Shown: positions 1 through 64,000 of the stretch, piece by piece
Layout: every line of letters begins with the position of its first letter
Position numbering within the stretch: position 1 is the stretch's first letter
Source of the DNA: an uncultured Clostridiaceae bacterium
GTDB taxonomy: Bacteria; Bacillota; Clostridia; Ch29
Direction of reading: 5' to 3'
Assembly (NCBI GenBank): GCA_964508195.1
Contig: CAZDSH010000001.1
Location: forward strand, 67,263-131,262
DNA: 64,000 bases
Translations under genes and position numbers: made by a program
Notes under the pieces: model-generated
Told to the model about the DNA's origin: nothing
The model's database searches: none
What the model saw: the letters and a program-made list of their open reading frames with translations, nothing else

Positions 1-655
1 TTAGGACCCTTGTAATTTCTATGGCCTTTTCCCTTCTCCATTTTTCGATATTTTGATGGTTACCGGTAAGCAATACCTCGGGTACTTTCATACCTTGAAA
101 TTCCGCAGGTCGCGTGTACTGGGGGTACTCCAACAGTCCATCGGCAAAGGATTCTTCTTTAAGGGATTCCGGGCTCCCTACTACTCCGGGAAGCAGTCGT
201 GTTACAGCGTCCACTATTGCCATGGCGGGTATTTCGCCGCCGGTGAGAATATAATCACCTATGGATATCTCCTCATGAATCATATTATCGATTATCCTTT
301 GATCAACCCCCTCATAGCGACCACATACAATAATAAGGTGGTTTATTTTGCTTAAGGAAAGGGCCTTATCCTGATCGAAGGGTCTACCCCTCGGACTCGT
401 TAATATTATACGAGGGTCAGTATCCTCTTTCTTTAGCGCATTGATGGCATAATACAACGGTTCCGCCATCATTATCATACCGGCACCACCGCCATAGGGA
501 TAATCGTCCACCCTTTTGTGCCTATCCCGGGAAAAATCCCTTATATTTACCGGATTAATCGCCACTAAACCCCTATCTATAGCCCTACCCAATACGCCGC
601 CCTCAAAAACTTTATTAAACATCTCCGGAAAAAGGGTAAGGATATCAATTTTCAT
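1..655 (-). CDS. trmD: tRNA (guanine37-N1)-methyltransferase TrmD; its C-terminus is cut off by the window start at position 1
   Basis: Hand translation of the minus strand gives MKIDILTLFPEMF...GGGAGMIMM..., the TrmD SPOUT-fold signature. It sits upstream of rimM in the conserved rpsP-rimM-trmD order. Its ATG overlaps the rimM stop (ATGA). Confidence 0.8.
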   Translation of the reverse strand, partial: MKIDILTLFPEMFNKVFEGGVLGRAIDRGLVAINPVNIRDFSRDRHKRVDDYPYGGGAGMIMMAEPLYYAINALKKEDTDPRIILTSPRGRPFDQDKALSLSKINHLIIVCGRYEGVDQRIIDNMIHEEISIGDYILTGGEIPAMAIVDAVTRLLPGVVGSPESLKEESFADGLLEYPQYTRPAEFQGMKVPEVLLTGNHQNIEKWRREKAIEITRVL

Positions 656-1161
656 TCTATCAGCCCCTCGGGCAACTGTATATCTATAACTTTGGATGCT
701 ATATCTATACGCTTTACTATTGATTTAATCGCCGGTATAAGTATTTCCCCTTTTTCTCCCTCGACCACGTATACATCATTAGCACCGGTAGGCAGTACAT
801 CCTTTACGTTGCCTAATAATTCATTGCGCTCTGTATAAACTTTGCAACCTATTACGTCGAACACATAAAAATGCCCCTCCTGTAATGGTGCGAGATTAGC
901 CCTGTCTACCTCTAAATATTTGGCCTTAAACCCTATTACCGAATCTATTTCGTCGTAATGTCTAAACTTTAGCGCGATGTACCTGCCTCCCTTATAGGCC
1001 CGTCTTTTTTCTACATCCATGGCTAACCTATGGCCGTCGATATCTATATAACACCTTTCGAGGCTATTAAATCGGTTTGGTATATTGCTCAGAGGGAGGA
1101 CCTTAAGTTCACCTTTTATACCTAGGGTGTTTACAATATATCCAATTTTATAATAATCCAT
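652..1161 (-). CDS. rimM: 16S rRNA processing protein RimM
   Basis: RimM-like N-terminus MDYYKIGYIVNTLGIKGELKV and a PRC-barrel C-terminus. The ATG at 1161 has a GGGGTGG ribosome-binding site; the ORF-track start at 1209 is GTG and the alternative at 1206 is ATG. Position between KH/rpsP and trmD fits. Confidence 0.8.
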   Translation of the reverse strand: MDYYKIGYIVNTLGIKGELKVLPLSNIPNRFNSLERCYIDIDGHRLAMDVEKRRAYKGGRYIALKFRHYDEIDSVIGFKAKYLEVDRANLAPLQEGHFYVFDVIGCKVYTERNELLGNVKDVLPTGANDVYVVEGEKGEILIPAIKSIVKRIDIASKVIDIQLPEGLIE

Positions 1162-1215
1162 CGGTAAACCACCCCATCGGTTTGGTAAGAAATTATGACC
1201 CTTCATCACGATCTG

Positions 1216-1446
1216 TTATTCTACTATATCCACTGTTACCCTTTCGTTTAATTTCGTCGCTGAGGCCTTTACTATAGTCCTTATGGCCTTTGCAATTCTC
1301 CCTTTCTTGCCTATGACCCTGCCCATATCCTCTGGACATACCTTCAGCTCTACAATTATCGATCGTCCCTTATTCGCCTGTTTTACTTCAACCATCTCAG
1401 GATGATCCACGAGGGATCGGGCAATGAATTCGACTAATTCTACCAT
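1216..1446 (-). CDS. KH-domain RNA-binding protein (YlqC/UPF0109 family)
   Basis: 76-aa protein with GKKGRIAKAIR, a KH-type GxxG motif. Conserved position between rpsP and rimM. Confidence 0.75.
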   Translation of the reverse strand: MVELVEFIARSLVDHPEMVEVKQANKGRSIIVELKVCPEDMGRVIGKKGRIAKAIRTIVKASATKLNERVTVDIVE

Positions 1447-1461
1447 AGCCTACACCTCCGG

Positions 1462-1734
1462 TTATTCCTCGTTACCAGTTTCATCAGGTTTATCGTACAT
1501 CCCTTCGGATTTGAACAATGCCCTTACGGTATTCGAGGGTTTAGCACCTTTTTTGAGCCATTCCATAGCCTTCTCCTGATTTATTTTAACCTCTTTTGGC
1601 TGGGATATAGGATCATAATACCCTAATTCCTCTATGAACCTCCCATCCCTGGGGGACCTAATATCGGTTACCACTATTCTATAAAAGGGCCTTTTTTTTG
1701 CCCCCATCCTCCTTAGACGTATCTTTACCGCCAT
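1462..1734 (-). CDS. rpsP: 30S ribosomal protein S16
   Basis: [22 protein letters not shown] is the canonical S16 N-terminus. The ATG at 1734 follows a GGGAGGTGA ribosome-binding site; the ORF-track start at 1752 is GTG. Confidence 0.9.
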
Positions 1735-1772
1735 TATTTCACCTCCCTGCACAAATTAGTATTTATCTATGA

Positions 1773-3113
1773 TTACATAAAGGGGAACCCCGGTCTTCCT
1801 TGTTTTAGACCCCTTTCCATGCCGGCAAACTGTTTCATCAGTTTTTTCGTCTGTTCAAATTGCTTTAGGAGTCTGTTCACCCTTTGAACTTTAGTGCCGC
1901 TGCCCATAGCGATCCTCCTACGCCTGCTGGCGTTTATTATGGATGGATTTCTCTTTTCCGCCGGGGTCATGGACTTTATTATAGCCTCTATTTGGAGTAA
2001 TTCCCTTTCGTCTACTTTCATAGGCCCCATCTGCCTGGATTTCATGCCGGGTATCATACCCATTATCTGTTCGAGGGGGCCCATTTTCTTTAGCTGGTTT
2101 AGCTGTTCGAGGAAATCCTCTAATGTAAACTGTTGTCTCCTTAGCTTTTTGGTAAGTTCTATCGCCTTTTTCTGATCAAAGCTCTCTTCCGCCCTCTCTA
2201 TAAGGGTAAGCACATCACCCATTCCTAATATTCGGGATGCCATACGATCGGGGTAAAACAGCTCTATGTCCTCAGGTTTTTCGCCGGTACCGGCAAATAT
2301 AATCGGTTTACCGGTAACGGCCTTTACCGATAATGCCGCGCCTCCCCGGGCGTCCCCATCGAGCTTTGTTAGGAATACGCCGTCTATACCTAGGCTATCG
2401 TTAAATCCTTTAGCCACGTTAACCGCATCCTGTCCCGTCATAGCGTCTACGACGAGGAGTGTTTCGTCAGGTTTTATCGCATCCCTCATGGTTTTTAACT
2501 CTGTCATGAGGGTATCGTCTATGTGCAAACGGCCGGCGGTATCAATGATGACTACATCGTTGCCCTTTCTTTTGGCCTCGGCCAGGCCAGCCCTGGCAAT
2601 ATCCGCGGGCATCCCTTTGTCACCCATAGAAAATACTGGAATATCAGCACTATCACCGACGATATGAAGTTGCTTTATCGCCGCGGGCCTGTACGTATCG
2701 CAGGCCACTAAAATAGGGTTTTTGTTGTTATGTTTTTTGAAATATTTTGCTATCTTCGCTGCGGCGGTAGTCTTACCCGCCCCCTGTAGACCTACGAGCA
2801 TCACTTTTGTAATGCCTGTTGAGGAAAAGACCGGTTTACTCGGGGTACCCCCCATGAGCTCCGTAAGCTGTTCTTTTACTATTTTTATCACCTGCTGCCC
2901 CGGGGTTAGGCTCTCCATTACTGTGCTGTCCATTGCACCTTCGGATACTTTTTTTATAAAGTCTTTGACTACCAAAAAATTCACATCCGCCTCTAACAGC
3001 GCAAGTCTTATTTCCCTCATACCCTCCTTAATATCCTTCTCCGATAGCTTGCCCTTGCTCCTAAAACGTTTAAAAGCGAATTGTAGCTTTTCCGTTAACC
3101 CTTCGAAGGCCAT
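1773..3113 (-). CDS. ffh: Signal recognition particle protein Ffh
   Basis: SRP54 N and G domains (GLQGAGKTT, DTAGR) and a Met-rich M domain (MGPMKQIMGMIPGM). Confidence 0.95.
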   Translation of the reverse strand: MAFEGLTEKLQFAFKRFRSKGKLSEKDIKEGMREIRLALLEADVNFLVVKDFIKKVSEGAMDSTVMESLTPGQQVIKIVKEQLTELMGGTPSKPVFSSTGITKVMLVGLQGAGKTTAAAKIAKYFKKHNNKNPILVACDTYRPAAIKQLHIVGDSADIPVFSMGDKGMPADIARAGLAEAKRKGNDVVIIDTAGRLHIDDTLMTELKTMRDAIKPDETLLVVDAMTGQDAVNVAKGFNDSLGIDGVFLTKLDGDARGGAALSVKAVTGKPIIFAGTGEKPEDIELFYPDRMASRILGMGDVLTLIERAEESFDQKKAIELTKKLRRQQFTLEDFLEQLNQLKKMGPLEQIMGMIPGMKSRQMGPMKVDERELLQIEAIIKSMTPAEKRNPSIINASRRRRIAMGSGTKVQRVNRLLKQFEQTKKLMKQFAGMERGLKQGRPGFPFM

Positions 3114-3173
3114 CTCTGTTAACCCTCCCCGTCAGCCCACAGCCCCTGGAATGCTATGGGAGTCGTTTTTGTA

Positions 3174-3545
3174 CTATAGATGCATTATATATCGTTGTAT
3201 CAACATCCTTATTTCCCTAAGCTCCTTTGCCAGGCTCACCTCTCCTAGGTCCTCACTGAGGATTTTTATTGTTTTATCAAGCCGGCTTGCAATGTCCGGC
3301 CATTCTTTACGCTCTTTATGAAATCTTTCCACCAAGCCTAGGTTGTCCTCCATCCTAGCGAGCTGCCGTTGTGCCCTTTTTAAATTATCGTAAACTGCCT
3401 GCCGGCTTATATTTAGCAACTCGCCTATCTCCGATAACGAATAATCCTTCATATAATAATATTCGATAACTTCCTGTTGCCTTTGTGTCAATATTTTGCT
3501 GTAAAAATCATAAAGGAGCGTCATCTCAAGGAGCCTTTTATCCAT
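3174..3545 (-). CDS. ylxM: YlxM/UPF0122 putative helix-turn-helix protein of the SRP operon
   Basis: 123-aa protein with a sigma-70 region-4-like HTH (LSEIGELLNISRQAVYDNLKRA). Conserved position upstream of ffh. Confidence 0.8.
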   Translation of the reverse strand: MDKRLLEMTLLYDFYSKILTQRQQEVIEYYYMKDYSLSEIGELLNISRQAVYDNLKRAQRQLARMEDNLGLVERFHKERKEWPDIASRLDKTIKILSEDLGEVSLAKELREIRMLIQRYIMHL

Positions 3546-3632
3546 GGGTTTATCATCCTAATAGGCCTGTAAAGGCAATATACTTTACAGGCCTATTTTA
3601 CAATACTGTTATCCCAATGTCAACTATCAATA

Positions 3633-4571
3633 TTAACCTAAAAGCGCATCGGCGAAAATGTCCCGATCGAAGGGGCACAGATCATCTATACCTTCCCCCA
3701 GGCCTATGTATTCTATGGGAATATCTAATTCGTTTTTTATTGCCAGCACGATACCACCCTTTGCGCTACCGTCTAATTTAGTGAGTATTATACCGGTAAT
3801 ATCCGCAACATTTTTAAACATCTTGGCCTGGGTAAGTGCATTTTGACCCGTTGTCGCATCCAGCACGAGGTAGGTCTTTTTTATACAGTCTGCGGCCTCT
3901 TTATTTATTATCCTTTGTATTTTTTTGAGCTCCTCCATAAGGTTTTTCCGGCTATGGAGCCTACCGGCAGTATCACAGATAACAATCGGTGTGCCCCTGG
4001 CCTTTGCAGCATTTAGCGTATCGAAAACCACCGCGGCGGGGTCTGCACCCTCCCGATGTTTTATGACCTTTGCACCGGACTTTTCGGCCCAGGCCTCCAG
4101 TTGTTCCGTCGCCGCGGCCCTAAAGGTGTCCGCAGCAGCAATGAGTACATCTTTACCCTTTTGCGTATAAAGTGCCGCCAATTTACCTACAGATGTGGTT
4201 TTTCCTACGCCGTTTACACCCACTATCAGCAACACTGTTGGTAAACCCTCATCAGTGCCTGAAACGCAGGTATCATCTTTAAGCATTTCTTTTATTATAT
4301 CCTTTAGTTCTTCCCTAACTTTTTCGCCGGTTATAGTCCTATCCCGGCGCATCCTTTCATCTAGTGTCTCTATTATTTTAAGGCCGGTGCTTACGCCTAC
4401 ATCCGCGGTAATTAGCACCTCCTCCAGTTCTTCTAACATCTCCGCATCCGTTCCTTTACTGAAGGATAGGACTCTATCCATCCTTCTTTTGATACCCTCC
4501 CTGCTTTTTCTAAGGCCCTCCATAAACTTTGGAATGAGCCCCACCCGTTCCTTTGGCATACTTTTGATCAT
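3633..4571 (-). CDS. ftsY: SRP receptor FtsY
   Basis: Short Firmicutes-type FtsY with an NG domain (GVNGVGKTT, DTAGR). Sits between smc and ylxM. Confidence 0.9.
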   Translation of the reverse strand: MIKSMPKERVGLIPKFMEGLRKSREGIKRRMDRVLSFSKGTDAEMLEELEEVLITADVGVSTGLKIIETLDERMRRDRTITGEKVREELKDIIKEMLKDDTCVSGTDEGLPTVLLIVGVNGVGKTTSVGKLAALYTQKGKDVLIAAADTFRAAATEQLEAWAEKSGAKVIKHREGADPAAVVFDTLNAAKARGTPIVICDTAGRLHSRKNLMEELKKIQRIINKEAADCIKKTYLVLDATTGQNALTQAKMFKNVADITGIILTKLDGSAKGGIVLAIKNELDIPIEYIGLGEGIDDLCPFDRDIFADALLG

Positions 4572-4575
4572 CCTC

Positions 4576-7500
4576 CTAGCTCACCATATCCTCAAGCTTT
4601 ATTGAAACCAACTTTGAAACGCCCTTTTCTTCCATAGTAACGCCGTACAAATTATTCGCAATCTCTATAGTACCCTTTCTATGGGTTATAACGACAAATT
4701 GTATATCCGAAGACAGTTTTTTTAAAAACGCACTAAATCTTTGGACATTGGTATCGTCAAGGGCGGATTCTATTTCGTCTAGAATACAAAAAGGTGACGG
4801 TTTTACCGATAGTATTGCAAAGAGCAGGGCTATGGCAGTGAGGGCTTTTTCACCCCCGGATAGGAGCGAAAGGTGTTGAAGTTTTTTACCCGGCGGTTGG
4901 GCTATTATATTGATCCCCGCTTCCAACATGTTATCATCGTCAGCAAGGTTCACCTGCGCCTTACCGCCGCCGAACAGCTCTCGGAATATTCTGCCGAAGC
5001 TGTCGTTTATGATAGAAAATTGTTTTGAAAATTGTTCTTCCATGGCACTCTGCATCTCGTTAATTATTTGGTTAAGGGCGCCTTTAGCATCCTCTAAATC
5101 CTTCCGTTGTGATGTGAGAAAGTCAAACCTGTCCTTTACCTTTTTGTACTCCTCAATGGCATTTAAATTTATATTACCAAAGCTCCTTAGCTTAGATTTA
5201 AGCCTTTTTATTCTGTTACGGGCAGCTTTTTCGTCCTCTATTTCATGTTGGTAGTCAAGGGCCTGTATACGGGTAACTTCGTAATCGTTCCACATCCTAT
5301 CATGGAAACTGTTAAGCTCCATATCCAATTTTGCCAATTGCATCTCATCCCCGTGCAACAACCTTTCTAATTCCGTTATTTTTTTATCCGTTTCTTTGCT
5401 CTCCTGTTCCCTTTCCTTTAATTGTTGTATATAGTTCGTTTTTAGTTGTCCCAACCTCGCTATTTCGACGTTATTGTTATCGGTTTTTATGATAAGGGTT
5501 TTGATATTTTGATCGATAGAATTTGCCTCATTTTCTATTCGTTTTATATTGGCCCTGTTTTCCCTTATCCTTTCCTGCTTGTTCAACAAAGAAGATTGTA
5601 GCCGTCCTAGGGACAAAAGCGTCCTTTGGAAACTTTCTTCCATATTTTCTAACCTTTGTTCCATCTTTGCCACTTCAACACGGCGGAGGGTTATCTGTTG
5701 TTTAATATTTTCACGATTTCGCTTCATCTCAGAATTTTCTTTCTGTAGCGTCTGTACTATTTCCTGTTCTTTTTTTACTTCTATTTCCTTACTTTTTATA
5801 ATCCTATCAATGCTATCCATCTCTTTTTGCATCCCGTAGTACTCTGCTTCTAGCTCCATCTTTTCCGTTTCCAAACGGGATTTAACGGCACCTTTCTCTA
5901 GGAGCTCTTTGTTGTTCGATTCTAACATTTCCTCCAGTTTAATACACTGCAGCTCCAGCTCATGATACCTTTGTGTCGTTTTAACTAGACTATGATTAAC
6001 CGCCCTTTCCGTAGCACAGAGGCTATGTAGCGATGTTTCTAGTTTGTTTACCGTATCCCCATTATATTTAACGGCTTCCTTTAGGGATTTTATTTCCCTT
6101 TTCCGTTGCAAAAGACCGGTCTCCTTACGGAAGTTACTTCCTCCCGTTATAGAACCCCCGGCATTTATCACATCCCCATCCATCGTCACAATTTTAAAGG
6201 CATAACCATAAACCCTTGCTATATTTATACCGTTATCCAAGGAATCCACAACTATTACCCTACCGAGTAGATTAGCTATAATATTTCGTATTTTTTTAGA
6301 ACAGCCCACAAGATCAGGGGCGGAGCCTATACTTCCTTTCATATCCAACGCTTTCTTTTCTTTTTCGGAAAGGTATCTAGGTTGTATAGAGTTTACGGGC
6401 AAAAAAGTTGCCCGCCCCAACTTGTTCGATTTTAAGTGCTCAATCGCTCTTTTGGCATCCCCTTCGGTATCAGTAATTATACTTTGTAGACTATACCCCA
6501 GAGCAATTTCTATAGCCCTTTCCAGGCCGTCCTTTACTTCTATAAGCCCGCCTACGGGACCTATTATGCCCCTTGAAAAATTATTATCTTTGTCGCAGGC
6601 TGTCATTAACGCTTTAACGCTCCTTGAATAGCCCTCGTGCTCGTCCTCCATCTGCATAAGAAGTTTTAACTTCGATCTATCAGAGTTTAAGATTGAACTA
6701 ACCTTTTTTAGTTTTCGTTCTAGATTGGCTCGTTCTGTGGCATGGGCACGCATTTTCCTTTGGAGCTCCTTTTTAATGTCCGTCTGTTCCCCTAATTCTG
6801 CTGTGATAGCATCGTATTCATTCCTATAGTTTGTATCTTTATCCCTTAGCCCTTCTATTTGTGTGGCTATATTATCTATCTCCCCCAGCAGTTTAACCTT
6901 ACGCCTATATGCAGCTTCCCTAAGGGCCCTTAGATTATTCTTTTCGTTATTCTTATCGGAGATAAAGTTAAGGCCTTCCCTTATCCTAGCCTGCATAGCC
7001 TCGGCCCTTTCCTGTTCTTTTCCTACCTGAAACCCTAAATAATCTAAATTAACCTGGAAGGAGTTAATTATCTTATTTTTGTCCTTTAACTGCGCCTCCA
7101 TATCCCTAATGCTCTGTTCCAGGCCTTCCTTTTCCCCCTTAGCTACGGCAATATCCCCTTCTATGCTTTCAAGTTCCCTCGTATGCATATTAATGCTATC
7201 CTCTTCGCTTTGTATCCTTTGTTTTAATACTTTTATTTCACCTTTTTTTATCTCCATCAAGTTAAGATTTTTAAACATATTCTCTTGATTCTCTTTAAGT
7301 TCTTCCTCCGTTTGCATAATTCTATTTTCCAGCATGGCGATATCCGTCTCCAAGCGGGTTTTGGCCTTCGTCCTGTCGGTGATACTGTCTCGAAGGCTCT
7401 CAAGACGTTGTAAAATGTTCTCCTTTTGTCTGTTAAGTTTCTCAATAGCCTTTACGAACATGCTAAGTTCAAGTCCCTTAAGCTCGGCCTTTACCGCTTT

Positions 7501-8145
7501 GTAGGACTTCGCTATTTCACTTTGCCTAGCTAAGGGGTCTATTTGTTTTTGTAATTCCTCTATAATATCCCCTAACCTTAACAAATTTTCCTTCGTCTTT
7601 ATAAGTTTCCTTTCGGCGTCCTCTTTCCTAGTCTTATATTTTACTATCCCCGCCGCCTCTTCAAAAACTCTGCGCCTATCCTCGGCCCTTGAGCTTAATA
7701 TTTCGTCTATTCTACCCTGGCCAATTATCGAATAGCCCTCCTTGCCTATACCCGTATCCATAAACAACTCGTTTATATCCTTTAACCTGCAACCGGTTTT
7801 ATTGAGGTAGTATTCACTTTCACCGGACCGATATACTCTCCTTGTAACCGCTACCTCTGAATACTCTATAGGCAAAAAATTATCGTTGTTGTCAAGGATT
7901 ATGGAGACTTCGGCAAAACCTAGGGCCCTTCTGCCGTCGGTTCCGGAAAATATCACATCCTCCATCCTGTTACCCCTTAGTACTTTGGCGCTTTGTTCCC
8001 CCAGCACCCACCTTACTCCGTCGGCAATATTACTTTTACCGCTACCGTTAGGGCCAACTATTGCGCCGATACCCTGATCGAACTGTAGCTTAATTTTATC
8101 GGCGAAGGATTTAAAACCCTTTATTTCGATACTCTTAAGATACAT
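4576..8145 (-). CDS. smc: Chromosome partition protein SMC
   Basis: N-terminal Walker A (GPNGSGKSN), long coiled coils, a hinge, and a C-terminal LSGGEKALTAIALLFAI signature. The ATG at 8145 has a GGAGGT ribosome-binding site; the ORF-track start at 8199 would overlap the upstream gene. Confidence 0.9.
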   Translation of the reverse strand: MYLKSIEIKGFKSFADKIKLQFDQGIGAIVGPNGSGKSNIADGVRWVLGEQSAKVLRGNRMEDVIFSGTDGRRALGFAEVSIILDNNDNFLPIEYSEVAVTRRVYRSGESEYYLNKTGCRLKDINELFMDTGIGKEGYSIIGQGRIDEILSSRAEDRRRVFEEAAGIVKYKTRKEDAERKLIKTKENLLRLGDIIEELQKQIDPLARQSEIAKSYKAVKAELKGLELSMFVKAIEKLNRQKENILQRLESLRDSITDRTKAKTRLETDIAMLENRIMQTEEELKENQENMFKNLNLMEIKKGEIKVLKQRIQSEEDSINMHTRELESIEGDIAVAKGEKEGLEQSIRDMEAQLKDKNKIINSFQVNLDYLGFQVGKEQERAEAMQARIREGLNFISDKNNEKNNLRALREAAYRRKVKLLGEIDNIATQIEGLRDKDTNYRNEYDAITAELGEQTDIKKELQRKMRAHATERANLERKLKKVSSILNSDRSKLKLLMQMEDEHEGYSRSVKALMTACDKDNNFSRGIIGPVGGLIEVKDGLERAIEIALGYSLQSIITDTEGDAKRAIEHLKSNKLGRATFLPVNSIQPRYLSEKEKKALDMKGSIGSAPDLVGCSKKIRNIIANLLGRVIVVDSLDNGINIARVYGYAFKIVTMDGDVINAGGSITGGSNFRKETGLLQRKREIKSLKEAVKYNGDTVNKLETSLHSLCATERAVNHSLVKTTQRYHELELQCIKLEEMLESNNKELLEKGAVKSRLETEKMELEAEYYGMQKEMDSIDRIIKSKEIEVKKEQEIVQTLQKENSEMKRNRENIKQQITLRRVEVAKMEQRLENMEESFQRTLLSLGRLQSSLLNKQERIRENRANIKRIENEANSIDQNIKTLIIKTDNNNVEIARLGQLKTNYIQQLKEREQESKETDKKITELERLLHGDEMQLAKLDMELNSFHDRMWNDYEVTRIQALDYQHEIEDEKAARNRIKRLKSKLRSFGNINLNAIEEYKKVKDRFDFLTSQRKDLEDAKGALNQIINEMQSAMEEQFSKQFSIINDSFGRIFRELFGGGKAQVNLADDDNMLEAGINIIAQPPGKKLQHLSLLSGGEKALTAIALLFAILSVKPSPFCILDEIESALDDTNVQRFSAFLKKLSSDIQFVVITHRKGTIEIANNLYGVTMEEKGVSKLVSIKLEDMVS

Positions 8146-8173
8146 GGTACATACCTCCGGTCTATGGGCTGCA

Positions 8174-9250
8174 TTAGCGGACACCCTTTTCAATGACACG
8201 TAAATAATCCGTTTCTATTAGGTCCCTGTCACCCCTCAGGCGCAACACGTTCCCCTTAAGGGTTTCATCCGTCATCGTTTTAATGTATAAACCCGGGTAC
8301 ATTTCCCTTAGGGTTTTAATGTTTGCTTTGTTTATCCCCTGTAGCGTGGACAAGCATCGCGGGTTAACCGTAAGGATAAGCCCCCGGGATAGGTCCATTC
8401 CCCTTTGTTCAATTATCTTAACAATAACCTTTAACACGAGCTTCGCGTCCACCAGTTGCCTAAAAGACGGATGAAAAGGCCCTGCTATTACTTCCGCCCC
8501 CTCGCTTATCAAGTCGGTAGGTTGTAGGCCCATCCTTATAATTTTTATTCTTTCCTTAATAAATATTTCCGTAAGCCGGACACAGATATCTATCGCTCCA
8601 TGCAATGGTAATGGGGTATAAGCCCCGCTTTTATAAAGAGTTTCCATCTTCGTACCCCTTATAACTAATGCCGGGTATATTCTAACGAAATCCGGTTCCA
8701 GGGCACAGATTTCTGTAGCGGTATTAAGCTCTGTAATTTCGTAGGAGCCGGGTAATCCTATCATCATCTGCAATCCTAGCTTAAATCCATGATTTTTTAT
8801 CAACTTCGAGGATTTTACTACGTCCGCTGCGACATGTCCCCTTTGGCTTAGAGCGAGTACCTTATTGTCCATGGATTGTACACCAAGCTCTACCGTATCC
8901 ACACCAAAAGCCTTTAGATCATGGAGAATTTTTTTGTTGATATAATCCGGCCGCGTTGAAAGCCTTATACCGTCTATTAGGCCTGCCATCTTTGCGTTAT
9001 ATGCCTCATTTAAAAGTGCCCTTTGCATATCCATTGGAATCCCGGTAAAGCTACCGCCGAAAAAGGCTATTTCGATCCTTCTTGTTTTATCATGAAAAGT
9101 GGAGATGTATTCCTTTACCGTGGGTAAAATTTCTCCGGGGGTAACAGGCTTTTCTTGGCCCGTTATCTTGTTCTGACTACAAAAAACGCATGCATGGGGA
9201 CAACCTATATGGGGTACAAAGAAGGGTATTATATAGCGTTTATCTGTCAT
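8174..9250 (-). CDS. Radical SAM protein (TIGR01212-like family)
   Basis: CPHACVFCSQ is a CxxxCxxC-type cluster near the N-terminus. This family is commonly found between rnc and smc in Clostridia. Confidence 0.7.
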   Translation of the reverse strand: MTDKRYIIPFFVPHIGCPHACVFCSQNKITGQEKPVTPGEILPTVKEYISTFHDKTRRIEIAFFGGSFTGIPMDMQRALLNEAYNAKMAGLIDGIRLSTRPDYINKKILHDLKAFGVDTVELGVQSMDNKVLALSQRGHVAADVVKSSKLIKNHGFKLGLQMMIGLPGSYEITELNTATEICALEPDFVRIYPALVIRGTKMETLYKSGAYTPLPLHGAIDICVRLTEIFIKERIKIIRMGLQPTDLISEGAEVIAGPFHPSFRQLVDAKLVLKVIVKIIEQRGMDLSRGLILTVNPRCLSTLQGINKANIKTLREMYPGLYIKTMTDETLKGNVLRLRGDRDLIETDYLRVIEKGVR

Positions 9251-9252
9251 GT

Positions 9253-9972
9253 TTAATCCCTAAGCCTTTCCAAGGCGATTCCGGCGGCTTTTTGTTCCGC
9301 CTCCTTTTTACTTTTACCCGTACCTTCGCCGTAGAGTTTGTTATTAATATAAACCCCTACATGAAAGGTTTTATCGTGATCTGGCCCGTGCTGTGATATG
9401 ACTTTATATTCAACGATGTTATCCCCGGAGGCCTGAATATCTTCCTGAAGCATAGTTTTACTGTCTACGTTAAAATTATTTTCTATTAATTGGGATAACT
9501 TCCCTTCTATATACCGAATTATGAGGGTCTTAGCCCTGAAATACCCGCCGTCCAAATACACAGCCCCTATTACCGCTTCAAAGGCATCTGCGAGGACAGA
9601 GGGCCTTTCTCCGCCGCCACACATCTCCTCGCCCTTGCCCATCCGCAAAAAATTGCCCAACTTTAAATCGGCCCCATGGGTCCCTAGGGCCTGGCCCATT
9701 ACTAGGGATGCCCGCATCTTGGTCAGTACGCCCTCGGAACACCCCTCGAATTTATTGTACAGGTATTCACTGGCAACCATTTGCAGTACGGCATCCCCTA
9801 AAAATTCAAGCCTCTCATTGTACTCATCCCTCGCCATATTCTTTTCGTTAGCATAAGAACTATGGGTAAGGGCAGCATTTAACAGTTTAATATCCTTAAA
9901 TTTATACCCAAGCCTTTTTTGTAGCGTTTTAAGGCCGCGTAGTCTGGCATCATCCATAACAGAAACCGGCAC
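9253..9972 (-). CDS. rnc: Ribonuclease III
   Basis: RNase III signature ERLEFLGDAVL plus a C-terminal dsRBD. Position between fabF and smc. Confidence 0.9.
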   Translation of the reverse strand: MPVSVMDDARLRGLKTLQKRLGYKFKDIKLLNAALTHSSYANEKNMARDEYNERLEFLGDAVLQMVASEYLYNKFEGCSEGVLTKMRASLVMGQALGTHGADLKLGNFLRMGKGEEMCGGGERPSVLADAFEAVIGAVYLDGGYFRAKTLIIRYIEGKLSQLIENNFNVDSKTMLQEDIQASGDNIVEYKVISQHGPDHDKTFHVGVYINNKLYGEGTGKSKKEAEQKAAGIALERLRD

Positions 9973-10040
9973 CCTTTCTTAGGTTAGATCCTTCGTATGA
10001 GTTTATTATAGCATATTCTTCTACCTAAAGAGAATAGGGT

Positions 10041-11282
10041 CTAATCGCGGAACCTTTTAAAACAGACACTTGCATTATGTCCGCCGAATCCTAAAGAGTT
10101 GGATACGGCGTATTCTATATCACATTTATTAGCCTTGTTAGGCGTATAATTTAAATCGCAATCGGAATCGGGTGTTTCATAATTCATTGTAGGCGGAATA
10201 ACGCCTTCGTTAAGGGCCAACACCGATGCAATAGCCTCTATACCCCCTGCTGCTCCTAACAAGTGTCCTGTAACGGACTTCGTGGAACTTATGGCCAAAT
10301 TATAGGCATGTTTGCCAAACACCTCTTTTATCGCTTCGGTTTCGGACTTATCGTTATACTTCGTAGATGTTCCGTGGGCATTTATATAGCCCACCATCTG
10401 CGGCTGTATTTTAGCATCGGCCAGAACATTTTTCATCGCAGCGGCAGCACCGACTCCACCGGGTACAGGGGCTGTTATATGGTGGGCATCGGCGGTCATA
10501 CCATAGCCTACAATCTCTGCATAAATATTAGCATCCCTTTTAAGGGCATGTTCAAGTTCCTCTAGTATTAGTATCCCCGCACCCTCCCCTATTACAAAGC
10601 CGTCCCGATCCCCATCGAAGGGCCTGCTGGCACTGCCTGGATCATTGTTCCGCGTTGACAGGGCCCGCATCGAACAAAAACCTGCTACGGCTATAGGGGT
10701 TATGGCGGCCTCCGTACCACCGGTAACGATCATATCGGCATCGCCCCGCTGTATTATTTTAAAGGCGTCCCCTATAGCATTAGTACCCGAGGCACAGGCC
10801 GTTACAACGGTTTCGTTAGGCCCCTTCGCCCCGATAGTTATTGCTATCCGCCCCGCGGCCATATTTGAAATCATCATGGGTATAAAGAAGGGACTTATCC
10901 TAGAGGGTCCCCGCTTTAAAAGTACCCCGAATTGTTTCTCTAAAGTCTCAATACCGCCGATACCCGAACCTAGGATCACCCCTAGCCTGCCCTGGTCAAC
11001 GTTATCCGGGTTTATACGACCGTCCTCTATGGCCATCCTCGTCCCGGCGACAGCGTATTGGGTAAACGTATCCATACGCCTCGCTTCTTTTTTATCCATG
11101 AAATCGCTAGGCTCAAACCCTTTGACCTCAGCGGCTATCGTACTGTCGAATCCCTTCGTATCAAATTTTGATATAGTATCTACTCCGGTTATGCCCTTAG
11201 TTATAGCATCCCAAAACGCATGTCTCCCAAGTCCGACGGGAGTTACCGCCCCTAATCCGGTAACCACTACTCGCTTTCCCAA
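10041..11282 (-). CDS. fabF: 3-oxoacyl-ACP synthase II
   Basis: 413-aa ketosynthase with the active-site Cys context (TACASG) and His/His motifs. Directly downstream of acpP. Confidence 0.9.
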
Positions 11283-11384
11283 TCCGGTGACCTCCCATCA
11301 ACCGTATTTTTAATATATGTTAACAGATCAATAAGATCCGCGCTATATCCTAGAAAGTCCCGATTTCAATCGGGACCCTCGGGT

Positions 11385-11612
11385 CTAGCTATTATTCTTT
11401 ATGTATTCTACAGCGTCCCCGATAGTGGTGATCTTCTCCGCATCCTCATCGGGAATCTCCAGATCGAATTCTTCTTCTAATGCCATAATAAGCTCAACAA
11501 GGTCTAAAGAATCCGCCCCTAAATCTTCAATAAACTGGGCATCGTTGACTACTTCTTCCTCGTCTACGCCTAACTGTTCCGATATTATCTCCTTAACCTT
11601 TTCAAGTATCAT
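11385..11612 (-). CDS. acpP: Acyl carrier protein
   Basis: 75-aa protein with the LGADSLD phosphopantetheine-attachment motif. Confidence 0.95.
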
Positions 11613-11660
11613 CTTGTCACCTCCTCCTAAGCCCTCGTTATGAAATATATATTAAATATA

Positions 11661-12407
11661 TTACATAACAATTCCCCCGTCAACGGCAATTATTTCGCCT
11701 GTAATGTATGAAGCGAGATCGCTGCTTAAAAACGCCGCAAGCCAGGCTACGTCCTCGGGCGTACCCGCCCTTTTGAGGGCTATGGCCCTAAGCATATTCT
11801 CCCTTAAATCCCGGGGCAACTTATCGGTCATATCCGTTTGTATAAACCCCGGGGCTATTGCATTAACGGTGACTCCACGGCTACCAAGTTCCTTCGCCGC
11901 TGCCTTCGTAAAGCCTATTATCCCCGCCTTAGAAGCACAATAATTAGTCTGGCCGGCGTTTCCGGATATACCGACTACCGAGGATATGTTCACTATTCTT
12001 CCCCACCTTTGTTTTATCATAACCCTGGCCGCGGCTTTAGTACAATTGAATACTCCCTTAAGGTTCGTACTTATTACACTGTCCCAATCTTCTTCTTTCA
12101 TGCGTATGAGCAGCCCATCCCGGGTTATACCGGCACAGTTTACCAGTATGTCCAATGTGCCGAACCTCTCCACCGCAGCCTTTATAAGACCCTTTGTTTT
12201 GACTGCATCGGCAACATCGGCGGCTATTGATACCGCTATACCACCGCTTTCGTTTATCAGGTTAGCTGTTTCCTCCGCGGCCTTGGCGTTACTTGTATAG
12301 TTAACGACAACCTTCGCTCCAAGCTTTGCTAAGGTTATCGTTATAGCCCGACCGATACCCCTTGAACCACCGGTAACTACAGCGGTTTTCCCCTCTAGCT
12401 TAAACAT
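11661..12407 (-). CDS. fabG: 3-oxoacyl-ACP reductase
   Basis: SDR family: TGGSRGIG Rossmann motif and a YxxxK catalytic motif (YCASK). Confidence 0.9.
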   Translation of the reverse strand: MFKLEGKTAVVTGGSRGIGRAITITLAKLGAKVVVNYTSNAKAAEETANLINESGGIAVSIAADVADAVKTKGLIKAAVERFGTLDILVNCAGITRDGLLIRMKEEDWDSVISTNLKGVFNCTKAAARVMIKQRWGRIVNISSVVGISGNAGQTNYCASKAGIIGFTKAAAKELGSRGVTVNAIAPGFIQTDMTDKLPRDLRENMLRAIALKRAGTPEDVAWLAAFLSSDLASYITGEIIAVDGGIVM

Positions 12408-13345
12408 TTTACCCCCTCCAATACCCCCAGCGCATCCCGAAGGGTTTCTAAATTTTCGATGTTCATAACCTTTGCCCCCCTATGTATCTTTTTAATGAAA
12501 TTCGACAGCGTTTTACCCGGCCCGATTTCCACAAAGGTATCCGCTCCCAAGGCTATCATCCTTTTCACGCTTTCTTCCCATAGTACAGGGTTGCTCACTT
12601 GCTTTATGAGATTATGTTTTATATCATCGCTACAGGTTTCCTCCATGGCGGTTACATTCGCAATTACCGGTATTGAAGCATCTTTAACTATAATCCTTTC
12701 TAATTCTTTTTTAAGCTTGCCCTCAACGGGTTTTAAAAGGCTACAATGGAAAGGTGCGCTAACGGGCAATATTACGGCCCTTCTTGCCCCCATTTCCTTT
12801 GCAATGTCTACGGCCAATGCTACGGCTTTCTTTTCACCGGAGATAGCGACCTGACATGCACAGTTATAATTAGCCGGCTCCACTGTTCCCGCTATTGAAG
12901 CCTTGTAACAGCACTCTTCAACCTTTTCTTTATCAAGGCCTATGATCGCTGCCATTGTACCGGTGTCAAGGGGCACAGCCCTTTGCATATATCTGCCCCT
13001 TTTCTGTACTATTTTAACTGCATCATCAAAATCCATGGAACCTGCGGCGACCAGTGCTGAGTATTCGCCTAGGCTAAGTCCCGCTGCCATATCAGGTTTT
13101 ATTCCGTGTTTCTTAAGCTGCATAAGGATTGCTACGCTCAATGTAAGTATAGCCGGCTGCGTGATCTCCGTTTCCATCAGTTTTTCATCGGGGCCTTCGA
13201 ATATAATCTCTTTAAGACCAAACCCCAGGGCATCATCGGCCCTTTTAAATACCTTTTCCGACAGCGGCAAGTTTTCATACAATTCCTTACCCATACCTAT
13301 ATACTGTGCTCCTTGCCCCGGAAATATAAATGCAACTAGACCCAT
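12395..13345 (-). CDS. fabD: Malonyl-CoA:ACP transacylase
   Basis: GLSLGEYSA active-site GxSxG motif and an FPGQGAQ N-terminus. Confidence 0.9.
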   Translation of the reverse strand: MGLVAFIFPGQGAQYIGMGKELYENLPLSEKVFKRADDALGFGLKEIIFEGPDEKLMETEITQPAILTLSVAILMQLKKHGIKPDMAAGLSLGEYSALVAAGSMDFDDAVKIVQKRGRYMQRAVPLDTGTMAAIIGLDKEKVEECCYKASIAGTVEPANYNCACQVAISGEKKAVALAVDIAKEMGARRAVILPVSAPFHCSLLKPVEGKLKKELERIIVKDASIPVIANVTAMEETCSDDIKHNLIKQVSNPVLWEESVKRMIALGADTFVEIGPGKTLSNFIKKIHRGAKVMNIENLETLRDALGVLEGVKCLS

Positions 13346-14295
13346 AACTTCCTCCCTAAAATATTTCCCGAAATTTTTATAACTTCCTCCGCTTCCCTTA
13401 GGATATCTTCCATTATTTTATTTACAGGCTTTATATCCCCTATAAGCCCGGCAATTTGCCCGCTCATAACGGAACCGTCTTTAATGTTACCTTCCACCAC
13501 CGCTTCCCGTAACTTACCCGCTCCTAATCTTTCTAATTTTTCCGCCGGCGCACCCTGGGCCTCTAATTTTTCGAAGGCCCGGGTCAGCCTATTTCTAAGA
13601 CACCTTACAGGATGGCCCGTACTTTCGCCTGTTATTATTGCATCCCTGTCCCTGGCCTTTAAAAGAGCGTCTTTATAGTTTTGGTGTACAGTACACTCTG
13701 TCGAACATACAAATCGCGTACCCATCTGCACCCCCTCGGCACCTAGGGCTAGAATCGCAACTAACCCCCTGCCATCGGCTACACCGCCAGCACCTATAAC
13801 AGGAATGTCCACCGCATCCACTACCTGGGGCACAAGGCACATAGTGGTCAGTTTGCCTACATGTCCACCGGCTTCGGTGCCCTCGGCTATAAGGGCATCG
13901 GCACCGACTAATTCCATACGCTTTGCAAGGGCTACGCTGGGTACTACGGGAATGACCTTTGCACCCATAGCCTTTAAAGGTCCTATATATTTGCCGGGGT
14001 TCCCGGCACCGGTGGTCACAACCCTGATTTCATGCCTTATTATTACCTCTATGACCTCATCCACGAAGGGGGATAATAACATCACATTAACTCCAAAGGG
14101 CTTATCCGTAAGCTCTTTTGTTTTTAATATTTCATTTTCCACTACATCCCCGGGGGCATTCCCCGTGCCTATGATCCCGAGGCCTCCGGCCTCGGAAACC
14201 GCTGCTACAAGCCCAGCGGTAGCTATCCATGCCATACCCCCCTGAAGGATTGGACGCTCTATGCCCAATATTTCGCATATCCTAGTATGTATCAC
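13336..14295 (-). CDS. fabK: Enoyl-ACP reductase II (FMN-dependent, nitronate monooxygenase family)
   Basis: NPD/2-nitropropane dioxygenase-like TIM barrel (GGMAWIATAGL...GAGG), embedded in the fab operon. Confidence 0.8.
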   Translation of the reverse strand: MIHTRICEILGIERPILQGGMAWIATAGLVAAVSEAGGLGIIGTGNAPGDVVENEILKTKELTDKPFGVNVMLLSPFVDEVIEVIIRHEIRVVTTGAGNPGKYIGPLKAMGAKVIPVVPSVALAKRMELVGADALIAEGTEAGGHVGKLTTMCLVPQVVDAVDIPVIGAGGVADGRGLVAILALGAEGVQMGTRFVCSTECTVHQNYKDALLKARDRDAIITGESTGHPVRCLRNRLTRAFEKLEAQGAPAEKLERLGAGKLREAVVEGNIKDGSVMSGQIAGLIGDIKPVNKIMEDILREAEEVIKISGNILGRKLWV

Positions 14296-14322
14296 TTATA
14301 TCCCTCCCATTCCAAGCCTATA

Positions 14323-15321
14323 TCAGCGGTCCCAATTAATCGCACAGGAGCCCCAAGTAAGCCCTGCCCCGAAACCAACTAGCACTATATTGTCGCCACC
14401 CTTAATAAGCCCCCTCGTTCGTGCCTCATCCAAGGCCACGGGTATAGAGGCCGAGGACATGTTGCCATATTTATCCAAGTTAACGAATATCCTGTCGTTA
14501 TCTATTTTAAGCCTTTTAACGGCGGATTCCACTATTCGCCTATTTGCCTGATGGGGCACAATAAGATCAATATCTTTGAGGGTTAAACCGGCCTTTTTCA
14601 AAACGCCGAGGGTGGCCCTTGGCATAATGTTTACGGCAAATTTATAAACTTCGCCGCCATCCATATGTATGAAATGTTTGCCGGATTTAACGGTATCCAC
14701 GGTGGCGGGCATTCTGGAGCCGCCGGCGGGGAGCGTTAGAACTTCTCCCTTCCAACCCTCTGCACCTAAAAGGGAGGCGAGTATACCCGTACCTTTTTCA
14801 ACTTTACTTAGCACCGCGGCCCCTGCACCATCACCGAACAGGACGCAGGTGTTTCTATCCTCCCAATTGCATATCTTAGTAAGGGTTTCAGCTCCTATTA
14901 CCAGTACAATTTTTGCATCACCGGTGGAAATAAACTTTTCCCCCAGGGAAAGGCCGTATATAAACCCCGTACATGCGGCCTGTACATCAAAGGCGAAGGC
15001 ATTTCTAGCACCAAGGTTAGATTGGACTATACAGGCCGTCGACGGGAAAGCCATGTCCGGTGTTGCTGTAGCTACAATTATCCCATCTATCTCTTTTTCA
15101 GAAACCTCTGCATCGTTCATTGCCTTTAACGCCGCCGCCGTGGCTAAATCCGAAGTAGCAGTATTGGAATCGCTTATCCTTCGTTCTGAAATACCCGTGC
15201 GGCTCTTTATCCATTCATCGCTGGTATCTACCATTTTCTCCAAATCAAAATTTGTTAATATTTTTGTCGGTAAATGCCTACCTGTTCCAATTATGCCAAC
15301 GGATTCTACAGTTCTAATCAT
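14323..15321 (-). CDS. fabH: 3-oxoacyl-ACP synthase III
   Basis: FabH Cys context (AACTGF) and a C-terminal GFGAGLTWG motif. The ATG at 15321 follows a GGAGGA ribosome-binding site; the ORF-track start at 15348 lies inside that site. Confidence 0.9.
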   Translation of the reverse strand: MIRTVESVGIIGTGRHLPTKILTNFDLEKMVDTSDEWIKSRTGISERRISDSNTATSDLATAAALKAMNDAEVSEKEIDGIIVATATPDMAFPSTACIVQSNLGARNAFAFDVQAACTGFIYGLSLGEKFISTGDAKIVLVIGAETLTKICNWEDRNTCVLFGDGAGAAVLSKVEKGTGILASLLGAEGWKGEVLTLPAGGSRMPATVDTVKSGKHFIHMDGGEVYKFAVNIMPRATLGVLKKAGLTLKDIDLIVPHQANRRIVESAVKRLKIDNDRIFVNLDKYGNMSSASIPVALDEARTRGLIKGGDNIVLVGFGAGLTWGSCAINWDR

Positions 15322-16315
15322 CGTTATCCTCCAATTGTATATGGGCACTTATTTTTGATTCTATACCTTCATCTATAAACTTTATTGCTTGCATTATTGC
15401 ATTTTCTATAGCAAGGGCATCGGAACTGCCATGGGCCTTTATACAGCCGCCTTTTATACCGAGGAAGGGTGCACCGCCGTACTGTTTATAATCGAGGGTA
15501 TCTTTAATCCTAGTGAGCCCGGGTTTTAACATAAGGGCCGCCATCTTTGTAAGGGTATTTGCGGTAAACTCCTCTTTAAGCTGTGCAAACAACGACATTG
15601 CCAGACCTTCAGTAAGTTTTAATATAACATTACCGACAAAACCGTCACAAACTAACACGTCGGCTACCCCGCTTAGTGCGTCCCGGGCTTCTATATTGCC
15701 TATAAAATTAAGGGAAGACTTTTTAAGCAGCCTGTAGGCATCCTTTGTAAGAATATTTCCTTTGCTCTTTTCAATACCAATATTTATAAGGGCAACCTTA
15801 GGGGATTCTATATCCATTATGCCCTCCATATAGGCAGAACCCATGAACCCGAACTGTAAAAGATTTATCGGCTTACACTCAGCGTTGGCCCCTGCATCTA
15901 TAAGCATAACGCCACCGCCCTCTGTAGTGGGCAATATCGGGGCTAAGGCCGGGCGGTCTATACCTTTGATCCTACCTACGCGGAGCAAAGCCCCTGCCAG
16001 AAGGGCTCCCGTGTTACCCGCGGAAATAAAAGCATCGGCCTGCCCGTTCCTAACCTTTTGTAGGCCTACTACCATTGAGGAATCTTTTTTCTTTTTAATC
16101 GCCTCAACCGGCGCATCGTCCCCTTGGATTACTTCGTCTGTGTGTTGTATTTCTATTCTTTGGGTTTTATATCCTTTAAGAGCATCCTCAATATCCTCGC
16201 CCTTACCGAGGAGCAAAAGTTTTAGCCTTTCATTCCTATGCAGTGCCCCTACGCATCCTTTAACGATCTCCAAGGGTGCATTATCGCCACCCATAGCATC
16301 GACGGCTATTATCAT
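15314..16315 (-). CDS. plsX: Phosphate acyltransferase PlsX
   Basis: MIIAVDAMGGDNAP is the canonical PlsX N-terminus. Sits between fapR and fabH. Confidence 0.9.
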   Translation of the reverse strand: MIIAVDAMGGDNAPLEIVKGCVGALHRNERLKLLLLGKGEDIEDALKGYKTQRIEIQHTDEVIQGDDAPVEAIKKKKDSSMVVGLQKVRNGQADAFISAGNTGALLAGALLRVGRIKGIDRPALAPILPTTEGGGVMLIDAGANAECKPINLLQFGFMGSAYMEGIMDIESPKVALINIGIEKSKGNILTKDAYRLLKKSSLNFIGNIEARDALSGVADVLVCDGFVGNVILKLTEGLAMSLFAQLKEEFTANTLTKMAALMLKPGLTRIKDTLDYKQYGGAPFLGIKGGCIKAHGSSDALAIENAIMQAIKFIDEGIESKISAHIQLEDNDD

Positions 16316-16333
16316 TATAATATCCCTCCTACC

Positions 16334-16900
16334 CTACGCCTCTAGGGCTACTAGAATAAATTTACCCCGAAACATTTCCTGCATTTTGTGCTTAATTTTT
16401 ACCCATACAAAAAATTTGTTACCCCTTCTTCTTGTAACCTTTGCCTGGGCGATGAGTTTTTGGCCCGAACGTACCGGATGCTTATATTTTATGTTCGCCA
16501 CTCCTATAAGGGCGACATTTGCATCTATTACCGCTATTGCAAGGGATTCCGCTTGGGCATATATGAACTGTCCGCGGACTATATTAGTCTTTTCGAAGGC
16601 CATTGAACTATCGGTCTCCAACATAGATATGCCCCGTTCGCCGAGGTCCACGTCTAATAGCTCACCGACGATTTCTTTGCCGGATATAGTTCTGACCTTT
16701 GCGTATGTACCCTCCGCCACATTTTTTATCCTTTCACGGAGCTCCGGTATTCCAAGCTCCATCCTATCAAGTCTGATGGTATGTATGCTGACCTTAAAAT
16801 ACTCGCTTAACTCTTCGTCGGTTAAAAAGGGATCCTTTTTAATCTCTTCAGACAGGGCCCTTTGCCTTTCCTTTTTATTCTTGCCCCTATACCTTCCCAT
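16334..16900 (-). CDS. fapR: Fatty acid and phospholipid biosynthesis regulator FapR
   Basis: 188-aa protein with an N-terminal HTH and a C-terminal hotdog thioesterase-like fold. First gene of the fapR-plsX-fab operon. Confidence 0.85.
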
Positions 16901-17132
16901 AAAAAACCCCTCCCTCTCCTATACGGTCCAACAGTACATTGATGGCCTTTATCCGGGGCTATCATTATGACTTGGGCATATCACCTGATACTAACATTAA
17001 GTATACATTATGTTTTTTATTAAATCAATGAAAATTTCCATAAAAAATCAAGGGACCCGCCATAGCCCTTGTTCCATTTGGGCTTAGGCGAACCCCTTTA
17101 TGCAGATAACTTCGTGTACATAACACAGAATC

Positions 17133-19214
17133 TTAACTACATATATATTCCCCGGCATCTATATATCCCCCTAGGAGGTTAAGGTATTCTTCCCCCTCTA
17201 GGGACAATCTGGTGCCCTTAGGTCCCCTGTGGATCACCACTAAACCGTATTGCGCCAATATACCTAACCTGTTTCGTATCATCTGTTCCGTCATCTTTAT
17301 CCGACCTTTACAACGCTGGGCGATACCCTTTCTGCTAAGGTAAACATCCCCCCTATCCTTTGCGTTTTTAAGTACCCCGAGGATCGTAGCCAACTCCTCC
17401 AGGGGCATTTCCCCCTCTATGGCCCTTATCACTTTCTCCCGGCGCATAAACCTATCCTTCGGCGCAAAGGGTAAATCCTTACTCCTTACAGGACCGTCGC
17501 CTACGATATGGTATAGATATTCGATTACGTTTTCCAATTCACGAATATTACCCGGCCAATCGTATTCCATAAATTCTTCCATAGCTTCCTCGCTTATTTC
17601 CATCGCCTCCCCCTTCGGAAACTTTTCGAGCATCTTTTCTATAAGTAGTGGTATATCTTCTTTATGTTCCCTTAGAGGCGGTATCCGTATAGGCAGCACC
17701 TTTAACCTATAGAACAGATCCTCCCTGAACTCTCCGGCACTGACAAGTTCTTCGAGGTTTTTGTTTGTAGCCGCGATGATCCTTACGTCGATGGGAATAA
17801 TTTTAGTGCCGCCGATGCGCAATACCTCTTTTTCCTGTAAGACCCTTAATAACCTTGCCTGTATTTTTAGGGAAGCATCCCCTATTTCATCGAGGAAAAT
17901 GGTTCCCTTATGGGCCTGCTCGAATAACCCCGCGTGTCCGCCCTTCCTCGCCCCGGTAAAGGCGCCTTCCTCGTAGCCAAAGAGTTCGCTTTCTAGAAGG
18001 TTTTCCGGGAGCGCTGCAAAACTCACCGCTACGAAGGGCCCGTATTGCTTGCCCGAGGCCTTGTGTATAGCATGGGCGAAAAGTTCCTTACCGATGCCGC
18101 TTTCGCCGAGTAAGAGCAAAGTGGAATTGCTCCTTGCCAATTTTCGCGCGATCTCCTTCGTTTCGACTATTTGTTTACTCTTGCCCACTATATTTGAAAA
18201 CCCATATTTAGAGGTATGGCCCCTTTTCATCAGATTCGCCCTTACTATATTCTCCATTTCAATTATTTCTGATAAGTCCTTAAATGTTATAATAACCCCG
18301 TTATTGACATCGTTTTTTATAATAGGCATCATCGTAAGGAGTATTTTTTTGCCCATTATTTCGTGTACTTTTCTATAAAGGCCGAAATTTTTACCCAAAA
18401 GGGCCTTCGCTTCAAAGTCCAATATATCGTCTAAATTTATTTCACCGACGTTTTTTTCGCCCTTTTCCGAAAACAACTTATTTGCATTCTCATTGCTAAA
18501 CATAACATTGCCGTCGCTGTCTATACCCACTATTCCGTCGTTTATGACGTTGAGTATTGTATGTAATTGTTTCATTATATTATCATTCGTTTCAAGGGCC
18601 TTTACCACTTTTTTGCCGGAATAAACGAAATCCTGTAAAAACCTGGCGGACAATAGGTTTGTCCTTTCATCGAGTATATCGAGCTTTATCATTATTTCGG
18701 TAATAGTAGTAAGATCTATTTTGCTAAAGCTTAAATCTATTATATTTTCCACATATTCGGGGACCATGTGGATCTCCCCCGTAGTTATTGCGTAATCCGC
18801 ATGTTGGGTAAACCTCTGCCCCGGGTAATAGGGATACATCCTTATATGGTTTATACCCAGCTCCTCAAGGAGGGATATGGAGTTTTCCGCAAGGTATTTA
18901 TTCACATCGACAAATAGCACGTCCTCCCCCTGGGGTATGCGGAGCACGTCTTCGAGTTTTGAATGGTTCAAAGATCTCCGGGCTACGAGTATTTCCGCCC
19001 GGGGGTCTATATATTTTAACGCTGTCTCTTTGAGGTATTCATGACATATAAGTACGAGGGTGTCGTAGATCTTTTCCTCGATACCCTCTAGGATAGAGTA
19101 TCCCTTTATCGCAACCTCGGGTCCTAAAAGATTAGTCAACTGGTTGATCACATTTTCTTTATGCTTTTCAGAACGGGTTATTATGGATAATCCAAATCGT
19201 GTAACATCTTGCAT
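17133..19214 (-). CDS. Sigma-54-dependent transcriptional activator (enhancer-binding protein): unknown N-terminal domain, PAS, AAA+, and an atypical C-terminal domain
   Basis: Central AAA+ sigma-54 interaction domain with Walker A (GESGIGKE), the GAFTGA motif (EGAFTGA) and a Walker B/arginine-finger region. PAS-like segment around residues 210-320 of the protein. The first roughly 200 residues are an unrecognised domain. The C-terminal roughly 110 residues lack the Fis-type HTH. Confidence 0.85.
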
Positions 19215-19471
19215 TTACTGTTTCACCTCCTTCCTTCTATATTATACCAGAGAGTTAACCGGTTTTAAAGGGTTTTAAAAAAATAACCTTTAAGACCCAA
19301 TAAAGCGTTCAGCCCCGTGGAAATTAACTCCATGAACCTTTGGTTTATTATACCCTATTTTACTTATACGACCTATTCTACGTATCCCTGTATGCCTAGG
19401 CCGTGTTTCCATAATGAATGTTTATAATCCATCCCCTTGAATGTTTCTCAAAAGTATCCCTATACATTAAT

Positions 19472-19487
19472 TGGCACGAGTATTGCA
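19472..19487 (+). promoter_or_regulatory. Sigma-54 (-24/-12) promoter TGGCACG-N4-TTGCA upstream of kamA
   Basis: TTGGCACGAGTATTGCA matches the RpoN consensus TGGCACG-N4-TTGCW exactly. It is divergent from, and adjacent to, the enhancer-binding protein gene. Confidence 0.75.
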
Positions 19488-19735
19488 CATTTACTAAGTT
19501 GCTGATCAGCAAACCTAAATAAGGTAAGGGATTCGTTAACGAAGGTTTAACGTTTTTATCGCTTTTTAAAAAAACTTTCCGTATTCTTAGGTCGCGGTAT
19601 AGCTTTGTTTAACCGATGCCCGGGGAGCCCGTTATTTCGGACTTTAACCTTTAATAATACGGAAATGAGCATAACATTGTAAATGCGTTATATATATAAA
19701 TAGTAGAATTTTTATCTAGATTAGGAGGTTAAAAG

Positions 19736-20998
19736 ATGGAAAATTCAAAATTAAGCTCAAGGGAAATATCCCTTCAAAGGGCGGATGTTTTAAAGAGTCG
19801 TATAGATCCTTATCTTGAAGCAAAGTTAGACATTCACTCCGGCTTGGATCAAAAAGATGAAATAAGGGCAAGGCAGGCTAGGATTAAAGAGATTATGGGC
19901 GCTAGCGAAGATCAGTGGAACGACTGGAATTGGCAAATAGATAACCGGGTAACGGATTCCGATACCCTTGCCAAATTTCTTGAACTAACTACTAAACAAA
20001 AGAAGGATATTGATGCTGTAGCAGCGAAGTTTAGATGGGCTATTTCCCCATACTTTCTATCTTTGATAGAACCTAGCGGGAATCATTATGAGCATCCTAT
20101 ATACTTGCAGTCCGTTCCCACGGGTCTGGAGCTCGTAGAAGGTATCGGTAGCGCAGATCCCATGGCTGAAGAGTTTACGAACCCTGCACCCTGCATTACC
20201 CGCCGGTATCCCGACAGATTGATTATAAACGTTACGAACCAGTGCGGAATGTACTGTCGCCACTGTCAAAGGAGAAGGAATATCGGAGAAGTGGATGCAC
20301 CACAACCTAAGGAGAAGCTGCAGGCGGCCGTAGATTATATTAGAAACACGCCGGAGATCAGGGACGTACTTATAACCGGCGGCGATCCTTTCACCTTCTC
20401 CGACGAGATGCTAGATTGGCTCCTTGGCGAACTTGATAGTATTCCCCACCTTGATTTTAAAAGAATTGGCACAAGGATGCCCGTTACATTACCCCAAAGG
20501 GTAACGCCAGAACTTTGTGATATGCTCAAAACACATCATCCTTTATTCATAAACTTACAATTTAACAGTCCTATGGAAGTATCCGAGGATTCCTTAAAGG
20601 CCTGCGAAATGTTAGCCGATGCAGGGATACCCTTAGGGAACCAGGCAGTGCTTCTAAGGGGCGTAAACGATCATCCCTTTGTGATGAAAAAGCTATGCCA
20701 AGAGCTGTTAAAGGCACGGGTAAGGCCGTACTATATATTCCACGCCAAGGGTGTAGTGGGGACTCTACACTTTAGGACTAGCGTAGATATAGGCATAGAA
20801 ATTATGGAACATCTAAGGGGTTATACCTCGGGGCTTGCTATTCCGACGTTCATCGTAAATGCCCCAGAGGGTAAGGGCAAAACGCCTATGCTACCCGAAT
20901 ACGTTATCTCCCATGGCAGGGATACCATCACTATAAGGACCTGGGAAGGCGAAATAATAGAGTATCCAAACAAAGATGCCGATGTAGAGTACGAATAA
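19736..20998 (+). CDS. kamA: L-lysine 2,3-aminomutase (radical SAM, PLP-dependent)
   Basis: 420-aa protein with the KamA-type CxxxCxxC motif (NQCGMYCRHCQRRR) and a full-length C-terminal domain. EpmB-type enzymes are shorter. Ribosome-binding site AGGAGGT. Confidence 0.85.
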   Translation: MENSKLSSREISLQRADVLKSRIDPYLEAKLDIHSGLDQKDEIRARQARIKEIMGASEDQWNDWNWQIDNRVTDSDTLAKFLELTTKQKKDIDAVAAKFRWAISPYFLSLIEPSGNHYEHPIYLQSVPTGLELVEGIGSADPMAEEFTNPAPCITRRYPDRLIINVTNQCGMYCRHCQRRRNIGEVDAPQPKEKLQAAVDYIRNTPEIRDVLITGGDPFTFSDEMLDWLLGELDSIPHLDFKRIGTRMPVTLPQRVTPELCDMLKTHHPLFINLQFNSPMEVSEDSLKACEMLADAGIPLGNQAVLLRGVNDHPFVMKKLCQELLKARVRPYYIFHAKGVVGTLHFRTSVDIGIEIMEHLRGYTSGLAIPTFIVNAPEGKGKTPMLPEYVISHGRDTITIRTWEGEIIEYPNKDADVEYE

Positions 20999-21102
20999 AA
21001 TTATCAGGATAAACATACATCAATATGCTCCAGGTACAGTCTAAATAAAAACTATTTTTGGTAATATATATATACCAAAAAATAAATTAAGGGGGTATAT
21101 TC

Positions 21103-22140
21103 ATGAGAAAAAGACTAGCATTGTTGTTAGTGCTCCTATTTGCGTTTTCTACTATACTGGTAGGATGCACTACACCAGCAGACACCAATGGGGAAGATGA
21201 TGCACCGGCGCCGGTCCAAAAGCAACAGATCTCCATATTAACCGGTTCTACCGGCGGTACGTACTTCGCTTTAGGCGGGGCCATGGCCAATACTTGGAAT
21301 GAATACCTAGATAATGTACAGGTGACGGGCCAACCCAGCGGCGCATCCGTGGAGAACATTAACCGTCTCCATGCCGGCGAGGTAGAGCTTGGTATGTCTA
21401 TGAACAACATTGCCGACGATGCCTGGAACGGGGTAGGCGCCTTCCCGGGGGAACAACGGGGTTTTAGGACTATAGGCGTTATTTATCCCGAGGTTTATCA
21501 GGGCGTAGCTATTAAAGGGTCTGGCATTAAAACCCTCGAGGATGTAAAGGGTAAAAGAGTAGCCGTAGGCCCTGTTGGGAGCGGTACAGTAGTGATGACC
21601 GAGACTGTGTTCAATGAAGCGGGCATGTCCTTTGATGATGTAAAAGCAAACTATGACGGCTTTGGCGATGCTGCCAGCAAGATGAAGGATGGACACTTAG
21701 ATGCGGCCTTCAACGTATTAGCAGTTCCCGCCGCAGCGATACTGGATATACAATCGGATCGTGAAATAGAAATAATCGAAATAGGCGATGATCTATACGA
21801 AAAAGTTAACGCTAAGTTCCCCTATTTCAGCCAATATGTGATACCCGCTGGAACCTATGGGAATGAAGAGGACAAATTAACGGTAAACTGTGTTGCTGCA
21901 TTGTACGCGTCCCCGGATATGTCCGAGGATTTGGCCTATGACATAACGAAGGTATGGTTTGAGAAAACTGCCCATACCGCGGCAGCCCACGGTGCAGCCC
22001 AGTGGCTTGCAGACGAACTCGCCGCAGGGAATAAGGACGTCATGCTCGATGGCATAACGACGCCGCTACATGTCGGGGCCTATAAGTATTTCAAAGACAT
22101 AGGCGTAGACGTCCCGGATATGATTAAACCTATTGATTAA
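21103..22140 (+). CDS. TAXI-family TRAP transporter solute-binding lipoprotein
   Basis: Lipoprotein signal peptide with lipobox (LVGCTT). ILTGSTGGTYFALGGAMANTWN is the TAXI (TRAP-associated extracytoplasmic immunogenic) signature. Confidence 0.8.
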   Translation: MRKRLALLLVLLFAFSTILVGCTTPADTNGEDDAPAPVQKQQISILTGSTGGTYFALGGAMANTWNEYLDNVQVTGQPSGASVENINRLHAGEVELGMSMNNIADDAWNGVGAFPGEQRGFRTIGVIYPEVYQGVAIKGSGIKTLEDVKGKRVAVGPVGSGTVVMTETVFNEAGMSFDDVKANYDGFGDAASKMKDGHLDAAFNVLAVPAAAILDIQSDREIEIIEIGDDLYEKVNAKFPYFSQYVIPAGTYGNEEDKLTVNCVAALYASPDMSEDLAYDITKVWFEKTAHTAAAHGAAQWLADELAAGNKDVMLDGITTPLHVGAYKYFKDIGVDVPDMIKPID

Positions 22141-22293
22141 TCAATAAGGGATGAAGGCCGGGAACCGTACAGTCCCCGGCCTTCATAATTAATATAATAT
22201 TACATAGCCTTAAATGTAAAAGTAACGCCTAATTTATTTTTTTGGTTTTCATAGGAGATTCCTCTAGGTAATTTTAACATAGGAGGTAGGAAT

Positions 22294-24291
22294 ATGGCGG
22301 AAAGGCAGAAAGATGACAGCATTATATTAGACGAAATTAAACTGGATGAAGAAAAATCCGAAGAGATTTTAGCTAAATACGATCGGGAATTCGATTTCAG
22401 AAGGCTTAGCGGGCCCTTAGAGAAATTCGTTTTTTTATGTGCGGTTGCTTGGTCCTTGGCCCAACTTTACACTGCGGCCTTCGGCGTTTTCCCTTCAACA
22501 TTACAAAGGGCACCCCACGTAGGTATCGCCCTTGTACTTATTTATATATTGTACCCGGCTAAAAGGGGCAGCAAAAACAATAAAGTACCGTGGTACGATT
22601 TTGTATTTGCCTTCCTAGGTGTTGTAGTCTCTTCGTACCATGTGATTTATTATAAAGAGCTAGTTTGGCGTGCAGGGGTTTACACTACAACGGATATGGT
22701 AATAAGCGTTATTGCCGTCTTATTGATAATAGAAGCAACTAGAAGAATGGCTGGACCGGTCATCGTTTCCCTAGCATCCTTTTTCCTGCTCTATGCGTAT
22801 TTCGGCGATTATTTTCCATCCTTTATGGCCCATCACGGCCTAACTTTAAAGAGAATAGTAATATTCCAATGGATAAGCACCGAGGGTATTTTAGGTATAC
22901 CCATTCAAGTATCATCGACCTTTATATTCCTTTTTATGCTTTTTGCGACCTTTTTAAAGAAAAGCGGCATTGGGGATTGGATGACGGAAATAGCCGTAGG
23001 ATTAACGGGCGGCGCTATCGGCGGGCCTGCTAAGGCCGCGGTAATAGCAAGCGCAGCCCAGGGTACGATCTCCGGTAGCTCTGTTGCCAATACTGTAGGT
23101 ACTGGCTCCGTTACGATTCCCCTTATGAAGAGCATCGGCTACCGTAAAGAGTTCGCCGGTGCCGTTGAAGCAGCGGCCTCTACAGGCGGCCAGCTTATGC
23201 CCCCTATAATGGGCGCTGCAGCATTTATTATGGTGGAGTTTCTTAATATCCCCTACAGAACGATCGCTATTTCAGCGGCGATACCCGCAGCCCTTTATTT
23301 TACGGGGATATTTATAACGGTGCATTTAGAGGCAAAAAAGGCAGGCCTTTTAGGTATACCTAAAGAACGACTGCCGGATTGGAAACAGCTCGTTAAGAAA
23401 AAATGGTTCCTTGCCACGCCGATAGCGGGTATTGTCTACCTCTTGGTCAAGGGATACACTCCGATGCTGGCTGCTTTTTATGCCATTATACTGTGTATCG
23501 CTGCGTCAATGATATTGAAAGAAACCCGTATGTCAATAATGGATATTATTTCGGCCCTAGAGGAGGGGGCCAAGTCCGCCCTCCCGGTAGTTGTAGCCTG
23601 TGCCACTGCGGGTATAATAGTAGGCATAGTTACGTTGACGGGCCTAGGCATGAAGATGTCCGGCGGCCTTGTAAGATTAGCCGGAGGCAATGTCTACCTA
23701 ACTATGCTCTTTACGATGATAGGTTCGCTGATACTAGGTATGGGCGTTCCCACTACGGCAAACTATATCATCCAAGCAACGGTTTCGGCGCCGGCGTTAA
23801 TGGTCCTAGGGGTTCCGCCCTTAGCGGCCCATTTGTTTGTGTTCTATTTCGGTATAGTGGCGGATATTACTCCCCCTGTAGCCCTGGCAGCCTTCGCCGG
23901 TTCGGGGATAGCCCAATCGGACCCTTTAAAGACTGGATTCGAGGCCTTTAAACTGGGTTTTGCCGCATATTTAGTGCCCTATATATTTGCCCTATCCCCT
24001 ATCCTTGTATTGATAAGACCGGAAGGGCTTTCAACATGGGGCTTTGCCTTTAGCGTAATCCTCGCAATCGGTACTGCACTTATAGGTATGCTATGTATAG
24101 GCGGTTCGACTACTAATTATTTTGTAACCAATGACAAATGGTATGAACGTGTCCTACTCCTTATTGCAGGGGTTACTTTGATACACCCGAGCTTCCATAC
24201 AGACCTGTTCGGAGCCGTTGTGTTAGCTGGGGTTTGGTTCCTGCAAACAAGCCGGGTAAAAAAAAGGGCGGCAGCGGAAAAAAGCATATAA
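22294..24291 (+). CDS. TAXI-type TRAP transporter fused permease subunit (fused 4TM/12TM DctQM-like)
   Basis: 665-aa polytopic membrane protein of the TRAP fused-permease family, immediately downstream of the TAXI solute-binding gene. Confidence 0.8.
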   Translation: MAERQKDDSIILDEIKLDEEKSEEILAKYDREFDFRRLSGPLEKFVFLCAVAWSLAQLYTAAFGVFPSTLQRAPHVGIALVLIYILYPAKRGSKNNKVPWYDFVFAFLGVVVSSYHVIYYKELVWRAGVYTTTDMVISVIAVLLIIEATRRMAGPVIVSLASFFLLYAYFGDYFPSFMAHHGLTLKRIVIFQWISTEGILGIPIQVSSTFIFLFMLFATFLKKSGIGDWMTEIAVGLTGGAIGGPAKAAVIASAAQGTISGSSVANTVGTGSVTIPLMKSIGYRKEFAGAVEAAASTGGQLMPPIMGAAAFIMVEFLNIPYRTIAISAAIPAALYFTGIFITVHLEAKKAGLLGIPKERLPDWKQLVKKKWFLATPIAGIVYLLVKGYTPMLAAFYAIILCIAASMILKETRMSIMDIISALEEGAKSALPVVVACATAGIIVGIVTLTGLGMKMSGGLVRLAGGNVYLTMLFTMIGSLILGMGVPTTANYIIQATVSAPALMVLGVPPLAAHLFVFYFGIVADITPPVALAAFAGSGIAQSDPLKTGFEAFKLGFAAYLVPYIFALSPILVLIRPEGLSTWGFAFSVILAIGTALIGMLCIGGSTTNYFVTNDKWYERVLLLIAGVTLIHPSFHTDLFGAVVLAGVWFLQTSRVKKRAAAEKSI

Positions 24292-24333
24292 ACGAGTATA
24301 TAGCTTTGGATTAAATACAAAACCATTAGATAT

Positions 24334-24368
24334 AAAAATAGTAACGGTTAAACCGTTACTATTTTTAT
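24334..24368. terminator. Bidirectional rho-independent terminator between the TRAP permease and rpmF
   Basis: Perfect hairpin AGTAACGG-TTAAA-CCGTTACT flanked by AAAAAT on one side and ATTTTTAT on the other. Confidence 0.7.
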
Positions 24369-24370
24369 GT

Positions 24371-24547
24371 TCACTCAGTTTTTAGCACTTCCTTGCCCTT
24401 GTAATAACCGCATGTGCGGCACATCCTATGGGGCATCATAGCTTCATGGCATTGCGGGCATACGATCAACCCGGGCTTTTTTATCTTCCATTGGGCTAAC
24501 CTATGATTTCTCCTCGATTTTGACGTTTTCCTTTTTGGTACCGCCAT
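24371..24547 (-). CDS. rpmF: 50S ribosomal protein L32
   Basis: Hand translation gives MAVPKRKTSKSRRNHRLAQWKIKKPGLIVCPQCHEAMMPHRMCRTCGYYKGKEVLKTE. It is below the 60-aa cutoff of the ORF track. Conserved position downstream of yceD. Confidence 0.85.
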   Translation of the reverse strand: MAVPKRKTSKSRRNHRLAQWKIKKPGLIVCPQCHEAMMPHRMCRTCGYYKGKEVLKTE

Positions 24548-24574
24548 AATAACACCTCCTCGAGCCTACTACTG

Positions 24575-25072
24575 CTACTCCAGCAACTTTTTAAGCTTTT
24601 CCATCCTTGGATCGATCCCCTCATGCCTACAGTCGCATTGCGTCGTGTTCCTATCGCCACCACAAATGGGACAAAGACCTTTACAATCCTCGCTACACAA
24701 TACCTTTATAGGTAGTTCCAATAGAATACTTTCTTTTACCGGTACATTAAGGTCTATTCTGTCACCACGGATGGGCAAAACATCCTCACCTTCCCCGGTT
24801 TCGCTATACATTTGGCTAAAGGCCGTACTAAGGGGATACTTAACAGTACGAAGGCACCTTGAACATTGGAGGATAACCTCTGTTTGCACCTCACCTCGGA
24901 TCAAAAACACATTATCATTTCTTTCGATACTGCCCTTTACATTTATAGGGCTACTAAAACTTATGTTTTCACCGCCGCTGTCAATACATCCGATGTTCTC
25001 CTTAAGTTCAAAGGACACACGACCACTGTCATCACTTTTTAAGTTTTTAATATACATTATCATCGTTAGCAC
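24575..25072 (-). CDS. yceD: YceD/DUF177 family protein (large ribosomal subunit accumulation)
   Basis: C-terminal Cys cluster (CPICGGDRN...CDC) and the conserved yceD-rpmF arrangement. Confidence 0.8.
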   Translation of the reverse strand: MLTMIMYIKNLKSDDSGRVSFELKENIGCIDSGGENISFSSPINVKGSIERNDNVFLIRGEVQTEVILQCSRCLRTVKYPLSTAFSQMYSETGEGEDVLPIRGDRIDLNVPVKESILLELPIKVLCSEDCKGLCPICGGDRNTTQCDCRHEGIDPRMEKLKKLLE

Positions 25073-25132
25073 TCTCCATAGCCAACAGATTTTATTATAT
25101 AAAGTGGCCTTTTATTTGTCAAGATCGCGCCA

Positions 25133-26326
25133 TTACCCTATTTCCCTAATTGTATCCCTGGCTATCATCAGCTCTTCGTTCGTGGGAATAACTATCGCTT
25201 TTACCGCACAGTCATGCTTACTTATGATTGCCTCCTCAGCCCTAACATTGTTGGCCTTTTTATCCAGTTCCAGGCCGAGGTATTCTAGGCCGGTGCACAA
25301 TTTCTCCCTCATCGTAATAGAGTTCTCTCCTAGACCCGCTGTAAACACTATAACGTCTACCCCGTTCATAACCGCTGCATAGGAGCCTATGAACTTTTTA
25401 ACCTTGTATGCAAAGACGTCAATAGCCAAGGCCGCCCTTTTGTTGCCCTTTGCCGCGGCCTCCTCTAGGTCACGGAAATCACTGCTCACGCCAGATATGC
25501 CTAAAACGCCGGAGCTTTTATTTAATATATTATTAACTTCTTCTATTGTCAACTGTTCCTTTTCCATAAGGAATGCGATTATCGCAGGATCAATGCTCCC
25601 ACATCGGGTTCCCATGGCAAGCCCCTCTAAAGGCGTAAATCCCATACTGGTTTCTACGGATTTACCGTTCTTTACCGCCGTTATGCTGGCACCGTTCCCT
25701 AAATGGCATGTTATTATCCTAAGATCCTCCAGGGGTTTACCGAGGATCTCAGCAGCCCTTTCAGCTACGTACTTATGGGAAGTCCCATGGAAACCGTATT
25801 TACGCACACCGTATTTTTTATAGTATTCGTAGGGAATGGGATAAATATATGCATAATCCGGAATAGTATGGTGATAAGCCGTATCAAAGGTACCGGCCAT
25901 CGGTATCCCGGGCATGAGCTGTCGGCAGGCCTCTATGCCCATAATATTAGGCGGGTTATGTAGGGGTGCCAAATCCGCACATTCCCTTAGCGTATCCATA
26001 ACCTCCTGCGTAATCCTAACGGAACCGGAGAATTTTTCCCCGCCATGAACAACTCTATGGCCTACAGCGGATATATCGCTCGTGTCTTTTATTACTCCAT
26101 CTTTTTTGTCCGTTAATACATCGGTTATGACTTTAAGTGCAGCCTTATGATCGGCCATCGCAGTTTCGATTATTATTTCATCTTTATCGGCGGCTTGGTG
26201 CTTTAATCTTGACCCTTCTATGCCGATTCTTTCTGCTAATCCACGGGCCATCACGCTTTCATGTTCCATGTCCAGCAATTGATATTTTACAGAAGAACTG
26301 CCGCAGTTCACTACTAAGACTTTCAT
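25133..26326 (-). CDS. ackA: Acetate kinase
   Basis: [17 protein letters not shown] is the canonical AckA N-terminus; 397 aa. Confidence 0.95.
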
Positions 26327-26514
26327 TTTTTCTCCTCCCTATAAGTTCAATGATTGACTCTATATAGTTTTCTTCACAACTTACAAATATCCTGCAAAAT
26401 ACATTAAAATAATGTGTATAATGAAGTGGGGGATACATTAAATAACAAGACTTACGTTAAAACCTTAGTTTAAGCCATGGTTTACGGCTATTAATAATAT
26501 CCTTAAGGGGAGAT

Positions 26515-27783
26515 GTGAATACTTTGAAAGTGTTAGGCATAATAGCTGAATACAATCCATTCCATAACGGCCATTTATATCATTTAAGAAGATCCATTGA
26601 GATGACCGGCGCAACCCATACCGTAGCCGTCATGAGCGGTAATTTTGTCCAAAGGGGCGAACCGGCGATCATAAACAAGTGGGCCCGGGCGGAGATGGCA
26701 ATAAAATCCGGCGTTGACCTCGTAATAGAGCTGCCCACAGTATACGCCTGCAGGAGCGCCGAGGGCTTTGCATTAGGCGCATTAAGTATACTTAACGGCC
26801 TCGGTACCATAGATACCCTTTGTTTTGGCAGTGAAGCCGGTAACCTTAGGGAGCTTGAATACGTAGCCCATATACTATACGATGAGCCCGGGGATTATAG
26901 GGTGTATTTACGAGATTACCTTTCCCGGGGGTACAGTTATCCTTCGGCTAGGTCCGCAGCCTTGGAAAGATATTTAGACCCCCGGGCTAAAAACCTTATA
27001 GCTTTATTAAATTCGCCGAACAACATATTGGCGATAGAATACCTAAAGGCTATTAAGGCGCTACGTAGCAATGTTTACCCCTATACGATAAAACGATACG
27101 CCGCGGGATACCATTCACGATCCCTTCGTTCAAATATCGCCGGCGCAACAGCAATTCGAAGGGAAATTATAAAAAGAGGCACCATTATAGGAACGATAAA
27201 AAAAACTATGCCCGCTGTTTGCCTAACCGTATTAAACAGAGAATTATCTATGGGGCGGGGCCCTTTATACCACGACCTATTTAGTATGCCATGTATAGCC
27301 CTTATAAGAAGGCTTGGCGCAAAAGCCTTAACACAGTTCCCTGAAGTCGTTGAGGGCCTTGAAAACAGAATATATTCTGCAGCGATGAGGGAGGTAACCC
27401 TTTCCGGTATATTAGATCGGATAAAGACTAAACGGTACACCCATACACGCCTTAGGAGGATTGTAACTTATATACTCCTTGATATAACCGAGGACCTTAT
27501 AAGTTGCCTTAGGGCACATAAAAACCCCGTCTATGCAAGGGTTCTAGCATTAAACGAAAAGGGCGGGGATATTCTAAGCAAGGCCAAAACTACATCGAGA
27601 ATACCTATTATAACTAAGTTCGCTAACCATGGTTTCGCCGAAGATGATCCTTTATTGAAAATATTACAAAAAGAAATTCTGGCAACAGATCTATATGTAC
27701 TAGGCTATGCTAACGACAGATATTCCTCCGCCGGCCAAGATTTTGTAACCAGCCCCCTTTTTTACCCGGGACCAAACCAATAG
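26515..27783 (+). CDS. tmcAL: tRNA(Met) cytidine acetate ligase TmcAL (YlbM/UPF0348 nucleotidyltransferase)
   Basis: N-terminal HxGH-like nucleotidyltransferase motif (AEYNPFHNGHLYHL), about 420 aa, in a ylbM-like neighbourhood. Confidence 0.75.
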   Translation: MNTLKVLGIIAEYNPFHNGHLYHLRRSIEMTGATHTVAVMSGNFVQRGEPAIINKWARAEMAIKSGVDLVIELPTVYACRSAEGFALGALSILNGLGTIDTLCFGSEAGNLRELEYVAHILYDEPGDYRVYLRDYLSRGYSYPSARSAALERYLDPRAKNLIALLNSPNNILAIEYLKAIKALRSNVYPYTIKRYAAGYHSRSLRSNIAGATAIRREIIKRGTIIGTIKKTMPAVCLTVLNRELSMGRGPLYHDLFSMPCIALIRRLGAKALTQFPEVVEGLENRIYSAAMREVTLSGILDRIKTKRYTHTRLRRIVTYILLDITEDLISCLRAHKNPVYARVLALNEKGGDILSKAKTTSRIPIITKFANHGFAEDDPLLKILQKEILATDLYVLGYANDRYSSAGQDFVTSPLFYPGPNQ

Positions 27784-28531
27784 TAAGCCTTTCCATTACC
27801 TCCATAGCCGCTTTTCTACCGGCGTGGATACATTTTTCAACCTGATTAAAGGTTACGGGGTTTATATCCTTAAGATAGGGGTTTATTATGATATCGGCCT
27901 CCATATCCCTTAGCATCATTATTTCATTTTGAAGTATATCTATACTTCGGATTATCACATCATAAATACTTCCCATATCCTTGTTCTCTATCCAGGAGCC
28001 TAGGTTAACGCCTAGGGTATAATCCGCACCCATACCCTTTAAAAGACTAACGGGAACGGGGTCCACAAGGCCGCCATCGGCAAGGATACACCCGTCTAGC
28101 TCAAGGGGCGCTATTATCCCCGGCACGGCGACGCTCGCCCTTACAGCTTTGTAAACATAGCCTTGATCAAATATGACCCTTTCGCCGGTGCAAAGATTAG
28201 TCGCCACTATTTTTAAAGGTTTTTCTAATTCATCAAAGGTTTTGTTGTTCGTGAGTTTCTTAATAAGTTGTTCCAGCTTATGCCCCTGTATAAGGCCTTT
28301 TTTAGGCACGGAAATATCTATCCAGTCCCAGGGTTCTAAGTCCACCGCTAGATCAATGATCTCAACAATTGGAATACCGCTGCAGTATAGCGCCCCTATT
28401 AGCGCACCTATGCTGCAGCCGGCAATAAATCCAACTTCTATTTCTTTTTCTTCAAGGGCTTGTAATACTCCTAAATGGGCAAACCCGCGGGCGGCCCCCG
28501 CGCCTAATGCCAGGCCTAATTTTTTGCGCAT
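27710..28531 (-). CDS. Patatin-like phospholipase (YlbK family)
   Basis: GxSxG lipase motif (GCSIGA) and a glycine-rich oxyanion loop (GLALGAGAARG). The ATG at 28531 follows a GGGAGGGG ribosome-binding site. The 3' end overlaps the tmcAL 3' end. Confidence 0.75.
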   Translation of the reverse strand: MRKKLGLALGAGAARGFAHLGVLQALEEKEIEVGFIAGCSIGALIGALYCSGIPIVEIIDLAVDLEPWDWIDISVPKKGLIQGHKLEQLIKKLTNNKTFDELEKPLKIVATNLCTGERVIFDQGYVYKAVRASVAVPGIIAPLELDGCILADGGLVDPVPVSLLKGMGADYTLGVNLGSWIENKDMGSIYDVIIRSIDILQNEIMMLRDMEADIIINPYLKDINPVTFNQVEKCIHAGRKAAMEVMERLTIGLVPGKKGGWLQNLGRRRNICR

Positions 28532-28758
28532 TATAGGTTCCCCTCCCGAATTATTCATATTAAAGAAAGGCATTAAATATATTATTATAGCGTGCTGATA
28601 AATATTTCCTCCATGCGCCGACTCACTGTTAACACAGGGCCTCCGTTAGAAACAAAGGATGTCGGGTTACAGGGCCCAAGGGGGATAATCCCCGCTTTTA
28701 TATGGTTGCAAATACGTATATATATATCGGCAGCTTGAAATAATAAGGAGTACAGCCT

Positions 28759-30066
28759 ATGTTAAATGTATCCTTGATTTATATTGCCCTAACGCCCCTT
28801 ATTATTGTTATTACATCTAATTATACTAAACTAAACTCCCCGGGGCCAAAAAAAAATAAAATAGATGAACTGTCCATTTTCCTTTTGGCTTCCCTTGTAT
28901 CCCTATTTGTAATAGGTATCATTTGCTATCCAAAGGAGTGTTATCAAGCCGCCGTAGACGGCGTTAATACCTGGATAAACATAGTGCTTCCAGCGTTACT
29001 TCCCTTCTTTGTCGGTGCCGAGCTTTTAATAGGGCTCGGTGTAATCAATTTAATCGGTATAATGTTGGAACCTATAATACGTCCCTTGTTCAAGGCCCCT
29101 GGCTCCGCAGCCTTTGTTTTTGTAATGAGCATGTTTTCCGGGTATCCCGTGGGAGTAAAATTGACCTGTGACCTTCGAAATAATAAAATGTGTACCCGGG
29201 CCGAAGCTCAAAGAATGCTCGCGTTTTGTAGCACCTCGGGCCCGTTATTCATAATGGGTGCAGTCGCCGTAGGGATGTTCGGCAACCCTTCAGCCGGCGT
29301 TATAATCGCCGTATCCCATTACCTGTCCGCCACGGCCCTTGGCATCCTTGTAGGACTTCTCTTCAGTAAGGGACATTACAAAAAACAAATCCCCCTAAAG
29401 GGTACATGTATCCGAAGTGCGATAAAGACGATGCTGGATAAGAGAAAGCTGGACCCTAGACCCTTCGGCGTCCTATGGGGGGATGCGGTAAAGGATAGCG
29501 TAAACGCCCTTCTTATCATAGGCGGCTTTATTATAATATTTTCTGTTATTATCCAGTTGTTTCATACTACGGGAATACTATATTTCCTTTCAATGCCCAT
29601 TGAAAACTTTTTCGGCAAAAGAGCCCTCCCCCGGGGCCTTATACAGCCCGTCCTCAGCGGTTTTTTGGAAATAACCCTGGGAAGCAGGCAAATTTCTGAA
29701 CTGAAAACCCTGCCCTTCGTTTACGCAGTTTGTTCCCTAAGTCTTATAATAGGGTGGAGTGGACTGTCTATCCATGCCCAGGCATTAAGTTTTATAAGTA
29801 AAACTGATCTAAACCCGTTTCTTTATATGCTCTCAAAATTGTTTCACGGCATCCTAGGTTGTTTAATATCCTATGCATTATGCCTAATATTTCTACCGGG
29901 AGGGTACCGAAACGTATTTTTGCCGGTCTACAGCATACCCCGGCCTTACACGTTTTCACAGGGGCTAACCTTTTCAATAGTAGCTTTTTTCGTGGTATCC
30001 CTTTCGACTATGGCCATAGGCATACTCCAGGGGACCCTGGGAAAACTTTTTTTAAGGGAAAAATAA
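28759..30066 (+). CDS. ylbJ: Sporulation integral membrane protein YlbJ
   Basis: 435-aa polytopic membrane protein in the YlbJ position, adjacent to coaD/ylbK, with a nucleoside-recognition-like fold. Confidence 0.65.
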   Translation: MLNVSLIYIALTPLIIVITSNYTKLNSPGPKKNKIDELSIFLLASLVSLFVIGIICYPKECYQAAVDGVNTWINIVLPALLPFFVGAELLIGLGVINLIGIMLEPIIRPLFKAPGSAAFVFVMSMFSGYPVGVKLTCDLRNNKMCTRAEAQRMLAFCSTSGPLFIMGAVAVGMFGNPSAGVIIAVSHYLSATALGILVGLLFSKGHYKKQIPLKGTCIRSAIKTMLDKRKLDPRPFGVLWGDAVKDSVNALLIIGGFIIIFSVIIQLFHTTGILYFLSMPIENFFGKRALPRGLIQPVLSGFLEITLGSRQISELKTLPFVYAVCSLSLIIGWSGLSIHAQALSFISKTDLNPFLYMLSKLFHGILGCLISYALCLIFLPGGYRNVFLPVYSIPRPYTFSQGLTFSIVAFFVVSLSTMAIGILQGTLGKLFLREK

Positions 30067-30071
30067 TGGTA

Positions 30072-30542
30072 TCAACTTCTCAAATTCTTTATCTCTTCCC
30101 TGTTTTCCTTTATCAGTTCGATGTACTCATAAAACTGTCCTTCTAACTGAGCCAACAGGTTGTCCGCGTATTCCTTTGTGCCTACTCTTATTTCCCGGGC
30201 GTTTTTTTTAGCGCTTTCTATTATTTCCTCACCTTGTATATAGGCCCTACGGGTTATCTCGCTCTCCTCCACCATAGTTTTAATATGTACTTCTGTCTCC
30301 TTTAGCATAAGCTCCGCTTCTTTTTGTGCCTCTATTAAAATCCTATTCCTTTCTTCCTTTATCCAATTTGCCTGTTTTATCTCTTCGGGTAAAATATCCC
30401 TTATGGAATCAATTATACCCAGGGCGTTTTCCCTATCCAACATCACCTTATCGGAGAACGGTACACTCACCCCCGCCTGTATAAACTTTTCTAGCTCCCC
30501 TAAAAGCCCATTGATATCCATACTATCTACCCCCTCGGACAT
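30072..30542 (-). CDS. Hypothetical coiled-coil protein (possibly ATP-synthase b/E-like)
   Basis: 156-aa protein with a charged heptad-rich sequence. It is the last gene of the rsmD-coaD operon. No recognisable catalytic motif. Confidence 0.5.
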   Translation of the reverse strand: MSEGVDSMDINGLLGELEKFIQAGVSVPFSDKVMLDRENALGIIDSIRDILPEEIKQANWIKEERNRILIEAQKEAELMLKETEVHIKTMVEESEITRRAYIQGEEIIESAKKNAREIRVGTKEYADNLLAQLEGQFYEYIELIKENREEIKNLRS

Positions 30543-30548
30543 GGAACA

Positions 30549-31025
30549 TTATTGGTTCTTTTCAAGTAATTTATTGACTACATAATCCGGCACCAGCTCA
30601 TTGACACAACCGCCTAACCTAGACACTTCCTTTACTAAGCTGGAGCTTAGAAACGAATATTCGCTACTTGTCATCATAAAAACGGTCTCTACATTCTTAT
30701 TAAGTTTTCTATTCATTAGTGCCATCTGCAACTCATATTCGAAATCCGATACGGCCCGCAATCCCTTCACGACGGCATTGGCGCCCCTTCGATCCACATA
30801 ATGGATTAAAAGACCGGAAAAGCCGTCCACTTCGACATTTTTCATGTTAACGGTGGCCTGCCTTATCATATCTATTCTTTCTTCGGTATTAAACAGAGGT
30901 GTTTTTAACGGATTATTCAGAACGGCTACTATTACATTATCAAAAAGTTTCGAAGCCCTGTCTATAATATCAATGTGCCCGTAGGTAATTGGATCAAAGC
31001 TCCCTGGATATACTGCTGTTTTCAT
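30549..31025 (-). CDS. coaD: Phosphopantetheine adenylyltransferase
   Basis: MKTAVYPGSFDPITYGHIDII is the canonical nucleotidyltransferase HxGH N-terminus. Confidence 0.95.
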   Translation of the reverse strand: MKTAVYPGSFDPITYGHIDIIDRASKLFDNVIVAVLNNPLKTPLFNTEERIDMIRQATVNMKNVEVDGFSGLLIHYVDRRGANAVVKGLRAVSDFEYELQMALMNRKLNKNVETVFMMTSSEYSFLSSSLVKEVSRLGGCVNELVPDYVVNKLLEKNQ

Positions 31026-31581
31026 TTTTATCCCCCTTGGTAAATATGCTAATTGCGGTACCGCCGTACTTTTTATTCTTTACGGGTATGAACCCGTAAC
31101 AAATATTATTTAAATTAATCGAGACAGGGTGTTCTATTATTGAATACCCCCCATCACTAATAATATCATACTTATCGATTAAAAATAGGATCCTATCGTA
31201 CAGATTTTCCCTATGGGGTGGGTCTACGAATATCAAATCAAAGGTCCTTTTAGTCCCCCTGAACCGCCGTAACGCTTCTAGGGCGTCTATGAACAGAACC
31301 TCGCTTTTATCCTTAAAGCCTGTAATGCTAATGTTCCTTTCTAGCACTTTTAAGGCTTTATAATCCTTTTCTACAAAGGTAGCTGATCGCGCGCCTCTAC
31401 TCAAAGCTTCAAGCCCTAGGCTACCCGTCCCTGCAAACAAATCCAATACTATAGAACCTTGTATTACAGGCCCTACTATGCTAAATACCGCTTCCTTAAC
31501 CCTACCGGCCGTTGGTCTTATCGTAGCGGTCTTAGGCGACATTAACCTCATTCCTTTAGCATTTCCCGCTATAATTCTCAA
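30994..31581 (-). CDS. rsmD: 16S rRNA (guanine966-N2)-methyltransferase RsmD
   Basis: SAM methyltransferase motif DLFAGTGSLGLEA and the DPPH motif (VDPPHR). Located upstream of coaD. Confidence 0.85.
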   Translation of the reverse strand: MRIIAGNAKGMRLMSPKTATIRPTAGRVKEAVFSIVGPVIQGSIVLDLFAGTGSLGLEALSRGARSATFVEKDYKALKVLERNISITGFKDKSEVLFIDALEALRRFRGTKRTFDLIFVDPPHRENLYDRILFLIDKYDIISDGGYSIIEHPVSINLNNICYGFIPVKNKKYGGTAISIFTKGDKNENSSISREL

Positions 31582-31671
31582 TCTTATCCCCTCACACTAT
31601 GTTATTTTAGCATAAATATTATATTTAAACAAAATATTTATATATGGTCCTATATTATATTTATATCTTAA

Positions 31672-31705
31672 AAAAGGGAAGAACCCTAAGGTCCTTCCCT
31701 TTTAT
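31672..31705 (-). terminator. Rho-independent terminator downstream of SASP gene 1
   Basis: Hairpin AAGGGAAGGACC...GGTTCTTCCCTT followed by a T-run on the minus strand. Confidence 0.6.
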
Positions 31706-31716
31706 ATTTATAAGAA

Positions 31717-31920
31717 CTACTTGCCAGCCATTTGTCTTTGTGCCTGTTCGATCATCTGTCTTACCATATTTCCTCCGATATGTCCCGCTTCCCTGGAGGT
31801 AAGGTCACCATTGTAGCCTTTTTTCAGGTTAACACCTACTTGATTTGCCACCTCGAATTTCATCTGTTCAAGGGCAGCCCTTGCTTCGGGTATAACATTT
31901 TGTTTACTGCTTCTTGGCAC
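31717..31920 (-). CDS. Alpha/beta-type small acid-soluble spore protein
   Basis: Conserved SASP core EARAALEQMKFEVANQVGVNL...GGNMVRQMIEQ. A GTG start sits 9 nt after AGGAGGTGA; the in-frame ATG at 31953 lacks a ribosome-binding site. Confidence 0.8.
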   Translation of the reverse strand: MPRSSKQNVIPEARAALEQMKFEVANQVGVNLKKGYNGDLTSREAGHIGGNMVRQMIEQAQRQMAGK

Positions 31921-32033
31921 TTGTGTGTCACCTCCTATTAGCCTTTGTGACATTAATTTAACCATTAGAAATTAATTTAAACTAGTAATTATTTCTCCAA
32001 ACCCTTCAAAAATACAAATTAATAATCGAACCT

Positions 32034-32062
32034 AAAAGGAACGGAAAATTCCGTTCCTTTTA
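32034..32062 (-). terminator. Rho-independent terminator downstream of SASP gene 2
   Basis: Hairpin AAAAGGAACGGAA-AATT-CCGTTCCTTTT. Confidence 0.65.
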
Positions 32063-32071
32063 AATGAAATT

Positions 32072-32326
32072 TTATTTACCAATCATTTGTTTTTGTACCT
32101 GTTCTATCATTTGTTTTACCATGAACCCGCCGATGGATCCCGCATCCTTTGCAGTCATATCACCATTATATCCGTCCTTAAGGTTAACCCCTATCTGGGA
32201 AGCCACTTCGAATTTCATCTTATCAAGGGCTTGTCTGGCCTCGGGATAAAGCGTCCTTTTGCTGCTACCGGAGCTACCCCCGGTGCTGCCGCCGCCCCTG
32301 CCTATCCATCCTGTTAAACCATCCAA
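32072..32326 (-). CDS. Alpha/beta-type small acid-soluble spore protein with a Gly/Ser-rich N-terminal extension
   Basis: SASP core EARQALDKMKFEVASQIGVNL...GGFMVKQMIEQ. A TTG start sits 9 nt after AGGAGGTGA. The N-terminal stretch is GRGGGSTGGSSGSS. Confidence 0.8.
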   Translation of the reverse strand: MDGLTGWIGRGGGSTGGSSGSSKRTLYPEARQALDKMKFEVASQIGVNLKDGYNGDMTAKDAGSIGGFMVKQMIEQVQKQMIGK

Positions 32327-32411
32327 AAAGGTTCACCTCCTATTCACCTGTTCTAATTATATTCTGTGCAGGAATATATATTTTAAACTAGTAATTATTG
32401 TTGGGTATATT

Positions 32412-34478
32412 TTATATAACGTCGGTGAGATCGCTAATCCTATTGAAGGTGTCCTTAATATCGCTAATTAACCCTTTCCAACAATGTTTTTTTAGTATTT
32501 CCCCTTTGTCTAGAAGATGAAAGGCAGCAGATTGAACAGCCTTTAACACCTCTATATCCCGGGGCAACCTAGCGATATGAAACTCCGGCAGACCATGTTG
32601 TTTCGTTCCATAGAACTCTCCGGGCCCCCTTAACTGCAAATCCCTTTCGGAGATATAAAATCCGTCCCTAGATCCTTTTAACACTTTCATCCTATCATAG
32701 GCCCTTTTGCCCAGGCCGTTATTTATCAAAATACAATAGGACTGATCCTCGCCCCTTCCCACCCTACCCCGTAGTTGATGCAACTGAGCAAGGCCAAACC
32801 TTTCGGCATTTTCCACTATCAGTATATTTGCATTAGGGACATCCACGCCTACCTCCACAACGGTGGTTGATACCAGTAGATCGATTCTACCGTTACTGAA
32901 ATCCCTCATTATTCTTTCCTTTGTATCCCCATCCATTCGCCCGTGCAATAGCCCTATTTTATATTTGTCGGCATACATAGTTACAAGTTCCCTATAGGTA
33001 CGCATAGCGGATCTTGCATCTATAGAATCAGTATCTTCGATCAAAGAACATATAACGTAGGCCTGAAAACCCTTTGCAAGTTGCTCCCCCACAAACCCGT
33101 AAGCCCTGAGCCTTTCCCTTTCACTTATAACATAGGTCTTCGTCCCTACCCTGCCCGGTGGCATCTCATCTATTATAGATAGATCCATATCGCCATATAG
33201 TATCATAGCCAAAGAACGGGGTATTGGCGTTGCGGTCATCACAAGGACGTCCGGGGTTTTTCCCTTTTTCGCTAGGGTGAACCTTTGTCGGACGCCGAAC
33301 CGATGCTGTTCATCGGTAATAACCAGCCCTAAGTTTTTGAACCCTATGCCCCCTTGTATGAGGGAATGGGTACCTATTATTATATCCGCGGTTCCATTGT
33401 ACACGCTATCATAAACCCTATCCCTATGGGACGCCGTACAACTGCCCGTTAACAGCTCCACCTTTAAACCCATTGGACATAAAAGGTTTTTTAGCGTCTT
33501 AAAATGCTGTTCCGCCAGTATTTCCGTAGGCACCATTAAAGCCCCTTGGAACCCGTTCTGGGCCGCTTTCACCAAGGCCAGGGCCGCAATGACAGTTTTG
33601 CCCGAGGCCACATCACCCTGCAAAAGCCTATTCATCTTTTTACAGCCTTCCATATCGGCCTTAACCTCCGCCCATACCCTTCTTTGTGCTTCCGTAAGGC
33701 TAAAGGGTAGCGCATCTAAAAGCGCCCTCTCTCCGGGTACCGGCGAAAGGGCTATTCCCTCCCCTTGGTGTTCCTGTTCCTTCTTTACGAGCAAAAGCCC
33801 GAACTGTAGCACAAAGAGTTCTTCGAAAACCAGCCGATATCTGGCCTTTTTTAGGCTTTCCATATCATCGGGAAAATGTATATTTTTTATACAAAACCCT
33901 ATATATTCTAAACCGTATTCATCCCTGAAGTCCCCGGGGAATATATCGCGGGGATCTTTTAAAAAAATGGCCAATGCCCTGGAGATCATGCGTTCAAAAT
34001 CGCCGGACCCGAGCTTACCCCTCTTTGAATAGATCGGCGTTATACTGCCCCTGTACCCATCCTCTCCGGCCATGGCCTCGGTAATATGGGGGTTTTGTAT
34101 CTGTAGCGTCCCCCTATGCCTTACTACGCTGCCGAAAAAGTTATATTCTTTGTTAAGCATAAGGGTCCTCGCACTGTAAGGATTATTGAACCATACTGCA
34201 AAACCCCTGGCAGTGTCGTCGGCTATTGGTACCCGTGTCAGCCTAAGGCCGTTTCTAAGCTGTTGTGTCCTGGGTTTGCCGAGCACCTTAGCCCTTATGC
34301 CGATCCTTTGGCCATGGGAAAGGGCGGCCATCCTAAGGCCACGGGTTCTGTCCTCGTAATCCCTCGGGAAATAGTATAACAGATCCCTTATCGTCTCTAT
34401 ACCCGCTGCCTTTAAGTATTGCTGTTTTTTGGGGCCTACACCCTTTAAAACGGAAACCGGCTGTTTAAGCGTATCCAC
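32412..34478 (-). CDS. recG: ATP-dependent DNA helicase RecG
   Basis: 688-aa protein with an N-terminal wedge domain, SF2 helicase motifs (GDVASGKT, DEQHRFG) and a C-terminal domain. Confidence 0.9.
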   Translation of the reverse strand: MDTLKQPVSVLKGVGPKKQQYLKAAGIETIRDLLYYFPRDYEDRTRGLRMAALSHGQRIGIRAKVLGKPRTQQLRNGLRLTRVPIADDTARGFAVWFNNPYSARTLMLNKEYNFFGSVVRHRGTLQIQNPHITEAMAGEDGYRGSITPIYSKRGKLGSGDFERMISRALAIFLKDPRDIFPGDFRDEYGLEYIGFCIKNIHFPDDMESLKKARYRLVFEELFVLQFGLLLVKKEQEHQGEGIALSPVPGERALLDALPFSLTEAQRRVWAEVKADMEGCKKMNRLLQGDVASGKTVIAALALVKAAQNGFQGALMVPTEILAEQHFKTLKNLLCPMGLKVELLTGSCTASHRDRVYDSVYNGTADIIIGTHSLIQGGIGFKNLGLVITDEQHRFGVRQRFTLAKKGKTPDVLVMTATPIPRSLAMILYGDMDLSIIDEMPPGRVGTKTYVISERERLRAYGFVGEQLAKGFQAYVICSLIEDTDSIDARSAMRTYRELVTMYADKYKIGLLHGRMDGDTKERIMRDFSNGRIDLLVSTTVVEVGVDVPNANILIVENAERFGLAQLHQLRGRVGRGEDQSYCILINNGLGKRAYDRMKVLKGSRDGFYISERDLQLRGPGEFYGTKQHGLPEFHIARLPRDIEVLKAVQSAAFHLLDKGEILKKHCWKGLISDIKDTFNRISDLTDVI

Positions 34479-34503
34479 AGTTTCACCTCGTTAGTAAGTG
34501 TTC

Positions 34504-36117
34504 CTATTCTACGGAGATAATATAATAATACACCGGTTGTCCCCCATAATGTATATCTATCTCATAATCCTCCATTTCACGTTGCAACCTGCTAGCGAAG
34601 TCCGTTGCCCGTTCCTTTGTTATTTCCTTACCGTAAAAAATTGTAATAACGTCGCTTTCTACCGTCTTAAGGGATGAAACCAGTTCAAAGGCAACCTGTT
34701 CTATGTCCTTTCCCTTAGCCCGGATCTCATCCTTAACTATACCGATTATGTCGCCCTCCTGCATTACGATACCATTAAACGTCGAATCCCTAACTGCATA
34801 GGTGATATGTCCGGTCTTTACTGTTTCAATGATAGCCTTCATATCATCGAAATTTTCCTCTGCGCTACATGTCGAGTTAAAAGCGATCATAGCCGTTATA
34901 CCCTGGGGCATCGAACGGGAAGGTATTACAAATATATTCTTATCCGATAATTCCTTAGCCTGATTTGCCGATAATATAATGTTACCGTTGTTCGGCAATA
35001 TAAATATATTTTTTGCCCATAGCCCATCGACGGCCTTTAAAATATCATGGGTGCTGGGATTCATAGTTTGCCCGCCCTGGATTATGCTATCGACGCCAAG
35101 GCTTTTAAATATTTCTACAAATCCATCCCCCATTGCAACACTAATAAAGCCGAATTCCTTTTGTTTTATCTCTTTTTCTATAGTCGACCGATGTTGTTCC
35201 TTCATATTTTCTATCTTGATGCGCGATAATTCACCAAGTCTGAGCCCCTCCTCTAACACTTTACCGGGCCGATTTGTATGAATATGCACCTTTATCACAT
35301 TGCTATCTCCCACTACTAATGTACAGTCCCCAAGGGTGCTATATGCTTTTTTTAGCTGCTCCGCATCTCCCTTAGGGTTTTTTATAACGAATTCCGTACA
35401 ATAGGGAAATTCTAAATCCGTATCTTCCGTCATGTCCGCCGTAGTTTCCTCCGTAATGACGGGAACATATCTCCCCTGATCCTTTAGGGTTATCTCTTCC
35501 CCCCTTAGGGCCTCTAAAAAGCCAATAAGTATAAATACGAAGCCTTTACCCCCCGCATCAACCACCCCCGCCTGGGCTAATACATCTAACATTTCAGGCG
35601 TTCTTTCCAAGGTAGACGCGCAACACTTTATTATTTCGTCTAAAAATTCGTCGAAATTTTTAACGCTACCGCTTATTTCTTTGGCCCTATCAGCCCCCTC
35701 CCTGGCCACGGTCAATATCGTGCCCTCCGTAGGCTTCATAACGGCTCTGTAGGCCGTTTCAACGCCCTCGCCGAGGCCTAGAGCGAAGTCCTCTGTATTC
35801 ATTTTTTTATTGCGTTTTAATTTCGATGCAAAACCCCTAAAAAGCTGTGATAATATCACCCCAGAGTTTCCCCTTGCGCCCATGAGCGAACCGTTTGCCA
35901 CCGCTTCCACAACATCACATACTTGTTCCCTTTTTAATATATTTAGTTCCTGGACAGCGGAGAACATAGTAAGAGACATGTTAGTACCGGTATCACCGTC
36001 CGGGACCGGAAAAACATTTAGGGAATCTACCAGTTCTTTATTGTTATCCAGCGTATTTGCAGCGTTTAAAAACATCCTTTTTAACATAGAACCATCAATC
36101 ACTATTTCTTTGCTCAA
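34504..36117 (-). CDS. yloV: DAK2 domain fusion protein YloV
   Basis: N-terminal Dak2 phosphatase-like domain fused to a YloV C-domain. Conserved asp23-yloV-recG order. Confidence 0.8.
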   Translation of the reverse strand: MSKEIVIDGSMLKRMFLNAANTLDNNKELVDSLNVFPVPDGDTGTNMSLTMFSAVQELNILKREQVCDVVEAVANGSLMGARGNSGVILSQLFRGFASKLKRNKKMNTEDFALGLGEGVETAYRAVMKPTEGTILTVAREGADRAKEISGSVKNFDEFLDEIIKCCASTLERTPEMLDVLAQAGVVDAGGKGFVFILIGFLEALRGEEITLKDQGRYVPVITEETTADMTEDTDLEFPYCTEFVIKNPKGDAEQLKKAYSTLGDCTLVVGDSNVIKVHIHTNRPGKVLEEGLRLGELSRIKIENMKEQHRSTIEKEIKQKEFGFISVAMGDGFVEIFKSLGVDSIIQGGQTMNPSTHDILKAVDGLWAKNIFILPNNGNIILSANQAKELSDKNIFVIPSRSMPQGITAMIAFNSTCSAEENFDDMKAIIETVKTGHITYAVRDSTFNGIVMQEGDIIGIVKDEIRAKGKDIEQVAFELVSSLKTVESDVITIFYGKEITKERATDFASRLQREMEDYEIDIHYGGQPVYYYIISVE

Positions 36118-36138
36118 CTTATGTCCCCCCTTATGCTC

Positions 36139-36489
36139 TTATGCCCGGACACCTTTTACATTTACATTGACTCTTTTAACCTCCGTGCCGGTCATCGTCT
36201 CTACGGAATACTTTACTTTGTCTATAATATTCTGAGCGATGGCCGATATTTTTGTACCAAACTTTACAACTATGTACAGGTCAATTATTAAGGCGTCTTC
36301 TTCTATGTGCACTTTAACACCTTTGCTTAGATGTTCTTTTTTTAAAAGTTTTACTATCCCATCGGTACTTCCCCTTGACGCCATTCCTACAAGCCCGTAA
36401 CATTCCATGGTAGCAATCCCGGCAATATTTGCAAGGACATCATCGCCGATAAATATACTACCAAAATTATTATCAATTTTAGCCGTCAC
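36139..36489 (-). CDS. Asp23/Gls24 family alkaline shock protein (YloU)
   Basis: 116-aa Asp23-family protein in the conserved position upstream of yloV. Confidence 0.8.
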   Translation of the reverse strand: MTAKIDNNFGSIFIGDDVLANIAGIATMECYGLVGMASRGSTDGIVKLLKKEHLSKGVKVHIEEDALIIDLYIVVKFGTKISAIAQNIIDKVKYSVETMTGTEVKRVNVNVKGVRA

Positions 36490-36645
36490 AATATAACCTC
36501 CTAATCAATGATAGGATATTTATATTTTATAATATACCGATTTGTTTTACAACAAACCGTCCTTTGATTTTAGTATTATATTATTGCCAATAATTATGTT
36601 GTATGTTAAAATGAATATGTTTTAACAACGCGAGGAGGTGTTCCT

Positions 36646-36837
36646 ATGGCATCTGTATGTTACATTTGTGAGCGAAAACGCCAGGCCGGTAACAAAATAA
36701 GCCATTCAAATAGACATTCAAGGCGGCGTTGGAAGCCTAATATAAAAAGAGTAAAGGCAATAGTAGATGGTAGTCCCAGAAGTATTTATGTTTGCACGAA
36801 ATGCCTTCGGTCAGGTAAAGTTGTACGATCGATATAG
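36646..36837 (+). CDS. rpmB: 50S ribosomal protein L28
   Basis: MASVCYICERKRQAGNKISHSNRHSRRRWKPNIKRV is canonical L28 with a Cys zinc ribbon. Ribosome-binding site GAGGAGGTG. Confidence 0.95.
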   Translation: MASVCYICERKRQAGNKISHSNRHSRRRWKPNIKRVKAIVDGSPRSIYVCTKCLRSGKVVRSI

Positions 36838-36842
36838 TATAC

Positions 36843-36880
36843 AAAAACGTGCGGGGTACGCTCCCCCGACACGTTTTTTA
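36843..36880. terminator. Rho-independent terminator after rpmB, possibly bidirectional and also serving spoVM
   Basis: AAAACGTGCGGGG-TACGCT-CCCCGACACGTTTTTTATTTTTATT: a GC-rich stem followed by a T-run. Confidence 0.65.
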
Positions 36881-36900
36881 TTTTTATTGTTTATATACGA

Positions 36901-36981
36901 TTAATTTTTAGGTTTAATCCGGAATAATTTTCTTAGGAATGTTCTTAAAAATTTAGGCGGTTTCATTACAAATATTCTCAT
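36901..36981 (-). CDS. spoVM: Stage V sporulation protein M (26-aa spore-coat morphogenetic peptide)
   Basis: MRIFVMKPPKFLRTFLRKLFRIKPKN matches B. subtilis SpoVM (MKFYTIKLPKFLGGIVRAMLGSFRKD) in length (26 aa), in the K-L/P-PKFL core and in basic amphipathic character. Location between rpmB and thiN is identical to B. subtilis. Own ribosome-binding site GGGGGTG. Confidence 0.7.
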   Translation of the reverse strand: MRIFVMKPPKFLRTFLRKLFRIKPKN

Positions 36982-37003
36982 ACCTGCACCCCCAATAGAA
37001 TAA

Positions 37004-37132
37004 TTAACTAGCCAAAACTTTGCAGCCCACGAAAATAAGAGCAATACTCGCCCCCAACAACCAACACCATGCAGGTAATATGAGGCTGCATATAACACCG
37101 AGCACAAACGCAAGAACCAGTAAACTTCCCAT
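37004..37132 (-). CDS. Hypothetical hydrophobic micropeptide (42 aa, single predicted TM helix); paralog of the adjacent 44-aa peptide
   Basis: MGSLLVLAFVLGVICSLILPAWCWLLGASIALIFVGCKVLAS. Shares an AGAAAG-N-ATG upstream context and an LP(A/L)W(C/V)W motif with the 37249-37383 peptide. Its stop lies 22 nt upstream of spoVM. Confidence 0.4.
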   Translation of the reverse strand: MGSLLVLAFVLGVICSLILPAWCWLLGASIALIFVGCKVLAS

Positions 37133-37248
37133 ACTTTTCTTTCTAAAACCCGGCACGTCTGTTCACCCCCGCTACCCGCCGGACACCCTAAAGTATGCAG
37201 CCGGAGTCGGCGGCGGCGGAAACCTATCCGACACATACCATCACCGTC

Positions 37249-37383
37249 CTAACATAGGAAAAGACGATATAAGGTATAAATAAGGACACCCATTAATATG
37301 GCAAGGGTTATGTACCACACCCATAAGGGTATAAACACAACTATTGCCAGCACTCCTATCGCAATTGCCATTAACCCTAACAT
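37249..37383 (-). CDS. Hypothetical hydrophobic micropeptide (44 aa, single predicted TM helix)
   Basis: MLGLMAIAIGVLAIVVFIPLWVWYITLAILMGVLIYTLYRLFLC, starting at an internal ATG. The 61-aa ORF-track version starts at TTG with no ribosome-binding site. Confidence 0.4.
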   Translation of the reverse strand: MLGLMAIAIGVLAIVVFIPLWVWYITLAILMGVLIYTLYRLFLC

Positions 37384-37524
37384 CTTTCTTATACGGGTTC
37401 TCCTTCGCAAGCCCTCCTCCCCCTTATAATGCAATATATACGTCTAATTTTTCGCAAAATAAAAGCTCCCCTAATACTATGGTATTCAGGGGGCTCCCCA
37501 ATTGACACTAATATTTGTATATTT

Positions 37525-38151
37525 CTAATCCCTTGGCTTTATTACTATTAACCATCCCTCTTTGAAATCTATGCGGCCCCGTTCTTCGATGAGCACATTG
37601 CTTATACCCCTTGTGCTTTCCATTTTAAGAGTAAAGTCCCTAAGGGGGTATTTAAAACCCTTTAATGTTAGGCCGCGTACGGCCCCGTTATATGGTATAA
37701 GGGAAACAGTCGAGCCCTTCCCTTTTATTGTAGTACCTTCTTTTATTATTGTTATTCTATTATGCTCATTTATTATTTCCCCCGTTGCATTTTTGTCAGC
37801 TATAAACATAAGTAAATTGAGGTTAGCTATAGTATGATCTAACCGTGTACCGATAGCCCCAAGGAGCAGTATATGCCGTGCACCCTCTCTAAGGGCATAT
37901 TCAACGGCCAACTGGGTATCGGTTTTATCCTTTTCCGATGGGTACTCGATTATCTTTATACCCCTTAATGTTTCGTCGTTTTTCCTCTTATAGGAATCAA
38001 AATCCCCTATTATAACCTGGGGCGTTATATCCATTCTCCGTGCATGTAGCATACCACCATCGGCACAAATAACTAAGCTGCAATCCTTTAAAAGATCCCG
38101 ATGGAATTGGGGGTCCTCTAAGCTTCCGTAGGAAATAATCGCTGCCTTCAT
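37525..38151 (-). CDS. thiN: Thiamine diphosphokinase
   Basis: 208-aa TPK family protein with N-terminal catalytic and C-terminal thiamine-binding domains. Position equivalent to yloS, next to rpe. Confidence 0.8.
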   Translation of the reverse strand: MKAAIISYGSLEDPQFHRDLLKDCSLVICADGGMLHARRMDITPQVIIGDFDSYKRKNDETLRGIKIIEYPSEKDKTDTQLAVEYALREGARHILLLGAIGTRLDHTIANLNLLMFIADKNATGEIINEHNRITIIKEGTTIKGKGSTVSLIPYNGAVRGLTLKGFKYPLRDFTLKMESTRGISNVLIEERGRIDFKEGWLIVIKPRD

Positions 38152-38820
38152 TTATTTTTCCCCCTCTGCTTTGAACAGCTCTTTAAATTGTATCACTTTT
38201 TGTTCCACTGACGGCGCGTTATAAATAGAGGATCCAGCTACTAGTACAGTAGCCCCAGCCCTTATCAGGGTCCTTGTATTCCCTAAGTCCACGCCCCCGT
38301 CCACTTCTATTTCAAAGGAATAGCCCCTGTCCCTTTTTAACCCTTCAAGCCAGGCTATTTTATCTAAAGCTGCGGGTATGAACTGCTGGCCGCCAAAACC
38401 CGGGTTAACGGCCATAACTAGTACAAGATCCAACTCCGGTAACATATATTCGAGTACCCCCGGAGGTGTTGCCGGGTTTATGGATATCCCTGCCTTTTTG
38501 CCCAATCCCTTTATGTTGGATACAGTTTTATGTATATGGCTACAGGCTTCCCAGTGCACGGTAATTATATCAGCCCCCGCCATTACAAAATCCTTTATAT
38601 ACCTATCGGCATTTTCAATCATCAAATGTACGTCAAAGGGAATATCGGAAATCCCCCTGAGGCACTTTATAACCCCGGGGCCTATCGTGATGTTGGGTAC
38701 GAAATGGCCATCCATGACGTCTATATGCAACCAATCCGCCCCCGCCCTCTCAACCTTTATTATTTCGTCCCCTAATCGTGCAAAGTCCGCTGAGAGCAGG
38801 GATGGGGCCAGTTTAATCAT
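38152..38820 (-). CDS. rpe: Ribulose-phosphate 3-epimerase
   Basis: [20 protein letters not shown]...[12 protein letters not shown] is canonical Rpe. Confidence 0.95.
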
Positions 38821-39718
38821 ACTTTCTCCTCCTCCCCCGTCGTAATTCTTCTAACAATACTATGTAATTATTATACCGAAAAAGTGCTATCTTCCCTTCT
38901 TGTACCGCATTTTTTATGGCACAACCTGGTTCATTTATATGCGTACACCCGACATATTTACATTCGCCGGCGAGGGTTACAAATTCTTTGTACAGGCTGC
39001 CAAATTCCTTTTCTTCTATATCCCCTAGAGCTTTTTGTGTGCTTAGGTCTAATGAGCTAAAACCCGGAGTATCCACTACCATCCCACCAAAATCCAAATC
39101 CAGCAATTTCGTATGGCGGGTAATATGTCTACCCCTCTTTAGTCTATCGCTTATTTCACCAACCCTTAGATCTAATCCGGGTTGTAATGTATTAATTATA
39201 CTGCTTTTACCCACCCCTGACATGCCGGCGAACACCGAAATCTTTTCCCTGAGGGCCTCCTTTAAATCTTCTATGCCCCGCCCGGTTTTAGTACTAGTGC
39301 AAAGTACTTTGTAACCGGCACGCCGATACGCGTCGGTAATATTTTTAACCCCGCCTTCCTCGCTGAGGTCCATCTTATTTAAACATATAATACCCTTTAT
39401 ATTATTTATATGGGCTAGTATCAACAACCGGTCCGCCAACAACAGATCAGGCTTAGGTTTTTTTACTGCGATGACCACTACACATTGCTGCACATTGGCT
39501 ACACTGGGCCTCAACAACAGGCTGTGCCTTGGCAATATCTCGTAAATAATTCCTTGGGATGTGCTATCGCCTATAAGGGAGACCAGCACTAAGTCCCCCA
39601 CTATGGGGGTTTTTTTATTCTTTCTAAAGAGTCCCCTGGGTTTACATTCGATAAGACCTATGGAGGTATTTACATAGTAGAAGCCCCCTATCCCTTTCAT
39701 GATTCTACCTTCGATCAT
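38813..39718 (-). CDS. rsgA: Ribosome small-subunit-dependent GTPase A
   Basis: N-terminus [16 protein letters not shown] parallels B. subtilis YloQ. Circularly permuted GTPase motifs (GMSGVGKSS) and a C-terminal Cys zinc finger. Confidence 0.9.
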
Positions 39719-39719
39719 C

Positions 39720-41651
39720 CTATTCCTCCCTGCTAAAGTTTACAACCTCATCGCTTTTTATAACATCATCAAATAGAACTACGATCCTTGCCTCGCCCTT
39801 CCCCGTTACGGCTATTTTTAGGGGGCTCTCATCGGCATCGTGCCTCATTTGGTATTCTATTTCCTCCGTATCCCCCTGATACTTTTTGACGGTTACTTTA
39901 ACATTTCTACTATGTTCCGGTAAATTTATTGTTAACATCTTTGTTCCCTCTGTCAACGGCGGCGGGTCCTCTTTTTTACCCGTGCTCACCCATAGACCGA
40001 TAGAAGCCCCCTCCTCGACGACGGTGTTCGGCGGTATACTCTGGCTAATAACGTAACCCTTAGGTATAACATCGCTCTCCTGGGGATACGTATCCGCCAG
40101 CACCATCCCCGCATTCTGTATATCAGTTTTTGCTGTCTGTAGATCTAGGCCCACCACCGGAGGTACGAGGATCTGCTGTATTTTCGGGCCTGAACTTATA
40201 ATCAAATCCACTGGAGTACCCTCGTCAACCATTATCCCCGGTTCAGGATCCTGATCTATTACCACACCTACGGTTATCCTCTCACTGGAACGAGTGTCTA
40301 TATACCCTTCTATAAGCCCTTTTTGCCTTAATTCCGCTAGGGCTTCAGCAGAATCTTTATTGCGCAAATAAGGCACTTTAGTTTTTTCAGGACCGAGGCT
40401 TAATATTACCAATACAGGGTTACTGACCTTGTTTTCTGTACCTTCGCTAGGATATTGCTTTATTACCGTTCCCGCTTCATACTTGGGACTGTGCTGTCTT
40501 TCCCTTATCTCCATTGTAAGGCCTGCATCCTTTAAATCCTTTTCGGCCTCTTCTTGGGTCTTACCGACTATACCCGGTACCTTCACCACGTCTACGGCTA
40601 ATAATCCCTGAATCAGCTTACTACCGCCATATCCTATACCTACTAGAGCTAGCAGTACCACTATCGCTACAATAACGGCCCTTTTTCCCCTACCATTTTT
40701 GCTATCCCTGCCTACCTTTTTACGGTTCCTTCGCTCACTCCTAGCACTTCTATCCCCTAGGGCAGGCATTATTATGGTGGGGCTTGTTTCCTCGTCTACA
40801 TCAGGGCTTTTGAATACTATTCCGTTGTTGTCCATAAAGGCCTCAAGATCGGCTAACATTTCTATAGCGGTTTCATATCGATTTGCCGGTTCTTTTTGCG
40901 TAGCTTTCATTACTATCTGTTCAAGGCCCGGGGGGATACCCTCTATTAGATCCGCCGGCGGAATCACCGTCTCCTGTATATGTTTTAGGGCTATAGATAT
41001 AGGGCTTTCCCCTTCGAAGGGCACCTTGCCCGTTACCATCTCATATAACACTATCCCTAGGGAATACAAATCAGATTTCTCGTCGATGTATCCCCCCCGG
41101 GCCTGTTCCGGAGAAAAATAATGTACTGAACCTATTACGCTCCCGGTATTTGTTACTGTAGAACTCGTAACAGCCCGGGCGATACCAAAGTCCGTAACCT
41201 TAGCGATACCCTCCCTCGTCACGAGTATATTATGGGGTTTTATATCCCTGTGCACTATATGGTTTTCGTGGGCATGCACGAGGGCTTTACATATCTGTTT
41301 AGCTATATCCGTTGCATGGGCGGGGGTCAACCTCCTTTTATTCCTTATAAGTTGTTTAAGGGTTTCGCCCTCTATATACTCCATTACAATATAGTGCGTA
41401 TCTCCGTCAATGCCCACATCATATATATTAACTATATTTTGGTGGGATAGACTAGCCGCTGCCTGGGATTCCTGCCTGAACTTCTTTATAAAGCTCTCAT
41501 CACTTACAAACTCCGGCCTTAGTATCTTTACCGCAACGTATCTATTTAGCAGGCTACACCTCGCCTTATAAACGATAGACATGCCGCCGCTACCCACCTT
41601 CTCCACCAACTCGTATCTATTGCCAAGGATTCGGCCGATCATGAGCTCCAC
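39720..41651 (-). CDS. prkC: Ser/Thr protein kinase PrkC with C-terminal PASTA repeats
   Basis: Hanks kinase motifs (VAVKIL, HRDIKPHN, DFGIA), a TM segment, then repeated PASTA modules. Confidence 0.9.
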   Translation of the reverse strand: MELMIGRILGNRYELVEKVGSGGMSIVYKARCSLLNRYVAVKILRPEFVSDESFIKKFRQESQAAASLSHQNIVNIYDVGIDGDTHYIVMEYIEGETLKQLIRNKRRLTPAHATDIAKQICKALVHAHENHIVHRDIKPHNILVTREGIAKVTDFGIARAVTSSTVTNTGSVIGSVHYFSPEQARGGYIDEKSDLYSLGIVLYEMVTGKVPFEGESPISIALKHIQETVIPPADLIEGIPPGLEQIVMKATQKEPANRYETAIEMLADLEAFMDNNGIVFKSPDVDEETSPTIIMPALGDRSARSERRNRKKVGRDSKNGRGKRAVIVAIVVLLALVGIGYGGSKLIQGLLAVDVVKVPGIVGKTQEEAEKDLKDAGLTMEIRERQHSPKYEAGTVIKQYPSEGTENKVSNPVLVILSLGPEKTKVPYLRNKDSAEALAELRQKGLIEGYIDTRSSERITVGVVIDQDPEPGIMVDEGTPVDLIISSGPKIQQILVPPVVGLDLQTAKTDIQNAGMVLADTYPQESDVIPKGYVISQSIPPNTVVEEGASIGLWVSTGKKEDPPPLTEGTKMLTINLPEHSRNVKVTVKKYQGDTEEIEYQMRHDADESPLKIAVTGKGEARIVVLFDDVIKSDEVVNFSREE

Positions 41652-42382
41652 CTCACCTTCACTACTATTGCCGTTATATTATCCCTTCCGCCCTTCATAT
41701 TTGCCTCGTCTACTAACATCTTTGTTATGATCCGAGGCTCTTCATCTATGCTACAGATCCCTACTATCTCCTTCAGATTAAGCATGTTTGTAAGACCGTC
41801 GGTACAAAGGAGCAACGTATCCCCTTCCCATAGGTTTTCCGTATTAAGCTCCATATCTAATTCCATATCTACACCTAAAGCCTTTGTTATTATATTTTTT
41901 TGCGGATGACAGTTACCTTCTTCAGGGGAAATGCTACCATTTTTTATTAGCTGGGCCACTAAGGAATGGTCTTCTGTAAGTTTACGGCACTTTCCGTTTC
42001 GCATCAGGTACATCCTACTATCACCGATATGGCCTATATACACCTTTTTATCCTCGATCATAGCCATAGTAAGGGTTGTACCCATCCCTCTAAGGCCCAT
42101 GTCCACCATAGCTAGGTTGTATATAACGCTGTTAGCCTCTATTATAGCATCCCTTATCATGACGAGCCTATTATTGATGTATTGCGGATCCTTAAAATTA
42201 TTTTCTATAAAGGATTTAACGGTATCAACAGCGATCCTGCTTGCAACTTCGCCGCCATTGTGCCCGCCCATACCATCGGCTACGATGTATAGATACGGTG
42301 CACCAAAATCCCTTGAACAGTGATAACTGTCTTGATTCATTGCCCTTTGTAAACCTATGTCGGTAGCAGCTCCGGCCTTCAT
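41639..42382 (-). CDS. prpC: PP2C-family Ser/Thr phosphatase PrpC (Stp)
   Basis: PP2C motifs (ADGMGGH, DGLTN). Overlaps the prkC start, which is the classic operon arrangement. Confidence 0.9.
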   Translation of the reverse strand: MKAGAATDIGLQRAMNQDSYHCSRDFGAPYLYIVADGMGGHNGGEVASRIAVDTVKSFIENNFKDPQYINNRLVMIRDAIIEANSVIYNLAMVDMGLRGMGTTLTMAMIEDKKVYIGHIGDSRMYLMRNGKCRKLTEDHSLVAQLIKNGSISPEEGNCHPQKNIITKALGVDMELDMELNTENLWEGDTLLLCTDGLTNMLNLKEIVGICSIDEEPRIITKMLVDEANMKGGRDNITAIVVKVRWSS

Positions 42383-42393
42383 AAGCCTACCCC

Positions 42394-43440
42394 CTACTTT
42401 CGAATATTTTCATCCCCTACGTATCCCGCCCTAAGTTGTCCACAGGCCCCTGATATATCCCTGCCCATACCGCGTCTTACGGTTACCGTGATACCCCTTT
42501 CCCTTAACAGGGTTTCAAAGGTTTTTATCCCGTTTGCACCGGGCTGTTTGTACGGAAAACCCTCCGTCGGGTTTATGGGAATAAGATTAACATTGCATAG
42601 CATTCCCTCTAAAAGGTTCGCAAGCCTTATAGCATCCCCGGGATGGGCATTTAATCCGTCTATGAGGGCATACTCAAAGGTAACCCTTCTGCCAATACGC
42701 TTTATAAAATATTCACAGGCCTGTAATATTTCTTTTATTTTATATTTTTTTGCCACGGGCATCAAGGCAAAACGCGTTGTATCATCCGCTGCGTGTAGTG
42801 AAAGGGAAAGATTTATAGGGAGCCCCAGGTCAGCCAGTTCAATAATTTCCGGTACCAAACCGCAGGTGGATAATGTAATGCGCCTTAGTCCGATGCCTAA
42901 ACCTTCCTCCAAGTTTGCGCTACGGATAAAAGAAATAACGTTTTCGAAATTGTCCAAGGGCTCGCCGCTACCCATTATCACTACATTGGAGATTCTGTCC
43001 CCGGTATCCCGATGTACCGTTAATATTTGGGCGAGTATTTCGCCCCCTGTAAGGTTTCGTATTAAACCGTTTTTTGTCGAAGCGCAGAAGCTACATCCCA
43101 TACGGCAACCTACCTGGCTTGATACACAAACCGTTGTACCGAATTTATAAACGAGGCGTACGGTTTCTATTATACTCCCGTCTTTATATTTTAACAGGTA
43201 CTTTATAGTATCATCGAATTTTGATATGGATTTTTTAATTATCCCGGGCATGCCTGTTAAAAATTCCTTCGATAGTTGTCTTTGTAATCCCTCGGGTAGG
43301 TTTTTCATCTGTTCAAAATCGCTAACACCCTTATAAAGCCAGTCCCAGATCTGTTTACCCCTATATTCGGGATGTCCGAGGCTATGGGCAACCTGTTTAA
43401 GCCCCTTTATATCCAAGTCCAGCAAAATATTTCGTTCCAT
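42394..43440 (-). CDS. rlmN: 23S rRNA (adenine2503-C2)-methyltransferase RlmN
   Basis: Radical SAM CxxxCxxC (CRMGCSFCAS) and the conserved C-terminal Cys (DISGACGQL). Confidence 0.9.
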   Translation of the reverse strand: MERNILLDLDIKGLKQVAHSLGHPEYRGKQIWDWLYKGVSDFEQMKNLPEGLQRQLSKEFLTGMPGIIKKSISKFDDTIKYLLKYKDGSIIETVRLVYKFGTTVCVSSQVGCRMGCSFCASTKNGLIRNLTGGEILAQILTVHRDTGDRISNVVIMGSGEPLDNFENVISFIRSANLEEGLGIGLRRITLSTCGLVPEIIELADLGLPINLSLSLHAADDTTRFALMPVAKKYKIKEILQACEYFIKRIGRRVTFEYALIDGLNAHPGDAIRLANLLEGMLCNVNLIPINPTEGFPYKQPGANGIKTFETLLRERGITVTVRRGMGRDISGACGQLRAGYVGDENIRK

Positions 43441-43585
43441 ATATCCACCTTCCGTTAATTATACAACAAATACTTGTGTTATAATATATCCATATTATAA
43501 CACATATGCAAAGATACTACCCTTCGTCGGAGGGACCACATATTATTAACAAAAAGATTGAGCCCTTTATAGGGTCCTTTAAAAT

Positions 43586-44941
43586 TTAAGTTTTTTGTAC
43601 TCGTTTTAGTTTACATATAAAAAACCCGTCGGTTCCATGTACGTTCGGAAAGAGCTGTAAATACCCCTTTTTCGCATTCCCCTTGGCCAACTTATCAGGC
43701 AATGCCCTAGAAAAATCCCACAATCTGTATCCGGGCTCTCCATGTAAAAAGTCCTCTATGACATCCTGATTCTCCCAAGGCATTATCGTACAAGTACAGT
43801 ACAAAAGGTATCCGCCGGGCTTTACGTAAGTAGCGGCATTTTTTAGTATTCTTTTTTGTATCTTAGCCAATTCCTTATAGTGCGCCCTTTTTTTGTTCCA
43901 TTTTATATCCGGTTTTCTTCTTATTACACCGAGACCTGAACAGGGTGCGTCTACTAACACCTTATCACCTTTGCCCTCGAGGGATGGATCGTGCCTAAGG
44001 GCGTCATGGATTTCTGTTTCTATACATCGGATACCAAGCCTTTTATAGTTATCCCTAACCAGATTCAATTTATTTTTACTTATATCCCTAGCTATAATAT
44101 TACCGGAATCCCCCATAAGCTGTGCCGCGTAAGTTGCCTTACCCCCCGGTGCGCTACAGAGATCTATAATTAGTTCACCGGGTTTAGGATCGAGGGCCTT
44201 TATTGCGAGCATAGAGCTTTCGTCCTGGACGTAAAACAATCCATCCCTATAGGCATCACTTATAAAAAGGCCTAATCCGTTCTTCACAAAAAGCGCATCA
44301 TCGCAATACATACCGTGTTCTGTATGGATATCCCGGCTTGCCAGGTTGTCCATAAGACGCTGCCTATTCGTTTTTAATGTGTTTACCCGTAACGTCATCC
44401 TTGGGATTACATTGTTAGCCTTACAAAGATCCTCGGTAAACCCTCGGCCGAATATCTTTATCCAATCGTCTACCATCCATCTGGCATGGGAATATTTTAT
44501 GCTAATATATGAAGAAGGTTCCTTCTCCTTTGATGGCAGTCTTATCCTTTCCGGGAACCTTACTATACTGCGCAAAATACCGTTAACAAAACCCGAGGCC
44601 CTAGGGCCGGCAATCTCCTTCGTCAGTTCTACCCCCTCGTACACTACGGCAAAATCCGGCACTTTATCTAAAAATAGTAGTTGAAACACCGATAACCGCA
44701 ATATATTGCGAATAGGTTCTGATATGTTATCCCTTTTGATATTTGAAAAGGTTTCTATCACCCAGTCTAAATATAGCTTATTTTCTAAAACACCGTATAC
44801 AATACGCGTAATAAGGGCCCTGTCCTTAGGCGGAAATTCCTTCAAGGAAAAGGCCCTGTCTAATAGGACATTGGGATAAGTACTGTGTCCTATAGTTCTT
44901 TGGATTATATTTAATGCTGTCTTCCTCGGGTTATTTTTCAA
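43586..44941 (-). CDS. rsmB: 16S rRNA (cytosine967-C5)-methyltransferase RsmB (Sun)
   Basis: NusB-like N-domain plus a Fmu/NOL1 methyltransferase core (DLCSAPGGK, PCSGLG). Confidence 0.9.
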   Translation of the reverse strand: MKNNPRKTALNIIQRTIGHSTYPNVLLDRAFSLKEFPPKDRALITRIVYGVLENKLYLDWVIETFSNIKRDNISEPIRNILRLSVFQLLFLDKVPDFAVVYEGVELTKEIAGPRASGFVNGILRSIVRFPERIRLPSKEKEPSSYISIKYSHARWMVDDWIKIFGRGFTEDLCKANNVIPRMTLRVNTLKTNRQRLMDNLASRDIHTEHGMYCDDALFVKNGLGLFISDAYRDGLFYVQDESSMLAIKALDPKPGELIIDLCSAPGGKATYAAQLMGDSGNIIARDISKNKLNLVRDNYKRLGIRCIETEIHDALRHDPSLEGKGDKVLVDAPCSGLGVIRRKPDIKWNKKRAHYKELAKIQKRILKNAATYVKPGGYLLYCTCTIMPWENQDVIEDFLHGEPGYRLWDFSRALPDKLAKGNAKKGYLQLFPNVHGTDGFFICKLKRVQKT

Positions 44942-44960
44942 TTTTACTCCCCCACGGTCC

Positions 44961-45644
44961 CTATTTTCTCCTATTAGCCAACATTATAAACCTAAGGAGC
45001 TGTAGTACCGCAGTTAAGGCCGCTGCTACATAGGTAAGGGCCGCTGCACTTAATACCTTTTTAGCCGGTCCTATCTCTTCTCCGGCTAATATCCCGTTAT
45101 CGGTTAGCATAACTATTGCCCTTTTACTGGCGTTAAGTTCTACCGGCAGGGTAATAATTTGAAACAATACGACAACCGTAAAGAATATTATGCCAATCTG
45201 CATAAGTTCAAACCACCTCATTAAAAGGCCGATCATAATAAAAATCCAGGACATGCTAGAACCAAATCCAGCTATCGGCGCGATGGTATTCCTTATAGAA
45301 AGGGGTATATATCCTACGGAATGTTGTACCGCATGCCCCGCTTCATGGGCCGCTACCCCTAGGGCAGCTATTGAGGTGCTATTATGCACCGAATCCGATA
45401 GCCTAAGCACACGATTTCTCGGGTCGTAATGGTCCGTTAAATTACCCCTTACCCTTTCTATCCTCACGTTACCCAAACCCTTTGAATCCAGTATAATCCT
45501 TGCAACATTGCTGGCGGTATAACCTTTCCTGCCGGCTACCCTCGAATACCTTTGAAATGTACTGCTTATCTTTGTCTGAGCGTACAACGAAAAGAGTATT
45601 GCCGGTATCAATAGTATAAAGGTTGAATCCAGGCTAAATAACAT
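44961..45644 (-). CDS. Membrane zinc metallopeptidase (COG2738/YpfJ-like)
   Basis: HEAGHAVQH is an HExxH zinc-binding motif. Hydrophobic N- and C-terminal segments. Confidence 0.7.
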   Translation of the reverse strand: MLFSLDSTFILLIPAILFSLYAQTKISSTFQRYSRVAGRKGYTASNVARIILDSKGLGNVRIERVRGNLTDHYDPRNRVLRLSDSVHNSTSIAALGVAAHEAGHAVQHSVGYIPLSIRNTIAPIAGFGSSMSWIFIMIGLLMRWFELMQIGIIFFTVVVLFQIITLPVELNASKRAIVMLTDNGILAGEEIGPAKKVLSAAALTYVAAALTAVLQLLRFIMLANRRK

Positions 45645-46432
45645 TAATGTTCCCTCCCTTCGACAAAAAAGTTTATAGCCCTTTCAACTTCGGCTACGTC
45701 TACATCGGTGTTATAACAAGGCCCGTAGGGCCTTTTATTCAATATTCCTATAACCGGTAACCCGTGGGCATCCCGTATACCGCTACTTAGATCGTTTTCG
45801 CAGGCTACCGCCACTACTGCCTTAGGCCTTACATCCCTTATTACTTTCCTTGCTAGGGTGCCTCCGGGCACTATTTTCATATTTACGCCGGTCCTTTTAC
45901 CTAGCCTTACTAGGTCCGCTATTTTACATTTACCGCAACCTACACAATTATTGATATCCCCGGTTATCCGATGTTTACAACTACTGTTTTGTAGACAATG
46001 GGGCAAAAGTAACAATATATCCCCGGGCTTAAAGCGTGTATCCCCAGCATAGACCGTTCTATTGTTTATATGGGCATAGGCCCTTTGGATCTTGACACGG
46101 TCAAAGCCCACAAATCTCCCCAGGGCCATAATGGGTATGAGCACTTTGCTTAGCAACTTCATGGCCATCCTACCGGAAAATACACTGTTCCTTCGTCGAG
46201 AATAAAGCATTATAACCGAAATAAGCGTAACCGTTGTAACGAGTACAGTTAAAACCATTAAAAGGAGTAACGAAATCACAGCTAGTTTTTTAAGTAGCTG
46301 TGATTGCTTTATGAACAAATAGTTCATCGCTATTATCGCAACAAGACTTAAGAGTTGTATGAGAACTAGAGGTTTGATTAATGCACCCCTGTCCTCGATC
46401 ATATCTTTTTCATAATACATATCGCTATTCAC
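45644..46432 (-). CDS. DUF116 family membrane protein
   Basis: N-terminal TM helices plus a Cys-rich C-domain (CLQNSSCKHR...CVGCGKC). Typical position upstream of fmt in Clostridia. Confidence 0.6.
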   Translation of the reverse strand: MNSDMYYEKDMIEDRGALIKPLVLIQLLSLVAIIAMNYLFIKQSQLLKKLAVISLLLLMVLTVLVTTVTLISVIMLYSRRRNSVFSGRMAMKLLSKVLIPIMALGRFVGFDRVKIQRAYAHINNRTVYAGDTRFKPGDILLLLPHCLQNSSCKHRITGDINNCVGCGKCKIADLVRLGKRTGVNMKIVPGGTLARKVIRDVRPKAVVAVACENDLSSGIRDAHGLPVIGILNKRPYGPCYNTDVDVAEVERAINFFVEGREH

Positions 46433-47357
46433 CTAATACGCTGCCTAAGTTTATAGTGTTACCCCTTAGATGTTCTTCCACGGTCATCCTTCGGGCGGAG
46501 GGCATTTGTATCTCCGTGACCAAAAGTTTTCCTCTGCCGGTTTGAATAATGAGACCTTTTTTGGTTATTTCCAATATCTTACCAGGGATGCCTTTACCAT
46601 TATCATCGAGTATCTTTGCAACCCATATTTTCATCCTTTGGCGCCGGTAAAGGGTATAACATCCCGGCCATGGGTTCGTACCCCTTACTAAGTTATAAAT
46701 GTTCCTGGCATCATCATCCCAGCTAACCTTACCCACATCCTTATTGAGGGGCGGTGCGTAGGTCGCTTTGCTATGGTCCTGGGGCCTAGGATTCAAACTA
46801 TTGGTTTTTATACCTTTAAGCGTATCGATCAATAGCTCTGCACCCATTATCGCCAGCCTATCATGGAGCTCTCCTGCAGTTTCGTAGCTATCTATTTTAG
46901 TAGATTTTTGGAGAAGTATATCGCCGGTATCCATGCCCTCATCCATGTGCATAGTCGTAACGCCGCTTTCTTTTTCCCCTGCTATTATGCATCTATTTAT
47001 GGGGGCAGCGCCTCTGTATTTAGGTAATAATGATGCGTGCACATTTATACAGCCTAATCTCGGTAACTCCAATATTTCCTTCGGCAATATCTGTCCATAG
47101 GCGACTACCGCTATTATATCCGGCTTTAAAGCTACCAAAGCTTCAATAGTCTTAAGGGATTTAACCCTTTCCGGTTGCAGTACGTTTATTCCATGTTCTA
47201 ATGCCTTCAGTTTAACGGGTGTCGGCTGTAATCTCTTACCCCGGCCCTTCGGCCGATCCGGTTGGGTTATAGCCGTACTTACGTTATACCCGTTTTTTAT
47301 AAGTTTATCAAGGCTTTCCACAGCAAAGGCCGGCGTCCCCATAAAGACTATGTTCAA
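46425..47357 (-). CDS. fmt: Methionyl-tRNA formyltransferase
   Basis: [13 protein letters not shown] and the [13 protein letters not shown] formyltransferase motif. Confidence 0.95.
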
Positions 47358-47812
47358 AGTTCTCCCTCGCTTTCCGGAATCGATCTATCTATGAATAATA
47401 TCCCATTGAGGTGATCCATCTCATGGCATAATACCCTGGCTAATAGCCCTTCCCCTTCTAGAATTATCTCTTCGCCCTTTTTGTTAAGACCCTTTACCCT
47501 AACCCAACATGGTCTTTCTACCTTCCCGGCCCGGCCTGGTACGCTAAGGCAGCCCTCAACCATTGTTTCTTTGCCCTTTGCCTCTAGGAGCTGTGGGTTA
47601 ATAAGTTCGATAGGCCCCTCACCGATATCCGCTACTATCACTGATCGCAAAACGCCTACCTGCGGTGCCGCAAGACCTATACCCTCGGCGTCTTTCATAG
47701 TTTCTATCATATCATCAAGTAATGTAATTATTCTATCATTTATCTTGCCCACTTTCCTGGTTTTTTTTCTGAGGATTGGGTCCCCTTCCAGTCTTATATT
47801 CCTTATAGCCAT
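47354..47812 (-). CDS. def: Peptide deformylase
   Basis: [16 protein letters not shown] plus [15 protein letters not shown] and HEMDHL motifs. The ATG at 47812 follows an AGGAGG ribosome-binding site. Confidence 0.95.
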
Positions 47813-47877
47813 CCTGTTCCTCCTATTTATTCGAAGGGCCATCGCTGCTAAGGTCTCTATTCGTGGAAACCCGTCCC

Positions 47878-50121
47878 TTAGCTAAGATTAATAGGATCCA
47901 CATCTATAATGACGCTTAACCCTCGCAACGATCCCTTTAATAATTCGAGTTTAGCACGCCGTAACGTCTCTGTTATCCCTTCCAAGATCGGCGCTTTAAT
48001 TATTACTTGCCACCGATAACGGTCCTTTATTTTAGAATGCATAGCTTGGGACGGGCCGAACAATTCGTATTGCAGGCCCTTAATTTTTTTAAACCCTCTG
48101 TTGAGTTTATTATATAAAGTGTTAGCGCCATCGGCAACTTCCTTTTGATTTTTACCGGATATTATTATGTTTATTAGCCTTTCATAGGGGGGATAACCGA
48201 AATTCTTTCTTATTTCCGTTTCCTGTTGGAAAAAATCCCTATAATTTTGTCTTTCCGTCGCAATAATACTGTAATGTCCGGGGTTATAGGTCTGAATGAT
48301 CACCCTGCCGGGTTTGGTACCTCTACCTGCCCTCCCGGACACCTGTGTCAGTAATTGGAATGTCCGTTCCGAGGCCCTAAAATCCGGTAGGTTCAGCGAA
48401 AAGTCCGCTAGTATCACCCCTACTAGGGTAACGCCGGAGAAATCCAACCCCTTAGTAACCATCTGCGTGCCTAACAAGATATCCGCCCCGTGATCTTTAA
48501 ATCTCTTAAGTATATTAAAATGGGCACCCTTTCGCCGTGTAGTATCCATATCCATTCGCAATATTCGGGCACCTTGAAAGCTATCCGTTACAGCTTTTTC
48601 TAGCTTTTCTGTCCCCGCCCCTAGGTGCCTGATCTTATCACTACCGCATACCTCACACCGAGTAGGGGGTTTCCGTTTATAGCCGCAATAATGGCAAATA
48701 AGGGAATTCTCCCTGCGATGATACGTCATGGATATGTCACATTTTTTACACTTTACGACATTGCCGCAGTTCCTACAACTTATTACAACGGAATAGCCCC
48801 TCCGGTTTAAGAACAAAATAGCCTGTTGTCTGTTATCGAGGGCCTTCGTTATCTCTTCAGAAAGTCTTTTACTAAATATAGAACGGTTACCTTCTTTAAG
48901 CTCTTGACGCATATCCACTATTTCTACCGTCGGCAGTTCACCGCCCCCTACCCGTTCCTTCAACTGCACAAAGCCTATATCGCCCGTAACCGCCCTGTGA
49001 TATGTTTCCATAGAGGGCGTAGCGGAACCTAGTACGAGTAGCCCACCATGATCGCGACACCTTTTGGCCGCTACATTATGGGTTACGTACCTAGGTGCAT
49101 TTTCTGACTTATAAGTGTGTTCATGTTCCTCATCAATAATTATAAGCCCAATATTGTCAAAGGGTGCAAATACCGCTGATCTGGCCCCAATAACGATATC
49201 ATAGCGCCCTTTCAAGATGCCCTCCCACTGGTCGTAGCCCTCACCGTCGGATAATCTGCTATGTATAAGGGCCGCTTTACCGCCAAAGCGTTTATGATAC
49301 CATTCCATCATCTGGGGCGTCAGGGAAATCTCCGGCACTAAAACTATAACCTGTTTACCGGCTTCTATCGTTTCGCCGATGAGCCGCAGATATACTTCGG
49401 TTTTGCCGCTGCCGGTAATGCCGTGTAACAATACCTCAGTAATACCCCCCTTGTACATGTCCTTTATAGATTTTAAAACTTCCCTTTGCGAGGCACTTAA
49501 ATGCTCTACCCTGTCCTGGATAATACCCGTTGCAAGCTCCGGGGATCTTATGACCCTTTTATCATATATCTTTAAAAAACCCCTCTTTTCTAGGGAACGC
49601 AGGGATTGTAAGCTGCATCCGGTTTTGTCCATAAGCGTACCACAACATACCTCATCCAGGGCCTCCTGTTCGAAAAAAGATATAACAGCCCTCATCCTGG
49701 CTGCGTGTTTCGGCAATGGTTCCTCAATGTCTCCGTACACCCTGCGGGCCCATAATCGGTATTTACCGGACCTTTTCAGGCTTCTTGCGGTCTTTATCCC
49801 AGGGGGCATAACACACCGTATAGCTTCAAACCAGGTACATAAATATTCATCCCTCATCCATTTTGCAAGTTCGACTATCTCCTCGGGGAGTATAGGCTCT
49901 GCATCTACTCGCCTTAAAATGGGTTTTATATTATTTATATGATCCGGACATCCTTCTGAAAGGGCTACCACAAGACCCTCCACATGATTATTAGCTGGGC
50001 CAAAGGGCACTGTCACCCTTGAGCCCTTAAAAATTTTGTCTACTAATTGATCCGGTATAATATAATGAAAAGGCATATCTATAAGGGGGCTTGGATTGTT
50101 GACTACTACCTGGGCGTACAT
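47878..50121 (-). CDS. priA: Primosomal protein N' (replication restart helicase)
   Basis: 747-aa protein with a 3'-DNA-binding N-domain, helicase motifs ([12 protein letters not shown]) and a Cys-rich zinc-binding insert ([13 protein letters not shown]...CHYCG...CEVCG). Confidence 0.9.
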
Positions 50122-50178
50122 TTCAATGCTTTCCTCCCTTCTATATCAGGGGGATAAGATAGAAGTCATACCGTGCGA

Positions 50179-51381
50179 TTAATCCCCTTTGTTTAGCAAC
50201 AAAACAACTTTATCTAAAATTATATCCGCCATCTTGGACTTGTTCATAGGCTCCAACCTCTCTGCCTCGCCCTCGGCGTTAACTATATACCCCCCGTTTA
50301 AATCGCTACCAAAGCCAATACCTTCTTCGGTAATATCGTTTGCGACAATGAGATCTAAATTTTTATAGTGGAGTTTTTCCCTAGCATGCTCTATAAGATC
50401 AGCACTTTCCGCCGCAAATCCTACGAGTATACGGTTTTTCTTTATGTTACCTAGTTCCAGAAGAATATCGGGATTCCTAACCAATTCTACGGACATCCTA
50501 TCTGCGCTCTTTTTAATCTTCTGTGGCGAAACCTCAGCGGGCCGATAATCCGAAACCGCTGCGGTTTTTATAACGACGTCGCAGGATGAAAACCTTCGCA
50601 AAACTTCATCGTACATATCCATAGCGCTTATAACGGGTACAAACTCCGCCGATGGTGGCGGCAAAATATGCGTAGGCCCGCTTATAAGTATAACCTGGGC
50701 ACCCCTTTTAATCGCTGCATCCGCAATAGAATAGCCCATTTTGCCCGAGGATGCATTCGAAAAAAACCTAACGGGATCAAGGCTTTCCCGGGTAGGCCCT
50801 GCGGTAACCATAACGATCCTATCCTGTAAATCCTTACTCCGCGCTTTAAACCCTTCTAAATATTCTACAATAGCCTGAGGTTCCTCCATTCTACCCGTAC
50901 CCTTATCGCCGCAGGCGAGATTTCCCTCCGCCGGGCCGAAGAATGTGTACCCGTATCGGCCCAAACTTTCTATATTGCGCTGTAGAACCGGGTTGTTATA
51001 CATATTAGTATTCATAGCGGGGACTATTATTACCTTAGCCCTCGTAGCCATAACAGTAGTAGTAAGCAGGTCATCGGCTATACCCGTAGCGGCCTTCCCT
51101 ATAAAATTAGCAGTTGCCGGGGCTATTATCATGTATTCGGCCCATTGTGCAAGAAATATATGGCTTATTCTTTGGTCCATGGTTTCAGCAAACATATCAA
51201 CTATAACATCATCGGCGGATAGGCTACTGAACGTTAAAGGTGCGATAAACTCTGTTGCGTTTTTTGTCATTATCACTTTAACCTGAGCGCCTTTTTTCCT
51301 AAGCCGACTTACAAGGTCCGCGCTTTTATAAGCGGAAATGCCGCCGCATATACCCACTACTACTTTAGTATCCTTAAGCAA
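50179..51381 (-). CDS. coaBC: Bifunctional phosphopantothenoylcysteine decarboxylase / phosphopantothenate-cysteine ligase
   Basis: N-terminal flavoprotein domain and C-terminal DFP/CoaB domain; 400 aa. Confidence 0.9.
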   Translation of the reverse strand: MLKDTKVVVGICGGISAYKSADLVSRLRKKGAQVKVIMTKNATEFIAPLTFSSLSADDVIVDMFAETMDQRISHIFLAQWAEYMIIAPATANFIGKAATGIADDLLTTTVMATRAKVIIVPAMNTNMYNNPVLQRNIESLGRYGYTFFGPAEGNLACGDKGTGRMEEPQAIVEYLEGFKARSKDLQDRIVMVTAGPTRESLDPVRFFSNASSGKMGYSIADAAIKRGAQVILISGPTHILPPPSAEFVPVISAMDMYDEVLRRFSSCDVVIKTAAVSDYRPAEVSPQKIKKSADRMSVELVRNPDILLELGNIKKNRILVGFAAESADLIEHAREKLHYKNLDLIVANDITEEGIGFGSDLNGGYIVNAEGEAERLEPMNKSKMADIILDKVVLLLNKGD

Positions 51382-51396
51382 ATTCTAACCTCCTCG

Positions 51397-51603
51397 TTAT
51401 TTTATGCCATCCTTTGTACGTATGTATCCTATCTTGCCCTCCTCTATTTCCTTTATAGCCATAGTTACACTTTTTATGTCGCCGTTTTCTTCCTTATCCT
51501 GATTCTCCCGGTTAAGCTGCCTTGCCCTTTTAGCTATTAATGCTACTAGAGTGTACCTACTGTCCACCCTTTTTAATAATGAATTCACCGAAGGATATAA
51601 CAA
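51397..51603 (-). CDS. rpoZ: DNA-directed RNA polymerase subunit omega
   Basis: 68-aa protein with the YTLVALIAKRARQL motif, located downstream of gmk. Confidence 0.85.
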   Translation of the reverse strand: MLYPSVNSLLKRVDSRYTLVALIAKRARQLNRENQDKEENGDIKSVTMAIKEIEEGKIGYIRTKDGIK

Positions 51604-51616
51604 TTCTTTTACCTCC

Positions 51617-52222
51617 CTATTTGCCTATATATTTCATTTTAAACCTGTCCACCCTACACTTTTCCGCTGTTATTATTGAACACAATTTGTTTGCAGCAAT
51701 TTTAACATGATCATTTATTATATAATAATTATACCTCGATACGTAGTTGATCTCCTTATAAGCGGCTTCGAACCTCCGCATAATTTCCTTCGCACCCTCG
51801 GTACCTCGCTTCGTTATCCTTGATCTGAGCTCTTCCATCGACGGGGGCAATATAAAAATAAAAACCCCTTCTTTATACTTCTCCTTAACTTGGAGTGCAC
51901 CCTGTATATCTATTTCAAGTAGTACGTCCCTACCTTTTTGTATGTTTTCCTCTACGAAGTCCCTGGGTGTCCCATAATAATTGCCATAAACCTTTGCGTA
52001 TTCTATAAATCCGTTCCTTTTTATTAGATCTAGGAATTCATCCCGGGACACAAAGGAATAATTCTTTCCGTTAACTTCACCTGCCCTAGGTGGTCGCGTC
52101 GTTTTAGATACAGAAACTATTATATCCTTTTGCATCTTTAACAACTCTTTACAGATAGTTCCTTTACCCGCACCGGATGGCCCGGACACGACCACGAGCA
52201 GGCCCTTATCCTTCATGCTCAT
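51617..52222 (-). CDS. gmk: Guanylate kinase
   Basis: [10 protein letters not shown]-loop and Gmk family architecture. Confidence 0.95.
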
Positions 52223-52485
52223 ACATTATCTACCGTGTCATCGGAAGTATCCTTCGAGGTTAACCTATGGGCAACGGTTTCCGGCTGAACCGCTGATAGG
52301 ATTATATGATCGCTGTCCGTGACGATAACAGCCCTAGTCCTCCTACCGTAAGTAGCATCTATTAGCATATTCCGTTCCTTCGCATCCTGGATAATCCTTT
52401 TTATAGGCGCCGATTCCGGACTCACTATTGCAATAAGCCTATTTGCGGAAACAACATTTCCAAAACCTATATTAATGAGTTTCAT
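52219..52485 (-). CDS. remA: DUF370 protein (RemA/YlzA-like extracellular matrix regulator)
   Basis: 88-aa protein with [21 protein letters not shown], the conserved RemA N-terminus. Typical yicC-remA-gmk order. Confidence 0.8.
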
Positions 52486-52501
52486 GGTCCCCTTAGCCTC
52501 C

Positions 52502-53386
52502 CTATTCGATATTTTGTATTTGTTCCCTCACCTGTTCGAGCTGAGATTTTATGCCGATAACAGCCTTAGATATATGCAAGTCATTAGCCTTTGAACCAAT
52601 CGTGTTGACCTCCCTTAACATCTCCTGCGCCAGAAAATCCAATTCCCTACCCATAACACCACCCAGACCGAATATATGACGCATCTGGGAGATATGGCTC
52701 CCTAGCCTGACAATCTCTTCGTCTATATTGCTCCTATCCGCGAAGATCAATACCTCCTGATAAATCCTATCGTCATCGAGGTTAACGCCTCCGGCCAGTT
52801 CTTTCAATCTTTTGTCCAGACGTTCACGGTATTCATCCACTATAAACCCTGCCCTTTTTTCTATTTCTGATACCTCTTTATCTATGATTTCTAGTTTTAA
52901 AAGTATATCCCTTTTAAGGTTTTCGCCCTCTTGACTGCGCATACTGATCAGTAAATCCAAGGCCTGCTCCAATGCATGGGATAATCTCTCCCACAATGCT
53001 TCTTCGTTTACTTTACCCGGGCTTACCGTAATAACCTCTGGAAATGTAGCAATCAATGAAAAGGGTATATCCCCTTCGTAGTTTAGACTCCGACCCAATT
53101 CTTTTAAAGCGCCGTTATAATGTAGGGCTAATTTGTCGTTTAGTTTTATATCCGGTTCCCAAAGTCCCCATACATCGTAGGAGATATAAACGTCTACCCT
53201 GCCCCTGGATACGCGTGTTTTTATATGACGCCTTATTTTATCATCTAAAAAAGAAAGATGCCTTGAGGTCTTTATGTTTATATCGCTGTATCTATGGTTA
53301 ACCGTTCGTATTTCTACTAAAATCGCTGCATCCTCCGCCCTATACTCCCCTCTACCAAAGCCCGTCATACTGCTGACCCCTTGCAT
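52502..53386 (-). CDS. yicC: YicC family protein (YloC-like endoribonuclease)
   Basis: 294-aa protein with YicC N-terminal and DUF1732 C-terminal regions ([18 protein letters not shown]). Confidence 0.85.
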
Positions 53387-53741
53387 ATTTGCTATCCTCT
53401 CCTTCTTTCTATGTCAGACTAAAGCCCCTTAAACAATATAAGTATTATCCCATAGTATATATTCCTTATCCCTTAATCTAACACATTTCTTAAACTTTTC
53501 AAAGCCTAAATTTCGCCGCGATCCTACGTTGTAGTTTTATTTTCCCCGTAGCAAGTGCTATACTAAATATAATGTGTTGATAATAATTCATTGATTCTAG
53601 ACGTCTTATTTTATTAGTGTTTCAAATACGATGGCACATGAACCCCCGGGGATGACACCCCCGCCGATATACAGTTTCAAAATAGTTTCGAATGGGTTGC
53701 AACGGATTGTTCCCTTAACAAAAAATATAGTAGGTGATAAA

Positions 53742-55502
53742 ATGGCTTTCGATGGTTATACTATGAAATGTCTTACGATGGAATTAAAAAATAGCCTTAT
53801 AAACGGACGCATAGAGAGGATATACCAACCGCGTTCGGATATGCTTTTGTTGCACTTACACACGCCAAAGGGCCGTGGGAAATTACTTTTGTCCGCTAAC
53901 CCTTCAAATCCACGGCTGCACCTAACCCTTAAAGGAGTCCATAATAATGAACATCCAGGGCACCCGCCGATGCTATGTATGCTTTTAAGGAAACATTTAA
54001 GCGGGGGAATCATTATATCAATAGAACAATACGGCATGGATCGGGTCCTGGAATTTCGTATATTGGTTGCAGGCCAATTAGGGGAAAGGACCGAAAAACG
54101 TCTTATATGTGAAATAATGGGTAGGCATAGCAACGTTATATTACTGGACCAGGAAGGTGTAGTAATCGATTCGGTAAAAAGGGTAACTGCCCAGATGAGC
54201 TCCTATAGGCATATATTCCCCGGTGTAAAGTATAAGCTCCCGCCGTCACAGTCTAAGCTGAACATATCCACGGCGGATGTATCGGATTTAGAAAAAGCCC
54301 TTATAGCGCACAAGGGCTGTCGAGCCGCCAGGGCCGTGTCTGACGCCTTTGAGGGTATCGGGAAGGTCCTTGCAACGGAATTATGCGCAAGGAGCGATAT
54401 AGATCCTAAGGAGCCCCTAGGGGAGACCTCGGTATCCGACCTCGCTCACGGGGTCCACGAACTGGCAAAAACCCTTAATAGCGGGGACTTTTACCCCGTC
54501 ATATATTATAGGGGTAATGACGTTTTCGATTTTTCCCCCGTGCCCCTTACCCATCTAGGCCTTACCTATGAAGCTAAACCCAGTATAAACGTAATGTTAG
54601 ATGATTTTTTTAACGAAAAAACCGAAGCTGAGACATTTAAGCGTGAACGTGAGCACCTATTGAAAACGGTAGAGGGGCTTAGGGATAAAAATTCTAAAAA
54701 ATTAACCAATAGGCTTCAGGAACTACAGGATGCTACCACGAAGGAAAATTATAGGCTCTATGGTGAGCTCATTATAGCAAACCTGTACCGTTTGGATACG
54801 AAGGTTAGCTCTGTAACCCTCGAGGACTATACACAACCGGATTTACCCCTCGTTAAAATTAAACTGGATCCAAACATTACACCCCTCCAAAACGCTAACC
54901 GGTTTTTTAAAGAATATAACCGCGCGAAAAGGACGGTGCGCAATCTAAAAAAATTAGTTCATCAAACTAAGGGGGAAATAACCTATTTAGAAAGCATAAT
55001 CTACAGCATAGAAAGCTGTACACACCTCGACGAGCTATCGGAGATACGTCTGGAATTAGAAAAGGGTAAATACTTAAAGCATGCGGGATCAACTAAAAAA
55101 CGAAAACCTAAACCCGGGGCAGGTCCCTTTGCCTATCGGTCTAAGGATGGCTTTACCATATACGTAGGACGGAATAATCGTCAAAACGATTATTTGATAC
55201 AAAGGCTCGCCAAAAAGGACGATCTATGGCTGCATACTAAGGACATACCGGGTTCCCACGTATTAATAAAGAGCGAAGGTAAAAAAGTTCCGAAGGATAC
55301 CCTTTATCAGGGGGCGCTTTTAGCGGCATACCACAGTAAGGCACACCAATCGGGTAGCGTCCCCGTAGATTATACACTGGTAAAGCATGTATCCAAACCC
55401 ACCGGCGCAAAACCGGGGTTCGTTGTTTATAAGAATCAAAAAACGTTGTTCGTAACACCGGACCGGGATATAGTAGCTACTATAGAAAAGCTAAAGACAT
55501 AG
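53742..55502 (+). CDS. rqcH: Rqc2 homolog RqcH (NFACT/fibronectin-binding protein A family)
   Basis: NFACT-N, coiled-coil and NFACT-R domains (...GSHVLIKS...). The ATG at 53742 has an AGGTGA ribosome-binding site and gives 586 aa; the ORF-track start at 53631 is likely an over-extension. Confidence 0.85.
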   Translation: MAFDGYTMKCLTMELKNSLINGRIERIYQPRSDMLLLHLHTPKGRGKLLLSANPSNPRLHLTLKGVHNNEHPGHPPMLCMLLRKHLSGGIIISIEQYGMDRVLEFRILVAGQLGERTEKRLICEIMGRHSNVILLDQEGVVIDSVKRVTAQMSSYRHIFPGVKYKLPPSQSKLNISTADVSDLEKALIAHKGCRAARAVSDAFEGIGKVLATELCARSDIDPKEPLGETSVSDLAHGVHELAKTLNSGDFYPVIYYRGNDVFDFSPVPLTHLGLTYEAKPSINVMLDDFFNEKTEAETFKREREHLLKTVEGLRDKNSKKLTNRLQELQDATTKENYRLYGELIIANLYRLDTKVSSVTLEDYTQPDLPLVKIKLDPNITPLQNANRFFKEYNRAKRTVRNLKKLVHQTKGEITYLESIIYSIESCTHLDELSEIRLELEKGKYLKHAGSTKKRKPKPGAGPFAYRSKDGFTIYVGRNNRQNDYLIQRLAKKDDLWLHTKDIPGSHVLIKSEGKKVPKDTLYQGALLAAYHSKAHQSGSVPVDYTLVKHVSKPTGAKPGFVVYKNQKTLFVTPDRDIVATIEKLKT

Positions 55503-55511
55503 AAACTAAGC

Positions 55512-56417
55512 CTATAACTGATCTATAACCCCTTTGAAGTGTTTAGGTACCTTTGAGCGGAATTCCATATATTCGCCCTTTTCCGGATGGACAAATCCTA
55601 GGACTGCGGCATGGAGCATAAGATTTGTTGCGCCTAGGACGCCGGGCCTGCCGTATTTAGTGTCCCCAACTATGGGATGACCTATATACTGCATGTGTAC
55701 CCTAATTTGATGCGTCCTACCCGTTTCCAACTTCACCTCAACGAGGGTATATCCCTGGAAACGTTTTATAACACTAAAATGGGACAGAGCATGCCTAGAA
55801 TTTCTGGCAGTTACGGCCATCTTCTTCCTGTTAACCGGGTGCCGACCTATAGGCGCGTCTATTGTCCCTCGATCTTCACGTAATATTCCCCGAACTAAAG
55901 CTATATATCTTCGGTTTACGCTATGCCTTTTAAATTGCGCTATGAGGGCTTTATAAGCCTTTTCATCCTTTGCCACGACTAGAAGTCCCGTCGTATCCTT
56001 ATCCAATCTATGTACTATACCCGGCCGAATCGTACCATCAACCTGCGGTAAACTATCGTAACGATACAAAAGTGCGTTCACTAACGTGCCGGAACTATTA
56101 CCCGGCGCGGGATGTACAGTCATACCCGCGGGTTTATTTATAACGAGTAGCCAATTGTCCTCGTACACAATATTCAAAGGAATATCAGCAGCCTCTACCT
56201 TGGCATCCTGGGGCTTTGGTATTGTTACCGATACCCTATCACCCGTTTTTACCCTATAGCTATTTTTAGACGGTTTCCCGTTAACCCTTATAAAGGCTTC
56301 CCTTACTAAGCCCTGTATAAAGGAACGGGAATAATCATACATATTTCCTATTAAGAATCTGTCTAATCTAGAATCGTTATCCTTTTCCTGAACAGTTATT
56401 TCGAAGGCATCTATCAT
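55512..56417 (-). CDS. rluD: 23S rRNA pseudouridine synthase (RluA family, RluD-like)
   Basis: S4 domain plus the catalytic motif HRLDKDTTGLLVVAK. Downstream of lspA as in B. subtilis ylyB. Confidence 0.85.
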   Translation of the reverse strand: MIDAFEITVQEKDNDSRLDRFLIGNMYDYSRSFIQGLVREAFIRVNGKPSKNSYRVKTGDRVSVTIPKPQDAKVEAADIPLNIVYEDNWLLVINKPAGMTVHPAPGNSSGTLVNALLYRYDSLPQVDGTIRPGIVHRLDKDTTGLLVVAKDEKAYKALIAQFKRHSVNRRYIALVRGILREDRGTIDAPIGRHPVNRKKMAVTARNSRHALSHFSVIKRFQGYTLVEVKLETGRTHQIRVHMQYIGHPIVGDTKYGRPGVLGATNLMLHAAVLGFVHPEKGEYMEFRSKVPKHFKGVIDQL

Positions 56418-56851
56418 TTTATGCCCTCACCCTTTACTAATACGCGGTATCCTAATAATATTGAACCTATTACTATACAACTATCAGCGATATTAAATAC
56501 CGGCCATACCCTAAAATCCAAAAAATCCACAACGTAGCCCAGCATAACCCTGTCCATGAGATTGCCCAGGGCACCACCTAATATAAGGGCTATGGACAGT
56601 CTCATAAAATCGCCGGCGTATCGCAACGTCCACATTAAATATATAAGAAACGCTGCTGTTAGCACAATAACGGGTATAAATAACCAGTTTGCCCCTTGGA
56701 ACATGCCGAAGGCTGCGCCGGTGTTCTGTACATAGGTTAGATGGAATACACCCTCAATCAACGGCACTGATCCGAGGGGCGCCAGGTACCTTTGGCATAG
56801 GAACTTAGAAAACCTGTCTATAATTATCGCCAATACAACGACCCATGTCAT
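56414..56851 (-). CDS. lspA: Lipoprotein signal peptidase II
   Basis: 145-aa protein with four TM segments and the conserved NTGAAFG and FNIAD motifs. Confidence 0.9.
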   Translation of the reverse strand: MTWVVVLAIIIDRFSKFLCQRYLAPLGSVPLIEGVFHLTYVQNTGAAFGMFQGANWLFIPVIVLTAAFLIYLMWTLRYAGDFMRLSIALILGGALGNLMDRVMLGYVVDFLDFRVWPVFNIADSCIVIGSILLGYRVLVKGEGIK

Positions 56852-56935
56852 AGAATACCCCCCTGAAGATTTACTTAGTAATATTAAGATTCTATCATAA
56901 ATCTCGACGGCTTAAAACATGCTACCCAACCCCTT

Positions 56936-57595
56936 CTAATCATCATAGAGTTTATTTTTGTAGTAACGGTTACTTATTCTATCTATATCCTCTACTAACC
57001 CTGCGGGTATCTCATCCCATACATCCTGATCGTCCCCGGTGCTATTGCTGGGATCGTCCTCCCTGCGGTTATATCTGGCCACCGCCTGCCAGCTATCCTC
57101 TCCGTCGAACATAGTCTGTTTTTCCATGTCCTCTCCCCTAGTGTTGTAGGGATAGCTAAGCACTTCCTCCTCCACGGGTCTTTTTCCCATAATCCTTTCC
57201 CTGGGCGGTTCCGTGCCCTTTGAACATTCCGTACATAATTCGGCCTCGGGTTGCACCTTTAGCCTCTCCTTTGCAATCATTACACCACAATAGGCACAGA
57301 TCCCATACTTTCCTTTTTCTATACGGTCTAGGGCTCTGTCCATTTGTGCGATACTATGCATTTTCTGTTTTTTTAATGCAATATTTTTATCCCTTTCGTA
57401 GGTCTCGCTACCAATATCCGCCGGATGGTTATCATAGATTGATAACTCCTTTGTATACTCCCGTAATGAACCCTCTAATTCGGTATCCCATATTTTATCC
57501 AATGTCTTTATAGCTTCTTCTCTATTCCGTTCTAATTTTTCTTTAAAAAAGTTAAGCGTTTTAGCGTCCATCCATTCATATCCTCCTATTTTCAC
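56936..57595 (-). CDS. DksA/TraR-family C4 zinc-finger protein (YteA-like)
   Basis: CAYCGVMIAKERL...CTEC is a C4 zinc finger of the TraR/DksA type, with an N-terminal coiled coil. Confidence 0.7.
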   Translation of the reverse strand: MKIGGYEWMDAKTLNFFKEKLERNREEAIKTLDKIWDTELEGSLREYTKELSIYDNHPADIGSETYERDKNIALKKQKMHSIAQMDRALDRIEKGKYGICAYCGVMIAKERLKVQPEAELCTECSKGTEPPRERIMGKRPVEEEVLSYPYNTRGEDMEKQTMFDGEDSWQAVARYNRREDDPSNSTGDDQDVWDEIPAGLVEDIDRISNRYYKNKLYDD

Positions 57596-57882
57596 ATGCT
57601 CCGATTTACGAGCTTTATAAGTTCTGCGATAAACCCGCCTATAAATGGCAGGTTAAGCATCACCAGCCTCCTTAAAATTAATATGGCTACGGCCCCCAAT
57701 ACGGAAAACCCTACAGCTAAGCCGAGGCCCCTGGCCAGCCCTGCGACAAAGTTTAAAAATAACATTTTCCTTGGGTTTTCCATCAAATTAACGTATTCCA
57801 TTATCTTAGATTTTTCTAAGCTCCTTGATAGGTTTTGCATCCCTTCCTCTAGCCTTTCCATTGATTTGTTTTCCTTTGTCAT
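57592..57882 (-). CDS. Small membrane protein (DUF5665-like)
   Basis: 96-aa protein with two predicted TM helices. Its start overlaps the yteA-like gene; family name uncertain. Confidence 0.5.
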   Translation of the reverse strand: MTKENKSMERLEEGMQNLSRSLEKSKIMEYVNLMENPRKMLFLNFVAGLARGLGLAVGFSVLGAVAILILRRLVMLNLPFIGGFIAELIKLVNRSM

Positions 57883-57943
57883 AGACCTGCCCCCCTTTAG
57901 ATTAATTTCCCCATAGGTTTAATAACTGATACATAGGCAAAAA

Positions 57944-57976
57944 AGAAAGCACCTAAAAAAGGTGCCCCTTTTTGAT
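57944..57976 (-). terminator. Rho-independent terminator downstream of ileS
   Basis: Hairpin GCACCT-AAAAA-AGGTGC followed on the minus strand by TTTCTTTTTT. Confidence 0.65.
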
Positions 57977-58014
57977 CTTCGGTCATTCCTACATATCATG
58001 CAGGATTTTGTTCG

Positions 58015-60807
58015 TTATTGGATATTCCCGGCACATCTTTCACATATGCTGGGGTGTTCCTTTACGTTTCCTACTGTCGTACTAAAATTCCAGCATCTTT
58101 CGCACTTGTGTCCCTCGGCGTGATTAACCATAAGGCTTAAACTTTCCAACTCCTCGCCCTTGATAGCCCCTTGGCCCGCTTCTTCACCGGGCGGGTTAAC
58201 CTTTACCTGGGAAACTATAAATAAGGAAGGCAGCTCCTTCTCTAAGGGTTTCAAGAATTTGTAAAGCTCATCGTCCGTATAAAGTTCTATTTTAGAATCC
58301 AAAGAATGACCGATTACCTTGTCAGCTCTGGCCTTTTCCAGTGCTCTTCCCACCTCGTACCTGATTTCTAATATTTTTTGATACTTCGTTTCTAATTCCT
58401 TATTCAAAAGTGCCGGTTCAGGCTCCGGGAATTCAACTAGTTGGACGCTGGCCGGTCTAGAGGCTGCATCCCCGGGCATATATCGCCATATTTCTTCTGC
58501 GGTGAAGGACAAAACCGGTGCCACAAGCCGTACAAGTTTTGATAATAACCGATATATCACCGTCTGCGCCGCCCTTCTTTCTAGCGAATCCCCTTTACAG
58601 GTGTACAGCCTATCTTTTATTACGTCGAGATAGAAGTTGCTCATGTCCACTACACAAAAATGATGCATCGCATAAAACAGTATATGAAATTCGTATTCCC
58701 TATAAGCGTCTACTACCTTTTCCAGCAATTTCTCTCCCTTATGAAGGGCCCATTTATCTAAATCGGCTAAATCGTCGTATTCGACCATATCCCTATCGGG
58801 GTCAAAATCGTACAGATTGCCTAACATAAACCGCGCGGTATTCCTTATCTTTCTATAGACCTCAGATAATTGTTTCAATATCCGGGGGGATATACGTATA
58901 TCCGTTTGATAATCCGCTGAGGCAACCCATAATCTTAATATATCTGCGCCGTACTCTTTTATAACATCCATGGGATCTATGCCGTTACCTAGGGATTTGG
59001 ACATTTTTCGTCCTTCGCCGTCTACTACAAATCCATGGGTTAACACTTCACGATAGGGTGCTTTTCCTCTAGTAGCCACTGCGGTTAATAGCGACGATTG
59101 GAACCATCCCCTGTGTTGGTCGCTACCCTCTAGGTACATAGTAGAGGGCCATTCCAAATCCGGCCATGTTTCCAATACTGCGGCATGACTCGAACCTGAA
59201 TCGAACCACACATCCATAGTGTCTGTCTCTTTCCTAAAATTGTTTGCACCACAATGTTCGCATTTGATATCTTCAGGGAGTATATCCTTTGCTTCTTTTT
59301 TAAACCATGCATCGGAACCCTCTGCAGCGAACAAATCCCTTACGGCGTGGATAGTATCGTCATTTATTATATGGTGACCACATTCGTTGCAATAGAATAT
59401 GGGAATAGGCACTCCCCATACCCTTTGCCGTGAGATACACCAATCATCCCTATCCCTTACCATATTGCTTATTCTTTCCTCTCCCCAATGGGGTATCCAT
59501 TTTACATTTCCTATAGCTGCAAGGGCTTCATCCTTAAAGCTCTCCACCGACGCGAACCATTGCTCCGTAGCCCTGAATATAACCGGCCCTTTGCAGCGCC
59601 AACAATGGGGATAAGAGTGCGTCATGCTAGAATGGGCAAACATAGCACCTATCTCCACAAGATCTTCAACTATCACATCGTTAGCCTTTGCATAGTACAT
59701 CCCTTGGTATTTACCCGCCGATTCAGTGAAATACCCTTTATCATCCACTGGATTCAAAGCTGATAGCCCGTACTTCATCCCGATTAAGAAGTCCTCTTCA
59801 CCGTGTCCCGGCGCAGTATGCACGCATCCGGTACCCTGCTCCAACGTAACATGGTCCCCTAATATTACAATTGAGTCCCTTTCTATAAAGGGATGCTTGC
59901 AGATTAACCCTTCAAGCTGCTTTCCGGCAAACTCAGCCAGTACCTTGTAATCATCAAACTTACCTAATTCCTTAATCTCTTCGGCCTTATCCTTAGCCAC
60001 AACATAATAGGCATCCCCCATCTCCATCAAAATATATTGGAAATTTTCATTAAGGGCGATTGCAAGGTTAGCGGGTAGCGTCCAGGGCGTTGTAGTCCAA
60101 ATCATAACATAGGCTCTACTAAGATCGTCTATCAAACCGTTAAACAATCCCTTGTCATCGGATACAGGGAAGTTAACGTATATTGAGTGGGTCCTATGAT
60201 CGCTATATTCTATCTCCGCCTCGGCTAGGGCTGTTTCGCAGCTAGGGCACCAGTACACCGGTCTTAAACCCTTATAGATATAACCCTTTTTAGCCATTTC
60301 GCCGAACACTTCTATCTGTTTTGCCTCAAACTGCGGTTTAAGCGTAAGGTAAGGGTTATCCCAATCGCCTCTGACCCCCAACCGTTTGAACTGACCCCTT
60401 TGTTTATCCATATATTTAAGCGCATAATCCCGACATAGTTGCCTGAACCCTACTACGGTTTTATCGTGTCTGTTTATACCTAAGGATTTTATTACTTGGG
60501 TTTCTATAGGCAGCCCATGGGTATCCCATCCGGGTACATAGGGACAATGATAGCCGTCCATTGATTTGCTTTTTATTATAATATCCTTCAATATTTTGTT
60601 AAGGGTTTGCCCTAGGTGTATATCACCATTAGCATAGGGAGGGCCGTCATGTAATATGAATTTTTTATTACCTTTTTGTTTTTGAAGGTTCTTCTTATAA
60701 ACGTTTTCCTTCTCCCAAAAGTCTATGATTTCCGGTTCCTTTACAGGCAAGTTAGCCCTCATCGGAAACTTTGTTTTTGGTAAATTTAATGTTTTCCCAT
60801 AGTCCAT
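58015..60807 (-). CDS. ileS: Isoleucyl-tRNA synthetase
   Basis: 930-aa protein with HLGQ (the HIGH motif), KMSKS, and C-terminal zinc-binding Cys (CERCWN...CERC). Confidence 0.95.
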   Translation of the reverse strand: MDYGKTLNLPKTKFPMRANLPVKEPEIIDFWEKENVYKKNLQKQKGNKKFILHDGPPYANGDIHLGQTLNKILKDIIIKSKSMDGYHCPYVPGWDTHGLPIETQVIKSLGINRHDKTVVGFRQLCRDYALKYMDKQRGQFKRLGVRGDWDNPYLTLKPQFEAKQIEVFGEMAKKGYIYKGLRPVYWCPSCETALAEAEIEYSDHRTHSIYVNFPVSDDKGLFNGLIDDLSRAYVMIWTTTPWTLPANLAIALNENFQYILMEMGDAYYVVAKDKAEEIKELGKFDDYKVLAEFAGKQLEGLICKHPFIERDSIVILGDHVTLEQGTGCVHTAPGHGEEDFLIGMKYGLSALNPVDDKGYFTESAGKYQGMYYAKANDVIVEDLVEIGAMFAHSSMTHSYPHCWRCKGPVIFRATEQWFASVESFKDEALAAIGNVKWIPHWGEERISNMVRDRDDWCISRQRVWGVPIPIFYCNECGHHIINDDTIHAVRDLFAAEGSDAWFKKEAKDILPEDIKCEHCGANNFRKETDTMDVWFDSGSSHAAVLETWPDLEWPSTMYLEGSDQHRGWFQSSLLTAVATRGKAPYREVLTHGFVVDGEGRKMSKSLGNGIDPMDVIKEYGADILRLWVASADYQTDIRISPRILKQLSEVYRKIRNTARFMLGNLYDFDPDRDMVEYDDLADLDKWALHKGEKLLEKVVDAYREYEFHILFYAMHHFCVVDMSNFYLDVIKDRLYTCKGDSLERRAAQTVIYRLLSKLVRLVAPVLSFTAEEIWRYMPGDAASRPASVQLVEFPEPEPALLNKELETKYQKILEIRYEVGRALEKARADKVIGHSLDSKIELYTDDELYKFLKPLEKELPSLFIVSQVKVNPPGEEAGQGAIKGEELESLSLMVNHAEGHKCERCWNFSTTVGNVKEHPSICERCAGNIQ

Positions 60808-60811
60808 TCGT

Positions 60812-61100
60812 TACCACCTCAATCGTTTTTTTAGAAAATAAAAAAGTCCCTTTATATATAAAGGGACGGGCATCGCCCGCGGTACCACCCTGTTTGGCTG
60901 TAATACCCGCTTTATTTTAGCTATTGTATCGGATAGCACCGGCGGGGCTTACTGTTTATACCTTTCAGCCCGCTGCTCACGAGGGATTTTCACTATTATA
61001 CGTTACCACATCCCACCATACCTGTGGCTCTCTGTCAACGGTTTAATAGATACTCTTCTCGATCATCGCTACTTCTACTGTATATTTGTGTTACGAAGAT
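60812..61100 (-). ncRNA. T-box riboswitch leader of ileS
   Basis: The minus strand contains the T-box antiterminator sequence CAGGGTGGTACCGCGG. It is followed by the terminator GTCCCTTTATATATAAAGGGAC plus TTTTTT. A stem-I AGAGA motif lies upstream, and an AUC (Ile) triplet is present in the specifier region. Confidence 0.75.
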
Positions 61101-61134
61101 TATAATATAAGCTGCGCTATTAGTCAATAAAATA

Positions 61135-61593
61135 TTATTCATCCTCTAGTTGATCACAAAGGGTCACTACCGCCTCAAGCTGAGCCTCTAATAAAGTTTT
61201 AAACCTAGTCCGGAATATGTACATTTGCCTTTTTGTCTCCTGGTACTGCTGTTCTACGTCCATTATTTTCTCGTTAGCCCTCTCGAGGATTTTTTGTGCC
61301 TCCCCCTCCGCTTGCTTAATTATTAATTCACCTTTTTCGTAGGCGTTCTTTGTAGCCTCCTCGGCGGTATTCTGCGCAAGTATAAGGGCGTTCTGGAGGG
61401 ATTCTTCCATATCATTGTAATGTTTAATCTTATCCTCCAGAATCTGTATCCTATCCTTAAGGTTTGCATTTTCCCTATAAAGGGCCTCATAGTCCTCCGT
61501 CAATCTATCTAAAAACTCATCCACTTCGTTTTCGTCGAACCCTCTCATTCTCTTGCTAAATTGTTTGTTCTGTATTTCAAGGGGCGTGATCAT
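61135..61593 (-). CDS. divIVA: Cell-division initiation protein DivIVA
   Basis: MITPLEIQNKQFSKRMRGFDENEVDEFLD is the canonical DivIVA N-terminus, followed by a coiled coil. Directly upstream of ileS as in B. subtilis. Confidence 0.85.
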   Translation of the reverse strand: MITPLEIQNKQFSKRMRGFDENEVDEFLDRLTEDYEALYRENANLKDRIQILEDKIKHYNDMEESLQNALILAQNTAEEATKNAYEKGELIIKQAEGEAQKILERANEKIMDVEQQYQETKRQMYIFRTRFKTLLEAQLEAVVTLCDQLEDE

Positions 61594-61597
61594 GTTT

Positions 61598-61900
61598 TCA
61601 CCTCCAGGTATTTATAAACAGGCCCACTACATAATAGGCTAGGGGCTGCGCTAAAAGCCTTATAAAAAGTAATGCCAATATAGGCGAAAAATCCATCATA
61701 CCGCCTCCGATAGGAGTCCTTTCCATAAGCCTCCTAAAGGGCAATAAAATCGGCTCTGTGATACCGTACACGGCCCTAGTAATAGGGCTCCCGTAACCCG
61801 GCGATATCCATGATAGTATTATCCTTATAAAAATTAATAGCTCAATAAAGCTGAAAAAATACCCAAGGGAAACTCTTAACAACCAACCTAGCTGATCCAT
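61598..61900 (-). CDS. YggT family membrane protein (YlmG)
   Basis: 100-aa protein with two TM helices and the YggT motif. Sits between sepF and divIVA. Confidence 0.8.
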   Translation of the reverse strand: MDQLGWLLRVSLGYFFSFIELLIFIRIILSWISPGYGSPITRAVYGITEPILLPFRRLMERTPIGGGMMDFSPILALLFIRLLAQPLAYYVVGLFINTWR

Positions 61901-61943
61901 TGCTGACCTCCTTTTGTACGACGGGGATAGCCCTTCTCCATGC

Positions 61944-62372
61944 TTATTTTTGCCATTTAAAGGCCATTCTATCCCTGTTAAGCTCGTCCTTTAGATCCTC
62001 GGAAATTTCTACATTGCTGGGGGCCGCAACGAATATACCCCCGGATATTTTGTACAAATCACCGTCCAATCCATACACCGCACCACTTAGAAAATCAAGT
62101 ATCCTGCGCGCTGTTTCCCTTTCAAGTTTTTCTAAATTTATTATAACCGGTTTCCTGTTTTTTAAATTATCGCATATTTCCGTTGTCTGGTCAAAGGTTG
62201 TCGGCTGAAATATCACCATTTTAACCTGGGATGCGGTGCGTATATCCACTATCCTGCCTCTCCTACTCGGCACGGAATATACTTCCTCATCCTCCCCCGG
62301 CCACTGTTCCTCTGTTTCGACATCTGCTAGACCCATAAAACTCATTATCCTATCCCATAGGCCCTTTTCCAT
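61944..62372 (-). CDS. sepF: Cell division protein SepF
   Basis: C-terminal SepF domain (VIFQPTTFDQTTEICDNLKNRKPVIINL). Confidence 0.85.
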   Translation of the reverse strand: MEKGLWDRIMSFMGLADVETEEQWPGEDEEVYSVPSRRGRIVDIRTASQVKMVIFQPTTFDQTTEICDNLKNRKPVIINLEKLERETARRILDFLSGAVYGLDGDLYKISGGIFVAAPSNVEISEDLKDELNRDRMAFKWQK

Positions 62373-62391
62373 TCTGATTCCTCCCCTAAGG

Positions 62392-63081
62392 CTATCCCCT
62401 TAATCCGAATATCCCTGTCCCAACCCTTATAATGTTTGCGCCCTCCTCTATAGCAACTTCAAAATCCCCTGTCATGCCCATTGACAGGTATTCCATTTCT
62501 ACGCCCTCGTATTTTTGGGCCTTTAGATCTTCGAATATTTCCTTTGATTTTGCAAATATCGGCCTAACCCTTTCAGCGTTATCAGTAAAGGGGGCTATTG
62601 TCATAAGACCCCTTATACATACATTGTCCAAAACTCCAATACGTTGTACGAGATCGTGGACCCCTTTAGGCGCTACCCCAAATTTACTCGCTTCGCCGGA
62701 AACATTTATTTGGATTAGAACATCGACACTTTTATTTATCCTTTGGGCCCTTTTGTTTATTTCTTTAGCCAGAGCCATTGTATCTACCGAATGTATTAAA
62801 GAAACCTTGTCTACGATATATTTTACCTTATTCCTTTGCAAATGTCCTATCATGTGCCATTCCTGGACATAATCCTTGAGGACAGTATACTTTTCCATAA
62901 GTTCCTGTACTCTGTTTTCGCCAATAGAAGTTATCCCAATATCTACCGCATCCTTTATATTTGCAACGTTTATCGTCTTTGTAACGGCTACGAGCCTAAT
63001 ATCCCCTTTATCCCTGCCGGATTTCAAAGCCGCCGCCTCTATTCTTTCATTAATTGATTTTAAATTGTCCCTTATACCCAT
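62392..63081 (-). CDS. YggS family PLP-binding (PLP homeostasis) protein
   Basis: 229-aa alanine-racemase-N-like fold with VAVTKT (the PLP-binding Lys) and HxIGxLQxNK. Confidence 0.85.
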   Translation of the reverse strand: MGIRDNLKSINERIEAAALKSGRDKGDIRLVAVTKTINVANIKDAVDIGITSIGENRVQELMEKYTVLKDYVQEWHMIGHLQRNKVKYIVDKVSLIHSVDTMALAKEINKRAQRINKSVDVLIQINVSGEASKFGVAPKGVHDLVQRIGVLDNVCIRGLMTIAPFTDNAERVRPIFAKSKEIFEDLKAQKYEGVEMEYLSMGMTGDFEVAIEEGANIIRVGTGIFGLRG

Positions 63082-63091
63082 AGTTGATCAC

Positions 63092-64000
63092 CTATTCCTT
63101 TCTCAATACAACCTTATCATACATTTTTATACCCGGCGGTGATTCTGATTTTTCTACTACTGCATTAATGTCATCATGACCCTTTATTACTACTCCTTTT
63201 TCAATAGTCTTGTCAGCATCTAGTACCTCCACCATGTACATTCCATCCTTTTTAGTTATTGCTGAAAGGGGCACCACAAGGCCGCTGTATTTGCCTTTGA
63301 CCACCGTAAGGTCTACACTTCGCCCTTCGTACAGAGCCGGGAAGAAGTCCCTCGATTGAAATGTTACAATTGTATCATCTGTACCATCATCCTGTGGGGT
63401 TATATTTTCTACCCTGGCCCTTATATTGCTACTTTCCTCGCCGGCGATATCCAGGGTAACGACGGAACCCTCCTTCAAATCCTTAACGAAATCTATATTT
63501 AAACTGCAAACCAAATACCACAAATGATTATTTACGATCTTCATAACGGGATCCCCAGCCTTTAACCCCTTTGAAAAATTGATGGTTTTCGCTTTCGCCC
63601 CGGCTACCTCCGATGGTACTATTTCGCTAATATTATCGGGGCATAATACCTCTTCATATCCGTCTAAAGAATAAACCGGTACCCCGGCAAAGGGTGCATT
63701 AGCGTATTTAATGCCGCCCTCTATCAGCGCACTTAATTCCTCTTCCTTACGCGTCAGTTGCTGTTTTTCAACTTGTACGGGATCCGAAGCAATATTATAA
63801 TTTATCCGCCTTGACAACCTTTCTTTTTCATAATAGACCATGGTCAGGTTGCCGCTATCTATTAAAAAAGCTATATTAGACAGTACATCATCAATGGTTC
63901 CATCCCTTTCTTCGGACAAAGTATGCTCATCCCCGGGGGTTTGTAATGTCGCTAACCTTTCCTTCGTCCTATTATATTTATCGACGAGGGCCCCGTCGAT
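63092..64000 (-). CDS. Hypothetical protein, 5' end beyond the window (open frame continues past position 64000)
   Basis: The open reading frame continues upstream of the first Met to the window edge. No recognisable motif. Located upstream of yggS. Confidence 0.4.
   Translation of the reverse strand: MDGALVDKYNRTKERLATLQTPGDEHTLSEERDGTIDDVLSNIAFLIDSGNLTMVYYEKERLSRRINYNIASDPVQVEKQQLTRKEEELSALIEGGIKYANAPFAGVPVYSLDGYEEVLCPDNISEIVPSEVAGAKAKTINFSKGLKAGDPVMKIVNNHLWYLVCSLNIDFVKDLKEGSVVTLDIAGEESSNIRARVENITPQDDGTDDTIVTFQSRDFFPALYEGRSVDLTVVKGKYSGLVVPLSAITKKDGMYMVEVLDADKTIEKGVVIKGHDDINAVVEKSESPPGIKMYDKVVLRKE

Follow-up and report, generated by a model that had tools for sequence, protein, structure and literature searches.

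A tandem pair of small clostridial genes upstream of spoVM: new members of a described but uncharacterised kind

Two small genes, here called A and B, were found in tandem directly upstream of a spoVM-like gene in an uncultured Clostridiaceae bacterium. The window (the whole stretch of DNA analysed) comprises 64 000 nucleotides of contig CAZDSH010000001.1. Both ORFs are real genes, longer than first described, and they are new members of a kind of gene that has been described but not characterised; sequence comparison places them in the family of CD25622 from C. difficile. Our preferred reading, with a probability of about 0.72, is that A and B encode paralogous membrane hairpins within a sigma-E-type unit shared with spoVM and that the proteins act as accessory components at the forespore surface.

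The original prediction described two minus-strand ORFs directly before spoVM, the second ending 22 nt before it. They were indeed located between thiN and a 26-aa spoVM-like gene, and the stop of B (37004) lies 22 nt from the spoVM ATG. The features of the locus, in the order in which they are met along the minus strand, are as follows.

38820..38152, minus strand: rpe
38151..37525, minus strand: thiN
37474..37508, minus strand: GTGTCAAT box (37508..37501) and sigma-E-type promoter-like motif, assigned at the motif level only
37461..37498, minus strand: terminator-like hairpin 3' of thiN; stem core 37494..37488 pairs with 37471..37465, followed by a T-run at 37464..37456
37412..37423, minus strand: Shine–Dalgarno sequence of gene A, GGGGGAGGAGGG; GGAGGAGG and the TTG are invariant across clade 1
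37249..37410, minus strand: gene A, 53 aa, TTG start, MRRRTRIRKMLGLMAIAIGVLAIVVFIPLWVWYITLAILMGVLIYTLYRLFLC (evidence: homologue clusters, synteny, dN/dS)
37157..37248, minus strand: A–B spacer, 92 nt, 65% GC, containing the Shine–Dalgarno sequence of gene B
37170..37163, minus strand: Shine–Dalgarno sequence of gene B, GGGGGTGA
37004..37156, minus strand: gene B, 50 aa, GTG start, MPGFRKKSMGSLLVLAFVLGVICSLILPAWCWLLGASIALIFVGCKVLAS (evidence: homologue clusters, dN/dS, match to CD25622)
36993..36987, minus strand: Shine–Dalgarno sequence of spoVM, GGGGGTG
36901..36981, minus strand: spoVM of the clostridial type, 26 aa, MRIFVMKPPKFLRTFLRKLFRIKPKN (evidence: position, motif, dN/dS)
36852..36868, both strands (scan): bidirectional intrinsic terminator common to the A–B–spoVM unit and rpmB, kept in relatives
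36646..36837, plus strand: rpmB, convergent

The genes that come next in the window encode Asp23, a DAK/FakA protein, RecG and two alpha/beta SASPs; the two SASP genes indicate that the host is a spore-former.

Gene models and coding signature

The starts had been placed at ATG 37383 and ATG 37132, giving proteins of 44 and 42 aa. Neither position was retained. The conserved starts are TTG 37410 for A and GTG 37156 for B, and the lengths were corrected to 53 and 50 aa. TTG 37410 is preceded by GGGGGAGGAGG and GTG 37156 by GGGGGTGA. In all clade-1 sequences GGAGGAGG and the TTG start of A are invariant. The frame upstream of the first TTG of A contains a stop in the window, and the changes are mostly non-synonymous upstream of TTG 37410 and mostly synonymous downstream of it. 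The start codon of B is exchanged between GTG, ATG and TTG among relatives, following GGAGGTG or GGGGTG. The two ATG codons were rejected as starts because these internal codons are not kept among relatives: that of A (37383) is replaced by Val in P0026 and that of B (37132) is absent in L004, L079, P0020 and P0037. The AGAAAG that had been taken for a shared upstream context proved to be coding sequence, specifying Arg-Lys of the basic N-terminus, and not a ribosome-binding element.

Both ORFs occur in the same order in a close relative (L001–L003, ~88% DNA identity) and in the distant L004, L066–L070 and L079. The conservation check in related genomes was positive: the pair is kept in many relatives and both ORFs are intact in every relative.

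Both genes are under purifying selection. The dN/dS check on the two ORFs gave values of 0.04–0.37, with off-frame controls at 0.7–1.2. Calculated by the Nei–Gojobori method in both clades, with synonymous sites near saturation, dN/dS was 0.04–0.07 for A and 0.06–0.37 for B; a value of 0.06–0.23 was obtained for the spoVM-like gene. Pooled pN/pS was 0.29 in frame versus 0.83 and 1.23 off frame for A, and 0.40 versus 0.73 and 1.14 for B. The differences among relatives peak at third codon positions. A 111-aa ORF at 36901..37236, which shares the frame of spoVM and overlaps B, was discarded: it is interrupted by stops in L004, L066, L069 and L079, and its pN/pS is about 0.7–1.1.

The GC-rich segment noted earlier between the two ORFs was confirmed at 65% GC. 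The length of the spacer is not conserved, with a 32-nt deletion in L004 and only 15–30 nt in most clade-2 loci, and the energy of its RNA fold is ordinary (z = -0.41); on these two grounds it was rejected as a structured or conserved RNA element. A search of 36400..38000 against Rfam at a permissive threshold gave no relevant match.

The protein family and CD25622 of C. difficile

The architecture first noticed in both ORFs, a hydrophobic stretch, P-x-W-x-W and a second hydrophobic stretch, is present in each of the corrected proteins. The accompanying description as single-TM proteins does not fit, as an invariant Pro and Trp interrupt a run of ~37–40 hydrophobic residues. In an alignment of 43 sequences Pro28 and Trp32 are the sole invariant residues and stand in the same register. 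Conserved glycines are found in both hydrophobic halves, and the first helix is rich in small residues with a G-x6-G-x-G pattern. On average the N-terminus has a net charge of +3.7, and the turn and C-terminus are close to neutral (about 0).

Judged from these sequence features, the most likely shape of A and B is a two-helix membrane hairpin with the invariant Pro28-x3-Trp32 as its turn. The hydrophobic run of ~40 residues, the central Pro-x3-Trp and the positive N-terminus together suggest a hairpin with both ends in the cytoplasm. AF2 monomer models (pLDDT 78–81) fit no single choice between a hairpin and a long kinked helix: A was predicted with helices at 4–26 and 29–52 and a break at Ile27-Pro28 (pLDDT 78), and B as one continuous helix at 6–49 (pLDDT 81).

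That A and B are paralogous was upheld by profile evidence and by intermediate sequences, despite weak direct similarity between the two. Comparison with hhalign gave an E value of 9e-5 and a probability of 59%, with the proteins aligned in register, and a number of single-copy members fit the A and B models about equally well by score. In L071 the leader of A is repeated in the A–B spacer. The register, the intermediates and this leader repeat support an old tandem duplication. Single-copy forms of the family are B-like; gene B of the window is the B-type paralogue and gene A the A-type paralogue, marked by WY and LY-x-C motifs.

A single-sequence search with A returned one close relative only, and profiles were needed. 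Profile searches of 5.8 billion proteins yielded 15 clusters for A and 20 for B, nearly all of 50–53 aa and all 'hypothetical' or unnamed; all 15 A clusters are syntenic. When a joint profile was run exhaustively with HMMER against 1.84 billion representatives, 35 clusters were recovered (E <= 1e-3; clusters at 50% identity). All are of 39–80 aa with the same plan, and none of the 35 carries an informative name. Searches of Pfam and NCBIfam with the family produced sub-threshold noise and no significant match, PHROGs produced noise only and PADLOC gave 0 matches. The PDB sequence search and the Foldseek search against the PDB were both empty. On the strength of the sequence comparisons, A and B are paralogues in one small unannotated family.

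One member of this family, the only one to have been studied, has been described already. It is CD25622 of C. difficile, presented as a protein of 50 aa whose function is unknown and which is 'primarily conserved among the Peptostreptococcaceae' (Ribis et al., 2017; PMC5607322). By RNA-seq, spoVM of C. difficile is co-transcribed downstream of CD25622 in the mother cell, in a sigma-E-dependent manner (PMC5607322). An insertion mutant of CD25622 that is polar on spoVM behaved like the spoVM mutant and no worse, the defect being mild, with a 3–5-fold loss of heat resistance (PMC5607322). No phenotype separable from that of spoVM can be assigned to the family. The gene could be disrupted and complemented without reported toxicity (PMC5607322). 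Nothing was found in the literature under other spellings of the CD25622 locus tag.

The CD25622 locus was recovered by means of the primer sequences published in the supplement of PMC5607322. A 23-nt piece of primer 2149 matched three contigs of 25–27% GC, which carry a 50-aa ORF, MRNNKSKVLLGILCLATGMAVILSMLLPGWIWSALTALILIGCGALLFFC, upstream of spoVM, MKVVTIKLPKWISSIILKFMRKSKND, and of a convergent rpmB. The start of the ORF lies 77 bp beyond the primer-2148 site, in agreement with PMC5607322, and its nucleotides 37–50 (CT, then TTGTCTAGCAAC) match the IBS/EBS sequences of the 'CD25622 38' TargeTron in antisense orientation. The 77-bp spacing and the TargeTron target identify the recovered ORF as CD25622 or a near-identical orthologue. 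Neither metagenome nor viral contigs contained an exact match to primer 2148, which departs from the recovered contigs at 3–4 positions of its 3' end.

The recovered ORF was outside all profiles used for scoring. Against the family profile it gave a probability of 97.2% and an E value of 4e-11 over 49 columns (hhalign), and against the family HMM 36.4 bits (E 3.5e-4 at Z = 1.84e9). BLASTP against gene B gave 40% identity over 48 aa (E 8e-8), with Pro28 and Trp32 in register. CD25622 scores lower on the A model (15.7 bits), so A is linked to it through B and the intermediate sequences. By these sequence scores the window genes belong to the CD25622 family, whose range exceeds that reported earlier.

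The locus across lineages and its expression signals

In all contexts read, the family belongs to the thiN–rpmB junction, in the arrangement thiN-X(-X)-(spoVM)-rpmB with one or two copies of the family gene (X). The full junction has the prpC-prkC-rsgA-rpe-thiN operon on one side and rpmB on the other; spoVM occupies this same junction in B. subtilis. All hosts with readable context are Clostridia, and SASP genes lie near most of the loci. The family was absent from >50 thiN loci of other Bacillota (including Lachnospiraceae and Selenomonadales), and a genome scan based on thiN, covering 62 loci, found the pair in 3 only.

A spoVM gene is present directly downstream, at 10–35 nt, in clade 1, L081, L080 and the C. 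difficile-type locus. Clade 1, including L079, has two family copies with spoVM, and L081 has one copy with spoVM. At L080, where thiN and rpmB are both gone, a single copy is found 10 nt from a SpoVM gene that is positive for Pfam PF08183. The C. difficile-type locus has one copy, spoVM and rpmB, with thiN missing. The last two loci keep X adjoining spoVM, which suggests that X and spoVM behave as a unit, yet X can persist alone: clade 2, L078, L076 and L082 have no spoVM at the locus and keep the family. Clade 2, which includes a 'Lutisporaceae' MAG, has two copies. The role of the family therefore cannot depend wholly on SpoVM.

The SpoVM of the window is a basic amphipathic helix of 26 aa, conserved in clade 1. 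It keeps Pro9 and K-x-P-K-F-L as well as the location between thiN and rpmB. Against NCBIfam NF033436 (SpoVM_broad) it scores 14.3 bits (E 0.031), the cut-off being 31, and Pfam PF08183 gave no match. Among the SpoVMs shown by Galperin (2012; Fig. S4), those of C. thermocellum and Caldicellulosiruptor are similar to it; the B. subtilis gene is listed by Galperin (2012) as BSU15810.

The hairpin between thiN and A is kept in 5/5 clade-1 sequences with one-sided (G–U) changes only, and its 14-nt loop, GAATACCATAGTAT, is invariant across clade 1. A hairpin and T-run are found at the equivalent position after thiN in clade 2. This hairpin was omitted by the simple terminator scan because its loop is longer than 8 nt. 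The same scan detected no terminator between A, B and spoVM, apart from one weak match inside B with 3 G–C pairs. The 22-nt gap between B and spoVM, the lack of an internal terminator in the scan and the recurrence of the adjacency in independent lineages indicate that the genes are placed for co-expression; in the organism of the window they are probably co-transcribed.

A promoter-like motif was located upstream of A, consisting of ATT (37502..37500), an 18-nt spacer and CATAGTAT (37481..37474). The candidate -10 element CATAGTAT sits within the loop of the thiN terminator. ATA-N17/18-CATAGTAT occurs in 5/6 clade-1 loci, the window having ATT at -35, and the clade-1 ATA falls inside a conserved GTGTCAATA box. 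L081 has ATA-N18-CATAATAT, and clade 2 has the same geometry with a poorer -10 (TATATAAT-like). GTRTCA is present upstream of the first family gene in 13/16 lineages. The sigma-E consensus of C. difficile comprises a -35 ATA and a CATA-type -10 at 16–18 bp spacing (PMC3789822). At the level of the motif, the upstream sequence agrees with this pattern, with ATT as the -35 of the window. The sigma-G, sigma-F, sigma-K and sigma-A patterns, compared by hand, were poorer fits than sigma-E. SpoIIID and Spo0A-box readings of GTGTCAAT were also considered, each being only a partial match. Transcripts of A and B may also arise by read-through from the prkC–thiN operon.

Interpretation and comparison with known systems

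In the reading that we prefer, A, B and spoVM would form one three-cistron unit, closed by the terminator shared with rpmB and cut off from thiN by the hairpin. The unit would probably be transcribed by sigma-E in the mother cell, by homology with CD25622–spoVM. A transcript started from the -10 in the thiN-terminator loop would not include the hairpin's 5' arm and so would escape termination. Each protein would consist of a basic cytoplasmic N-terminus, a helix, the Pro-x3-Trp turn, a second helix and a very short C-terminus, with the Trp-rich turn at the outer membrane face. A and B may enter the membranes of the mother cell, among them the outer forespore membrane to which SpoVM binds, and there they would be accessory membrane components, probably dispensable, in the assembly of the envelope or the coat basement. 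The original prediction of sporulation-membrane micropeptides co-expressed with spoVM is thus partly retained: the genes are real paralogous membrane genes, their placement fits and CD25622 is co-transcribed with spoVM, while the lengths, the starts and the single-TM description were abandoned.

As the main alternative, A and B could be vegetative small membrane proteins encoded at the end of the prpC-prkC-rsgA-rpe-thiN operon, perhaps acting as modulators of envelope signalling, their closeness to spoVM being a matter of shared positional ancestry. Such an operon tail would suit three observations: thiN is immediately followed by a family gene in every lineage group except two, the family persists in four groups whose locus has no spoVM, and the C. 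difficile mutant has no sporulation phenotype of its own. It is nevertheless improbable, although it deserves to be kept in mind: the conserved hairpin and T-run separate thiN from A in both clades, X and spoVM are still adjacent at the L080 and C. difficile-type loci that lack thiN, transcription of CD25622 is sigma-E-dependent and the >50 thiN loci of other Bacillota have no family member.

A bolder proposal is that the P-x3-W proteins are autonomous organisers of the outer forespore membrane which partly replace SpoVM, acting as integral-membrane anchors or as curvature or lipid-packing markers for the SpoIVA basement layer. This would fit the lineages in which spoVM has been lost and its ancestral locus still carries one or two family genes. 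If true, it would explain why SpoVM is largely dispensable in C. difficile and why spoVM is absent from many sporulating clostridia. We regard it as a long shot.

The suggestion of a membrane-toxin-like duplication was dropped. A type I toxin-like or holin-like pair would likewise be small, very hydrophobic and in tandem copies, and a few members do show sub-threshold Pfam noise to a membrane toxin family. The family occupies a fixed chromosomal site across deeply diverged lineages and not mobile DNA, it is under purifying selection comparable to that on spoVM, and it has no PADLOC match and no meaningful PHROG match. A simple scan showed no convincing antisense promoter. In architecture, the proteins combine a basic N-terminus with two hydrophobic segments and do not show the plan of one TM segment with a charged C-terminus, and the homologue CD25622 was disrupted and complemented with toxicity not reported. 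A toxin function is accordingly very unlikely.

Scarcely credible is a conserved RNA leader or attenuator (the thiN-proximal hairpin and/or the GC-rich spacer) that regulates spoVM in place of the ORFs, for although the hairpin loop and the GTGTCAAT box are conserved beyond the needs of a plain terminator, the substitution pattern is protein-coding in the annotated frames only, the spacer differs in length between loci and has a fold no more stable than that of shuffled sequence, Rfam gives no match, no compensatory changes were seen in the hairpin within clade 1, and a regulatory hairpin might exist alongside the genes without being able to take their place.

These data bear on how clostridia build a spore coat when SpoVM is dispensable or missing. 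CD25622 is not peculiar to the Peptostreptococcaceae; it is one of a conserved family in several lineages of sporulating Clostridia, sometimes duplicated and sometimes kept where spoVM has gone from the locus. The analysis supplies a definition of the family (~50 aa, basic N-terminus, invariant Pro28-x3-Trp32) and corrected gene models whose non-ATG starts make family genes easy to mis-call. The significance is limited in that the C. difficile member, the sole one with genetic data, has shown no separate phenotype.

SpoVM, the textbook micro-protein that senses membrane curvature, is an amphipathic helix of 26 aa; it both marks the outer forespore membrane and brings in SpoIVA. It is largely dispensable in C. 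difficile, and many sporulating clostridia lack spoVM. SpoVM and the A and B proteins are alike as membrane-associated micro-proteins of basic character, and A and B are predicted to share its link to sporulation and its transcription unit. Their sequences are unrelated, and SpoVM is a peripheral amphipathic helix (the copy in the window has a GRAVY of -0.27 and a net charge of +9), whereas A and B are predicted to be integral, with a GRAVY of about 1.5.

BofA is an 87-aa sigma-E-dependent membrane protein of the mother cell that inhibits SpoIVFB and acts by packing against a larger membrane protein. Like A and B as predicted here, it is a small multi-helix integral membrane protein; the mother-cell origin of A and B is putative and the analogy is functional only. 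BofA is longer, is encoded at another locus and showed no similarity to A and B in Pfam or NCBIfam scans. Type I toxins and small holins resemble A and B in being small, hydrophobic and sometimes duplicated, and differ in synteny, selection, architecture and matches to defence or phage families.

The closest known counterpart is CD25622. It and B are both of 50 aa, lie directly upstream of spoVM on the same strand with a convergent rpmB adjacent and have the same architecture. Where C. difficile carries a single gene, the window carries two in tandem, one of them the diverged A-type paralogue, and no thiN lies upstream at the C. difficile-type locus, in contrast to the window. CD25622 was reported as unique to the Peptostreptococcaceae (PMC5607322), whereas here the family is found in several other clostridial lineages, some of them without spoVM at the locus.

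spoVM and sporulation genes of the host

The following features of the window, all on the minus strand, are considered in this section.
36901..36981, minus: spoVM
36901..37236, minus: 111-aa ORF in the spoVM frame, extending back across the whole of gene B (the second of the two paralogous small membrane-protein genes)
32072..32326 and 31717..31965, minus: two α/β-type SASP genes, downstream of recG
60859..61075, minus: T-box leader

The spoVM product of clade 1 (the window and those relatives with two family copies and spoVM) contains Pro8-Pro9 within MKPPKF and ends in a strongly basic tail. The window spoVM scored 14.3 bits against the NCBIfam model SpoVM_broad, under the cut-off of 31 bits, and was not matched by Pfam PF08183; the clade-1 gene would therefore be overlooked by routine annotation. 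The host was confirmed as a spore-former by the two SASP genes, and the same gene pair is carried by related loci. The T-box leader (RF00230, 127.8 bits) was the sole Rfam match exceeding the gathering score in the whole window.

The 111-aa ORF was rejected as a gene. Its frame is intact in the window and in the related contig L001, and is interrupted by stops in four other relatives (L004, L066, L069 and L079), which identifies it as a chance open frame.

The thiN terminator and the upstream motif

37453..37510, minus: thiN terminator hairpin with a 14-nt loop, GAATACCATAGTAT, and an upstream box

The loop shows no variation within clade 1 and is preceded by a conserved box, GTGTCAAT. In 13 of 16 lineages the motif GTRTCA precedes the first family gene, and its spacing from a CATA-type element varies. 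These elements may constitute a σE promoter inside the terminator, or else a regulator site (SpoIIID-like?).

A single clade-1 lineage, L066, has some 90 nt of additional sequence (approximately 2905..3000) separating the thiN terminator from the Shine–Dalgarno site of gene A, the first of the two copies; this insertion includes the inverted repeat GAAGGATCT..AGATTCTTC / GCTTCGCTTCTTCGG.

Related loci

The clade-1 locus L004 (JAENYX010000001.1; 44% GC) comes from a MAG labelled 'Clostridium thermobutyricum', a label that looks doubtful; its thiN is 58% identical to that of the window.

In L071, from clade 2 (two copies, no spoVM at the locus), the gene A leader recurs in the A–B spacer (4896..5000 versus 4640..4739). 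The repeated leader, TTAATGTATGCTTT..AAAGCTAGG.GG, forms a small hairpin immediately 5′ of the Shine–Dalgarno site and is a remnant of tandem duplication or of gene conversion.

L084 2826..3302 and L085 8484..8960: 158-aa ORF adjoining a MerR-like regulator

At the C. difficile-type locus (L084 and L085), this ORF, of unassigned type, stands in place of thiN upstream of CD25622, the homologue of gene B; the ancestral junction between thiN and a family gene is disrupted there.
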